NCBI GenBank assembly: GCA_000004695.1
Contig: CM000153.2
Location: 1,536,001 to 1,600,000 of the forward strand
Direction: 5' to 3'
Origin: Dictyostelium discoideum
Taxonomy: Eukaryota
DNA: 64,000 nt
Below, piece by piece: positions 1-64,000 of this stretch; within the stretch, counting starts at the first letter, position 1; every line of letters begins with the position of its first letter. The position numbers and the translations under genes are program-made. A model generated the notes under the pieces. That model saw only the letters and a program-made list of their open reading frames with translations. It was not told the DNA's origin and did not search any database.

Positions 1-1
1 C

Positions 2-451
2 GAACAAGGTCAATTCGAAAAAGTTACCGAAACCGTCACTATTGCCGCCCCAGCTGCACCAAAAGCTGATGATGACGTTGATCTCTTTGGTTCCGATGAT
101 GAAGATGATGAAGAATACGAAAGACAATTAGAAGAAAGACGTAAGAAAGCTATGGAACACAAAAAACCAAAGGAAACCGTCATTGCTAAATCTTCAATTC
201 TCTTGGATGTTAAGCCATGGGATGATGAAACCGATATGGTCGAATTAGAAAAATGCGTTCGTTCAATTGAAATGGACGGTTTAGTCTGGGGTGCCTCAAA
301 ACTCGTTGCCGTTGGTTATGGTATCAAAAAGTTAGTCATCAATTTAGTCGTCGAAGATCTTAAAGTTTCAACCGATGAATTAGAAGAAAAAATTAAAGAT
401 TTCGAAGATTACGTCCAATCCGTTGATGTTGCTGCTTTCAATAAAATCTAA
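2..451 (+). CDS. efa1B: Elongation factor 1-beta (eEF1B alpha/beta) guanine-nucleotide exchange domain, 5'-truncated at window edge
   Basis: The frame is open from nt 2 with a stop at 449-451. It encodes ...[57 protein letters not shown]...[26 protein letters not shown], the classic EF-1beta acidic linker and C-terminal exchange domain. The gene symbol is a guess at Dictyostelium nomenclature. Confidence 0.85.
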
Positions 452-746
452 ATTGTTTGTTTTTTTTTAAAAAGACAACAAAAATTATATTATAATAACC
501 TTTTTTTCCAATAAATATGTTGTTTTGTAAAGAAATTAAATTATTATTATTATTTTCATTTTTAATTATTAAAATTGTTGTATCTTTAGGGGGAATTTCC
601 CATTTTTTTTTTTTTTTATTTTATTTTTTTTTTTATTTTATTTTTTTTTTTCCTATTTTTAATTTTTTTATTTTTGTTTTAACCACCCAAAATAAAAATA
701 ATAATAAAGTAGTGGTTTAATTTTTTTTTTTTTTTTTTCAATAATA

Positions 747-1111
747 ATGAATTCTAAAATTAATTTAATAATTGTAAAAGAAAAGGAAGAACAATTTAAA
801 ATATTAGAAATAATAAAAAAAGAAGGATCAAAGTTTTCTCAATTAGAGAGAGCTGAAAATGAAATAAAAATTGGTTTATCAATTTGGTTTGTTGATGATA
901 TTAAATCACCACAATTTATAATATCATTTGAATTATTAGATGCTTTAATAAAAATTTATTCAAATGGTAATATTGAAATTGCAAAAACTTGTTTAAGTTC
1001 AATTGATTGGAGAATTGGTTTCTTTTTAAATTTTCCTGATATTGATAAAAATGAATTATTAAATAAAACTAATCATAATGGTGCTATAAAATATCATTTT
1101 CAAAATAAAAT
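747..1111 (+). CDS. Putative GNAT-family N-acetyltransferase, exon 1 of 2 (speculative splice)
   Basis: ORF 747..1115. A GTAAAT donor overlaps the stop at 1112. Splicing to the AG at 1249-1250 joins ...NKI to EKLTFIET in frame. Exon 2 is in frame 1, which is open back to 1252. Confidence 0.4.
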
Positions 1112-1214
1112 GTAAATAAATAAATTAAATTAATTATATAAATAAATAAATAAATAAAATATTAATTAAATTATTTTATTTTAATTTTTATTTTATTCTT
1201 TTATAATAATAATA

Positions 1215-1250
<36 letters not shown>

Positions 1251-1251
<1 letters not shown>

Positions 1252-1854
1252 GAAAAATTAACATTTATTGAAACTCCAAATAAAGAAATTGTAAAAATAA
1301 TTAAAAAAATATTAACAAAATATAAATTTAAAGTTTTTGTAAGTATAGAATATTCAGAATATGTATTAAAAATTGAAAATGAAGATAAATTAAATGAAAA
1401 GATAAAAGAGTTGGAAATGAATTTAGATGGTAATGAAATTATATTAAATTATGATGATATTGAATTTGCAAATTCATTTTGGATATATAAAGGTCAATTC
1501 TCAACTGAAGAATTTAAATGGAGTTCTGATAATGGTTTAGCATTTGGTTATAAAGCTAATGGTGGTGGTAGTGATGGTGATGGTAATAGTGATGGTGATG
1601 GAAAATTAATATGTTGGAATTTAATAAAATCTGATGGGAAAACTGTACATTTATTCACTTTACCTGAATTTAGGGGAAAAGGGTATGCTTTAAAAGTGAA
1701 ATCAAAAACTTTAATTTCAATTTTAAAAAATAATTTAATACCTTTATCTTATATTAGTGAAGATAATACAGCTTCTCAAAATTTAAGTTTAAAATTAGGT
1801 TTTAAAAAAACATTATCAGTTCAATCAATTGAAGCTCAATTAAATGATATTTAA
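1251..1854 (+). CDS. Putative GNAT-family N-acetyltransferase, exon 2 (or a standalone gene from the ATG at 1411)
   Basis: The C-terminus LFTLPEFRGKGYALKV...LSLKLGFKK matches GNAT motif A (R/Q-x-x-G-x-G/A). The frame is open upstream of the listed start back to the poly(A) tract. Confidence 0.5.
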
Positions 1855-1969
1855 AAATAAAAATATTATTGTTTTTATTAAAAAAAAAAAAAATATAAAA
1901 AAAATAAAAAATAATAATTAATTTCTTTTTATCACATTGAAAGTGAATTGAATTGAATTAATTTTATTG

Positions 1970-2003
<34 letters not shown>

Positions 2004-2218
2004 AATTTTTTTTTTTTTTAGATTTATAGTGTGGTTTGGGTTTCTTAATTATTATAATTTTTTTTTTTTTTTTTTGTGATAATCAAAAAAATTTTAAAAT
2101 AAACACGAGTGTGGTTTAAAATAAAAATAAAATAATTAAAAAAAAAAAATTATTTAAAAAAAATAAAAAAAAAAAAAAAAAATAAAATTGATTTTTTTTT
2201 TTTAATTTGGTTTAAGGG

Positions 2219-2275
<57 letters not shown>

Positions 2276-2386
2276 TAAAACCCCCCCAAAAATAAAAAAA
2301 ATAACTGTATCGTTAAAAATAAATAAATATAAAAAGTCAAAAAAGTTGTTGTATTATAAAAAAAAATCAAAAAAAAATCAAAAGAA

Positions 2387-3134
2387 ATGTTAGAAAAATT
2401 TGATTATGAATTAATTAAATCAGCAGGAAATAATGATATAAAGAAATTAAGGGAAATGTTAGATTGTGGAGTTGATATAAATATGAAAGAAGCAGATAAA
2501 GGTACAACAGCAATACATATAGCATGTACAAGAGGACATAAACAAGCTATTGAGGTATTGGTATCACGTGGTGTTGATGTCAATGTTCAAGATAATAGAG
2601 GTGTTACACCATTACATTCATTAGTTAATAGTAGATATGACATTTTAGCATTATGGTTAATTCGTCATGGTGCTAAAATCAATATACCCGATAATAATAA
2701 TTTCTCAGCCTATGATTTAGCACATGGTTGGTTTCAAAAGGAGATGGTTTTAGCATCTGAGGGTAAAACATCCCAAAGTGAAGAGAAACTTGAAGAACAA
2801 CAAAAAGAAATGAAACAAAAACAAGAACAATATCAAAAACAAGTTTCAACATTGCGTGAAAAAATGTCAACAATTGATGTATCAACATCAACAACAACAA
2901 CAATGGCATCATCAGCAAATTTTGGAGCATCTTCAGGTTATGATACAATTAGAGGTGGTGTTTTATTAAATTCTTCAGAAGTTTTAAAAGTTTTCTTTAG
3001 AAATGAATCTTATAAATCAATTAAAGTTTCAAGTACTGATACTGCAAGAGAATTATGTAAAAGAATGGTTGAAAAATTCAATATGCCATCTTATGATAAA
3101 TGTTTTGATATTGTTGAAACAATAAAAGGAAAAT
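2387..3134 (+). CDS. Ankyrin-repeat + Ras-association (RA/ubiquitin-like) domain protein, exon 1
   Basis: Three ANK repeats (TAIHIACTRGHKQAIEVLVSRGVDVN..., GVTPLHSLV...) are followed by a coiled-coil Q/E/K stretch and the start of an RA-like domain (LKVFFRNESYKSIKVSSTDTARELCKRMVEKFNM). A GTAATT donor at 3135 precedes the (TAT)n tract. Confidence 0.7.
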
Positions 3135-3137
3135 GTA

Positions 3138-3209
<72 letters not shown>

Positions 3210-3259
3210 TTGTTGGTTTATTAATTTATTAATTATTTTTTTATTTTTAAATTTATTAG

Positions 3260-3423
3260 CTCGTTTTTTACAACCAACAGATTTATTATTACAATCAAAA
3301 TCAAAATGGCCAGTAATTGTTGGTACATCTGGAAATGAAACTCATTTACATTGTTATTTCTCCTGTGTAATTAGAAAAACTGCACCACCAGAATGTGTTG
3401 AACAATTCCAAAAAATTATTTAA
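3260..3423 (+). CDS. Ankyrin + RA-domain protein, exon 2 (terminal)
   Basis: The acceptor ...atttattAG is at 3258-3259 and the splice is phase-1. Exon 2 encodes SRFLQPTDLLLQSKSKWPVIVGTSGNETHLHCYFSCVIRKTAPPECVEQFQKII*, which completes the RA-domain fold. The intervening 125-nt intron is AT-rich and holds a (TAT)n microsatellite. Confidence 0.6.
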
Positions 3424-3524
3424 AATTAAAATTATTATTTTTGTACATTATTATAATAAAAAAAAAAAAAAAAAGATTGTTTATTCTTATAAGACAGTTT
3501 GATAATATAGATTCATTTTTTGTA

Positions 3525-3770
3525 GAATTATTGTTTAATAAAAATGTAAAATAAAACAAAAAAGATTTTTTTTTTTTGAAATAATTTTTATTTTATTTTT
3601 TTTTTTGTTTATTATGTATGGATTGAAAAATCTAGAATTTAGGAAAAACCTTATACTTTTCTAATTGACCAGCTATTATTTATTTGCAAAAAGATGACTA
3701 TCTATCTCATCTTGGAATTGTATAAATGATAAATTACCCTCTTTTTCTTTAGTTGTGATGAGATATTACC
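3525..3770 (+). repeat. Left arm of a roughly 250-bp inverted repeat pair (partner 5500..5760 on the opposite strand)
   Basis: Direct comparison shows ...taataaaaatgtaaaataaaacaaaaaagat...tctagaatttagg.aaa.ccttatacttttctaattgaccagctattatttatt.gcaaaaagatgactatct.tctcatcttggaattgta.aaatgataaatta.cctcttt.tctttt.gttgtgatga... recurs as its reverse complement at 5500-5760, about 85-90% identical with indels. Confidence 0.8.
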
Positions 3771-4295
3771 CAAAATTTGATAGGATAATTTCAGAAAATT
3801 TTCTAAATTTAATATGTTGCCCAACAGGAAAGTTTGGACCAACAAAATCAACCATTACACCAAATGTTAACAACAACAATTATTTTAATGGTTGAGGGAA
3901 AAATGAAAAATTATATTATAGTGATATTATTTATGAAAAAATTCATCAAAATAAATTTGTAAATATGGGTGATTGGTTTAATATGGATATTTCACAAACA
4001 AATGGAAAACTATTATCATTTTCCATAAAAATGATTTAGATAATAATATTTATTTTGAAAGCTATGAAATATAAACCAACTTTTTAATTCAATCAACATA
4101 AACTGTATGTGTTACATTATTAATACAAAAAAAAAACAAAAAAATAATCTTTTTTTAATGCAAATATGATTTTTTAAAAATAAAATAAAAATAAAACTAA
4201 TGTAAAAAAAAAAAATTTGGAACACACAAAATCTTGGTTATTATTATTATTATTATTATTTGTATATAATCAAAAAAAAAAAAATTGGCTCCAAA

Positions 4296-4440
4296 TTTCT
4301 CTTGTGTAATTAGAAAAACTGATCCACCAGAATGTGTTGAACAATTCCAAAAAATTATTTAAAACCAAAACAAATATTTTTGTACATTTATTAAAATAAA
4401 AAAAAATAAAAAAAAAGATTGTTATATTTTTAAAATATTG
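4296..4440 (+). pseudogene. Duplicated fragment of the 3' coding end plus 3'UTR of the ANK-RA gene (copy of 3356..3500)
   Basis: ...tgtgtaattagaaaaactg(c/a)(a/t)ccaccagaatgtgttgaacaattccaaaaaattatttaa... with the following UTR (...tttttgtacatt...aaaagattgtt...) is about 90% identical to 3356-3500. There is no upstream exon or acceptor context, so it is a gene fragment. Confidence 0.7.
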
Positions 4441-4660
4441 TATATATTATTACAATTTATAAATTAATATTATTTTTCCTTTTTTTAATTTTTTTTTTAA
4501 TTTAATAAATATCTTTAACCTCAAAATCAAGCTTATTTTTTATTAATTCAAGATATAGTTGGAAATATTCTGGTTATTTTAAAAAATTTTTATTTCCAGA
4601 ATTTAAAAGATAAAGAAATTAATACAATTATAATTTGTAAATAATAGAGAAAAAAAAAAA

Positions 4661-4990
4661 ATAATAAAAGCCTTTATTTATATTATTATCTATTATTTTT
4701 TTAATGATGCTAATGAAGATTGCTTTGTAAGATCTCTCATTTGAACCTTAAAGTAATTATTGTAGCTTGTGATTTCAAGTGGCCATTTAGTAATAGTTTT
4801 ATTATCACAAACCCAAATTTCTTTTGCAACTTGAGAGATTAATCTAAAATCGTGAGATACTAATATCATGCCTCCGGGGAAAGAATTGATGGCCAAAGCT
4901 AAACTATCAATACATTCCATATCTCTTCAAGAAAATGATCAAAATAGTCAAAAACGATTAAATTTAATGTTTTAAAACGATCAAAAGGTC
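4661..4990 (-). pseudogene. Diverged duplicate of the ABCF terminal exon (exon 3) plus about 80 nt of intron and the 3'UTR; pseudo-exon or alternative terminal exon
   Basis: Minus-strand ORF 4693..4920 ([75 protein letters not shown]) is near-identical at the nucleotide level to 6455..6682. Its flanks match 6431-6760, including the acceptor ttcttgaAG. The changes cluster as nonsynonymous substitutions in the C-terminal half. Confidence 0.65.
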
Positions 4991-5499
4991 TAATAATGAT
5001 TTATCTGGTCTATTCAAACATGATGACATTACCGAGGTACAAGATTAAGATTTATTATTCAATAACTTAGGTATGTATTATTGTTTACCTTTTAGAAAAA
5101 AAAAAAAACTATTAATAATAATAATATTTATAAAAATTTTAAATCTAATCAAATTTTAGGTAGTATATCATCAGTAACAAATTTATCAATCAATATTACC
5201 GAAATCAATGGCAAATATTTAATAGATTTAGCTGGGAATCGTATTATTACATCTTTTTCAATTCTTTCTGGCGATCTTTATTAAGTGTTGTTTTGGTTCA
5301 CTCTGATTCAAAACCCCATTTATTTATAGTATCTGAATGAAAAAGTTTAGCAACTACATTGTTAAACTTTTTTCAATTACCACCAAAAATTGGGTCACTC
5401 AATTTATATTTTTATGGCTTTTCAACATTGTTCAATTATACACTACTATATTGATAATCATTTTTTTATGTACACCATCGATAGTGGTAGATAAAATGG

Positions 5500-5760
5500 A
5501 AATTTTATTTAGATTCATCACAACAAAAGACAAAGAGGATAATTTATCATTAGTACAATTCCAAGATGAGAAAGATAGTCATCTTTTTGCCAATAAATAA
5601 TAGCTGGTCAATTAGAAAAGTATAAGGATTTCTCTAAATTCTAGAGTTTTTAATCTATACAAAATAAACAAATAAAAAATAAAATACAAAAAGTTTTAAA
5701 AAAAAAAACCTATATCTTTTTTGTTTTATTTTACATTTTTATTAGAAAACAAAAAGTATT
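5500..5760 (-). repeat. Right arm of the inverted repeat pair (partner 3525..3770)
   Basis: It is the reverse complement of the left arm, with a roughly 110-nt insertion relative to it. The spurious + ORF 5337..5600 overlaps it. Confidence 0.8.
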
Positions 5761-6454
5761 AACTATGTAACAAATATAATTTTAAAATTATTCCCAACTT
5801 TGGCCTCGAATTATTATAGCGATTTGTTGATGGGTTGAAATTACCCAAATTACCTAGTTTGTTAATAAAATTTGATTATTAAAAAGAAAAAAAAAAAATT
5901 GTGTATATTTTTTTTATTTTTTTTTGTTTATTTTTTATTTTTTTTTTAATTAAACAAACCAAATACTCTAATTCAATTTTAATGAACAAATTGAATATTA
6001 TTTCAAACTTTTTTTTTTAACATTAATCAAAACTAAGTAAATACTTATACCCCTACCTGGCTTTTTTTATTTTTACCTGCACCTGAGTTATTGAAAATTT
6101 TTTTCAACAACTGACATATCCTACCTGACGTACCTATACCCATTTAGAAACTCAAATCAGATCACCAAAAGTATCGCCATCTTTAAGATATTTAACATTT
6201 TTGAAATACAATTCCGAGGTCGAGATAAATGATTATTAACATCGGTTGGTTAAATAGTAAAAGAAAAGAGGCATGTAAATTGGGGAAGTGTTTAAGATTA
6301 TTTGGATATTTTCCAATTCACAATCGGATTCTATTAAATTTAATATAAAAAAAAAAAAATAATAATAATAATAATAATAATAATAAACTAATTAAATATT
6401 ATAACAATACAATTATATTTTTATAAAAAAAGCCTTTATTTATATTATTATCTA

Positions 6455-6686
6455 TTATTTTTTTAATGATGCTAATGCGCCTTGCTTTGTGAGATCTCTC
6501 ATTTGAGCCTTTAAGTGATTCTTATAGCTTGTGATATCACCTGCCCATTTAGTAATAGTTTTATTATCACAAACCCAAATTTCTTTTGCAACTTGAGAGA
6601 TTAATCTAAAATCGTGAGATACTAATATCATGCCTCCGGGGAAAGAATTGATGGCCAAAGCTAAACTATCAATACATTCCATATCT
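6455..6686 (-). CDS. ABCF-family (ABCF2/Arb1/GCN20-like) ABC ATPase, exon 3 (terminal)
   Basis: The acceptor cttgaAG lies on the minus strand and the splice is phase-2. The junction encodes ...PTNHL|[47 protein letters not shown]..., the end of the second NBD (D-loop/H-loop SHD) of ABCF proteins. Confidence 0.8.
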
Positions 6687-6860
6687 CTTCAAGAAAATGA
6701 TCAAAATGGTCAAATTTAACGACAAAATGGTCAAAAACGATTAAATTTAATGTTTTAAAATGATCAAAAGGTCAAATTTAATGATAAAATGGTCAAAAAA
6801 CGATTAAATTTAATGTTTTAAAATGATCAAAAAGGTCAAGTTTATAGTAATAAAATGGTT
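6687..6860. repeat. Tandem roughly 55-60-bp repeats inside ABCF intron 2 (aaaatggtcaaaaacgattaaatttaatgttttaaaatgatcaaaaggtcaa...)
   Basis: There are two to three near-identical units. One unit is also present in the duplicated copy at 4921-4990. Confidence 0.75.
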
Positions 6861-6965
6861 AAAATGACTATAGTTAGTATCGATTATATATTATTTATAA
6901 AAACAATTGTTTATAAATGTTTGTTGTTTTTTTTTTTTTTTTGGAATAATAAAAAAAGTACTTAC

Positions 6966-8359
6966 AAATGATTTGTTGGTTCATCAAGTAATAAAAGATG
7001 TGGATTTTCGAGAGCCATAAGACAGAAAATTAAACGAGATTTAATACCATCAGACATACAACCAATAGCTTCAGTTTGAGCTTTACCAGTAACACCAAAT
7101 CTACCAATTTCACGACGCCATTCTTCGGTATCTTTATTCATATGAGCAAATTTAGAACGAACAAAATCCAATGGAGTAGCGGTGAGATCTAAAACTTCAT
7201 GAGCATGTTGATGATAACGAGCCATTTTAAGATGACTATGTTTTTTAATGAAACCTTGAGTTGGTGAGATTTGACCGACCATAAGCTTCAATAAAGTACT
7301 TTTACCAGCACCATTTGGACCAACAAGTGCAATTCTAGAGTCTAAATCGATAGCTAAATCTAAATTTCTATATAAAACATCTGCTTCTTTACCGCTGTAT
7401 GAAAAAGTAACATTATCAAAATGCATGATTGGTGGGGCCAATTCACCACATGGTGGGAATGAAAAATTGAAAATCTTATCTTCTTGTACTCTTTCGACGA
7501 GACCAGCTTCCTCCATTTTATCGATAATCTTTTGTTTTGATTTACCTTGACGGACCAAATTGGAATAGGTACCACAAGATGCGATAAAAGATTTAATGTG
7601 TGCAATTTCTTCTTGTTGTTTGTGGTATGCTTTCATTTGATTGACTTCCAATTCTGCTTTGGTCTTTACAAAGTTATCATAGTTACCACCATAGTATTTT
7701 AATTTTGATTGAGTCATATGGATGATATTGGTACAAACTGCATTGAGGAAATCTTGACTGTGTGAAATGATAATGAGTGAACGATCATAATTGGCTAAAT
7801 AATCCTCCAACCATACACATGCACCTAAATCCAAATGATTGGTTGGTTCATCCAATAAAAGAAGAGTTGGTTTAATGAAAAGTGCTTTGGCAAGTGATAC
7901 TCTCATTCTCCAACCACCAGAAAGATCTTTAGTTTTCTTTAACATTGTTTGACTTGTGAAACCTAAACCAATTAAAATTTCAGATGCTCTTGGTACAAAT
8001 GTAGTTGGATCTAAATTCTCTAAACGTTCATAAACATCAAATAATTCTTCACTTTCTGGACCTTGTTCTTCTAATAATCTCTCTTCCAATACTTCTAAAC
8101 GTTTAACTTCCTTTTCAGCATCATCAATTACTGATTGTAATGCAGTTCTTTCAGATGGATGAGCTTCTTCACTCAAATGGAAAATATCAATATGTTCTGG
8201 AATTGGTAATTCTCTAACTGCCAAACATTGGAAAAAGGTTGATTTACCACAACCATTTTGACCAATAAGACCATATCTTCTACCAAAATTGATTTCAACT
8301 GTTGTATCTGATAACAATTCTTTACCATGGAAAGTTAATGTAACTTGTTCAATTTTAAC
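6966..8359 (-). CDS. ABCF-family ABC ATPase, exon 2 (both nucleotide-binding domains)
   Basis: VKIEQVTLTFHGKELLSDTTVEINFGRRYGLIGQNGCGKST (Walker A), LSGGWRMRVSLAKAL (signature), LLLLDEPTNHLD (Walker B), a second Walker A GPNGAGKST and LLLLDEPTNHL are all present. The donor GTAAGT overlaps the ORF stop at 6960-6965. The exon starts after tttttttAG at 8360-8361. Confidence 0.85.
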
Positions 8360-8446
8360 CTAAAAAAATAAGAGTAGTGAATAGGAGTTTATATTTTTAA
8401 AAAAAAAACAAAGGGTTAGTTTTTATTTTAAATTATTTATTTATTT

Positions 8447-8480
<34 letters not shown>

Positions 8481-8542
8481 CTCCGATAAAACGTAAAACT
8501 TTAAAGGAGAGAAAAAAAAAAAAAAAAAAAAAAAAAACTTAC

Positions 8543-8698
8543 ATCTCTTGATGATTCTTTTGAAGCGAGTGCACCTGTTGCAGTGAATGCATTTAATCTC
8601 ATTTCTTTGAATTTATCTTGAACTTCATCTTCAACATCTGAAGTTGGTGGAGTTACTTCTTTCTTTGATTTATTATTTTTTCCTCCCTTTTTTGCCAT
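8543..8698 (-). CDS. ABCF-family ABC ATPase, exon 1
   Basis: It begins with a true ATG and encodes MAKKGGKNNKSKKEVTPPTSDVEDEVQDKFKEMRLNAFTATGALASKESSRD, followed by a GTAAGT donor. The lysine-rich N-terminus is typical of ABCF2/Arb1. Confidence 0.8.
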
Positions 8699-9365
8699 CT
8701 TTACTGTGTTTTTTTCTTTTGATTTCTATTTGTTTATATTATAGTTTTTATTATTAGTACAACGTTATTTATTTATTTTTTCTATACAATATTATTTGTT
8801 AAAAAAAATTTTAAAAATTTAAAAAAATAAAAAATAAAAAAAATAAAATAAAAAAAAGTAAATAAAATAAAGAAAAAAAAAAAATACAAAAAAAAACAAA
8901 AATAAAAATAAAAATTAAATAAAATAAAATATAAACAAAACAAAACAAAAAATAAAATAAAATAAAATAAAATAAAATAAAATAAAATAAAATTAAAAAA
9001 ATAAAAAAAAAACAAGCGAAAGTTTAAACTTTAAAACAATATTATCGTTTTTTTTTTTTTTTTTTAGTTGTTTTGTATTTTAAAAATAAAAAAAAAAAAA
9101 AAACAGTAATTAAATAAGTGTGGGGTGGGGGTATTTTAAAAAAAAAAAATAAATAAATAAATAAAATTTTGGATGTGTTTTTTTGTTATTTATAAAATTT
9201 GAATGTTTTTTAATTTTTTCATAAAATTATAAATTTACAAAATTAAGACCATTTCGCAAATGTATACAAATATTTACAAATAATAATAAAATTAAAATAA
9301 TTATAATAAAATAAACATACACTTTTGACTATAGTCTTGGGTTGGAGTCGTAGGAAAACAAAGAG

Positions 9366-9404
<39 letters not shown>

Positions 9405-9547
9405 TGTTTCGTTTTTTTTTTTTTTTTTTTTAAATTTTTTTTTTATTTTTATTTTTTTTTATTTTTATTTTTTTTTTTCGAATTTTTCTTTTAATTCGTT
9501 TTTTCACACCCCTTCCATATTTTTATTTTTAATTTTAATTTTGTTTT

Positions 9548-9579
<32 letters not shown>

Positions 9580-9755
9580 GATCGAGAAGTTGGGGCTGAG
9601 TATTATTGGAGATAAAAAACGTATTTAGTGGCTTTTTTTTATTTTTAATTTATTTTTTATTATTATTTTTTTTTTTTAAAGTTACTAAATTGAAAATCAA
9701 ATTAACCATTCAAATAATCCATGTGAAAATGACAAAAAATAATGATAATAAAATA

Positions 9756-9797
<42 letters not shown>

Positions 9798-9922
9798 ATA
9801 ATAATAAGAAACCATTCAAATAATTGTTTGGAATAAGAAATTGGTTTTTACCTTTTTATTAAAAATAAAAAAAAAAAAAATAAAAAAAAAATTGTTTAAT
9901 TACAAAAAAAAAAAAAAATTAT

Positions 9923-10228
9923 TTAATAATCGTATTCGGAATAGTTATCAAAACCATTATCATAATTATATGGATCATTGTTGAATGCATTTGTTGAGTC
10001 ACTAAAATCATTTTGAAAACTTGAAATATCATTTTTTAATTGTTCAATCAAAATCTTTTCGTTTAATGGTTTAATTTTAATAATACTAAAACCATCATTT
10101 TGATTTTGAAATTCTAATTCCAATAAATTATTTGCCAACAAATTTAAATTGTCCGATAAATATTTTGATTGATTTTCTTTCTCTAAATTTCTAAAATCAC
10201 TTACTTCGCCTAATATTGATTTCGATAT
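9923..10228 (-). CDS. RMI1 (RecQ-mediated genome instability 1) homolog, exon 3 (terminal)
   Basis: The acceptor cttttAG is on the minus strand and the exon encodes ISKSILGEVSDFRNLEKENQSKYLSDNLNLLANNLLELEFQNQND...EYDY*. It is in frame with exon 2 through a GTAAGT donor at 10345-10350. Confidence 0.6.
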   Translation of the reverse strand: MSKSILGEVSDFRNLEKENQSKYLSDNLNLLANNLLELEFQNQNDGFSIIKIKPLNEKILIEQLKNDISSFQNDFSDSTNAFNNDPYNYDNGFDNYSEYDY

Positions 10229-10350
10229 CTAAAAGATTTTTTGGGGAAAAAAAAAAAAAAAAAGAAAAAATTAGGAAAAAAAAAAAAAAACCAGGAAAAA
10301 AAAAAAAAAACCAGGAAAAAAAAACCAAGAAAAAAAAAAAAACTACTTAC

Positions 10351-11105
10351 ATTTGGAGAAAGTAATACATTTTTTAAAGAATCTGAACCATCACACAATA
10401 CTAATTTTATATTAAACATTCCACTTTTAATTGAGAGTTTGATACCACCAATTGAGGCCAAAACATTCAGTTTTGTTTTTGGTTTATAGATCGAAATTTT
10501 TTGATTAATTTCTGAAATATAGGTAACAAAACTTGTATCTTTATCATTGACTATTAAATTATTATCATTTCTATTTACACCATTAAATTCATCATCTAAA
10601 TATATAACACTAAGATCATTTTTAGAAGCTTTGAAAGTTGTGGTAGTAGTGGTAGTGGTAGTACTTGTAGAAGTGAATGAAGATTTTGAATTTTCATTAT
10701 TATTATCGTTTAATAAATTTACTCTGTTTGTTATTAATGATTGAGGTGGAGATAGTAATGATATTGGTATATCTTTTGTGATTCCCTGATTTATTGTATT
10801 GGCACTGGTAGGTGTTGTAGTGGAGGTAGTAGTGGTGGATGATGACGATGACGAAGACAAAGGTGGTCTTTTAATAATTCCACTTGTACTTGGTTTAATT
10901 GGGAGGGTTGGTCTAATTGTTGATGTTGTTGCTGTAGCTGTACTTGGGTTTGACAGATGTATTGTTGGTCTTATTAAATTTGATGGTGTAGTATTTGCAA
11001 TATTGGCAGTAGCAGCTATATTCATTCTATTGATACCCAATGTAGAGACTGTGGATGTTGTAGTTTGTTTATTAATATTATTTACAGGTAAGATATTTGA
11101 TCGGG

Positions 11106-11136
<31 letters not shown>

Positions 11137-11167
11137 TACTAAGTTCCTATTACTTTTATTGCTATTA

Positions 11168-11238
<71 letters not shown>

Positions 11239-11391
11239 TTGACCTAAAATTGCAGAAAGTTTATCTTTTCTCATTCTAACTTCCTCTTCATGAATTTTAA
11301 CTAATCTTGTTACTTGACCACCAATAATTCTAATATTATGTTCTTCTAAAAGTATAATACCTCTTCTAACTGTAAAATCTTTTATTGCAAT
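10351..11391 (-). CDS. RMI1 homolog, exon 2
   Basis: It begins IAIKDFTVRRGIILLEEHNIRIIGGQVTRLVKIHEEEV, which completes the RMI1 N-terminal OB-fold (compare human ...[36 protein letters not shown]). A long Asn/Ser/Thr-rich low-complexity region follows. Confidence 0.65.
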
Positions 11392-11477
11392 CTAAAAATA
11401 GAAATAGAAATTCAAAATATTAATATTGATTAAACACAGATTATATATTATATAATTATATAGGGGGAGGGGGTTAC

Positions 11478-11930
11478 TTTTAAACCGGGTGGCATTAAAG
11501 GAGATAAAAAATGAATGAAATGATGTTCAATTGCATTAAAATTATTTTTACCATCAGTCAAGTGTAATTTTAAAGTTCTATTTGTTGATTTATCATCATT
11601 ATCTCTGTTTTCAAATGATTCCGATATATTTTTAATTGAATTTAATTGTAAGATGAAAACATCATTGAATTTTGATACCTTTATTGTTATATCATTTATT
11701 GATTTCGCTTGTTGTTCTGTAAAACTTGGTAAAGAAGATTTTAAAATATCACTATTTAAAAAATATTTATAAACTTTTTCTGATATTATTTGTAAATTTA
11801 TATTATTATTATTATTATTACTATTTTTATTTATATGATCTAAACAATCTTTTAACCAATTATCATTTAATTGTATATTACTATTTGTTAAAAAGTATTG
11901 TTTTATATTTGAAATTAAGTTATTATTCAT
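11478..11930 (-). CDS. RMI1 homolog, exon 1 (DUF1767 three-helix bundle + first half of the OB fold)
   Basis: MNNNLISNIKQYFLTNSNIQLNDNWLKDCLDHI...RTLKLHLTDGKNNFNAIEHHFIHFLSPLMPPGLK matches the RMI1 N-terminal pattern (W-L-x-x-C...LKL-x-LTDG...A-x-E...PPG-x-K). The exon ends at an atypical GTAACC donor. The 86-nt intron ends tttttAG. Confidence 0.65.
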
Positions 11931-11988
11931 TTCATTATTATTATTATTATTACTATTATTTTTAAAGTTTGCTTTGAAAATTTTTTAC

Positions 11989-12025
<37 letters not shown>

Positions 12026-12047
12026 ATTTCATTTTTTTTTTTTTTTT

Positions 12048-12086
<39 letters not shown>

Positions 12087-12186
12087 GAATTTCATATTTT
12101 AAAAATAATATCTATATTTGTTTTATTTATTTTTATTTTTTATTTTTTTTTAATTTTTTTTAATTTTTTTAATTTTATATATATAA

Positions 12187-13203
12187 ATGATTAATAAAAA
12201 AAGAATGAATTTAATAATTACCTTAATTGGTATTAAATTTATTATATTTTTAATATTAAATTATATATTACCAAATATATTAATAATGGGTAGTAGGGAT
12301 CAAGATTTTAAAAAGAAATATGGAAAATGGGCATTAGTAACAGGTAGTAGTAGTGGTATTGGTAAATCAATTTCACATAGATTAGCAAGTCAAGGTATTT
12401 CATTAATATTAGTTGCAAAAGATGATCAATATTTTAATGAAATGGTAAATGAAATTAAAAATAAATATAAATCAAATATCAATTTAAAATTTTTATCAAT
12501 TAAATTAGATTTAACAAAACCAGAATCAGTTAAAGAATTAATTTTAAAATTAAAAGAATTTGAATCAAATAAAATTTTAAAAATAAATGAAATTAGAATT
12601 TTATTTAATAATGTTGGTTATGTAACAATGGAGGGATTTAATCAAACCTCTTACGATAATGATAAATTAAAAATGATACAATGTAATACCTTAACATCTG
12701 TCCAATTAACTGATTACTTTTATAGAATTTGGATAGAAAATAAAATAAATATTAATAATGATGATTATAAAAAGAATGGTGTAATTATATTTACATCATC
12801 AATTGGTGCAATATTGCCAACACCATTTTCAGTTATTTATTCAAGTTGTAAATCATTTTTATCAAATTTTGCAACTTCATTATCATTGGAAGCGAAATCT
12901 AATGATATTGATATTTTAGCTGTACAACCTGGAAGAGTTGATACTCATATATTTGATAAGTTACCAAACTTATTGGCATTAAAATTTTTGAAATTAATGT
13001 CACAAAAACCTGATGACGTTGTTGATATCATGTTTAGAGCTGCTGGTAGATATGGTATTGTAATTTTTAATAGTGGTTTATTTGCTCAATTATCATGTTT
13101 ATTTTCAAATTTATTTGGTATTAATTTAACAAATAATATTGTTTATTTAATTTCAAAATATATTTTAACTGATTATTCACAATATAGAAAAATAAATAAA
13201 TAA
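12187..13203 (+). CDS. Short-chain dehydrogenase/reductase, 17beta-HSD12 / very-long-chain 3-ketoacyl-CoA reductase-like (paralog 1)
   Basis: An N-terminal TM helix is followed by KYGKWALVTGSSSGIGKSI (the TGxxxGxG Rossmann motif), NNVG, and a catalytic S...YSSCK (YxxxK). Single exon. Confidence 0.8.
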   Translation: MINKKRMNLIITLIGIKFIIFLILNYILPNILIMGSRDQDFKKKYGKWALVTGSSSGIGKSISHRLASQGISLILVAKDDQYFNEMVNEIKNKYKSNINLKFLSIKLDLTKPESVKELILKLKEFESNKILKINEIRILFNNVGYVTMEGFNQTSYDNDKLKMIQCNTLTSVQLTDYFYRIWIENKININNDDYKKNGVIIFTSSIGAILPTPFSVIYSSCKSFLSNFATSLSLEAKSNDIDILAVQPGRVDTHIFDKLPNLLALKFLKLMSQKPDDVVDIMFRAAGRYGIVIFNSGLFAQLSCLFSNLFGINLTNNIVYLISKYILTDYSQYRKINK

Positions 13204-13413
13204 ATAAATAAAAAAAAAAAAGAAAAGAAAACTAAAAATAAATTATTATTATTAATTTAAACATCCTGTTTTTAATCATTTTTTAAATTTCCCTAGGGGG
13301 TGAAAAGTAATTTTATTTGGCGCTGGTGGTGAATTTGTTGCCTCTTTTTTTTTTTACTTTTATTTTTTGACCATAACAAAATCTCAATTTTTACATTTTT
13401 TTTTCATTTTTTT

Positions 13414-13450
<37 letters not shown>

Positions 13451-13461
13451 AAAATTTAAAA

Positions 13462-14472
13462 ATGATCAATTCAATATTAATATTAATTGGTATTATTACA
13501 TTAATATTTTTAATAATTAATAATGTAATACCATATTTAATTGTTTTTACAAGTAAAGATCAAGATTTTAAAAAGAAATATGGAAAATGGGCATTAGTAA
13601 CCGGTGGTAGTAGTGGTATTGGTAAATCAATTGCACATAGATTAGCAAGTCAAGGTATTTCATTAATATTAGTTTCAAAAGATGATAATAATTTAAATGA
13701 ATTAATAAATGAATTAAATTTAAAATATAATAATAATAGTTATGATGATGATGATGATGATGATAATTTAAAATTTTTATCAATTAAATTGGATTTCACA
13801 AAATCAGAATCAGTAAAAGAATTAATTTTAAAATTAAAAGAATTTGAATCAAATAAAATTTTAAAAATAAATGAAATTAGAATTTTATTTAATAATGTTG
13901 GTTATGTAACAATGGAAGGATTTAATCAAACTTCATACGATAATGATAAATTAAAAATGATACAATGTAATACATTAACAACTGTTGAATTAACTGATTA
14001 CTTTTATAGAATTTGGATAGAAGATAAAATAAATAATAATAATAATTATAAAAAGAATGGTGTAATTATAATTACATCATCAATTACGTGTGCTTTACCA
14101 TCACCATTTTCAGTAATGTATTCAAGTTGTAAATCATTTTTATCAATTTTTGCAACTTCATTATCATTAGAAGCGAAATTTAATGATATTGATATTTTAG
14201 CTATTCAACCTGGTAAAGTTGATACCAATTTATTTAATAAAACTCCAGATTTATTAATTTTAAAAATTTTAGATTTAATTTCCCAAAAATCTGATGACGT
14301 TGTTGATATAATTTTTAGAATTACTGGAAGATATGGTATTGTAATTTTTAATAGTGGTTTATTTGCTATAATTGCAAATATTGTTTTAAGTTTATTTGGC
14401 ATTAATTTTTTAATTAATTTAACTTTTTTAATTTCAAAATATATTTTAAAAGATTTTTTAATTTTTAAAACA

Positions 14473-14527
<55 letters not shown>

Positions 14528-14559
14528 TTATAAATAAAAATAAAAATAAAATAAATTAA
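13462..14559 (+). CDS. Short-chain dehydrogenase/reductase, HSD17B12/KAR-like (paralog 2, tandem duplicate)
   Basis: It is roughly 75-80% identical to paralog 1 over the core (KYGKWALVTGGSSGIGKSIAHRLASQGISLILV..., MYSSCKSF). It adds poly-Asp and poly-Asn insertions and a poly-N tail. Confidence 0.8.
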
Positions 14560-14692
14560 TGAACAATACAATGTACATTTTATAAACAATAAAAAAAAAA
14601 AAAGTTTTTATTTTATTTTATTTTTATTTTTTTTTTTGATTAACCAACGTTTTTTCGTGAACCATAAAAAAAAAAAAAAAAAATTTTGGCTC

Positions 14693-14724
<32 letters not shown>

Positions 14725-14806
14725 TTTATTATTATTATTATTATTATTTCTTTTATATTTACATTCTAATATTTATATATATAATATAAATAATTTTTTA
14801 AAAAGA

Positions 14807-17368
14807 ATGTTTCGAATTTGTAAAATAATTAAAAATCCTTATTTTAATTATATACCAAGAGAAGCAGTTCAAACTGTTAAATATTATGATAAAAAAGATG
14901 GTTTAAAAGTTTCATATAAAAGTAAAAGATCAAATTCAACACCAATTTCAAAATCAATTAGAAATGAAATTGGTGATATATCACAAGGTATTAAACAAAG
15001 AGAAATTATTGAAAAATCGATATCAACTTTTAAAAGTGAAGATAAAATTGAGATTGGTGATATAACTCAAGATGGTATTGAGGAAAGAAATTTAATTTTT
15101 GAGACATCATCATCATCATCATTAAAGCCATTATCAGAGTTAGATATTCCAATTAAAAAAAGACTAAAAACCAATTCATCAGAACCATTTTCAATATTAT
15201 CATATAAAGCAGAGATTCTACATCCAAAACCATATACAGACCCAATTAAATTCATAAGAGATGATTATATTAATAAGGAACTTAAAATGATAGATGTTGG
15301 CCTATACCCAATTCAAGAGATACCAGTGAATCAAGCGATTCAAGAAGAAACCGATTCAATTAAAAAGTTAACAAAAACCAATGGAATTGAATATGGTATT
15401 AAAAAATTTCATTCAACTTTAATTGATGAATCATCACCAGATGTAAATATACATGTATTTTCATATTTACTTTCAACCATTTTACAAAATAGATTATTAA
15501 AATTGGGTAAAAGTTTCTTTAAATATTATGTAAATGAATATTATAAACAATATTTACATTCACAACATTTCTTAACTCATTTACGTTTAATTCATGTTAA
15601 CGATGTGAATTCAATTACAACTTTGAATGAAATTTATCAATTCCTATTGGAATCAAATTTAGTTGATTATAAAGTTACACTCATATTCACAACATTTTAT
15701 TTAGAAATTAATAATGAACAATTAGCAATTGAATTATTTAATAATAGTTTTAAAAAATTAGATTTCAATGAAAAAGTGGTAAAAGAAGCAACAAAATTTG
15801 AAGAGAGGGATATAGGTTATTCATGGAACTATAATTTAAATGATAGAATAACTCATTTAAATATACCAATTGTTAAATATGATAAAAATTCTGAAGAAAG
15901 TTCAATGATGATAACTTCAATAAATAAATTATTTTTAGCATCAAATAGAAATTTACAATTTTATAAAATGTTAAGTCAATTCTTTTTAGAGAATGGTATT
16001 ATCACATCGACTACATTGGTTCAGTCGTTGATTGGATTTTCAAATTTAGCAATTTCATCCAACCGTTTCGATATTTTAAATGAGGTTTATCAACCATATA
16101 AAGATAGATTATGCAAAACCACCTCACAAGTGATGGCCATGGTTTACTATTTCGCCGATAGTAGATCATTATTCCAATTAAAAGATTACATTTATTCTCA
16201 ATTCATTTTTAATAATAAAATTATAACATGGAAATTTAGAGAGGATTTATTAAACTATTGGATAGTTTGTTATTTAGAAGTCGATGATTACGGCCAAGCA
16301 TTAAGAGCATCCGATATTAAAGATCACATACAATCAACTATAATACCATCGAAAAACGATAACACTGTTGAAAGAGTAGATTATGATGGTGGTTTATATC
16401 AACCATTTATAGAATTTCATCAATACTATTCAGAGAGAATCATTGATAATTTCATTAGAGATTTTAATATAAATGCTTTAAACTTTTGGAAATTGAAAAG
16501 ACATCATTTCATAAAAGCTAAAGGTGACATATTTAAAAAGAATAATATTAAACATCCTTCTTCAACTCATTCTAGAAATGTTCCAAAACCTTCACAATTT
16601 AAATACTCCCCATTAGGCATTAAACAATTCACTAGAAATACTGATAATTTAATGTACATCATAAAAGATAAATATACATTATATAAAGATCCAACTTGTC
16701 ATATAAATAGAAAATATAAAATTGAATTATCAAAATTATTATCAATGATTTATAATAATTTAAATTATAATGGTTTGAATAATTTCGATATAAATAAAAA
16801 TAATAATAATGATAATGAATTAATAAATTTAAGTGAAAATGAAAAATTAGAAAATTTTAAAGAATTTTTTAAAGAATTAGGAGAACAACCAAGTGAATTA
16901 ATAGGTGAAAAGAAATTAACAAGTTCATTTTATTATAGAGTACCACATTCAACTAGATTTATAGCATTAATTCAACATTTTAGAACAATGTTTTTAACAA
17001 CTAAAAAAAATCAATTAAATTACGATCATGGTAAACTTGAAGATTATTTTAAATTAATTGCACCATTCACTGGTAAATTAAAAGAATTATTAACAGTTCC
17101 AAACGATTGGTATCTGTATTTATATTCAAATCCAACTGTACAATCTTTAAATTTAATGACAGAATGTTTATCACCTTCAGTTTATAAATCTGCTGATTTC
17201 TATAACCTTTGGTTACATAAAATTTCAGAATTAAAAAAACCAAATTATATTGAATTAACTTTAAAATTAATTAAATTCATGCTTGATAATTCAATACCAA
17301 TTTATAAAAAACCATTAATACTTTTTACATCTTTTTTATTTAACTCAAATCAACCAATAGAATTTTTA

Positions 17369-17432
<64 letters not shown>

Positions 17433-18172
17433 TAATTGAAAATTCAAATTATTTAGAACAATCACCAATTTTAAAATTATTAAATGATATTGAAAGTTTA
17501 AATTGTTGGTTAGAATATGATATTTTAAAAATTTTGAAATTAAAACTTACAATTTTCCCAAATAATGATTTTTTAAATAATAAAAATTGTTTAGATAAAG
17601 ATTTATTAATTAAAGCTTATAAGGAAGCTTCAAAACTCGTTGTAAAAACACCAGAATTAATAGAATTAAAAGTTCAATTGATTAGTAGAATTTATCCAAT
17701 ACCACCAATTTCCAATTTTCAATATTGGTTAGACGTTGGTAAAAATTTAGAAGGTGAATTAAAGGATATTTGGGTTCTTTCAGTTTGTCAAAACTTATCA
17801 CGTCAAGGTCAATTTGATCAATTAACTAAATTTTTAGATTCCAATAAACAGTATATCGCCTCTCTACCAATTCCATTGATAAGTGATCTCTTTAAACCTT
17901 TACCACCAATTAAACAAGCCACCTATTTGTCAAATCATATTAAAATGTTTACTTTTTATAAACCAATCTTTGTAGATTATGTAAAACATTTGAAAATAAA
18001 ACTATTAACTTCTGTTGAAGATGGTGGTTGTGGTGTTACTCCCTCAGATTATTTACAACATTTCTCAAATTTAGATTTAATAATTTCAAAAGAACGTACT
18101 GTCCCAATAAATGAAAATATAGATTTCGATGGATTTATATCTGTATTCTCTAAAATTTATTTAAATAAATAA
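14807..18172 (+). CDS. Large hypothetical protein (about 1120 aa) with an internal poly-Asn tract; no confidently recognisable domain
   Basis: A continuous ORF runs from the ATG at 14807 (MFRICKIIKNPYFNYIPREAV...) and the codon usage looks coding. The ORF track's upstream extension runs through a poly(T) tract and is probably not coding. The N-terminus is basic and aromatic, which could be an organellar presequence. Confidence 0.6.
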
Positions 18173-18206
18173 AAATTTAAATATTTAAATATTAATTATA
18201 ATAAAA

Positions 18207-18245
<39 letters not shown>

Positions 18246-18447
18246 AAACTAGTTTTTATACATTTAATTATTAAATTTTTTTTTTTTTTTTTTTTTTAAT
18301 ACCTCTTCCACATGTCCAACTATTTTTTTTTATTAATTTAATCAATAAAAATTAAAAAAGTTTATGTTTTTTTTATTTATTAAATAATAATTATTAATTA
18401 TTAAAAAGTTTTAATTTATAATTTTTAAAAAGATAACAATTATGTGT

Positions 18448-19488
18448 TTATCTTTTAGTTAATTTAATTGAAAATTCTTTTGGATTTATTGAAACACCAA
18501 ATACTTCATTATCATCAATTATTTGATTATTTATTGAACTTAATTCAAAATTTAAAAGTATATTACTACAAACTGAATATATTGAAGATTTTGCAATTGC
18601 CATACCAACACAATTTCTTGGTCCTAATGAAAATGGATTTGATACTTTTTCTAAATCATCAAAAAATTCTAAATTACTTGATTCACTACTATCAATTGAA
18701 TTTTTATTATTTACTTGTTGTTGTTGTTGTTGTTGTTTTTGTTGTTGTTGATTTTTATAATTTATCCATCTTTCTGGTTTAAATTGATCAGGTTCAGAAA
18801 CTAATAAATTGCCCATTCCAAATATATTTAAAAGTATTTGAGTACCTTTTGGTATGAACATACCATTACTTAAATAAGTATCATCAATTGAAATTCTTGG
18901 TAAACCAAGTGGTCCAGGTGAACGAATACGGAAAACTTCTTTAATAATTGAAATAAAGTATGGACAATTTTCAATATGATTTGATGTTACAAATTTACAA
19001 TCTTTACCAACCACACTTATTAATTCTTGATATGCTTTCTTTTGAACATCTGGATTATTAATTAAATAAAGGCAAAACCATTCTTGAGTTGCTTTTTGTG
19101 TATCTGAACCTGCCAATAGGAAATCCATTCCGACCAATATTACTGTCTCTTTTTCTCTACCTTGACTTGCAATTATTAGTTGATCCAATAAATCTTTTGG
19201 TTCATTATAATCCAAATCTAATAAATGTTGATCATAAATCTCTTCCATGAAATAATAAATATCAAAAATATATTTTTTATATTGTTTATTTGAAAAATAA
19301 AAAAATGGTGATAAAAACCAAAGGAAATCATCAACTTTACCAACTTTTTTAAATGCTTCATTAAATGGAATTGTTAATCTTTCCATTGTGCCTTTATTAA
19401 TACTTTCATTCTTTCCAATTTCTTTACTAAATAACATACTTAGTATTATATTTAATGAATATTTTGTTAAATATTTTCTTGGATGAAA
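18448..19488 (-). CDS. Cytochrome P450, exon 2
   Basis: The I-helix motif FLLAGSDT, ExxR (EVFRIR), and the heme-binding loop PFSLGPRNCVGMAIA (FxxGxRxCxG) are all present. The acceptor tttttAG lies on the minus strand at 19489-19490. Confidence 0.85.
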   Translation of the reverse strand, partial: FHPRKYLTKYSLNIILSMLFSKEIGKNESINKGTMERLTIPFNEAFKKVGKVDDFLWFLSPFFYFSNKQYKKYIFDIYYFMEEIYDQHLLDLDYNEPKDLLDQLIIASQGREKETVILVGMDFLLAGSDTQKATQEWFCLYLINNPDVQKKAYQELISVVGKDCKFVTSNHIENCPYFISIIKEVFRIRSPGPLGLPRISIDDTYLSNGMFIPKGTQILLNIFGMGNLLVSEPDQFKPERWINYKNQQQQKQQQQQQQVNNKNSIDSSESSNLEFFDDLEKVSNPFSLGPRNCVGMAIAKSSIYSVCSNILLNFELSSINNQIIDDNEVFGVSINPKEFSIKLTKR

Positions 19489-19574
19489 CTAAAAATGAAA
19501 AAATATATATTAATATATTAATATATTAATATGTTAATATGTTAATAATAATAATAAAAATAATAATTATTTAC

Positions 19575-20063
19575 CAATTCATTTTTATTTGAAAATTCAT
19601 TCATTGACTCTATTAAATTTTCAGTTTGTTTTTCAATTAAATTATTAAAAGTTTTAATTTTTGTTTTTGTTAATGCTGATGATACTAATTTTCTAGTTTT
19701 TTGCCATTGATCATAATCTGCAAATGCTAAACCTTTAAAATTTGTAATTACTCTAATACTTTTTGGCTGTGGTCTATTTGCAAAGTTTTTAAATTGTTTA
19801 ATAGTTACATCTTTAAATGCACTTACATCAGTGATAACAACTGTTTTTGAATCACCAATATGAAGTGAATAAACTCCACCATAAACTTTTGCTAATTCTG
19901 TTAATGATCTATGTGGATTTAAACTTAATTTATGTAAATGTCCAATAATTGGTAATGCCCATGGTGATGGTGGGTCATTAAAACTTATTCTACGATTCTT
20001 TCTTATAAAATCAAATACTATCCAAAATAAAATAAAATATAAAATTAAATTAATTAAATTCAT
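19575..20063 (-). CDS. Cytochrome P450, exon 1
   Basis: MNLINLILYFILFWIVF (membrane anchor) is followed by the Pro-rich hinge PPSPWALPIIGHLH. A GTAAAT donor follows ...NEL, and the 86-nt intron is AT-rich. Exons 1 and 2 together give about 509 aa. Confidence 0.8.
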
Positions 20064-20316
20064 ATTTATTTATTTATTTATTTTTAATAAAAAAAGTTTA
20101 ATAATAAATTTAATCAAAAAAAAAAAAAAAAAAAAAAAAAGGTAAAATTGATGGTTTGAAAAAAAAAAAAAAATAAAAAAATAACAAAAAAAATAAAAAA
20201 AAAAAATGTTGTAAATTGGGATTTTATTTTTTTAAATATTGATATTTGGGTTTAATGTTTTTATCAATACTATCTCACCTTTTTTTCTCTATCCTGCAAA
20301 ATTATTAAACCAAAAT

Positions 20317-20363
<47 letters not shown>

Positions 20364-20684
20364 TATTTTAAAATGATTTAATTTTATTCATTTTTAATTT
20401 AAATTTAGTATAGATAAATAGAGCACTCAAAAATACAAAATCATATAAAATATAAAAAAAAATGAAAGTAATCATTCCATTTTGAAATTTTTTTTTTTTT
20501 TTTTAATTAAAAAAAAGTTTATTTTTAGAATTTTATTATTTTATCACTCTTTATTTGTTTTTTTTTTTAAAAAAATAGATTTAAAAAGAAAAATCTAAAA
20601 AAAAAAATTTTGATTTGATTGAATTTACAAATTTAGAAAAGAATAATTTTATTTTTATTTTTATTTTTAAATTTAAAATTATTT

Positions 20685-21407
20685 TTACCATTTTTCAGTA
20701 TGTGGTCTAATATCAATTTCATGAGTCCAAGCAGATTTATCTTGAGAATAAAGAGAGAAATAAGTTGAAGCTATAGCGTCAGGATCAATCCAATTTTCCT
20801 TTGGTCTTGAAGAATAATCTCTATTGATATCAACATAACCATCAATGATGACATGAGAAACATGGACACCCTTTGGATAAGATTCACGAGCTAATGATTG
20901 AGCAAAACCACGTAATGCAAATTTACTTGAAGCAAATAAACCAAACGAAGCGCCACCTCTTAATGAAGCAGTTGCACCAGTGAAAATGATTGTACCATTT
21001 TGTTGTCCATACATTTCACTTAAAACTTGTTGACTTGTTAAGAATGCACCCAAACAACTTGCTTTCCAAGCATTTTGAAAATCATTTACATCGGTTTTCT
21101 CGACTGAAACTGCCTTGAATGATGCTGATGCATTATAGATTAATACATCGATTGGTCTACCATTGATTTTTGATCTAATCTCTTTGAATCCCTTTTCAAC
21201 TGATTCTGCATTAGTTGCATCCATTTCAACTGCAAATGATCCTGTATCACCAAACTTTTTTTGAATAGTTTGAACAAATGGTTCTAATTTCTCTTTATTT
21301 CTACTAACCAATGCAACTGAAAATCCTTCTTTTGCAAATTTCTCTGCAACTCCAAATCCAATACCTTTACCAACTCCAATAACACAACAAACTTTTTTAA
21401 TTGACAT
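20685..21407 (-). CDS. Short-chain dehydrogenase/reductase family protein (atypical: Phe at the catalytic Tyr position)
   Basis: MSIKKVCCVIGVGKGIGFGVAEKFAKEGFSVALVSRN is a Rossmann GxGxGIG motif. NASA is present. The active-site segment reads GGASFGLFASSKFALRG, so the conserved YxxxK is FxxxK. Single exon. Confidence 0.75.
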   Translation of the reverse strand: MSIKKVCCVIGVGKGIGFGVAEKFAKEGFSVALVSRNKEKLEPFVQTIQKKFGDTGSFAVEMDATNAESVEKGFKEIRSKINGRPIDVLIYNASASFKAVSVEKTDVNDFQNAWKASCLGAFLTSQQVLSEMYGQQNGTIIFTGATASLRGGASFGLFASSKFALRGFAQSLARESYPKGVHVSHVIIDGYVDINRDYSSRPKENWIDPDAIASTYFSLYSQDKSAWTHEIDIRPHTEKW

Positions 21408-21532
21408 ATTTTTTTTTTTTTTTTTTTTTAAAAAATTTATTTAATGGTAATAATATTTATTTATGAATGAAATTATTTTATTTTTATTTTTATTTTTACT
21501 TTTTTTTTTTTTTTACAACAGTGTGTGTTCAA

Positions 21533-21586
<54 letters not shown>

Positions 21587-21989
21587 ATAAATAAAAATTT
21601 AAAAAAATTAAATCAAATGTTTTTGGGACAAAAAAAAAAGAATAACAAAAATAGATTATGTCATTTTTTTTTTTTTTAGATTAAAAAAAATATCTAGCAA
21701 ATTAAATTAAAATAAAAAAAAGAACCATTTTATCTAATTTGAAATTTATGGGTTTTTATGGAAGCTTTTCAAAAAAAAAAAAAAAAAATAAAAAATAAAA
21801 AAAATAAAAAAAAAAAAATTAAAATAATAGTAAAAAAAAATAAATAATTTTATCATAAAAAAAAATAGTGTAATTTTATTATTGAATTTAAAAAATAAAA
21901 TAAAATAAAATAAAACAAAATAAATTAATATTTTTGAATAATAAAAACTTAAAAAATTCTAATTTATCTTTGAAATTTTTTGTATCTTC

Positions 21990-22020
<31 letters not shown>

Positions 22021-22361
22021 TAATTAATTACATTCATTTTATAGTGAAAAAAAAAAAAAAATATATATATATATATCATAAATACGACAAATAAAATAAA
22101 TCAAAAATAAAAACAAAACAATTAAAAAATAATAAAAAATAATAAAAAAAATAATAAAGTACGAAATATGCTGTGTCTAATTTTTTTTTTTTTTTTTTTT
22201 TTATTGTGTAAAAGCTATGTAAAAATTTTACACAAATTTCAGTTGGCGAATTTTTTTTTTTTTCAATTTTTTTTTTTTTTGTCGTTTTTTGAAACTCAAC
22301 CAAGCTTTGGTTAAATTTTTTTTTTTTTCTTTTTTTCTTCCTTTAGTAACATATCGTCAAA

Positions 22362-22414
22362 ATGTCAGCTGTTGCCCCACAAAAAAACGTAGTTCAAACC
22401 CACGGTAAAAAAAG
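22362..22414 (+). CDS. rps16: 40S ribosomal protein S16 (uS9), exon 1
   Basis: MSAVAPQKNVVQTHGKK+ag is followed by a GTGGGT donor at 22415. A polypyrimidine/oligo(T) promoter region lies upstream. Confidence 0.85.
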
Positions 22415-22717
22415 GTGGGTCATCATATTATATTCTTAAATACATTTGTATAACAAGGATTATGATGTTAGGGGCTTAGGCAAAGATATTGATTATGTAG
22501 TGAATGGATTTAAAAATATTTTTATCAATAATAAAAATAAAATTAATATTTTAGATTATAGAGCTTTTAAAAATTTTGTATTGGTCCATTACAATCAATA
22601 ATTTGCTCTTTCTATTAATTATTTATTTCTTATTTTTTGAAAAACAAAATATTTAAACTTTTCATGGACGACTGAATTAAGTCCTACATGATAGTTTGTT
22701 CATTTAAATATTATAAA

Positions 22718-22749
<32 letters not shown>

Positions 22750-22902
22750 TTTTAAAACTTCTACCACTACTATAATATCATTACTTTGAATCCTAAGCTA
22801 CCTTACATCATGATCCTGAGTTATTTTTTAATTTTTCTATTTTTTTCTGAATATTTTTAATTAACTTTTACATTTTTATATTTTAAATTAATAATTCAAC
22901 AG

Positions 22903-23293
22903 AACCGCCGTCGCTGTTGCTTATGCTACCAACGGTAAAGGTTTAATCAAAGTTAATGGTGTCCCATTAGAATTCATCCAACCAAAGAACTTAAAATTAA
23001 AAGTTTACGAACCAGTCTTAATTGTTGGTAAAGATGTTTTCTCACAAGTTGATATCCGTGTTAGAGTCAGAGGTGGTGGTTCAGTCGCTCAAATCTACGC
23101 CATCAGACAAGCTATCGCTAAATCAATCGTTGCTTATCACCAAAAATACGTTGATGAAGAATCCAAAAATGAAATCAAAAAGAAAATCTTAGATTACGAC
23201 AGATCTCTCTTAGTTGCTGATCCACGTAGATGTGAACCAAAGAAATTTGGTGGTCGTGGTGCCAGAGCCAGATTCCAAAAATCATACCGTTAA
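22903..23293 (+). CDS. rps16: 40S ribosomal protein S16 (uS9), exon 2
   Basis: The acceptor caacAG at 22901-22902 joins ...[133 protein letters not shown]. This is near-identical to eukaryotic RPS16 and has high-expression codon usage (GC-rich third positions). Confidence 0.95.
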
Positions 23294-23577
23294 TCTCTCA
23301 AATTATCAGTATGTTTTCAACCTTTTTTCGTATCTTTACAATTTGTATATAATAAAGATTCGTTTATTGGAATTTCAAAAAAAAAAAATTTTTATTCTTT
23401 TTCTTATTGTGTTATTATATTTTTTAAACTTATTTATAAAACTTAATCTGTTAAAACACATTAATTTTAATTTGGAATTAATTTGAAAATAATATTAGAA
23501 ATGATACGTTTTTTTTTTTTTTTTTTTTTTTTTTTTTCTTTTCTAAACACTTTTTTTTTTTTTATTTATTAATTTTT

Positions 23578-23923
23578 TTAGATTAAAATTATTGATATAC
23601 AAATAATTAAAATTATAAAATAATAATTTTGTATTTTATTTGTATTTCCAAATGAAGTTGGGAAATGAATTGGTGATTTTGGACCAAGTCCTATAATCCT
23701 ATTTTTATCATGATCATCATAACCATCAATTACTGAAGCATGAACAATGTAACCTCTTGAAGTTGATGAATAATTTTGAATTTTATTTTTACAAACATAT
23801 GCATTGAAAGTTTCATTATTTTCATCATCGATTGTATAATTGTAAGGATTATCATAATATGTACCATCAAAATTATTACAATGTTTAATATTATATCCAA
23901 GTGCTGAACAATCTAATAACCAC
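23578..23923 (-). CDS. Secreted Cys-containing hypothetical protein, exon 2 (hydrophobic C-terminal tail, possible GPI signal)
   Basis: The acceptor gtttatAG is on the minus strand. The phase-2 join encodes ...EYST|WLLDCSALGYNIKHCNNFDGTYYDNPYNYTIDDENNETFNAYVCKNKIQ...FGNTNKIQNYYFIILIICISIILI*. Confidence 0.5.
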
Positions 23924-24046
23924 CTATAAACACATGTTTTTTTTAAAATTCCAAAATGAAAAATTGGTTTATATTCACAAGTTGACCTTTTTTTATTTAT
24001 TTATTATTTATTTTTTAAATTAGTTTAATTAATTTTATAATGAGTA

Positions 24047-24049
<3 letters not shown>

Positions 24050-24135
<86 letters not shown>

Positions 24136-24160
24136 ATATTTTTATTATTATTATTATTAT
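24050..24160. repeat. (ATT)n microsatellite of about 36 units inside an intron
   Basis: A pure ATT trinucleotide run is seen directly in the sequence. Confidence 0.95.
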
Positions 24161-24167
24161 ACTTTAC

Positions 24168-24556
24168 GTGCTATACTCTGATAAAACACAATGATTTGAT
24201 TCATCATAATCAAAATTTTCAATTTTAATATAATCTAAAATGAAATTATCACTACAGATACCAACTTTTGTTTTAAATAATTTTCTTGCTTTTAATGGGT
24301 CTGGATTTTTATAGTTATTGGTATAATTACATGTGATTGAATTTAAATCATCACCATTACATTCAAATAATATATCAACAATTTCACTATAAACTATTTT
24401 TTCATAAACTGCTAAAAATTCAATTGATTCACCTGTACAATTTTGATTGGCATAAAGTTTTAAAACAAACATATAGCCATTATCACACTTTATTAATTTA
24501 ATATTTAAAATTGAAATAAAAAATAAAAAATAAAATATACTAATCAAGAATTTCAT
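24168..24556 (-). CDS. Secreted Cys-containing hypothetical protein, exon 1 (signal peptide)
   Basis: MKFLISIFYFLFFISILNIKLIKC... has an N-terminal signal peptide. A GTAAAG donor overlaps the ORF stop. The 244-nt intron carries an (ATT)n microsatellite. Confidence 0.55.
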
Positions 24557-25009
24557 TGTGTAATTACTCTGTGTGGTTATTATTGTAATTTGTATTTTTA
24601 ATATTTTTTATTTTTAATTACTTATAAATTTAATATATAGAAACAAAATGGATAATAATAATAAAAAAAAAAAAAAACCAAAATAATTTTAAAATATTTT
24701 AAAATAATACAAAAAAAAAAGTTGTACAGAATTAAAAAGTTGAAAAAAAAAAAACATTATTATTATGATCTAAAAATAGGGAGTAGTGGTTTTTTTTATT
24801 TCAAGAACATTTTTGATCTAATTTTATATTTTTAATTTTTTTTAATTTTTTTATTTGGGGTAGGTCTTGTTCAACCTCGATTTCACAAAAAAAAAAAAAA
24901 AAAAAAAAAAAAACATTATAATTTTCTTTTTTTATTTCTTTAATATATAGAAACAAAATGGATTATAACAATGATAAAAAAAAACATTGTAATTTTCTTT
25001 TTTTATTTC

Positions 25010-25043
<34 letters not shown>

Positions 25044-25542
25044 TGGAAATATGAATTAATTGTAAATAATACAGCACAATATTTTAATTATAATTTTTTA
25101 AAAATACATTAAATTTTAATTAAAATATTTACAACAAAAAAAAAAAAAAAGTTAATAAACCAATATCTTTTTTTTTTTTTTTTTTTTTGAGTTTTTTTTT
25201 TTTGTCATTTTATAAAAAAAAAATGTCTGATTCAAAAAAACATTTAATGGCCAACAGAATTTAATTAAATATATTATTGTAATAAAAGGAATTATTAACC
25301 ATTTTTTAAAATAATTTTAAAATATCATATCATTAAATTTGATATTGTTTCAACCAATCGTTCAACCATATAATTATAATTAACAATAAACCAAAATCAA
25401 TTAAACAAACAAAAATAATTAAAATTTAATAAATTTCATATATTTTTTTATTTTATTTATTAACAAAATGAATTCAACAAAAAATTAAAAAGAAAAAAAG
25501 AGATAAATATTTTTCAAAGTTAAATTTTTATTATTACAATAA

Positions 25543-25585
<43 letters not shown>

Positions 25586-25787
25586 AAAAATTTTATTTTT
25601 TGCGAAATTTACTTTTATTTTTAAAAAAACAAAAAAAACAGCGATAAAAGTGTCAGATACTAAAAAAACAAAAAAATAAAAAAATAAAAAAAATATAAAT
25701 AATAATAAAAAAAAAAAAAAAAAAAAAAGAAAGAAAGAAATAAATAAATAGTGATAAATAAATAAAAATTTTTAAAAAATAAAATAA

Positions 25788-25819
<32 letters not shown>

Positions 25820-25846
25820 ATATAAAAATAAAATTAAACCAAACCA

Positions 25847-26131
25847 ATGTTTGTTTTACAAATTCATAGTGTAACATTTTATAATTCATCGACACAAACT
25901 AAATCGAGAAATGTATTTTTAGATATATCAAATGAAAATCAACCATCAAGAAGATATTTTGTAGGTAGATTTTCAACATCATCAACAAAGTCATGTGAGT
26001 CAATAATTCATATTTCAAAAACACCAATTACAGTGCACTTATCATATGGTCCATTAATGTATCATGATTTAGGTCCACAAACAATCTATGATTTCTTGTA
26101 TGAAGATAAAAAGAATTTAGGTCAAAAAAAG
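25847..26131 (+). CDS. Phospholipase D (HKD superfamily), exon 1
   Basis: MFVLQIHSVTFYNSSTQ...LGQKK is followed by a GTATAT donor at 26132. It is in frame with exon 2 across a 108-nt intron that ends tatatAG. Confidence 0.55.
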
Positions 26132-26239
26132 GTATATAAATTAATAAACTATTATAATATTAATAACAATAAATAATAATAAATAATAAATTATTAATTG
26201 TTGTTGTTGTTGATCAACAATATATGTGTGTTTATATAG

Positions 26240-26489
26240 TTTTTAACATTTGGAAGAAGAGGACCATTATATCATGTTTGTTATTCTATTCAACCAGTTA
26301 AATATTCATATGGATTTTCATTAAGTAGAATAAGTTGTTTAAAACAAATTACATCATACAAAGATCAATTATATGCAGAGGTAGAGTTTAATCATAGTAC
26401 TCAAAGTATTGGACCTGGTCCAACAAATAGATATCATTTAGGTAGTTTTGTTTCTCATGATGTAACTGATATTCATTCTGTTCACAATT
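26240..26489 (+). CDS. Phospholipase D, exon 2
   Basis: FLTFGRRGPLYHVCYSIQPVKYSYGFSLSRISCLKQITSYKDQLYAEVEFNHSTQSIGPGPTNRYHLGSFVSHDVTDIHSVHN is followed by a GTAAGT donor at 26490 (phase 1). Confidence 0.55.
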
Positions 26490-26584
26490 GTAAGTTTATA
26501 ATTTATTAATCATCTATGTATATATATAAAACCTTCTAATATAATTTCAATTTTAACAAATTAAAAAAATAATAATTGTTATAG

Positions 26585-26691
26585 TATCGTTTCAGAGTTT
26601 AGTTAATTTTGTTTTAACATTTTATATAAAAACATCAACAGCTGAATATGTATTGGGAACTTTAAAATTTACACCAATTTATGAAATGCCA

Positions 26692-26749
<58 letters not shown>

Positions 26750-26905
26750 GTACCAGTAGCAGTAGCAGTATTAGTAGTAATAATAAATCATCACCAACAT
26801 TACCACCAATTTTAACAACAAATAATGTAAAAAATACTAGTAATAATAATAATAATAAAAATATTTATTTACCAAAGGATTTAAAAATAACGCCAATTGG
26901 TAATA

Positions 26906-26936
<31 letters not shown>

Positions 26937-27274
26937 TTATTCAAATTGGATAATTAAAACCAATGATATCAATGATTTAAAAGATAAGCAAAATACAGGT
27001 GGATTATATTGTTATAGAAATTCAGATGATAATGTACATACATTCCTTCAGAATGAATCGAGTATCTCTAAAAAGATTACATTAACATCACCAGAAGGAA
27101 AAGGTTCATATGAATTTGTTTTTAATCTTTTAAAAACTGATTTCATGATGATTAGTTCAACCCAAGATAATCAAAATCAAACTACAAATTATGAAGCTGA
27201 ACATATTGATTTTAGTCATAAGCATAATCAAATAAATTCAACTTCAACTTTAAAATTTAGTAGTAATCAACAGC

Positions 27275-27305
<31 letters not shown>

Positions 27306-29439
27306 GCAACAACAAAAATTACCATCTCATTATTCCATCGATCAAAGTAATGAATATAATCAAAATAATAATAATAATAATAATGAAAATTTAGAAATAT
27401 CAACAAATTCATTTAGTATTCAAACTGAGGATAATCAAGTTGAAGTATTAATTGATGGATTACAAACATTTAGAAGGTATTATGAAATAATGATGAATTC
27501 ACAACATAGTATAAGTATTTTGGCATGGGAATTAACATTTTCATTTGGTTTAGTTATGACAAAGAATGTTAAATCTGAATTACCACTTCATGTTGATCCA
27601 ATGTCAAAATGGATAACATTAGAAGATGTATTAATCTCAAAGGTATTGGATGGTGTCAATGTTAGAATCATAGTTTGGAGACATGAATTATTATCTCACG
27701 TCACTAGATTCCTTTATTTAGGTGAAGTCACCATTGAACGTGAAGTTTCAAAATTAGAGAAAAGATGTAAACGTTTAGGTGTAGTTTGTAATGTTTTTCA
27801 TACTCATAATATGCCCGGCTTAGATTCAGAATTTGCTGATATAAATAGTCCATATTTACATTATGATCATTCAAAATCACAACAACAACAACAACAATCT
27901 TCAAAAAATAATAATAATCACAACAATCACAATAATAATAATCACAATAACAATTCAAGCGAAAAATTAAAAAATGATAAAAAAAAGAAACAACATGTTC
28001 CAAGTATTACAGTTGTAATTGTTGGTAATCCACAAGGTATTTTATCATCACATCATGAAAAATTATTATTGGTAGATTCTGAATGTCCTGATCATTGTGT
28101 TGCTTTTACTGGTGGTTTTGATATTGCTAGAGGTAGATATGATCAACCATTACATCAAATACCAAGACCATACATTCCTGTTAATATAAATAAATCAACA
28201 TCAACAACAACCCCTCCTTCAACTTTACCAATATCAACTCAAAAATCACCATCAAACAGTAATAATAATAAACAAGAGGAACAACAAATTCAAGATGAAG
28301 AAATTGAAGAAGAACCACAATTATTAAATACAAATAATAAAGTATTATCAAATAAACCAATAAGATATACTGGTAGAAATGTTCAACCAATTTTAAGACA
28401 AATTAGATTCTTATGGCATGATATTCAAATTTTATTGAGAGGACCAAGTACACAACATTTAAGATTACATTTCTTTCAACGTTGGATTCATGCATTCTCT
28501 CAAAATGTATCAATTACAAGAACTGCATCATTGGATGTATTGCCAAGTTCAATAACATGTACAAAGAATCATAACACTCTACCCAAACAACATGTAATTC
28601 ATAATGATCCTGCAAAAGTTTATAATCATTGTTCAGTACGTTTATTTAGAACTTGGAAAGGTGTTATCGATAATAACATGATGTTTGACGAATACGCCAA
28701 AATGATTTTAAATGCAAAGGAATTCCTATACGTAGAACATCAATATCCATTTCAAAATTTTACCCTCACCTATTATATGTGTGAAGCATTAAAAGCAAAT
28801 CCAAAACTTCATCTATTGGTTGTAACTCCAGTTAAAACTGATTTACCAAGTGGTTTAGTTGGCGAATTATTCGACTGGTCTCAAGATCATATCATCAAAC
28901 ATCTTCATTTAATTCATAGTATTGCACCCGATAGAGTTGGTATCTATGGTTTAGTACAACAAGATCATGAAACCAATCGTCTGAAACCAATTTACATTCA
29001 TTCCAAATTGTTTATCGTTGATGATACCATTCTAAACGTCGGTAGTACCAATATGGATAATATGAGTTTCTTTCACTCGAGCGAACTTTGTGCCTCTATA
29101 ACCGAACCAATATTGGCAAAAGAAACTCGTGTCACTTTAGCAAAAGAACATTTAGGAAAACATTATACAAAAAGTATGGAATCAAACTTTATCGATATGT
29201 TTAATGCTTTCAGAAAAGTATCAGAAGAGAATTATGAACGTTTACGTTATAAAAGATTACTCATCGGAAGACCAATCTCTCTAACACCTGCAGATAAATA
29301 TGAATTCATATTGAAAAAGATTTATTATCCAAATAAATTTACAAAAATTTTATATAAAATGGGTTTAGATTCTGAAGAATGGTTAAATAAAATGTTTAAC
29401 CCATCGAGTTGGATGAATTTATTTAAACCAAAATTATAA
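26585..29439 (+). CDS. Phospholipase D, exon 3 (both HKD catalytic motifs)
   Basis: The acceptor ttgttatAG is at 26583-26584. HKD motif 1 is HHEKLLLVDSE and HKD motif 2 is IHSKLFIVDDTILNVGSTNMDNMS. Long poly-N and poly-Q inserts are present. The ORF-track start (TTG at 26653) is not a real start. Confidence 0.85.
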
Positions 29440-29798
29440 TAAATAAAAGTTAAAAAAAAAAAAAAAAAATATTATAAAATTATTAAACTATAATATATAT
29501 ATAAACTAAAATTAAACATATAAAGATAAAATTAAATCTTTTTTTTTTTTTTTTTTATAAATTTTTTTTTTTTTCTATTTTATTTATTCTTTCTATAAAT
29601 TTGTTATTATCTTATCATTATTATTATTTTTTTTTTATTTTTTTTATTTTTTTATTTTTTTTTATTTGAATATTTATCTTTTTTTTTTATCTTTTTTTTT
29701 TTTTTTTTATGTTTAAATAAATAAAAAAAAAAAAAAAAAAAGTTATTTTTATCCATAGATATTTATAAATATTTTTTTTTTTCTTTTTTTTTTTTTTT

Positions 29799-29829
<31 letters not shown>

Positions 29830-29835
<6 letters not shown>

Positions 29836-31551
29836 CTCTTCTTCTTCATCATCTTGTTCGAATTGGGTAGTATGATCAGCTGAAGGTGGTTGGAATTTAG
29901 TTGAATCTAAATGTTTTGAAACCAAAAGTCTAAGATTTTTAGAGAGTTTCTTTAATTCATCAGAAGCTTGATCGACGGTCCAATTCTTTGATTTGAAGAG
30001 ATCGTAAAGGGCAGGAGAAGTACAGAATACGGTAGTGGATTCTCTGTTAACTTCGGGGGTTGAAGTTGTGTAACGAGTTGCAATGTCCTCATTAACATGG
30101 AATTGAAGGCTATTATCATCGGATCTATACATTAAGACCTTACGAGTGATAATTGATTCAGTCATGAAAAGATTGCTATCTGGAATTTGATAGGTGTTAT
30201 TACCAGAGGAGTTTTTATGAATTTTAATGGAATCGATAAATTTGATGAGATTGTCGTATTGATGTTGACCAGTTCCGCTAACCAATTTACTCTTGGAGTG
30301 GGTGTCGATTGTAACACGAAGATCAGAACCAGATTTAATTTGAGGGAAAAGTACTTTTGAACTATTAATGTGATTAAGTTTATAAATGAATGGATCAGTG
30401 AATTTATATTCTGATGAGTCGCTATTTGGTGATTGTTGAGTGTTGGTGGTGGTGGTAGTGGTTGGGGTAATTTTTTCTTCACTACATTTAATACATAAAA
30501 GATCGAGTGATTCGGTATCTAAAACTGAAATGAAGGTGAATTGTTTCTTTTGTTTGAAAAGTTTATATTGAGAAGAGGTGATAAATTGCTCGTTGATAAC
30601 ATTTGATGGTTGGAAAACAGAGGCGAGACTTTCAGTGTACAATTCGTATTTATCGGCAGTCATTGGAGTTGAAGGAATGTTTGAACTGTGGAGATACCAT
30701 ATTTTACCGGCTTCAATGTCTATGAAAGGGGTGGAAGAACCTTTTTCACTGTAGAGAGTTGAAAAGGTTTCATTTAAACGTGCGACATATTGAGATTCAT
30801 GGGAGTTGATCAAATCTTGCATCAATTGAACGCCATCAGTGGCCAATGGATCGATAGCACCACTCTCTAAAATCACCTCTGAAAATGATGGTTGATGAAC
30901 AAACTTAATCTTTTGTTCACCTTTGTAATCGATGAGCGACAAGTATTTTGGTGAGGTATTCTTCAACTTTAGAACGATCTCTTTGGCTCTATCCAATTGT
31001 TGTGCGTCGGCACACTTAATGATTGCTGTATTCTTGAATACCTTTAATCTTGCGGTGGTAGCTTTATTCAATAAACCCCATAATGAACCTTTGACACCAA
31101 TGATTGCACCACCACTAAATGGTGGAAGTGATACGATGCTAGTCAATAATCTTGGACCTGACTTTTGGTATGATGAATTATAAAATGATGATTGACCTCT
31201 ATATCCACCTCTTGATCCACCTCTTGATGATCCACTGTTACCACCTCTTGATGATCCACCTCTTGATGATCCACCTCTATGACCTCCTCTACTATTTGTA
31301 AAATGTGTATTATTATTATTATTGTTATTATTGTTGTTATTGTTGTTATTATTATTATTATTGTTATGTGATGTTGAATTTAAATTTGGTGATGTATTAT
31401 TATTGTTGTTGTTACCATTGTTATTACCATTACCATTACCGTGATATCCACCACGGTGTGATTTATTACCAAATTTAGATTGGAAGTAATAGTTGTTTCC
31501 ACCTTGTTGTTGTTGTGGTTGTTGTGGTTGTTGTTGTTGTTGATCAAAATT

Positions 31552-31604
<53 letters not shown>

Positions 31605-31686
31605 GATCAAATGCTGGTGCTGCTTGTTGTGGTTGTCCTTGTCCTTGTCCGCCATTTCTTGGGGTGTATGTTTTACTGCCTCTCAT
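29830..31686 (-). CDS. KH-domain RNA-binding protein with a Q-rich / RGG-repeat N-terminus
   Basis: The true ATG gives MRGSKTYTPRNGGQGQ.... Features are poly-Q, RGGxSRGG repeats and a KH core (IIGVKGSLWGLLNKATTARLKV). The ORF-track extension through poly(T) was rejected. Confidence 0.7.
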
Positions 31687-33017
31687 ATGAAATTTACCTG
31701 GTGGGTGTGAAAAACCTCCTCCTTTTTTTTTAAAAAAAAAAAAATAATAATAATAATAAAAAAAAAAATAATTAAGATTAATAACCAAAAAAAAAACTAC
31801 ATTTTTATTTATTTTATTTTATTTTTATTTTTATTTATAATTCAAAACCTCCTCCTTTTTTTTTTTTTTTTTAATAGATATAAAAAATAAAAATAAAAAG
31901 AAATTTCTTATTTATTCTTTTTCTTTTTTTTTTCTCTTTTATAAATTTTTTTATTTTTTTATTTATTATTATAAAAATTATTTTTTATTTAAAGGAAAAA
32001 TAAAATAAAAGTTATATATAATATAATACGTACTGTTATTCATTTTATTAAAATCTGTTTAATTTTTATGTGTTCTGTTGTTGTTCACCGAAATTTTGAA
32101 AAAAAAATATAAAAAAAAACTTTATATTATCAATAAATAACAATTTCTTTAATATCGAATTTATATAAAGTGCTTATTTAAATATGGATAATAATGATTA
32201 ACAATAATGGATTATTTATGTTTTTTATTGTTTCTTATTTTGTTTTATTTTTTTTTTTTTTCTTTTAATTTTTTTTTTTTTTTTTATATTGCTTGGAGGA
32301 AAATCAAAAATTTTAATTTTTGAATTTTTTGAATTTTTTCATTAAAAATATAAAAAAAAAAAAAAAAAAATAAAAAAAAAAAAATAAAAAAAAAATAAAA
32401 AAAAAAAAAAAAATGAAAAAAAAAAAAAAAAATTTTTTTAAATTCGCACATTGTTTAATAAGACATTGAAGTTCAATCTACAAAAAAAATTTTATCTCAT
32501 ATATTTAGTTTAAACAATAATATTCAGATTTGGGGAAATTTTTATGTTATTTTATAAAACAATTTTAAATTTGGTATCATTGATTATTTATCAACACACT
32601 TCACCAAAAAAATAAAAAAATAAAAGATCTTAAAATGACATAATTGTATAATTACAACTAATAAAATAAAATTATTTCTTTAAAAAATAAAATAAAATAA
32701 AATAAAATAAATTTAATTATTACCTAATTTTATTAATTATTATTTTATTATTTTATTTTTTACCTTTTTTTTTTTTTTTTTTTAAAACACTTTTTTTATT
32801 TTTTTTTTCCTTTTTTTTTTTTATTTTTTTAATATATACACATTTTAATTGTTAAAAATAAAATAAAATTAAAAAATAAAAAATAAAAATAATTTTTAAA
32901 AAAAAGAAATTAAATAAAATTAAATAAAATATTAATATTAAAGATACAACAATAAAGGTTATTTTATTTATTGATTTGTTTATTTTATTTTATTTTATTT
33001 TATTTTATTTTATTTAT

Positions 33018-34493
33018 TTATTTATAATTTGTAGTAGATTTAAATTGTTTTTGTTTTAATTTTTGTTCAACAAATTCTTTAATGGTAGTTGGTGTTTGTT
33101 GTGTAGATTTTGAATTATTATCATTATTATCGTTTGCTTGTTCTTGTTTAATGATTTTTTGATTTTCATTATCTTCACCACCTATTGGATTATTGAATTT
33201 TAAATAATGTTGTTTTATTTGTTTTGTACCATTTAAAACTCTATCCATTATTTTCTCTCTATTTGAAAATCCATTTGGACCAATCTTTTCAACTAAAAAT
33301 GATGCACCTGAACTACCAACTTGTAAACATTGAATTAATTCTTCTTTTTTAATATTTAATTTTATTAAAATATCTTCATTTTGTAGTTGTTGTTGTTGTT
33401 GTTGTTTTTGAAAACTATTTTCATCAACTTTATTATTATTATTTTGATTATTATTATTATTATTATTATTATTATTTTCATTTTTAAATTGTTTTTTAGT
33501 TTTTAATAAATTTAATAATTCTAAAATTGTACAAGTTAAAAAAGTATCACCACAACCTGTTTCATCACTAACTTGATCAGGTTTAAAGGTTGGAATATAA
33601 ATTTCACCAGTGATTGAAGATGAAAGGAATAAACCATCACCACCCATTGTAACGGCCACAATTGTAAAGCCAAAATTTAAACGTAATAATTTTGCACAAG
33701 TTGCAGGATCATGATCACCCATAATTGCTGCAGCTTCACCATATTCAGCCTTTACGACTGTAATAATATCATTTTCCATTCCATTTAATGACATTTTGAT
33801 ATTAATTAACTTTTCAATCATAACATTCATTGGTCTTGTTGTTACACGTGCACCATTAAATGATCTTAAAAACCCTTGAACATCAAATGCAATTATTGGT
33901 CTATAATATTGTTGTTTGAATTCTTGTTGTTGTTGTTGTTCTTGATTTATATTATTTACAATTTCCAATGTTTTCATTACTAAATGTTCATCAAATTCAC
34001 CAGCAACTGGAACAAATAATAATGCATCAGGATGAATGGAATCAATACATTTTATACATGCTTCTATTGAGATTTGATTACCTTTCTCCATTAATGATAA
34101 AGTTCTATTCTTTTTATTATTATAATAGTTTAAGAAATAACTTGTGTTTTTAATATCTTTAATTGTATCTGTGAATGTTAGATCTATTGATTGCTTGCTT
34201 TGAATTAATTGTTGAAATTCTTTATTGATATCATCACCAAATGTAGTTACTATAAAACTTTTTGTATCTCCAAAATAATGAGCTGCTAATGATCCATAGG
34301 TTACAGAGCCACCTAATGCCTCTGCCTTTATTACATCTTTACAATCATTGGTGTCATAGTTTTTTGATAATTCTTTTTGTACTTCTGGTGACATAAAATC
34401 TGTAAATGATCTTTCTCTTTCTAATTTAATTTTTTGATGTATTAAAATTACATCATTTACAAAATTACCAATAAATAAAATATTATTTTTCAT
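33018..34493 (-). CDS. PfkB-family carbohydrate kinase (ribokinase/fructokinase-like)
   Basis: The N-terminal GG motif region (AEALGGSVTYGS) and the C-terminal PfkB signature DETGCGDTF (DTxGAGD) are present, with Q/N-rich insertions. Single exon with a true ATG. Confidence 0.75.
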   Translation of the reverse strand: MKNNILFIGNFVNDVILIHQKIKLERERSFTDFMSPEVQKELSKNYDTNDCKDVIKAEALGGSVTYGSLAAHYFGDTKSFIVTTFGDDINKEFQQLIQSKQSIDLTFTDTIKDIKNTSYFLNYYNNKKNRTLSLMEKGNQISIEACIKCIDSIHPDALLFVPVAGEFDEHLVMKTLEIVNNINQEQQQQQEFKQQYYRPIIAFDVQGFLRSFNGARVTTRPMNVMIEKLINIKMSLNGMENDIITVVKAEYGEAAAIMGDHDPATCAKLLRLNFGFTIVAVTMGGDGLFLSSSITGEIYIPTFKPDQVSDETGCGDTFLTCTILELLNLLKTKKQFKNENNNNNNNNNNQNNNNKVDENSFQKQQQQQQLQNEDILIKLNIKKEELIQCLQVGSSGASFLVEKIGPNGFSNREKIMDRVLNGTKQIKQHYLKFNNPIGGEDNENQKIIKQEQANDNNDNNSKSTQQTPTTIKEFVEQKLKQKQFKSTTNYK

Positions 34494-34823
34494 TATTTTT
34501 TTTTTTTTTTTTTCTATTGTGTATTTCTTTTTTAAATTTGTATTTCTTTTTTTAAAATTGTATAAATAAAATGAATATTTTTTTTATTTTTATTTTTTAT
34601 TTTTTATTATTTTTTTTTTTTTTATTTTCTTAAAATTATTAATATTGTTAATTTTATATTAAAATAGAAATTAAAATAATTTTTTTTTAAAATTGGTAAA
34701 TAAGGTATTGTGTAAAAAAAAAAAAAAAATAAAAAAAAATAATAATAAATAAAAATAAAATTATTTGAAAATAATATCTGTTTTTATTGTGTGAGGGTAT
34801 TGCTTTTGGGTAATAAAGAAAAG

Positions 34824-34857
<34 letters not shown>

Positions 34858-34935
34858 ATGGATTTGCCATATTATCTTTTAATTTAATTTTAATTTTCAC
34901 ACATAAAAATAAAAATAAAAATCAAAAAATATTAA

Positions 34936-34968
<33 letters not shown>

Positions 34969-35394
34969 CATTTTTTTTTTTTTATATACAGATCTCTTCA
35001 CTGTCCCACCTTTTTTTTTTTTTTTTCAGTTTTTTTTAAATTTTTTTTTTTTTTTTCACTGAGGAGTTTTGTTGTTGAATTTGTCAATCGATTTGGTAGA
35101 GCTGTTATTTTTATTTCACTTAACAAAATTAGATAATAAAAATTCAACTTTACTAGTAATAATAATAATAATAATAATAATAGTAATAATATCAAATAAC
35201 GAACATTCAGTTGAGCATTTGTACATAAAAAATAAAATAAATAAAAAATAAAACATCACACCACTGCCACCACCAATACCACTACTACCGCCAATTTATC
35301 AACTACCAAAAATTTTGATACTATCATTTATTCATATATAAGTCACACATACACATACACATACACAATCATATAATATATATAGATACATAAA

Positions 35395-35514
35395 ATGAGA
35401 CTCACAGCAGAACTCATATTGAAATCACCAGATTATATAAACCCATGTAAGGATAGAGAATTAAATTTAAGAGGTAATAAAATTTCAAGTATTGAAAATT
35501 TAGGTGCTACCAAG
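35395..35514 (+). CDS. U2 snRNP A' (SNRPA1/Lea1 homolog), exon 1
   Basis: MRLTAELILKSPDYINPCKDRELNLRGNKISSIENLGATK is followed by a GTAATT donor. Compare human MVKLTAELIEQAAQYTNAVRDRELDLRGYKIPVIENLGATL. Confidence 0.85.
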
Positions 35515-35558
35515 GTAATTATTAACTTTTTTTTTTTTTTTTTTTTTTATACATAAAA

Positions 35559-35598
<40 letters not shown>

Positions 35599-35741
35599 TA
35601 TAGAAATATAGAATTATTAGAATCTATATCAAAAAAAAAAAATAAAAAATAAAAAATAAAAAAAAAAAAAAGAATTTGAATTTTAGTAATAACACAAATA
35701 ATTTCCTTTTTCTATTCCTATTATTATTTTTATTTTATTAG

Positions 35742-36077
35742 AACCAATTTGATACAATTGATTTTTCAGATAATGAAATTAGCAAAGTTGAAAATTTTCC
35801 AAAATTAGAAAGAGTGAAAACTTTATTATTTAATAATAATCATATTAAAAGTTTTGAAGAAGATTTTGGAAGTAGTCTTCCTCATTTAAGAGCATTGATT
35901 CTTAGTAATAATAGAATAAATAATTTATCAGATCTCGAACCATTAACAAAATTATCAGAAATCAAGTTTATTAGTTTACTTGAAAATCCAGTTTCAAAGA
36001 AACCAAATTATCGTTTATATTTAATACATTTAGTACCTCATTTAAAAATTATAGATTTTAGAAAAGTTAAGAAAATA
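35742..36077 (+). CDS. U2 snRNP A', exon 2 (LRR region)
   Basis: NQFDTIDFSDNEISKVENFPKLERVKTLLFNNNHIKSFEED...YRLYLIHLVPHLKIIDFRKVKKI is followed by a GTAAGT donor at 36078. Confidence 0.85.
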
Positions 36078-36208
36078 GTAAGTATTTATTATTTTATTTT
36101 ATTTTTATTTTATTTATTTTTTCAAAAAATTAAATATCCAAAATAATTAGTTACTAATAAAAAAAAAAAAAAAAAAAAAAAATTATACAATTAACTAAAA
36201 TAATTAAG

Positions 36209-36487
36209 GAAAGGGAAGAATCAAAAAAATTATTTGGTCAATCAAAATTAATTTTGGAAAAATATAGTACAGATAAAAATAAAGATAAATCAAAGACATT
36301 TGAACCTGGTGAAGGTGTGAATAATAATAGTAGTAATAATAATAATAATAATAACAAAATATCCTCAACTCCAGTTAAGAAACTCACTGAAGAAGAAAAG
36401 AAATCGATTAGATTACAAATTGATAATGCGAAAACTATGGAAGAAATTAATATTTTAGAAGCTAAATTAAGAACTGGTGACATCTAA
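36209..36487 (+). CDS. U2 snRNP A', exon 3
   Basis: The acceptor aattaAG joins EREESKKLFGQSK...KSKTFEPGEGV...EEINILEAKLRTGDI*. Compare human ERQEAEKMFKGK...RSKTFNPGAG...LKGLLQSGQI. Confidence 0.85.
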   Translation, partial: EREESKKLFGQSKLILEKYSTDKNKDKSKTFEPGEGVNNNSSNNNNNNNKISSTPVKKLTEEEKKSIRLQIDNAKTMEEINILEAKLRTGDI

Positions 36488-37182
36488 AATATTAAAAAAA
36501 AATCTGAAAATAAAAATAAAAAAAAAAATCTAAAAACAAAAATAAAAAAAAAATATATATAAAAAAAAAAAAAAAAAAAGATTTAAATGTGATCACATTT
36601 TAATGTATAAAAATAAACTAAACCTATCAAAAAAAATAAAAAAATAAATTAAAATTTGTTATACAATATTTTTATTTTTTTTTATTTTTTTTTTTTTTTT
36701 ATAAAAAGAGAAATTTATTTTCTTTTAGAGAAAAAAAAAAAGTTATAGTTTAATCTGTTTGGCTATTATAAATATTATTATTATTATTATTATTATTATT
36801 TTGTTATTAAAATCCGAAAAACTATTATTACAATTTTGACATCAATAAATTAACTTTTAATTTTGAAAAAAATATATTGTGCACATTGGCACAATATAAT
36901 ATTAAAGTAATTTAAGTGTATTTTTTGAAATAATATTGATTAAAATTATTTATGATTGGAAAATGAGAAGAGGAAAAAAAATTAAATGCTGTGGTGAAAA
37001 AAACAACATTTTTGTACTTGATATATACAGGGGGAGGGGGGGATTTGGAAAAAAAGTTGGAAAATTAAATAAGGTGGAAAAAGTTGGAAAAAAAGAAAAA
37101 AACGACCAATCAAGACATCTTGTTGATCAATTTGAATAATTTACAAATAACTTGAAAAAAAAAAACAGTTGAATCAAATTGA

Positions 37183-38826
37183 TTAATTGTGATAGTTATT
37201 GTAATTATTATTGTTGTTGTTATTATTGTTGTTTAAATTTTCAGGTCGGTTTGGACAAAGTGGTGGACATTTTTGATGTTCATTACGATGTGCTTCACAT
37301 GATTGGGCTGGACGTCCAATTGGTTTTCTGAATTTTGGAAAATTTTGTTGGTTTTCATTATTTGATTTTTGTTGCGGTGATTGTCTATCACTTTCATGTG
37401 GTGAATGTGGAGGTGATAAAGATGATCTATAATTATTATTATAATTATTTCCATTATTATTATTACCATTATTGTTGTTATAATAGCTATTGTTGTTACT
37501 ATTATTATTATTATTATTATTGTTGTTGTTGTTATAATAATTGTTGTTATTATTACTACTATTATTGTTGTTATTATTGTTGTTATTATTATTAGAATAA
37601 GATGAAATTGATGATAAATATTGGTTTGAACCTTGTTGGTTGTAGTTTTGATTTTGATTTTGGTTGTGGTTTTGGTTGTAATTTTGGTTTTGGTTTTGGT
37701 TTTGGTTTTGATTTTGATTTTGATTTTGATTTTGATTTTGGTTTTGGTTTTTTAATTTATTATTTTGTTGAGTGTTCCCATTTTGTGGTTTTTGTTTTTG
37801 TTGTTGTTGAATTTGTTTTTGTAAATTTTGTTGAGCTTGTTGATGTTGAACTTGAGCTTGGGCAGCCAATTGTTGTTGTTGTAATTGAAGATGTTGTTGA
37901 AATTGTTGATTATTTTGTTGTTGTTGTTGTTGAAATTGTTTGTATTGAGTAAGTTGTTGACTTAATTGTTGACTCAATTGTTGTTGTTGATTCATTTGTT
38001 GTTGGTGGTATTGTTGTTGTTGTGGTGGTAAATTTTGAGTCATTTGTTGTGATGCTTGATAGAATTGTTGGAGATTGATTTGTTGTTGTTGAACTTGTTG
38101 TTGTGCTTCGGTACTGGTTTGTAAGAGTAACAATTTCTCATTTTGATCGATTAATTTTGAGATTGGATGAACACAATGTGGTCTTGGGGACCATTTATTC
38201 ATTAATCTCATATACTTCTTTCTGGTGGAAGTTACAGTACGACCCAATGTACTGGCAATGGATCTCCAACGCAATTCACTCTCTTTTGAAGTGACAGATT
38301 GTGGATCTCTTTGGAAAACCATCTCCAATAATCTACAACATTCTTCTTGTGACCAAAGTTTTCTAGTGGCAATTGGAATCTCAACTGGTGATAGGCGTCC
38401 GGTACATGATTCTGGGCATTTCTTCTTCCATTTACTATGTTTATTACAGGCCAATGATCTCATATTATTTGGTGAAGATTCTCCATCGTTCTCTTCAGAT
38501 TCTGATCCTGATCCTCCTGATGGTGATCTAGTTGGTGATGATGGAATTAATTGTTGCAACTCTTGTGAATTACCATTATAATCAAATAATGAATTATTTA
38601 CTGAATTTAAATTATTATTTAATTGATTTAATTGATTTAATTGTTGTTGTTGTTTTGTTGTATTATTTTCATTACGATCATTGTTATTATTGTTGTTGTT
38701 ATTAGAATGATCAAATAATGGTTGTCTTGGTGATAAAAATGGAGAATTATTAGTTGATGAACCATTTGGAGTTGTTTTAGAAGAGATTGATGGTGAGGTA
38801 TTATAGAGTTCGGATGAATAATCAGA

Positions 38827-38871
<45 letters not shown>

Positions 38872-39245
38872 GGAAACATAGTGATCAACATGTAATTTTG
38901 GTTTTTGATATTTTTGATATGGGTGGTATGAATTTGGTGACAATGATGATGTGTGAATTGTTGGTGAATTTTCTGATGATTTTGATGGGCTAGCAATCTT
39001 TGATAATAAAATTACACCATCTTCCATTAAATCTTTATTTGATAATGAAGAAGAAGAAGATGATGATGATGATGATGACGATGATGAGAATGATGGTGAT
39101 GGCAATTGTAATGAAGATGGTGATGTAACTATAGAATTCTTTGATGGATAAGTGAATTTAATTGATGATGATGGTGAATTTGGTCTATCAATTGTCGAAT
39201 CTTGACCAGTTGGTGATGATGTTGCTGATGAATCATCACAATAAC

Positions 39246-39277
<32 letters not shown>

Positions 39278-39363
39278 GAATTATTATTGTTATTGTTATT
39301 ATTATTATTATCGTTGGAATCTTCCAACATGAAAGAAATTTTCATTCTATCTAAGACAATCAT
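37183..39363 (-). CDS. Myb/SANT-domain protein with extensive Q/N/S-rich low-complexity regions
   Basis: A Myb-like repeat is present: RKLWSQEECCRLLEMVFQRDPQSVTSKESELRWRSIASTLGRTVTSTRKKYMRLMNKW (W-x19-W spacing). Cys/His-containing basic C-terminal segments are present (CEAHRNEHQKCPPLCPN). The coding strand contains an NQ hexapeptide repeat (CAAAAT)n. Confidence 0.65.
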
Positions 39364-40111
39364 TTTTTTTATTTATTTATTGAAAAATTGAAAATTGGTG
39401 GAATTATTTTTTTATTTTTTATTTTTTTTTTATTCTATATTTATTTAAATTTATTTTGTAAATATGTGTGTGTATATACCAAAAAACGCCACACGGAAAT
39501 AAAGAATGAGTATAAAAAATTAAAATTAATATTTTGATTTTTTTTTTTTTTTTTGTTTTTTTTTTTTTTTTTTTTTTTTAATTAATAAAAAAAATTATAA
39601 AAGTATATTTTTTTAAAAAATATTAAAAAAATAAAAAAATAAAATTGTTTATAGTAGGTTATTTTATAAAATAATTTAATTAGACAAAACAGTGCAAATA
39701 AAAAAATAAAAAAAAAAAAAATTAAGTTGAAGTGGGCCAAGTGATTATTGTTTTTTTTTTTTTTTTTTTTTGTAAAATTTTTTTTTTTTTTACAATGATT
39801 TTTTGTGTTAAAGAGGTAATATTAGATTAAAGTGTTGATGTTGGTTTTAAAAAAAAAAAAACTAATAAATTTAAAATAAATAATACAGTTATATGAAAGA
39901 AAATAGAAATTTTGATAAAAAAAGAAAAATTATAAGAATATGGTTTAAACGAAATAAAATTATTATAATAATTTAAGAAAAAAAAAAAAAAAACAATAAT
40001 TGTTTGAGCTATTAACATAAATAGAACCCTTTGCAATTATGTAAAAAATTATATATAAGGATAAAAAAAAAAAAACCTTTCAGCTAATTGTTTTTAATAC
40101 ATATATAGAAA

Positions 40112-40149
<38 letters not shown>

Positions 40150-41742
40150 ATAATTTTATTTTATTATTATTATTTTAATTTATTTTACAAAAGCACAAAA
40201 AAAAAAAAAAAAAAAAAAAAAACAGTGGTGGAAAAAGTTTTGATTAAATAATAAATAAAATAAAAAAAAATAAAAAAAAAAACCAAAATAAATCAAAAAA
40301 CCAAATTTTTTATTTTGAAAAAAAAAAAAAGATTTTATTTATTTAAAAGAAAGGGACAACAAATATTTATTGATTGACAACAAGATAAATAAATTTTAAA
40401 AAAAAAAAAAAAAAAAAAAAAAGTGGAAAAAAAAGTTGCCTTTGTTTTTTGTGAATTATTAATTAAAAAAAAATAAAAATAAAAATAAAAATAAATAAAA
40501 ATAAAAATAAAAATAAATGTTGTGTGTGAACCTAAGTGATCTATTTTTTTTTTTTTTTTGAAAAATAAAAAAAAAAAAAAATATATTTTAATTAAAAAGA
40601 ATTTAGGGGGGTATTTATTAAAATTATTTTTTTTAATTATACCACACCCCCTTTTGTCCAAGCATACCGAAACAAATTTTTTTTTTTTTTTTTTTTTTGT
40701 CAAAAACAATGAAATATTCAAAAAAAAAAAATAAATAAAAAAAACTTAACACAGATTTTAATGTGATTTTAACATTGATCAATAACGTCTCCAATTTTTC
40801 CAATCGGCACCAAATAGAATTTTTTTTTTTTGAATTTTAAAAAAAAAAAAAAATAATATTGTACAAGTGTCGAGATATTAAAAGAAAAAATTTTGTGTGG
40901 TTGCACTGGAAAAAAAAAATAAAAAACAACTGACTATAATAGCATCGGTGGAGGTCCAAAATTTTCTATTTTTTTTTTAAAAAATAATTATCAAATTCAC
41001 CCCCACAAAATAAAAAATAAATAAATAAATAAATAAATTAAATTAAATTATTGGTTTTTTTTTTTAAAAGTTAATGTATAAAAATGGTATTGATGGTAGT
41101 AATAAATGACTAAATTTTTTTTTTTTTTTCTTATTATTTGTTGTTTTTTTTTTTTTTTGGTGTGTTTTTAATTTATTTTTATTTTTTTTTTTTTTATACA
41201 CAATTAATTAATGTCCTTTGGATTGAAAAGAGTGAGATTAAATAAATGAGATCAAAGAAAAGAAAAAAAAAAAAAAAAAAATTAAAAATTAAAAGAAAAA
41301 ATATTGGTGAAAGGTTAAGAAATAGAAGGGGGTATTTATTCAGTTTGAATAGGAAAAAAAAAAAAATAAAAAATAAAAAATAATAATAAAATAATAAATA
41401 TATACAACGACCACGGCATCAATATTTGCCAATCCTTCTGGTGGTATTTTTTTATTTTTTTATTTTTTTAATTAACAATAACAACTTTTTTTTTATAAAA
41501 AAAAAAAATAAAATAAAAATTTCAAAAAATTAGATCTGATGGTTTTTTTTTACTTTTATATCTTTGCCAAAAAAAAAAAAAATAAATAAAAAAAAAAATA
41601 AAAAAAATAACAAAAAAAAAAAAAAAAAAAAAAAATAAAAAAAAATTAAAAAATAACAAATAAAAAGAATTTTATAAAATAATTGAAAACTGAAATTTTT
41701 AAAAAAAAAAAAAAGGTGATGGCTTTTGTGATCAAAATTTTT

Positions 41743-41778
<36 letters not shown>

Positions 41779-41980
41779 CAAACCTTTAAAAAATTGATTG
41801 TTTATTTTTATTTTTTTTTTTTTATTTTTATTATTCTCTATTATTTTTATTTATTTTTTAAAATTTATTTATTTATTTTTTTATATACCAAGAATAAAAT
41901 TATTTTGAATCTCGTGTGTTTATTTTTTTTTTTTTTTTTATTTTATTTTATTTTTTATGAGGTTGGATTGAGAGAGAAAG

Positions 41981-42019
<39 letters not shown>

Positions 42020-42860
42020 ATTATCAACCCGTGATAACAATAATAATCAAATGGTGAAAAAAAAAAAAAAAAAAAAAGTTAAAACAAAAAAAAAAATCAC
42101 AAAAAAAAAAAAATAAAAAACAAAATAATTTAAAAAAAAAAAATTAAAAATCTTGTGTTGTCTTGTTGGTTTGGAAAAACCATTTTATTTTGGAACCAAA
42201 AAAAAAAAAAAATGGTTTGTCCATAGTCCACCAAATTTTTTTTAAAAAATTTTTTAAAAAAAAAAAAGAACATGAAGAGGCGAAATTAAAAACAAAAAAA
42301 GACTGTGAATAAATATCTGACAATTTTAAAAAGAAAAAAAATTTGTTCCTTTAGCTGTTTTTTTTTTTTTTTTTATTTTTTAATTTCAAAAATAAAAATT
42401 GATTTTATGATGAAACATACCTTTTATGACCGGGCTTAGCAAAGAAATTTTTTTTTTTTTACTTTTCTATCGCGTGATTGAAAAATAAAAAAAAAAAAAA
42501 TTATAAAATGTAATTTGACCAAAAAAAAAAAAAAAAATAATTAAAAAAAAAAAAAAAAAGAAAACTTTATTTGAAAAGAACAAATTATTGTAATTGATGA
42601 TTATGATATTGATTTAAAATTATTATATTATTATTTTTTTACTTTATTTTTTTTTATTTTTATTTTTATATTTATTTTTTTATTTTTTTTTTTATTTATT
42701 TTTATTTTTATTTTTGTTTTTTTTTAAAATATTCCAAAGGTTGATTATTATTATTATTGGCAAATTTTATTTTTTTTTATGTTGGTTTTGGAGTTGAGTC
42801 AATTGTGCAATATTATTATTTTCAACCTGAGGTAAAATTATTGTTATTATTATTGTTGGG

Positions 42861-42902
<42 letters not shown>

Positions 42903-43882
42903 AGAAAAAAAAAATAAAATTTAAAAAAAAAGTTGTTGATTAATTTTTATTTTTTCGATTCCTAAATATCTTATGGATTCAGTGAAGGAAAAAAAAAAAT
43001 TGTGAAAAAAAAAAAAAAAAAAAAAAATGTTTTTTAATTAATAGGACAACCCTGAAGATTAACGAATAATGTTGGCTCGAATGTTTTTTTTTTTTGTTAA
43101 AATTATTTTATAAAAACAACCGGCCTAAGTGCTTATTTAATATGATATCACAAATGATTTTGATTTTCTTTTCTTTCTTTTTTTTTTATTTTATAGTTGG
43201 TGGATGGTCTGAAAAAAAGTTTATGATTTTTTTTTTTTAAAAAATTTATTTTTTATTTTTATTTTTTTTTTATTTTTTTTTTTTGGACACGAGGGATGTG
43301 TGACTTTTCAATTTCTAAAAGTTTTTTTTTTTTTTTGTCAAAATATCTTTTTAAATTTGGTTTGTTGTTACATTGAAACTTTTTTGATGATACTGGTGAT
43401 CGGAGAGATTTTATAGATTTCAATTCACCGAACAAAAAACATTAACTGAAAATAGATCTATTCATTCTTTTTATAATAATCAATAGAAAAAAAAAAAAAA
43501 AAAAAAATGAATAAATAAAAAAAAAAAAACAAATTTTAAAAATAAAATTAATTAATTAATTAATTATACAACAGATTTTTTTTTTTTCCACTTTTAAAAT
43601 ATCAAAGTCCCAAAAAGTTTTTTTTTTTTTTTTTTTTTTTTTAATTTTTTGTGAATGGGCCTTTTTGTAAATCAACCAATATTGGGGCAAACATCGGTTT
43701 TTTTGGGAATTTCGGTTATTTTAAATTGTTATCGACAAATGCTTTTGATTTCTCCATTTCACAATTTTTTTTTCTCAATTTAATAAACACCGAAAACAAT
43801 GAAATTTATTTGGTTTGGATTTTGGATAAGGCACCCTCACAGGACTATCATTTTTTTATTTTTTTTTTTTTTTCAGATAATA

Positions 43883-43932
<50 letters not shown>

Positions 43933-44530
43933 CCAAAAGTCAAAAAAATATCGCTTCAACCCAAAAAGTTAACTGAATTTGTAACAATTATATTAAAAAG
44001 CCCTTTAAAAAAAAGGCTTTTTGATTTCTTTTTTTTTTTTTTTTATAATTATTTTTTTTAATTAATTAGTTTTTTTTTTTTTGACCAAGTTTTATTTCAA
44101 TTCATTTAAAAACCATAAACGATATCTAATTATCCAATCATATTGTTATTTTTATTATTATTATTATTATTATTTTATTTTTTTTAATTTTTTAGAAATA
44201 CATATCATATTTTTTATAAAAAAAAAAAAAAAATTAATTAGTTTTGAGATTATTATTTTTTTTTTTTTTTAAACAATTTTAAATAACTAAGAAAAAATGA
44301 TAAAAATTATAAAAATCAATCTCTTCTTTACTTTAAAAGAAAAGCAAATTTACAAAATTTTTCCTTTTTTCTAACAATTTTAAAAATACACAACTATTTA
44401 AACAAAAAGTTAACTTTTTCCCACTTTTTAAAGTTAGAAAATTACTTTTTTTTTTATTATTATTATTTTTTATTTTTTTTTTTATTATTAAGATTAATGA
44501 TTTACATAAAATTTTATTTATTTATTTTAA

Positions 44531-44895
44531 TTAAAAAGTAATATTTGACTCATTCATTTTCTTTAAAATATCATCTCTATTTTGTTGCATTTCATCAATA
44601 AGATTTGATTGATATTCCAATTCTTCTTCAAGGTATTGTTGATTTTCAGATTCATCAAATTCTTCAAAATTTGTTAAAATATTATCATTTTCATAGGTTG
44701 GGAAAAGGTATTGAGCATCTTTCCAAACTGGATTCTCTTGAATTACACCACAATGTTCATGTTGATTAATATGTAAATGTGAGAAAAATGTTTCTTTATC
44801 TTTAAATGAATTATCACCACAATAACAACAAATCATTTCAGAAACACATCTTCTAATAAAATTTAATAATTTAATTGATTCATAATAATCTAAAT
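44531..44895 (-). CDS. C2H2 zinc-finger protein (ZNF277-like), exon 5 (terminal)
   Basis: The acceptor atttatAG is on the minus strand. The exon encodes LDYYESIKLLNFIRRCVSEMICCYCGDNSFKDKETFFSHLHINQH...*, which contains a C2H2 finger. The splice from exon 4 is phase-1. Confidence 0.55.
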
Positions 44896-44994
44896 CTATA
44901 AATTAAAAATATCAAAGAGAGATAGAAAGAGAGAGAGAGATAGATAGAGATAGATAATATTAATAGATTAGTTATTATTATTATTATTATTATT

Positions 44995-45028
<34 letters not shown>

Positions 45029-45218
45029 TATCAGTTATCAAAGTTGGTGGGCTTGACAATGATTACTTTTTTGACTTTTTGATTTTTTGACTTTTGTCTG
45101 ATATTTTTTTTTTTTATTTGGTTCAGACAAAAATCAAAAAGGTTTTTGTCTGAAAATTATTATTGTAATAAAATAAAATAAAATAAAAAAAAAAAAAAAA
45201 ACTGTTAATCTCACTTAC

Positions 45219-45376
45219 TCCAAGATTTTCTCTTTTTGTCAAAATCAAAATTATGAACATTTCTCATATGCTCGAATGTACAGTCGGAATTATCAAAATG
45301 GGTCTCACAGAATAAGCAAACTGCAGTATCTTCGATTTCATTTTCAGAACCTTCTGTCCAATCATCCCAATGTGAA
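45219..45376 (-). CDS. C2H2 zinc-finger protein, exon 4
   Basis: ISHWDDWTEGSENEIEDTAVCLFCETHFDNSDCTFEHMRNVHNFDFDKKRKSWS is followed by a GTAAGT donor. Confidence 0.55.
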
Positions 45377-45471
45377 CTAAATAATAATTTTAAAAAAAAA
45401 AAGTTGGTTAATAATTATTTATTTATTTTTTTTTTTTATTTTTTTTTTAAAAAAAATTAAAAATACATTAC

Positions 45472-45807
45472 ATTTGATGATTACCATTATTTTCATTTTG
45501 AGCTTGTTTCATTATATCAATATTATTTATATATTTATTATCATCATCATCATTATCACCATGATCTTTTTTTAAATCTTCCCAATTTTTACCAGGTTCT
45601 AAATAATTTAAAAGATAATATTTATCATAGGTTGTATTTGTTGGATTTAATCTATTATGTTTTTTCTTTTTCATATGAAGTTTAAGTACAGATTGTGATT
45701 TAAATATTTTTTCACAATATAAACATTGCATTTCATCACATTTCTCTTTTAAAATTTCAAGTAATTCTTTTAAATTTACTAAATTATCTGATAATCCAAT
45801 ATTAAAG
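45472..45807 (-). CDS. C2H2 zinc-finger protein, exon 3
   Basis: ...EMQCLYCEKIFKSQSVLKLHMKKKKH... is followed by a GTAATG donor overlapping the ORF stop. Confidence 0.55.
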
Positions 45808-45909
45808 CTTTTTTTTTATGTAAAAAAAAAAAAAATAAAAATAAATAAATATTAATAACTTTTTACTTTTTTTTTTATTTTTTTATTTGATTAAATAATA
45901 AATACATAC

Positions 45910-46037
45910 TTGTGTTGTTCTACTAAATGTGTTGTTACACTTGATCTATCACCTTTAAATGTTGCTGGACACATTGGACAAATACATGTAAAATTTGGAT
46001 TTATTCTTTCAGAATGTTGTTGTTCTAAAATTGAATT
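45910..46037 (-). CDS. C2H2 zinc-finger protein, exon 2
   Basis: NSILEQQHSERINPNFTCICPMCPATFKGDRSSVTTHLVEQHK is followed by a GTATGT donor. The acceptor aaaacAG follows an 88-nt intron. Confidence 0.55.
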
Positions 46038-46084
46038 CTGTTTTTATTTTATATATTTGGTTAATAAAAATTATAATTCTAAAT

Positions 46085-46122
<38 letters not shown>

Positions 46123-46131
46123 GAAACTTAC

Positions 46132-46704
46132 TAATTGACCAGTTTGTAATTTTCTTCTAATATCTTGATCTTGTGGTAAAATGTCACTAAGTAAATAATA
46201 GTTTGTAACAGGTTCAGATTTTGAAGTTTGAGTTTGAACAACTGTTGTAAATTCTGTTAGTGGTTTACCAACAAATTGCTTTTTCCAATGTTCTAAATAA
46301 CCAACTAAATTTGTAATTTGATTAACATCAGCAATAACAAATTTATGTTGATTGAAAATGTGTTCTAATATAGTTCTAGATTCAAATTCAAAATGAGAAC
46401 ATAATAAACATGGATATTTAACACCAGTATTGTTTGTGTTGCTTGATACTACTGATGATGTTGATTCTGCATCTGATGCACTTAAATCTTCTGAATCTGA
46501 TTGATTAATATTTAAATTACTTATTGAACCTGTAGTTGTTGCTGTAGTTGAAGTTGTAGTTGTAGTTGTTGTTGTAGTTGTTGTTGCTGGAGTTATAATG
46601 GTTGGTATTTGTATATTATTATTATTATTATTATTATTATTAAAATCAAATGTTAATGATGATTTTAATGGTTCAACAGTAGGCCATTTACTCCAATCTT
46701 GCAT
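46132..46704 (-). CDS. C2H2 zinc-finger protein, exon 1
   Basis: The true ATG gives MQDWSKWPTVEPLKS.... A poly-N/poly-T stretch precedes the first finger, YPCLLCSHFEFESRTILEHIFNQHKF. A GTAAGT donor follows ...LQTGQL. The five exons sum to 1557 nt (519 codons), consistent with the frame. Confidence 0.6.
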
Positions 46705-46806
46705 TTTTTAATTTATAAATTTATATGTGTGAAAATGAATGTTTAAAATAAATGAAAAAACAAGGAATTGTAATTTTGAGAAAAATAAAAAATTTTAGAT
46801 TAAACG

Positions 46807-46855
<49 letters not shown>

Positions 46856-47139
46856 TTAAACCGACGAAAATTATTTGTTACACATTAATACATTAATTAG
46901 ATGATATTTTCCTTTTATAAATTTTTTTTTTCCTTTAATGGATACCTAATTTATTAAAAATTTTTTTTTTTTTTTTTCCTTTTAACCTTAATTTATTTAT
47001 CTTAAAAAATTATTTTTTTTTTTTTTTTTTTCCAAAAACAGAAAATTTAAAAAATTGGATGGGTATACGCTTTTTTGTTTTTTTGAGGGGTCTATTTTTA
47101 TATACTTAATTCCTTTTTAAAATTAATTAAATTTAATCC

Positions 47140-47183
<44 letters not shown>

Positions 47184-47207
47184 AAACCCTTTTTTTATTT
47201 TTTTTAT

Positions 47208-47265
<58 letters not shown>

Positions 47266-47295
47266 CAAAACAACCACAAAAAAAAAAAAAAAAAA

Positions 47296-47305
47296 GGGGG
47301 AGGGG
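47296..47305. promoter_or_regulatory. G-box-like element GGGGGAGGGG, 17 nt upstream of the ankyrin-gene ATG
   Basis: A G10-type tract sits in a roughly 80% AT background. Similar motifs lie at 9119-9131 (GTGGGGTGGGGGT, upstream of the ABCF gene), 11463-11473, 37030-37042, 52549-52558, 40604 and 41333. It resembles the G-rich half-sites bound by Dictyostelium G-box binding factor. Confidence 0.35.
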
Positions 47306-47321
47306 TACTAAAAAATATAGA

Positions 47322-47883
47322 ATGGCATCTCAAAATAATAACAATTTGGGAGGAATATTTTCAACAAGTGCAGATAGTTCAAGTAGTGGAAGTTGCTCAG
47401 AATATGCAGGATCTCCATCCAACAGTTATTTCATTACACCTAATTCTCCAACACAACACACTATTCCACCATTATTATCATCATACAATCCTCAATCAAT
47501 TAGACCAAATATTTATAACAGTTTAGTTGATAATAATAATAATAATACTAATACAAATACTAATACAAATACAAATACAAATAATAATAGTAATAATAAT
47601 AATAACAACAACAACAATAATAATAATAGTGAAGAGAAAATATTTAATTTTAGTTCACTTTTAGAAGCAATAAGAGTAGATGATAAAGAATTAATTGTTG
47701 AATTTTGTAGATTGAATAAAAACTTAACCAAATTGGATCTAAGAGATGGTGATGGCAGAACTCCAATTCATTATTGTATAGAATATGATTCTTATGGTTC
47801 TTTAGATATAATATTATCATCTTGGGTAATAACTTTAGGTGATTTAAATTTAAAAGATAAAGATGATTGGACTCCATTACATT
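47322..47883 (+). CDS. Ankyrin-repeat protein (about 1141 aa), exon 1
   Basis: MASQNNNNLGG... has S/N/T-rich low complexity followed by a first ANK (GRTPIHYCIEYD...). The donor GTAATG comes after ...TPLH+t (phase 1). Confidence 0.7.
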
Positions 47884-47994
47884 GTAATGTATATCAAAAT
47901 AATTTTTAATCAAAACAAAACAAAAAAAAAAAACAAAAAAAACAAAAAAAAACCCACAAACACTAATACATAAATAAATAAATTAAATAAATAG

Positions 47995-48490
47995 ATGCAG
48001 CATTATTTGATAGAATTGAATGTGCATTGATATTAGTTCAAAATGGTGCTAATATCAATTGTTTAACCAATGAAAATTGGACACCATTACATATAGCATC
48101 ATGGAGAGGTCATTCAGATTTTGTTTCAATGTTAATTGAAAAGAGATCAAAATTAACATTAAAAACAAAAGATGGTTTAACAGCTCATCAATTAGCATTA
48201 AATTCATTTCATTTCTCAATTGCAAATGAAATTTCTGAAGCATTATTAATTAAAGGTGATGGTGAACGTATTTCAAATAATCAAAATAATAGTGGTGGTG
48301 GTGGTGGTGGTGGTGGTGGTGGTAGTACTTCAAGCAGTACAAGTAGTAATAATCAAAATAATAATCAAAACAATAATCAAAGTAATAATAATAATAATAA
48401 TTTAATTTCAAATATATTAGATGAAAGTTTAAATGAAGAGATAATAACATTATTTAAAAGATCATCAAAACCTCAATTAGAATCAAATAT
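47995..48490 (+). CDS. Ankyrin-repeat protein, exon 2
   Basis: The acceptor aaatAG joins TPLH|YAALFDRIECALILVQNGANINCLTNENWTPLHIASWRGHSDFVSMLIEKRS, which restores the ANK consensus. The donor GTAAGT at 48491 overlaps the ORF stop. Confidence 0.75.
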
Positions 48491-48571
48491 GTAAGTTTTT
48501 TTTTATTATTTTTAAAATTATTGGGAAAAATTAAAAACATTATTTTTAATAAAAAAAAAAAAAAAAAATAG

Positions 48572-49892
48572 TAATTATAATTTAGTTAAAGATCATAATG
48601 GAGTTACACCATTACATTTAGCAGCAGTTAGAAATGGAATTGAAACAATAGTTTTATTAATAAAGAATCATAATATGAATGTAAATATTCAAGATAATTC
48701 AGGAAAGACACCATTACATTTTGCAGCATATAATGCAAAATTGGAAGCAATGAAAACATTGATTGAAAATGGTGCAAATGTAAATATGTGTTTAGTTGAT
48801 CATAGTAATCATAGTTTAATTTTAAATCAATATTTAAATAATTTTAGTAATAGTGGTAATAGTGTTGGAGTTTTAGTGAATAATAGTATAATAAATCATC
48901 AACAACAACAACAATTACAAAATCAAAATAAATTTAAAAAAGAATATGGAATCACAGCATTACATGAAGGTGCATATTCTGGTGATGTCAAAGTATTGGA
49001 TTTGTTATTAAATAATGGTGCATTTGTAAATGCAAAATCATATTATGGCACATCATTACATTATGCAACATCGATTGGGTCAGTTGAATGTGTGAAATAT
49101 TTATTAGCAAATGGAGTGGATGCTAGAATTAGAAATGATCAAGGTATGACTGCATTACATGTCGCAGCATTTCATGGTTATTCAAATTGTTTGGACGAAT
49201 TAGCATTATCAAATGGTGGGGCAGAGGTGAATTCAAAATGTAGAGATGGTAGTACACCATTGATGAAAGCTACTATGGGTGCAGCAGGCTCAGAGAATAG
49301 AGATGTGTCTTGTGTGGTTTCATTATTGGATAAAGGTGCAGATCCAAATATTACCAATGAAATGAATGAAAATGCATTACATGTTGCATCTTATTATGGC
49401 CTTTCAGAGATTACTCAAACATTGATTGGGCGTGGTAGTAATTTAGAAGCAAAAGATAAATGGGGTGAAACTGCTCTTCATAAATGTGTATATCAAAATC
49501 ATTCAAAAGTTTTGGAGATTCTAATTGGTATGGGTGCAAGAATTAATTCAGAAAATTTCGAAGGTGAAAGTGCATTACATGTGGCCGTTCGAAAGAATAG
49601 TAGTGAATGTGCTCATATATTGGCATCTTGCAAAGGTGTAAATTTAAATTGTGTAAACAAATATGGTGAAACACCACTTCATTATGCCTGTTCAAATGGT
49701 TTAATCGAATTGGCAATGATGTTCCTTGAAAAGGGCGCAATACCTCATATACCTGATAGCCAAGGTGATATACCATTAATGGTTGCACTAAGAAGAGGAT
49801 TCACTGAAATATCATTAACTCTAATTAGATGGGGTGTTCAAGGTGGTTCAAAAGTTTCACCTTTTATAAAAAATGAATTAAAAACTTCAATC

Positions 49893-49965
<73 letters not shown>

Positions 49966-49968
49966 GTA

Positions 49969-50058
<90 letters not shown>

Positions 50059-50939
50059 TTGTATCTTCTTCTTCTTCACCAACAACTTCAAGTTTACCAA
50101 TACCTGTACCAACATCTTCTTCTTTATCAAATTCATCATCATCCTCACCATCATTATCAACATTAGCATTAGGTTCACCATCATTATCTTCTTTGAGTGG
50201 TACTAGTGTAATCAATAATAATAATTTAAATAATAGTCGTGATCATTCAATTACAATTACTCATCATGGTAGTTTTTCAGGTAATGTTGGTGAAAGTCCA
50301 ATGGTATCACCAATGTTAAGAGTTAATAATTATAATGAACATGCATTACATGCAGCTGCAATGGCAGGTTATTCAGATTGTGTGTTGGCATTGTTAGGTG
50401 TTGGTGCTGATATTAATCAACCAGAGTGTTATGGTAATACCCCATTGCATGGTGCATGCTATACAGAGAATGCCGATTTAGTAGATATGATGATTACAAT
50501 GGGTGCCGATGTAAATAGAACCAATAAAGATTTAGTTACACCACTTCATGTCGCTGCTTTAATGGGTAATTCACGTGTTGTTGAAATTTTAGTTGCTCGT
50601 GGAGCAAATTGTACCCTTTGTGATAGAAATGGTGATACACCTTTGCATGGTGCTTCATTATCTGGTGATATTCAATCGATTCAATATATTTTAATGGGTA
50701 AACCACCTTCATCAGTGCCAATCGATGTTAAAAATGCAAAACAATGGACTCCACTTCATATGTCTGCTTCATCGGGTCATATTAAAAGTACAAAATTCTT
50801 AATTCAACATGGCGCAAATCCTCATCTCAAAAATATTTCTGGTGATACTCCTTATGATCAAGCTATCTCTGCTGGTCATGTTGATGTTTCTGCTTTCCTA
50901 AAAAATATTAAACCAAAGAAATCTTTTGGTTTATTTTAA
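48572..50939 (+). CDS. Ankyrin-repeat protein, exon 3 (more than 15 ANK repeats plus a 54-residue poly-Asn insert)
   Basis: INYNLVKDHNGVTPLHLAAVRNGIETIVLLI... is followed by repeated G-TPLH-A...G......LL..GA modules through the C-terminus. The three exons total 3426 nt, consistent with the frame. Confidence 0.8.
49896..50058 (+). repeat. (AAT)n trinucleotide run encoding about 54 consecutive Asn within the ankyrin-gene exon
   Basis: A pure AAT run, with a few AGT, is seen directly in the sequence. Confidence 0.95.
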
Positions 50940-51859
50940 TCAAAAATTTGTAAAATTAATAATAAAATAATAAAAATTATTATAAAAAAAAAAAAAAAAA
51001 AAAAATATTTATATATAAAAATAAAATAATAATAAAATAAAAATTATTATTAATCCAATTCAATCCTATCATATTTATTAATTATTAATTTTTCCAATTT
51101 CTTTCCAATCATTTCCTATAAATAATAAAATGATTTGTAAATTGGTAATAGTGTGTGGATATTTTGTTGTGATAACTACATTTTTTAATCAATTCAAATT
51201 TTTGAGTTTTAATAAAATATTTTATTGAATTGATTTTGAAATATTTTTAATAATGTTGTTATTATTCCAAAACAAATTTTTCAATAGCTGGGATATTAAA
51301 AAATTTTTCAATAGCTGGGATATTTAAAAAAATTTTAAAAATTTAAAATTTAAATTTAAAAAATGTAAAATTTAAAATTTTTTAAAAATTTGTTCTTCTT
51401 TACAATAAAATAAAAAATAAATATAATTGTTCTCAAACAAAATAATTATAATTAATTTTTTTTTTTTTTTTTGTTTCCACTTCTGTCATCATATTGTCCC
51501 TTGAAAAACAGTGTTTTTAGAATTATTACTTTAATAGAATTTTGTCAGTTATTACAAATAATGATATTTTAAAAAAATAGCTATTTAAAGTTATATATAA
51601 AATTATTTTTAACTTGCATTACATGTTGTTATTTTTTATTCAAAATTAAAAAATTAAAAAAAAATCTAAGAGATTAAATTTTATTTTATTAATATTTTTG
51701 GTTTTTATTTTTTGTTTAGATTTTAACAAAAAATTTAAAATTAATTTAGAACCTTGCAACATTAATTTTTTTCTTGTTCATTAGTCTATTTTAGTAAAAA
51801 AAAAAAATAAAAAAAAAAAACATAATTAATTTAAACTTGTTTTAAATTATTCAATCAAC

Positions 51860-51903
<44 letters not shown>

Positions 51904-52498
51904 TTGATAATAATTACAAATAATTAACAAAAAATGGGTCAAAACCAAAATAAAAAATCAATATTTAAAGGAATTAAAATTTCAATACAATTAAAATATA
52001 AATCCAAAAATCTTTTTTTAATAAAAAAAAAAAAAAAAATTACTATCAGGGAAAATGTCAATTTCCAGTAAGGATTTAATTTTTTTTTATAAATTTAATT
52101 TTAAATGTTTTTAGATATTAATTTAATTTTTTAAAGGTTTATTAAATAAAATTTCATTTAACCAAAAAAGTTTTGTCAATCAAAATTTATTTACTCAAAG
52201 TTTAAACACAAACAGTGTTCAAAAAACATATTCAAATAATGTTTTAGGAGAAGACTTAGGTTGGAAAGGGCAATATGAGCCAATGTGTGGTCACTCTCTT
52301 GTCCCCAATTGTTAAAATTCTCATATATTTTTTGAAAAATAAAAAGTTTTTTATTTTTGTTGAATAATTGCAATAAAATTGTATTTCTTTGGACACCAAT
52401 ATAAACAAGTTTTTTTTTTTTTAATAATTAATAATATATAAAAAATATAGAAATAGAGAAAAATTGAATTTGATGTTATGTTTTTGTTTGATTCATAT

Positions 52499-52542
<44 letters not shown>

Positions 52543-52680
52543 CATGTCGGGGGGAGGGTAATATATTTTAATTATTTTTTATTGAATGAATGCCGGGGAG
52601 AGTCATATATTTTAATTATATTACTATTTGTTTTTTAAAATCATGTCGGGGAGAGTCATATATTTAAAACATTTATAAAT
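52543..52680. repeat. Three tandem copies of a roughly 40-bp unit (...aTGTCGGGG(G)GAGGGTaATATATTTTAATTAT...)
   Basis: The copies are at about 52543-52580, 52588-52625 and 52640-52678, with a G-rich core in an AT-rich flank. Confidence 0.8.
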
Positions 52681-52714
52681 ATCAAAAAATTACAGTCTCC
52701 ATCAATACAAAATT

Positions 52715-52761
<47 letters not shown>

Positions 52762-53107
52762 TGGATTAACAAGATTGATATATGTCCATCTGTGTTAATA
52801 CGAGTTTTTATTTAATATTTATTTATAGGCTTATCATTTAAGCTGAAGGGTTATTTTAATCATATGAATTGATCAAAAGATATAATATTTGGGAGAGATG
52901 ATTCTGGAATACAATAGTAATTAGCTGTAGGGTATTTCTTCTGCAAAGGCAGTTTTGATGAGGGCGTCCACTATTCCTGCCTTTTCTCTTGGAATTCTTA
53001 CTCTTCCTGTGAGGACGTGGTAGTCTCTACTGGAGGTGATGAAGGTTCCCAATTTAAAATCATTCCTGTCACCTGTCTACGACTGCAAATCGAGGTCATT
53101 AAAAAGA

Positions 53108-53189
53108 TCGACATCGGCAGGGTTCGAACCTGCGCCTCCTAGGAGATTTGATTTCAAGTCAAACGCGTTAGACCACTTCGCTACGATGT
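53108..53189 (-). tRNA. tRNA-Ser (anticodon UGA), class II with a long variable arm
   Basis: The minus strand folds by hand as GACATCG-TA-GCGAAGTGGTCTAACGC-G-TTTGA-CTTGAAA-TCAAA-TCTCCTAGGAGGC-GCAGGTTCGAACCCTGC-CGATGTC-G. It has a 7-bp acceptor stem, a GTGG...TAA D-loop, the anticodon TGA in a 7-nt loop, a stem-loop variable arm and a GGTTCGAACC T-arm. The oligo(T) terminator ATCTTTTTAA lies immediately downstream. Confidence 0.9.
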
Positions 53190-53375
53190 CTTTGATGAAA
53201 TTTGAAATAAATAGAAAAATTTGATGGAAATTATTTAAACCCAATTCAAAAAAAAAAAAAAAAAAAAGATGGAAATTATTTAAAATTAAAAACAAATTAT
53301 CTTTTTTTTGCTTATAAGCAAAATAAATATTAGAACAAATCTTAAATCAAGATGAGGTTGTTTTAAAAAAAAAAT

Positions 53376-56009
53376 TTATTTTTGTTTTAGTTCCAATTTT
53401 TTGATTTCCCTTTTTAAATTGGCCAACTCTGACTGTAATGAATATAATTGATTAAAATCATTTTTTTTCTTTTCAAATTGGTTTGTTAGCTTTAAATATT
53501 CAATAGCTTGAATTAAAAACTCTTGGTTAAATAAACCACCATCATTTAATTGAAGTGTTTGTTGTTGTTGCAGTTGTTTTTGTTGTTGTTGTGGTTGTTG
53601 ATTATTTTTTTTCTTTATAGTGTTACAAAAATTTGAAATCATATCACCACCCATTTTATGTAATTGAAATTTTGATTTAATCCTTTTTTTACATTTTGAA
53701 GCCATTGAAGCAATTTTCTTTGGATTCTTAATTAATTGTTTTAAAACTTGTACAAATTTATTGGTGAATTCCAAAGGGTCAATATCATTACCGCCACCAA
53801 TATCAGTAATATCAACCAAGAAACCACAATCAGATGTAACCAATTCACTTTGACCACCAACATTACTACCAACAGGTACTAAACCAATTGACATTGATTC
53901 ATAGAAAATCATAGAAACACCTTCGAATTGACTTGGCAAGAAAACTATATCACATGCAGAGATAATTGATTTCATATCTTGAGTTGGTACATCACCTAAT
54001 AATTTAATTACATCTGATAATCCATTCTGCTTAACATATAATTCAACCTTACTTTTCAAATAACCATCACCAACAAATAAAACTTTAAATAATTGATTTT
54101 GATTTTGATTTTGATTTTGATTTTGATTTTGATTTTGATTTTGATTTTGATTTTGATTTTGATTTTGATTTTCAAAATCATTTAATAATGATTCTTTTAA
54201 TTCTTTAATAATTTCACAAGCTTCTAATGGTTTTTTTTGATTGGTTAATCTTGCAGCATACAATATAACAATCTCTTTATCTGTTATATCATATGATTTT
54301 CTAATTTCATGTCTACTTGATTCACTCTTTTTAAATTCATCCATATCAACGTTTATATAGGTAACCAATATCTTATTTTCATCAATGATTTGATTACTCT
54401 TGGCCAACATCCAATTCTTTAAATGATTTGAAGAAACTAAATGTAAATCTATAAACTGACTCATTCCAATTGATTGTCTTGGATGGCCACCATTTCTCCA
54501 ATATTCTTCTTCCATATGATTATAATCGACTATTATTAAATTGTCTTTGTTATATTTATTTGATTTTATAAATGGTAATAAATAATAACCAAATTCACTA
54601 TTTGAAATGAATAAAACATCGATATTTCTTGAATCAATTAAATAATTTATAAATGAAGGATAAGATGAATATGGTAGAAACTTTTCATTGAATAAGAAAA
54701 TGTCAGGTGTATAAAGTTGAAACCTTGATAACCATTTATTATCAGATTCAATTGTGGTTACAATTGTAATTTCCCAACCTTTTTCAACCAATTGTTTACA
54801 AAGATTTAAATTGAATTTATCAGCACCACCAGTATTTAACCATGGTAATATTAATAAAATTCTTGGTGTTGATGATTTCTTTATTAATGGATTCTTAATT
54901 TCATTACAACTACCACCACTACCACCACTACTACCACCAATAAAATTAAAATTAATTTTAAAACTATCTTCATTTTCATTTCTAATTGGATTTGGGAAAC
55001 TTTTATATTGATTATCATTACCACCACCACCACCACCAATGTTATATAATTTTGAATATTTTAATTTTAAATCATTTAAAAACTTTTCTCTCTTTGAAGT
55101 TAATGTATTTTTCCAATTCTTTTCCATAGTTTTCTTATCTTTTCTTCTATACCATTCTAATATTTCTGGTATGGTTTCACCCCAATATCCAGCTGATGCA
55201 CATTTTAAATGAAAATCCCAATCTTCCATTCCATCTCTAATATTTGAATCATATTGAAATTCTAATAATTCTTTTGGATAATGAAAGTATTCACCATCAC
55301 CATCACTACCACCATAACTATAATCATCAACTTGAAAAGATTGATTTATTTGTAATTTATTACCAAACATTGAACGTTTATACATTATTGAAATTGTAAC
55401 TTGATTTTCTATTAAGAATTTATCAGCTTGTTCAAAACCTTTTAACCAAATATATTGAGTATGACCAAAGCCAACTAAATAACCTTTAGTGAATTGAATA
55501 TGAGAGGATGTATTTAATTTCCAAACCATTTTCTCTAATGCTGTTGGTTCTAAAATATCATCAGAATCGAAAAAGAATATATAATCTCCACGAGAATTGT
55601 AAACTCCAATATTCCTTGAATGAGGTAACCCTAAATTGAATGGATTAACAATTACTCTAAATCTAATTGGTTCACGTTTCAACCATTCTCTATATGATTT
55701 TATTGATTTATCATTGGTTGATCCATCATCAATTAATATAACTTCAATCAATTTAAATGATTGTCTAATTAATATACTCTCCATACATTCATTAAATTGT
55801 TGAGGATCTGTATTTAAAAATGGTACAATAACTGATACTATTGGTTTATTCCAATTAACAACTCTTTCTTCATAATTACTTGAATAATTAAAATTTATAA
55901 CTCTATTCTTTGATATTGGTGTACATGAATAATCTGGTGAATTTAAATCAAAACTACATTTTTCATCATCATCATCTTCTTCTTCCTCTTTTTTTTCTTC
56001 TCCTTCTCC

Positions 56010-56042
<33 letters not shown>

Positions 56043-56343
56043 TAAAAAATTTATACAATATTGATTTATAATATCATTTTTATTATTTATTATTTTATTA
56101 TTTGTATAATTATAAATTTTATTATTAATTGAAAAAGTTATTATTATATAAAATAAAAATAAAATAAAGAATAATGATAGAATTATTATTATTAAATTTT
56201 TAAAATTTTTTTTTTGTAAAATAATATTTTTAATTTTTTTAAATTTATTATTATTTATAATAGATAATTTTGAAATAAAATTTTTATTATTATAATTATT
56301 TTTATTTGTAATTTTATTATTTTTAATATTTTTAATATCATTA

Positions 56344-56422
<79 letters not shown>

Positions 56423-56573
56423 TATTATTATTATTATTATTATAATTTATTTTTTTATTTCCTCTTCTTTCTATTGATTGAAAATCTTTGAATAATAAAT
56501 TTTCTTCATCTTCATCCTCATCTTCATCATTATCACTTTCATAATTATTACTATTATTATTATTCAATGACAT
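53376..56573 (-). CDS. Type II membrane glycosyltransferase with an N-terminal GT2 domain and a C-terminal GT4 (group 1) domain
   Basis: There is a TM segment (NLIIIILSLFFILFLFYIIITFSI). The GT2 domain shows SVIVPFLN...LIDDGSTND...FFFDSDDILEP (DxD). The GT4 domain shows ...LFVGDGYLKSKVELY...FLPSQFEGVSMIFYESMSIGLVPVGSNVGGQSELV (EX7E-like). The two are separated by an (NQ)n linker encoded by (CAAAAT)n. The start is taken from the ORF-track frame. Confidence 0.75.
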
Positions 56574-57039
56574 TCTATTATTTTATATATTTCATCTGAA
56601 ATAAAATTTAAATTTATTCATCTTTTTTTTTTTTTTTTCCCACACCAAAAACAAATAAAAACACACACATTTTAAAAAAAAAATAATAATAAAATAAATT
56701 AAAATTAATTAAAAAAAAAAAAAAAAAAAAAAAAAATTTTTTTTTTTTTTTTTTTTTTAAATTCAATTTTCCAACTTATTAAAATAAGATAGTCCTTTAT
56801 TATTTTTCCCATTTTTTCAAACAATAAAAGTTTTGTGTGCACTTTTTTTTTTTTTTTTTTTTATTTTTTAAAATATTTCTCTTTTGTCCAAACAAAAAAA
56901 AAAAAAAAACAATACAATATTTTGTTATATGTATGTAAAATAAAAAAAAGTTTGTTACTAAATTGGAGAGGTGAAGAAAGAAGTGTAAATAAAATTATAA
57001 AAGGAAAGAAATAAAATAATAATAAAATAAAATAAATAA

Positions 57040-57239
57040 ATGGCAGCAGAATTACCATTTTATATTGCTTCATCAGTTGAAGAGTTGGTGAAAAAACATG
57101 TGGAAGGTGTTGAAGTCGATAAAAACTATTCAATTTTTCATTATTTATCAACTTGTAATAATTTAGTAAAACAAGCAGATATTTATAAGTCTGAAGGTGA
57201 TATTGAAAGAACTTATATTTATTCATTAAGATTTTGCAT
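57040..57239 (+). CDS. AMSH/STAMBP-type JAMM deubiquitinase, exon 1 (MIT-like N-terminus)
   Basis: MAAELPFYIASSVEELVKKHVEGVEVDKNYSIFHYLSTCNNLVKQADIYKSEGDIERTYIYSLRFC+at is followed by a GTAAGT donor overlapping the ORF stop. Confidence 0.7.
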
Positions 57240-57320
57240 GTAAGTTTTTAATAAACAATATATAAAAACTATAAATTTAATTACATTATATTTCACATAC
57301 ACAATACATTATCATTTCAG

Positions 57321-57534
57321 AACATTTATAAATATTTATACTAAAATTCATAATAATAGTTTAATTTTTGAAAAGTTACAAAAACATCCAGATTTCAATA
57401 AAGAATCATTTACAAAATCAAGAAATGAAATAAAAAGAAAAGCAGAATTGAAATTAAAAGAATTAGAAGGTTTAAAAGAAACTCTTAAAAAAGGTTATGA
57501 AAGAATACAACATAAAAAAGAAGAAGAAAGAAAA
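57321..57534 (+). CDS. AMSH-type deubiquitinase, exon 2
   Basis: The acceptor tcatttcAG joins ITFINIYTKIHNNSLIFEKLQKHPDFNKESFTKSRNEIKRKAELKLKELEGLKETLKKGYERIQHKKEEERK. Compare the human STAMBP region YITLFIEKLPKHRDYK. The donor GTATAT is at 57535. Confidence 0.7.
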
Positions 57535-57541
57535 GTATATT

Positions 57542-57576
<35 letters not shown>

Positions 57577-57626
57577 TTTTTTATTAATTTTATTAATAAT
57601 TGTTATATATATTTGAATAAATTTAG

Positions 57627-58647
57627 AGAATTGAAAGAGAAAAAGAAAAAGAAAGAATTTTTAAACAAGAAAAATTAAAATTAGAAAGAGAACAACAATT
57701 ATTGAGAGAAGAGGAAGAGCAAAGAAAAAGAGAGGATTTAGAATTAGAGAGTGAGATACAAAGACTTAAAGAGGTGGAAGATTTTGAGAATAGGAAACTA
57801 CAAGCTCAAAAGAATATTAAAAGAGCAACTTCAGCTAGAACATTTGAACTTTTAAGACAGGAAGCATTATTAGAGGAAAGAAAAAGGTTACAGGGGATTG
57901 AAACTGAGAAAAAGAGGATTTTAGCAGAGAAACAAGAAGCATTGGAAAAGGAATTCCAACAACAACTCTTTGAACAACAAGAAAAAGAAAGATTAGAAAA
58001 AGAAAGATTAGAAAAAGAAGAACAATTAAGATTAGCTTCTTTACCACCACCACCACCAGATTATTCTTCATTTGATTCTGATCAATTATTAAATTTAATT
58101 GAAAATAATAATAAAAAATTAGAAAATAATAATCAAACCGATGATAAATTAGATAATGAATTTTTATTAGATCCTTCATTTTTACCACCACCACCACCTA
58201 TAATTACACAACCATCACCATCTCAAGAAAAGAAAGATAATAATAATAATAATAATAATAAAAATACTACAGCACAATTACCATTATCAATTACACAACC
58301 ACCCCATATGCCAAATAATGAAAAGAAATTACCACCAATTTATAATTCAACTTCACCAATTCAATTTGGTTATCCTTCTTTAAATAATAGTGTAAATAAT
58401 CCACCATCATTTTCATTACAAAATAATACACCACTTATACAACAATACAAACAACAACAACAACAACAACCTATTCAATCACCAACGAATAATATTAATA
58501 GACCTAATATACCTCAATATAATAATTATAATGCAAAACCATTATCGAGCAACCTAAACCCATTACCACCACAATATCAACCACAACAACAGCAACAATA
58601 TCAACAACAACAACAACAACAACAATATCAACAACAACAACAATATC

Positions 58648-58693
<46 letters not shown>

Positions 58694-59399
58694 TCAATTA
58701 CCAAAATTACCACAATATCAACCAATTGAAAATAAATCAATATCAGCAAATGGATTAGCACAATCACCAGCTGTGAATACACCATCAATAACACCAACAA
58801 CTAATAAACCAAATATCGATTCATCTGAAGCATCAAAGAAATATAGTAAACTTAGAAAAATTATTGTACATGGTGAAGTTTTCCAAGAGTTTATGAGATT
58901 AGCAGAGAATAATACCAAAAGATCAATTGAAACTTGTGGTATTTTATCGGGTACTCTATCAAATGATGTTTTTAGAATCACTACAATCATTATACCAAAA
59001 CAAGAGGGTACTACTGATACTTGTAATACCATTGAAGAACATGAAATCTTTGAATATCAACTAGAGAATGATTTACTAACTTTGGGTTGGATTCATACTC
59101 ATCCAACTCAAGATTGTTTCTTATCAGCCGTTGATGTCCATACTCATTGTTCCTATCAATATCTTCTTCAAGAGGCTATAGCCGTTGTCATTAGTCCAAT
59201 GGCAAATCCAAACTTTGGTATCTTTAGATTAACCGATCCACCCGGTTTGGAAACTGTACAAAAATGTAAACTAAAATCATTCCATCCCCATCCACCCGTT
59301 AATGGTATACCAATCTATACAAAAGTTGATCATGTCGATTTAATTTGGGGTAAAAAATCTGATAGTAAAGTTGTAGATTTACGTTTTTTAAAGAAATAA
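57627..59399 (+). CDS. AMSH-type deubiquitinase, exon 3 (coiled-coil, Q/P-rich insert, JAMM/MPN+ domain)
   Basis: The acceptor aaatttAG joins RIEREKEKERIFKQEK.... The C-terminal MPN+ domain has E...GWIHTHPTQDCFLSAVDVHTHCSYQ (the JAMM motif HxHx7Sx2D). The three exons sum to 2187 nt. Confidence 0.8.
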
Positions 59400-59575
59400 A
59401 AACACTTTAATAAATATTTATTTCTTTTTAAAAAAAAATAAAATAAAATAAAAAGAATAAAAAATAATAATTTATTTTTAAATATATTTGTAAAATATTA
59501 TTATATTATAGTAAAATATATATATTTTATTTTATTTATTATTACTTTTTTTTTTATTTAATTAAAATTTTTTTA

Positions 59576-60236
59576 TTAATTTCTTTTGACCATTGTTGCA
59601 TCTAATTGTTTTAATTGTGGAAACATATTAATGAACATTCTTCTATATTGAACATGAGTTGCAACTGGATTTCTTTCAAAGTATAAACATTTAATTGATT
59701 TTGTTACTTGTTGTTCGATATTATCCATTGAATCAACTAAATTATCATTACACCAAATTTCATCTAAATCTGGTAATTCATTTAAACCAACCAAAGTTTT
59801 AATTTTATTTGCTGAAATATCCAAGGTTCTCAATTGTTTTAATGATTGTAAACCATCGATATCTGTAATACCATTGTGAGATAAATATAACTCCTCCAAA
59901 CAATTTAATCCAACCAAACCTTTGACACCAATTTCTGTTAACCTATTACTTTGTAATGATAAAATTCTAAGGTGTGATAAATGATTGATACCTTTGATCT
60001 CTGTTATCTTATTTCTACCCAACCATAAGGTTTCAATGTTTACTAAATTCTCTAAATTTTCAATTTCACGTAATCTATTCGATCCTAATTCTAAATTCTT
60101 TATTGGTACTAATTCTTGTAAATTTTCAATCTTTGTTATCTTATTATTAGCTAAATATAATTCCTTAATCTTTGGTATATCTTTAATACTTAAATTTTCA
60201 ACTATTCTAATTTCATTAAATGATAAATCTAAATAA
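59576..60236 (-). CDS. SDS22 / PPP1R7 (PP1 regulatory LRR subunit), exon 3
   Basis: The acceptor ttaattAG is on the minus strand at 60237-60238. The exon encodes YLDLSFNEIRIVENLSIKDIPKIKELYLANNKITKIENL... with 22-residue LRRs and an LRRcap (LYFERNPV). Confidence 0.8.
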
Positions 60237-60308
60237 CTAATTAAAAAAAAAAAAAAAATTAAATAATTAATATTATTTTTATGTATATATGTAGTATAAT
60301 ACACTTAC

Positions 60309-60505
60309 GTTAAACTTTGAAAATCTTTAATATTTTCAATTACTTGAAGTTTATTATCATATAAATCTAATGATTCTAATTCTTTTAATTGATCTATATT
60401 TTCAATTTTTTCAATTAAATTTTGTCTAAAACATAACTTTTTTAAATTTTTTAAATGATTTATATTTTCAATCTTTGTAATTTTACAATTTGTTAAATCT
60501 AAATC
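60309..60505 (-). CDS. SDS22 / PPP1R7, exon 2
   Basis: DLDLTNCKITKIENINHLKNLKKLCFRQNLIEKIENIDQLKELESLDLYDNKLQVIENIKDFQSLT is followed by a GTAAGT donor and a 72-nt intron. Confidence 0.75.
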
Positions 60506-60617
60506 CTATAAATTTTTAATAATCATTTATTAGTATTATAGTTAGAATTTATTATTTATGATTTTTATTGTTATTTTTTTTTTTTTTTTTTTTTTGAAAA
60601 AAAAAAAAAAAACTTAC

Positions 60618-60770
60618 AAGTAAAGTTTCAGGTATATTATAGCTGTCGCCAATAGAGGTATGTGGTTGACCAGTTAAATCTAAATATGTAATTGGTTCCT
60701 CTGTTTCTGATTCAATTTTCTCATTTTCTTTTATTTCCTCTGAATTTATAATTGTATTTTGTTCTGACAT
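60618..60770 (-). CDS. SDS22 / PPP1R7, exon 1
   Basis: MSEQNTIINSEEIKENEKIESETEEPITYLDLTGQPHTSIGDSYNIPETLL is followed by a GTAAGT donor and a 106-nt intron ending ttatAG. The three exons total 1011 nt (336 aa). Confidence 0.75.
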
Positions 60771-61278
60771 TTTTATAAATTATATTATTATTAATGTTAT
60801 TATTTAAATAGTAGTGTACAATTTGATATTAAATAAAATAATGAATTTGATATTAAATAAAATAATGAAAATTTTAATTTCAAAAAAAAAAAAAAATTAA
60901 TAAAAAAAAAAAAATTAAAAAAAATAAAAAATTTTGGAAAATAAAAAAAATAAAAAATAAAAAAATGGTATATTTTTTATGATTTTCTAAAAAGGGAATA
61001 TCAAAATAAAATAAAATAGGTAATTAATTTTTTTATTAAACTCCATTTTGTTTAGTAAATAATATATAATATAAAAATAAACAAGTATTTTTTTTTTTTT
61101 TTTTATTTTGTTAAACAAAATAAAAGCGAGAAACGAATGAAATTTTATTTTTTCGACTTTTTTTTTTTTTTCATTTTTTTAATTTTTATATTTTTTATTT
61201 TTTTTTTATTTTATTTTTTTTTTTTTTTGATTGATCATATTCTTATTTTTGTGTAAATATTAAAAAAACGAGAAGAAA

Positions 61279-61515
61279 ATGAATAGAGGATTTAGTTTTT
61301 CGACAAAAGTGGCAACATCTTTAAATAGATGTAATAATAGAAGTAATAATATATCACAATCTGTATCATATAATTTTATAAATAAACCAACAACTACAAC
61401 ATCATCAACAACTTCAGCATCAACCACTTCTCAACCATCTTTTTCATTACCAACCTCTTGCAATTCAAATTCGCCTCAATCAAATTTAAATAGTTTTAGA
61501 ACAAAGTCACAGTAA
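61279..61515 (+). CDS. Possible small Ser/Thr/Asn-rich ORF or first exon of an unresolved gene
   Basis: The ATG-initiated 78-aa ORF MNRGFSFSTKVATSLNRCNNRSNN...SFRTKSQ ends where a GTAAAT donor overlaps the stop (cagTAAat). No downstream exon could be joined with confidence. Confidence 0.25.
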   Translation: MNRGFSFSTKVATSLNRCNNRSNNISQSVSYNFINKPTTTTSSTTSASTTSQPSFSLPTSCNSNSPQSNLNSFRTKSQ

Positions 61516-61531
61516 ATATCTTATTTTTTTT

Positions 61532-61566
<35 letters not shown>

Positions 61567-62184
61567 AAATTAACTCATTTTTACCACTTTTATCAAAATT
61601 ATTAGAACAATTAGTAAATTTAGTTCAAATTTATTAGGTACAGCTTTATTCGAATTTCAAGCTTTTCTCATTGATGGTATGTGTTTTTTTTTTGAAAAAA
61701 AAAAAAAAAAAAAAATTTAAAAAAAAAAAAAATTTAATAGAATTTTTTTACTGATACTAATAATAGATACCTAATATTAAAAATAATAATAATTATTTTT
61801 ACAGATGGTAGCTAATTTGTTTATTTTTTTAAAAAAAAAAAAAAAAATATATAAATAAATTTTAAAAAGTTTTAAAAAAAAAAAAAAAAAAAAAAAAATT
61901 TGGTTCCTATGCAATTTTGGATTTTTTGTTCAATTTCTAAATCCATATAGTTATAATTGTTATTATTATTTTTTATTAATTTTATATTAAAAATGTTATA
62001 TGATTTTCAATTTTCGGAAATAATAAAAAAAAAAATATAATTAATTTTATTTTTTTTTTTAAAAAATATATTTTTCCTTAAAGGTTAAAATTGTCAAATA
62101 ATTTTAAACCATATAAATTAAATAAAAAAAAAAAAAATTATAATATTCATTTCATTTAAAAAATATTATTTATTCACAAAAAAT

Positions 62185-62197
62185 TATGACAATCTTT
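62185..62197 (+). CDS. hssA/2C/7E-family small Gly/Cys/Ser-rich protein, exon 1 (13 nt)
   Basis: ATGACAATCTTTG (MTIF+g) is followed by a GTAAAT donor. A 13-nt first exon encoding MTI(L/F)G is the characteristic architecture of this Dictyostelium gene family. Confidence 0.6.
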
Positions 62198-62273
62198 GGT
62201 AAATATTTCATTTTTTTAATTTATTTAAATTTAACAAATGTATAAAATTTTTTCACTTAAATTTTTTTTTAAG

Positions 62274-62452
62274 ATTCAATTGCTTTAATTTCAAAATCAT
62301 CAAAAAGTGGTCTCACTTCTGGTAATACTACCTCAAAATTAAATGGTATAACTGTTGGTGGTAATAATGTATCCAGTGTTAATTGTGGTGGATGTGGAGG
62401 TTATACTAACAATGAACCTTCATTGTATGGAGGTAATTGTGGATGTAACTAA
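62274..62452 (+). CDS. hssA/2C/7E-family protein, exon 2
   Basis: The acceptor tttttttAAG at 62271-62273 is followed by DSIALISKSSKSGLTSGNTTSKLNGITVGGNNVSSVNCGGCGGYTNNEPSLYGGNCGCN*. The 76-nt intron is AT-rich. The full protein is 63 aa. Confidence 0.65.
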
Positions 62453-63180
62453 GTTAAAAATTATTATTTTTTTTTTAAAATTCAAATAAATAAATAAAAA
62501 AAAAAAGTTAATCCACCATACCATAATTTATTTTTTTTTTTAAAAAAAAAAAAAATGTTTTTATTATGAAATTATTTTGTTTCAAAAAGGACTCAAAGAG
62601 GTCTGGTAACTACCATTTCTTAATGTTAAAAATAATTAAAAAAACCAAAATGATTCAATTTCCTAGGTCTTAACTTTTGTTGTTTTTTTAGGAAAATTTC
62701 ATTTTGTATTAGGACACACCAAAAATAGAATTTTTTTTATTTTTAAATTTTTTTGTTTTTTTATTTTTATTTTTTGTTTTTTGTTTTTTTAAAAATTTAT
62801 CTGAAAAAAAAAAAAATTAAAAAAAAAAAATATATATTTGGTGTAATGCTGTGGGTTATATAATAAAAAAAAAAAAAAAAAAAAAAAAATCTTTTGAAAA
62901 ATAATTTATTGTTGTTTTTTTATTTTTGAATATCTTTGCTAAAAAAAAAAGATAAATTTATTTTTTTTAAGAAAATACCCTGGTATTTACAAATATGTGC
63001 AAAGAATTCTTGATTGGTAGTGTTGAATTTTGTGGAGTGAAAAACGGGGAAAATTTTTTTTTTTTTTTGATTTTTTTTTTTTTTTTTTTGATTTTTTTTT
63101 GTGTATGGTAAATGATTGGCTATGACCAGGTTCAATCTTTGTTCCATTTTTATTTTTTTTGTTTTTTTTAATTGTTTTTT

Positions 63181-63182
<2 letters not shown>

Positions 63183-63240
<58 letters not shown>
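63183..63240. repeat. Roughly 58-nt uninterrupted poly(T) tract
   Basis: Seen directly in the sequence. Many further homopolymers of at least 25 nt occur elsewhere (for example 1218-1249, 2221-2270, 46811-46850, 47205-47265). Confidence 0.95.
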
Positions 63241-63244
<4 letters not shown>

Positions 63245-63637
63245 ATAAATTCCAAATATTTATTAAATTATTTTTTATCTACAAAATATTATTTTTTAGT
63301 CTCTCTAATAATTATTTTAATTATTTTAATTTTAATTTTTTTTTTTTAACCCCTTTTTTTTATATTTTAAATTTATTTGAATAAAAAGGTATATTATTTT
63401 TTTTATTTTTATTTTATTATTTATTATATTTTTTTTATTTTTCCCATTATTAAATCATTTAAAAAAAAAAATATTCTAATTATTTAAATTTTCTTTTTTT
63501 AATAAAAAAATATAAAAAAAAAAAACTACAAAACTAAAAAATTATATAATATTAAAAATTAATAAATTAATAATAAATCAATAAATAAATAAATAAATTA
63601 ATAAATAAATAAATATAAATTTTAAATTCCTCTAAAA

Positions 63638-64000
63638 GATGATTGCTCAACCACTTTCAATTTTAACATTAAACATTGACGATAAATTCAATCAACCAAT
63701 TGTCATCGGTGATTTACAAGAAAGTATTACTTCATTGTCATTGGGATTCGAATTTAACCAAACCATCGCACCTGGTGCCCTCCCAAACAATCTTAGATCA
63801 TTATCATTAGGCCGTAATTTCAATCAAACTATCACTCCAGGTATTTTACCAAATAGTTTAAAAACTTTAACAATTTTAAATCCAGATTTTAACCAAGAAT
63901 TAATTACAGAAGGTTCAATTCCACCATCTTTAGAACGTATTTATTGTGTCTCTGAAAATAAAGAATTTATAAATAATCCAGGACTTTCAAAATTCATTCA
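63638..64000 (+). CDS. FNIP-repeat-containing protein, 3'-truncated at window edge
   Basis: MIAQPLSILTLNIDDKFNQPIVIGDLQESITSLSLGFEFNQTIAPGALPNNLRSLSLGRNFNQTITPGILPNSLKTLTILNPDFNQELITEGSIPPSLERIY... shows tandem FNQxI..G.LP.SL..L.fG modules (the Dictyostelium FNIP repeat). The frame is open to the end of the window. Confidence 0.75.

Follow-up and report, generated by a model that had tools for sequence, protein, structure and literature searches.

A 13-nt first exon in a probable hssA/2C/7E family gene of Dictyostelium discoideum: conservation favours two genes over an upstream fusion

Does the short open frame that ends at position 62452 of the window (the whole stretch of D. discoideum DNA analysed here, 64,000 nt long) belong to a gene of its own that starts in a 13-nt exon, or does it close the upstream gene DDB_G0284161 as a final exon, as several newer annotations have it? 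The window, with 21% G+C, is Dictyostelium DNA. We conclude, with a probability of about 0.87, that the frame belongs to sigN172, which lies on chromosome 4 and is one of the hssA/2C/7E (sigN, "HssA/B-related", PF05710) genes, a family of small developmental genes specific to Dictyostelium.

The 13-nt first exon and the GT...AG intron proposed in the preliminary description were verified by splicing. The joined exons form a coding sequence (CDS) of 192 nt, whose 63-aa translation, MTIFDSIALISKSSKSGLTSGNTTSKLNGITVGGNNVSSVNCGGCGGYTNNEPSLYGGNCGCN, is identical to the protein that had been predicted, while reading without splicing runs into stop codons inside the intron. The placement at 62185-62452, with a 62197/62274 junction, was right for the end of the gene and the start of the second exon, but its 5' start and donor were one base low (Table 1). 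As had been stated, the product is rich in Gly (12 residues), Ser (10) and Cys (4), which together with Asn (9) and Thr (6) make up 65% of the chain. The family-style start pattern ATGACNHTNHTNNGTAA occurs once on the two strands of the window, against 0.04 occurrences expected from shuffles, and this single occurrence shares its phase with an open frame of 59 codons lying 75 nt further downstream. The two AATAAA hexamers beyond the stop codon (62485..62498) are predicted polyadenylation signals.

The gene is indeed absent from the program-made list of open reading frames (ORFs) of the window. Its absence had been ascribed to a length below the 60-aa filter, and length does contribute; however, the first ATG, GTG or TTG of the exon-2 frame stands only nine codons ahead of the stop, and it is this want of an early start codon, not length alone, that hides the gene. 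Reading the sequence alone can therefore recover a 13-nt first exon that is invisible to ORF-based tracks.

We found no paralogue of sigN172 in the window by tblastn, a start-pattern scan or a Cys-tail scan, so that it is a lone copy there. One match, SLSCGECGG at 37388..37414, was rejected because it lies antisense to a poly-Asn/Gln gene, a 726-aa ORF with extensive poly-Asn/Gln tracts at 37183..39363 on the minus strand. Elsewhere, the minus strand carries a tRNA-Ser gene with anticodon TGA at 53109..53190 (ARAGORN; Rfam, 64.8 bits) and, at 4867..4920 and 6629..6682, about 1.8 kb apart, two segments with an identical 18-residue translation, a sign that a coding segment may have been duplicated locally.

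Table 1. Positions of the features discussed (window coordinates, except for the last two lines, which refer to the D. dimigraforme locus L003)
Feature	Position	Strand	Remarks
DDB_G0284161 exon 1	61279..61511	+	
DDB_G0284161 exon 2	61606..61676	+	donor GTATGT after 61676, used by the AX4 model
DDB_G0284161 tiny terminal exon	61767..61774 (ATACCTAA), or alternatively 61805..61815 (ATGGTAGCTAA)	+	
Conserved block	61739..61821	+	~83 nt, 91% invariant in three genomes, exceeding either neighbouring coding exon
Conserved upstream block	62083..62118	+	32/37 columns invariant in three genomes, 22/37 in five
TATAAAT box	62112..62118	+	ends the upstream block; 74 nt upstream of the ATG; 7/7 invariant in five genomes
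sigN172 exon 1, coding part	62186..62198	+	13 nt, ATGACAATCTTTG; encodes MTIF and the first base of an Asp codon
sigN172 intron	62199..62273	+	75 nt, GTAAAT...TTTAAG, GT-AG, 9% G+C
sigN172 exon 2, coding part	62274..62452	+	179 nt including the stop, 32% G+C; encodes DSIALISK...NCGCN
sigN172 stop codon	62450..62452	+	TAA
Two AATAAA hexamers	62485..62490 and 62493..62498	+	33-46 nt past the stop, read from the sequence
sigN-like gene (D. dimigraforme)	10395..10727	+	has ATGACAATTTTTAGGTAA, which exceeds a 13-nt exon plus GT donor by one T
Divergent partner (D. dimigraforme)	9780..9453	-	1-nt frameshift in exon 2; not called

An exact-sequence look-up returned the 63-aa product residue for residue as XP_638760.1/EAL65422.1, "hssA/2C/7E family protein [Dictyostelium discoideum AX4]", which is UniProt Q54Q37 (SI172_DICDI, "Protein sigN172"; DDB0218580) and whose AX4 record sits on a 5.45-Mb contig. 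The gene is thus already known: it is in dictyBase, NCBI and UniProt and has stood in a published family table since 2008. That table (Additional file 1 of Vicente et al. 2008, PMC2257962) gives sigN172, DDB0218580, on chromosome 4, with exons 13 // 178, an intron of 74 and 63 aa. Its counts differ from ours by one base (178 versus 179 and 74 versus 75), and the two are the same gene. The exact database match and the name in this table bear out the family assignment of the preliminary description.

Vicente et al. (PMC2257962) described 96 sigN-like genes encoding proteins of <120 aa, 89 of them with a 13-nt first-exon ORF, with introns of 66-128 nt, and put the identity of sigN172 to SigN1 at 26%. 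Similarly, Kin et al. 2018 (PMC6198379) put the hssA/7E/2C family at nearly 100 genes and described a first exon of 13 bp. The architecture of sigN172 corresponds to this: we found a single GT-AG intron between a 13-nt exon 1 ORF and a 179-nt exon 2, the intron measuring 75 nt in AX4 and 83-126 nt in the orthologues, within the family range. Additionally, the product is small (<120 aa) and Ser/Gly/Cys-rich and is among the shortest of the family, its N terminus MTI(L/F/M)xSI... is coded across the splice site and is invariant in six orthologues, and its relatives are restricted to Dictyostelium.

At the level of the protein sequence, by contrast, the similarity to the family is weak and resides mainly in the first ~11-31 residues and the terminal CGCN. 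Alignment to family members, the check that the preliminary description had proposed, gave a divided answer. PF05710 (Pfam name "Coiled"; the HssA/B-related domain) was the only Pfam family matched by sigN172, but the match (15.5 bits, E 0.033, profile positions 1-61 of 90) stays below the gathering threshold of 21.4 bits. None of the orthologues reached the threshold either (best orthologue E 0.019), five of the six matching PF05710 and nothing else. Matches to PF05710 were seen in none of eight composition-matched shuffles of sigN172. The exon-2 peptide alone (59 aa, MTIF removed) had no PF05710 match, indicating that the family signal depends on the four MTIF residues. Furthermore, an exhaustive phmmer search of 1.84 billion representatives returned the D. 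citrinum orthologue alone, with no other family member at E <= 1e-3; the matches P0009 and P0010 were rejected as chance, being 28-residue low-complexity stretches in long repetitive proteins. Credible relatives were Dictyostelium orthologues only (1.84 billion representatives, 5.8 billion clusters), in line with the claim that the family is Dictyostelium-specific.

For a direct comparison we used a probe sequence modelled on a published Group 2 peptide, solely to retrieve real family members. It recovered one protein, P0011 of D. dimigraforme, whose locus (L003) gave two sigN-like genes. Both carry apparent 1-nt assembly errors, probably homopolymer errors, and the comparisons were made with reconstructed sequences. 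As a positive control, a sigN-like protein of D. dimigraforme scored 83.2 bits on PF05710, against the 15.5 bits of sigN172. In an hhalign comparison, the orthologues (six proteins) and the pair of D. dimigraforme genes aligned over 31 N-terminal columns (P = 5e-4, probability 31%), and Smith-Waterman alignment of sigN172 with sigN-like proteins gave a z of ~2.7, with 24-27 of 2000 shuffles equally good. Two proposed hallmarks stood up here: the N terminus split after 13 nt, since MTIFDSIALIS aligns with MTIMASISSIG of the sigN-like genes, and the C-terminal Cys motif, whose terminal CGCN is identical in the sigN-like genes read from D. dimigraforme DNA. The resemblance of sigN172 to the family is thus one of N terminus (MTI.xSI..I, SSKS), terminal CGCN, composition and, above all, gene structure.

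The annotations of this locus disagree. The AX4 record holds two separate genes, of 103 aa (DDB_G0284161) and 63 aa (sigN172), whereas other D. discoideum strains, D. cf. discoideum, D. citrinum, D. dimigraforme and D. firmibasis have fused "hypothetical protein" models of 157-180 aa, and the 90% cluster of sigN172 includes proteins of 157-161 aa from newer D. discoideum-strain and D. cf. discoideum assemblies. The window encodes exactly both the AX4 103-aa model and a 160-aa fusion. In the latter, exon 2 of sigN172 would be the last exon of DDB_G0284161, reached from the 61676 donor through a 597-nt intron (61677..62273) with matching phases, and the mini-exon would be unused intronic sequence. 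The D. firmibasis model (...PID/ANSIMTIF/DSITL...) differs in that the mini-exon is held in a 24-nt exon, so that the mini-exon donor is in use. For this annotation MAKER was supplied with genome-guided Trinity transcripts and with proteins of D. discoideum (PMC11193728); the main text of PMC12745789 makes no statement on the annotation method of the 2025 assemblies.

To compare the two models across species, four orthologous loci (L001, L002, L004 and L005) were aligned with the window, making five genomes; the protein comparisons used six orthologues. The mini-exon was found at all five loci, with 12 of its 13 positions invariant, the lone change being a synonymous ATC>ATA in D. firmibasis, and all four positions of the GTAA donor were invariant. 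In comparison, the interior of the intron (75, 126, 84, 92 and 83 nt) was 11% invariant, the sequence to each side of the conserved upstream block 0-28%, and the remaining 5' flank 28%. This upstream block, which ends in the TATA box, is the predicted core promoter of sigN172. The fused models would place the mini-exon, the GTAA donor and the TATA block all inside an intron, and yet they are 92-100% invariant in the five genomes against 11-28% around them; we therefore prefer the two-exon model.

The sequence beyond the 61676 donor of the upstream gene points the same way. Both proposed tiny terminal exons of DDB_G0284161 lie inside the conserved block at 61739..61821, which occurs once in the window and can still be recognised in D. 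dimigraforme and D. firmibasis. A conserved AATAAA comes after the block, which agrees with DDB_G0284161 ending there. RNAalifold predicted a hairpin in the block (TAGATACC...GGTAGCTA, -10.4 kcal/mol, with no covariation available as a test), and an Rfam scan of 61500..62300 gave no match.

In exon 2, AX4, D. cf. discoideum and D. citrinum are set apart by indels of 6, 3 and 6 nt, all multiples of three, and the frame stays open in every orthologue. The segments MTIFDSI.LI..SS, VNCG.CG.Y and CGC, including all four cysteines, are invariant in the six orthologous proteins, while the rest of the peptide varies freely. The pN/pS of exon 2, based on small counts, was 0.45 against D. cf. discoideum and ~1 (0.94-1.03) against D. 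citrinum, which indicates that most of the peptide is weakly constrained. Synteny is kept on both flanks of sigN172. Downstream, the window contains at 63639..64000 (+) the start of an FNIP-repeat gene (PF05725 in the orthologous loci) that runs past the window end and shows 93-97% protein identity to the genes of 124 aa that follow sigN172 in L001 and L002.

Among the alternatives, the one that survives best would combine both models: sigN172 would have its own promoter, and minor read-through or conjoined transcripts of DDB_G0284161 would be spliced into the sigN172 exons to encode a chimeric protein. The two genes are on the same strand, ~410 nt apart (counted between 61774, in the terminal exon of the upstream gene, and the ATG at 62186), and the transcript-guided D. 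firmibasis MAKER model joins the upstream gene, the 24-nt exon that contains the mini-exon, and exon 2. However, the AG acceptor used there, 11 nt upstream of the ATG, is missing from the other four genomes, and MAKER can merge neighbours when transcript assemblies or protein matches overlap. We consider such read-through unlikely. Equally, there is only a small chance that sigN172 exon 2, in transcripts started at DDB_G0284161, also supplies an unrelated Ser/Thr-rich protein with an alternative C-terminal module; if it does, the block at 61739..61821 could be the site of the choice between termination and read-through.

A further alternative is that the locus works mainly as RNA, or is a decaying family member, and that the peptide is immaterial. 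The pN/pS of ~1 against D. citrinum would agree with this, as would the outcome of AlphaFold2 on the single sequence of sigN172 (mean pLDDT 46, no confident fold). The frame has nevertheless stayed open in six orthologues despite several indels, the four cysteines, the N-terminal 14 residues and VNCG.CG.Y are invariant, and the sole change in the mini-exon is synonymous. Moreover, the disruption of mounds by antibodies against SigN group 2 proteins points to a function of the protein in this family. Taken with the conservation of the coding parts, this makes an RNA-only or decaying locus quite improbable.

The simple fusion is the weakest. Dictyostelium introns have a mean length of ~150 nt, and 597 nt is long. 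Although fusion-type GenBank models (KAM9943082.1 and others, 157-161 aa) exist in other D. discoideum strains, D. cf. discoideum, D. citrinum and D. dimigraforme, and although the 61676 donor is also that of the AX4 model of DDB_G0284161, we regard a fusion with an unused mini-exon as very unlikely, given the conserved elements it would leave without a role, the 91% invariant block and AATAAA at which the upstream gene appears to end, an intron of 597 nt where 75 nt is typical of the family, a fused protein that has no PF05710 match, a D. firmibasis model that keeps MTIF/D, and locus L003 of the same assembly set, in which a sigN-like gene (P0011) is likewise annotated with an unrelated 5' exon instead of the canonical 13-nt exon and its partner is uncalled, an outcome that 1-nt assembly errors could explain instead.

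The fused models are thus most likely annotation artefacts, and the comparative evidence assembled here, which is drawn from genome alignments, favours the model with a 13-nt exon over the fused newer GenBank models; this point is new. Recent automated annotations of related Dictyostelium genomes replace the mini-exon with an upstream fusion, and cross-species conservation supports the older annotation of two genes. In these newer annotations, other genes of this ~100-member family have probably been misannotated in the same way.

Under the two-gene model, sigN172 would have a TATA promoter of its own, ~70 nt ahead of the ATG, that drives its transcription independently of DDB_G0284161, and its transcript would be spliced once and polyadenylated ~40 nt past the stop. 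By analogy with the family literature, in which expression is developmental, induced around 10 h and found in the prestalk, stalk or cup lineage, the gene may be switched on in multicellular development in the prestalk/stalk/cup lineage. A search of article main texts and of the supplements of three papers for transcript, expression or protein evidence on sigN172 or its DDB_G identifiers gave no result, and the gene did not appear in the supplementary text files of Kin et al. 2018. The gene probably encodes a small peptide that contains Cys residues and is largely unstructured, and its functional parts would be the N terminus MTIFDSI.LI..SS and two Cys pairs (C-G-G-C and C-G-C). These parts would perhaps act by the disulfide- or metal-mediated association, outside the cell or in the secretory compartment, that has been proposed for SigN group 2 proteins, for which antibody experiments suggested a possible secreted or adhesion-related role.

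Compared with the sigN Group 1/2 genes (sigN1-sigN7 and relatives; PMC2257962), sigN172 likewise has a 13-nt first-exon ORF starting ATGAC. (MT..) and one short intron, and its small Ser/Gly/Cys-rich product shares the N terminus MTI.xSI..I and the SSKS stretch. It stands apart from the Group 1/2 subfamily, which is characterized by a length of 87-89 aa and a hydrophobic middle segment: sigN172 has 63 aa, and the Gly/Val-rich hydrophobic middle (predicted transmembrane, residues 54-76) is missing, that region being unmatched in the global alignment. In addition, the Group 1/2 genes are clustered on chromosome 2, whereas sigN172 is a single copy in the window. hssA and the cup-cell clade of hssA/7E/2C genes, which is expressed very highly and very late, share with sigN172 the family and the two-exon layout of 13 bp plus ~200 bp (PMC6198379). 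Even in frame-shifted form, hssA is active as a high-copy suppressor (PMC6198379), and a transcript-level effect has been reported for it in the family literature.
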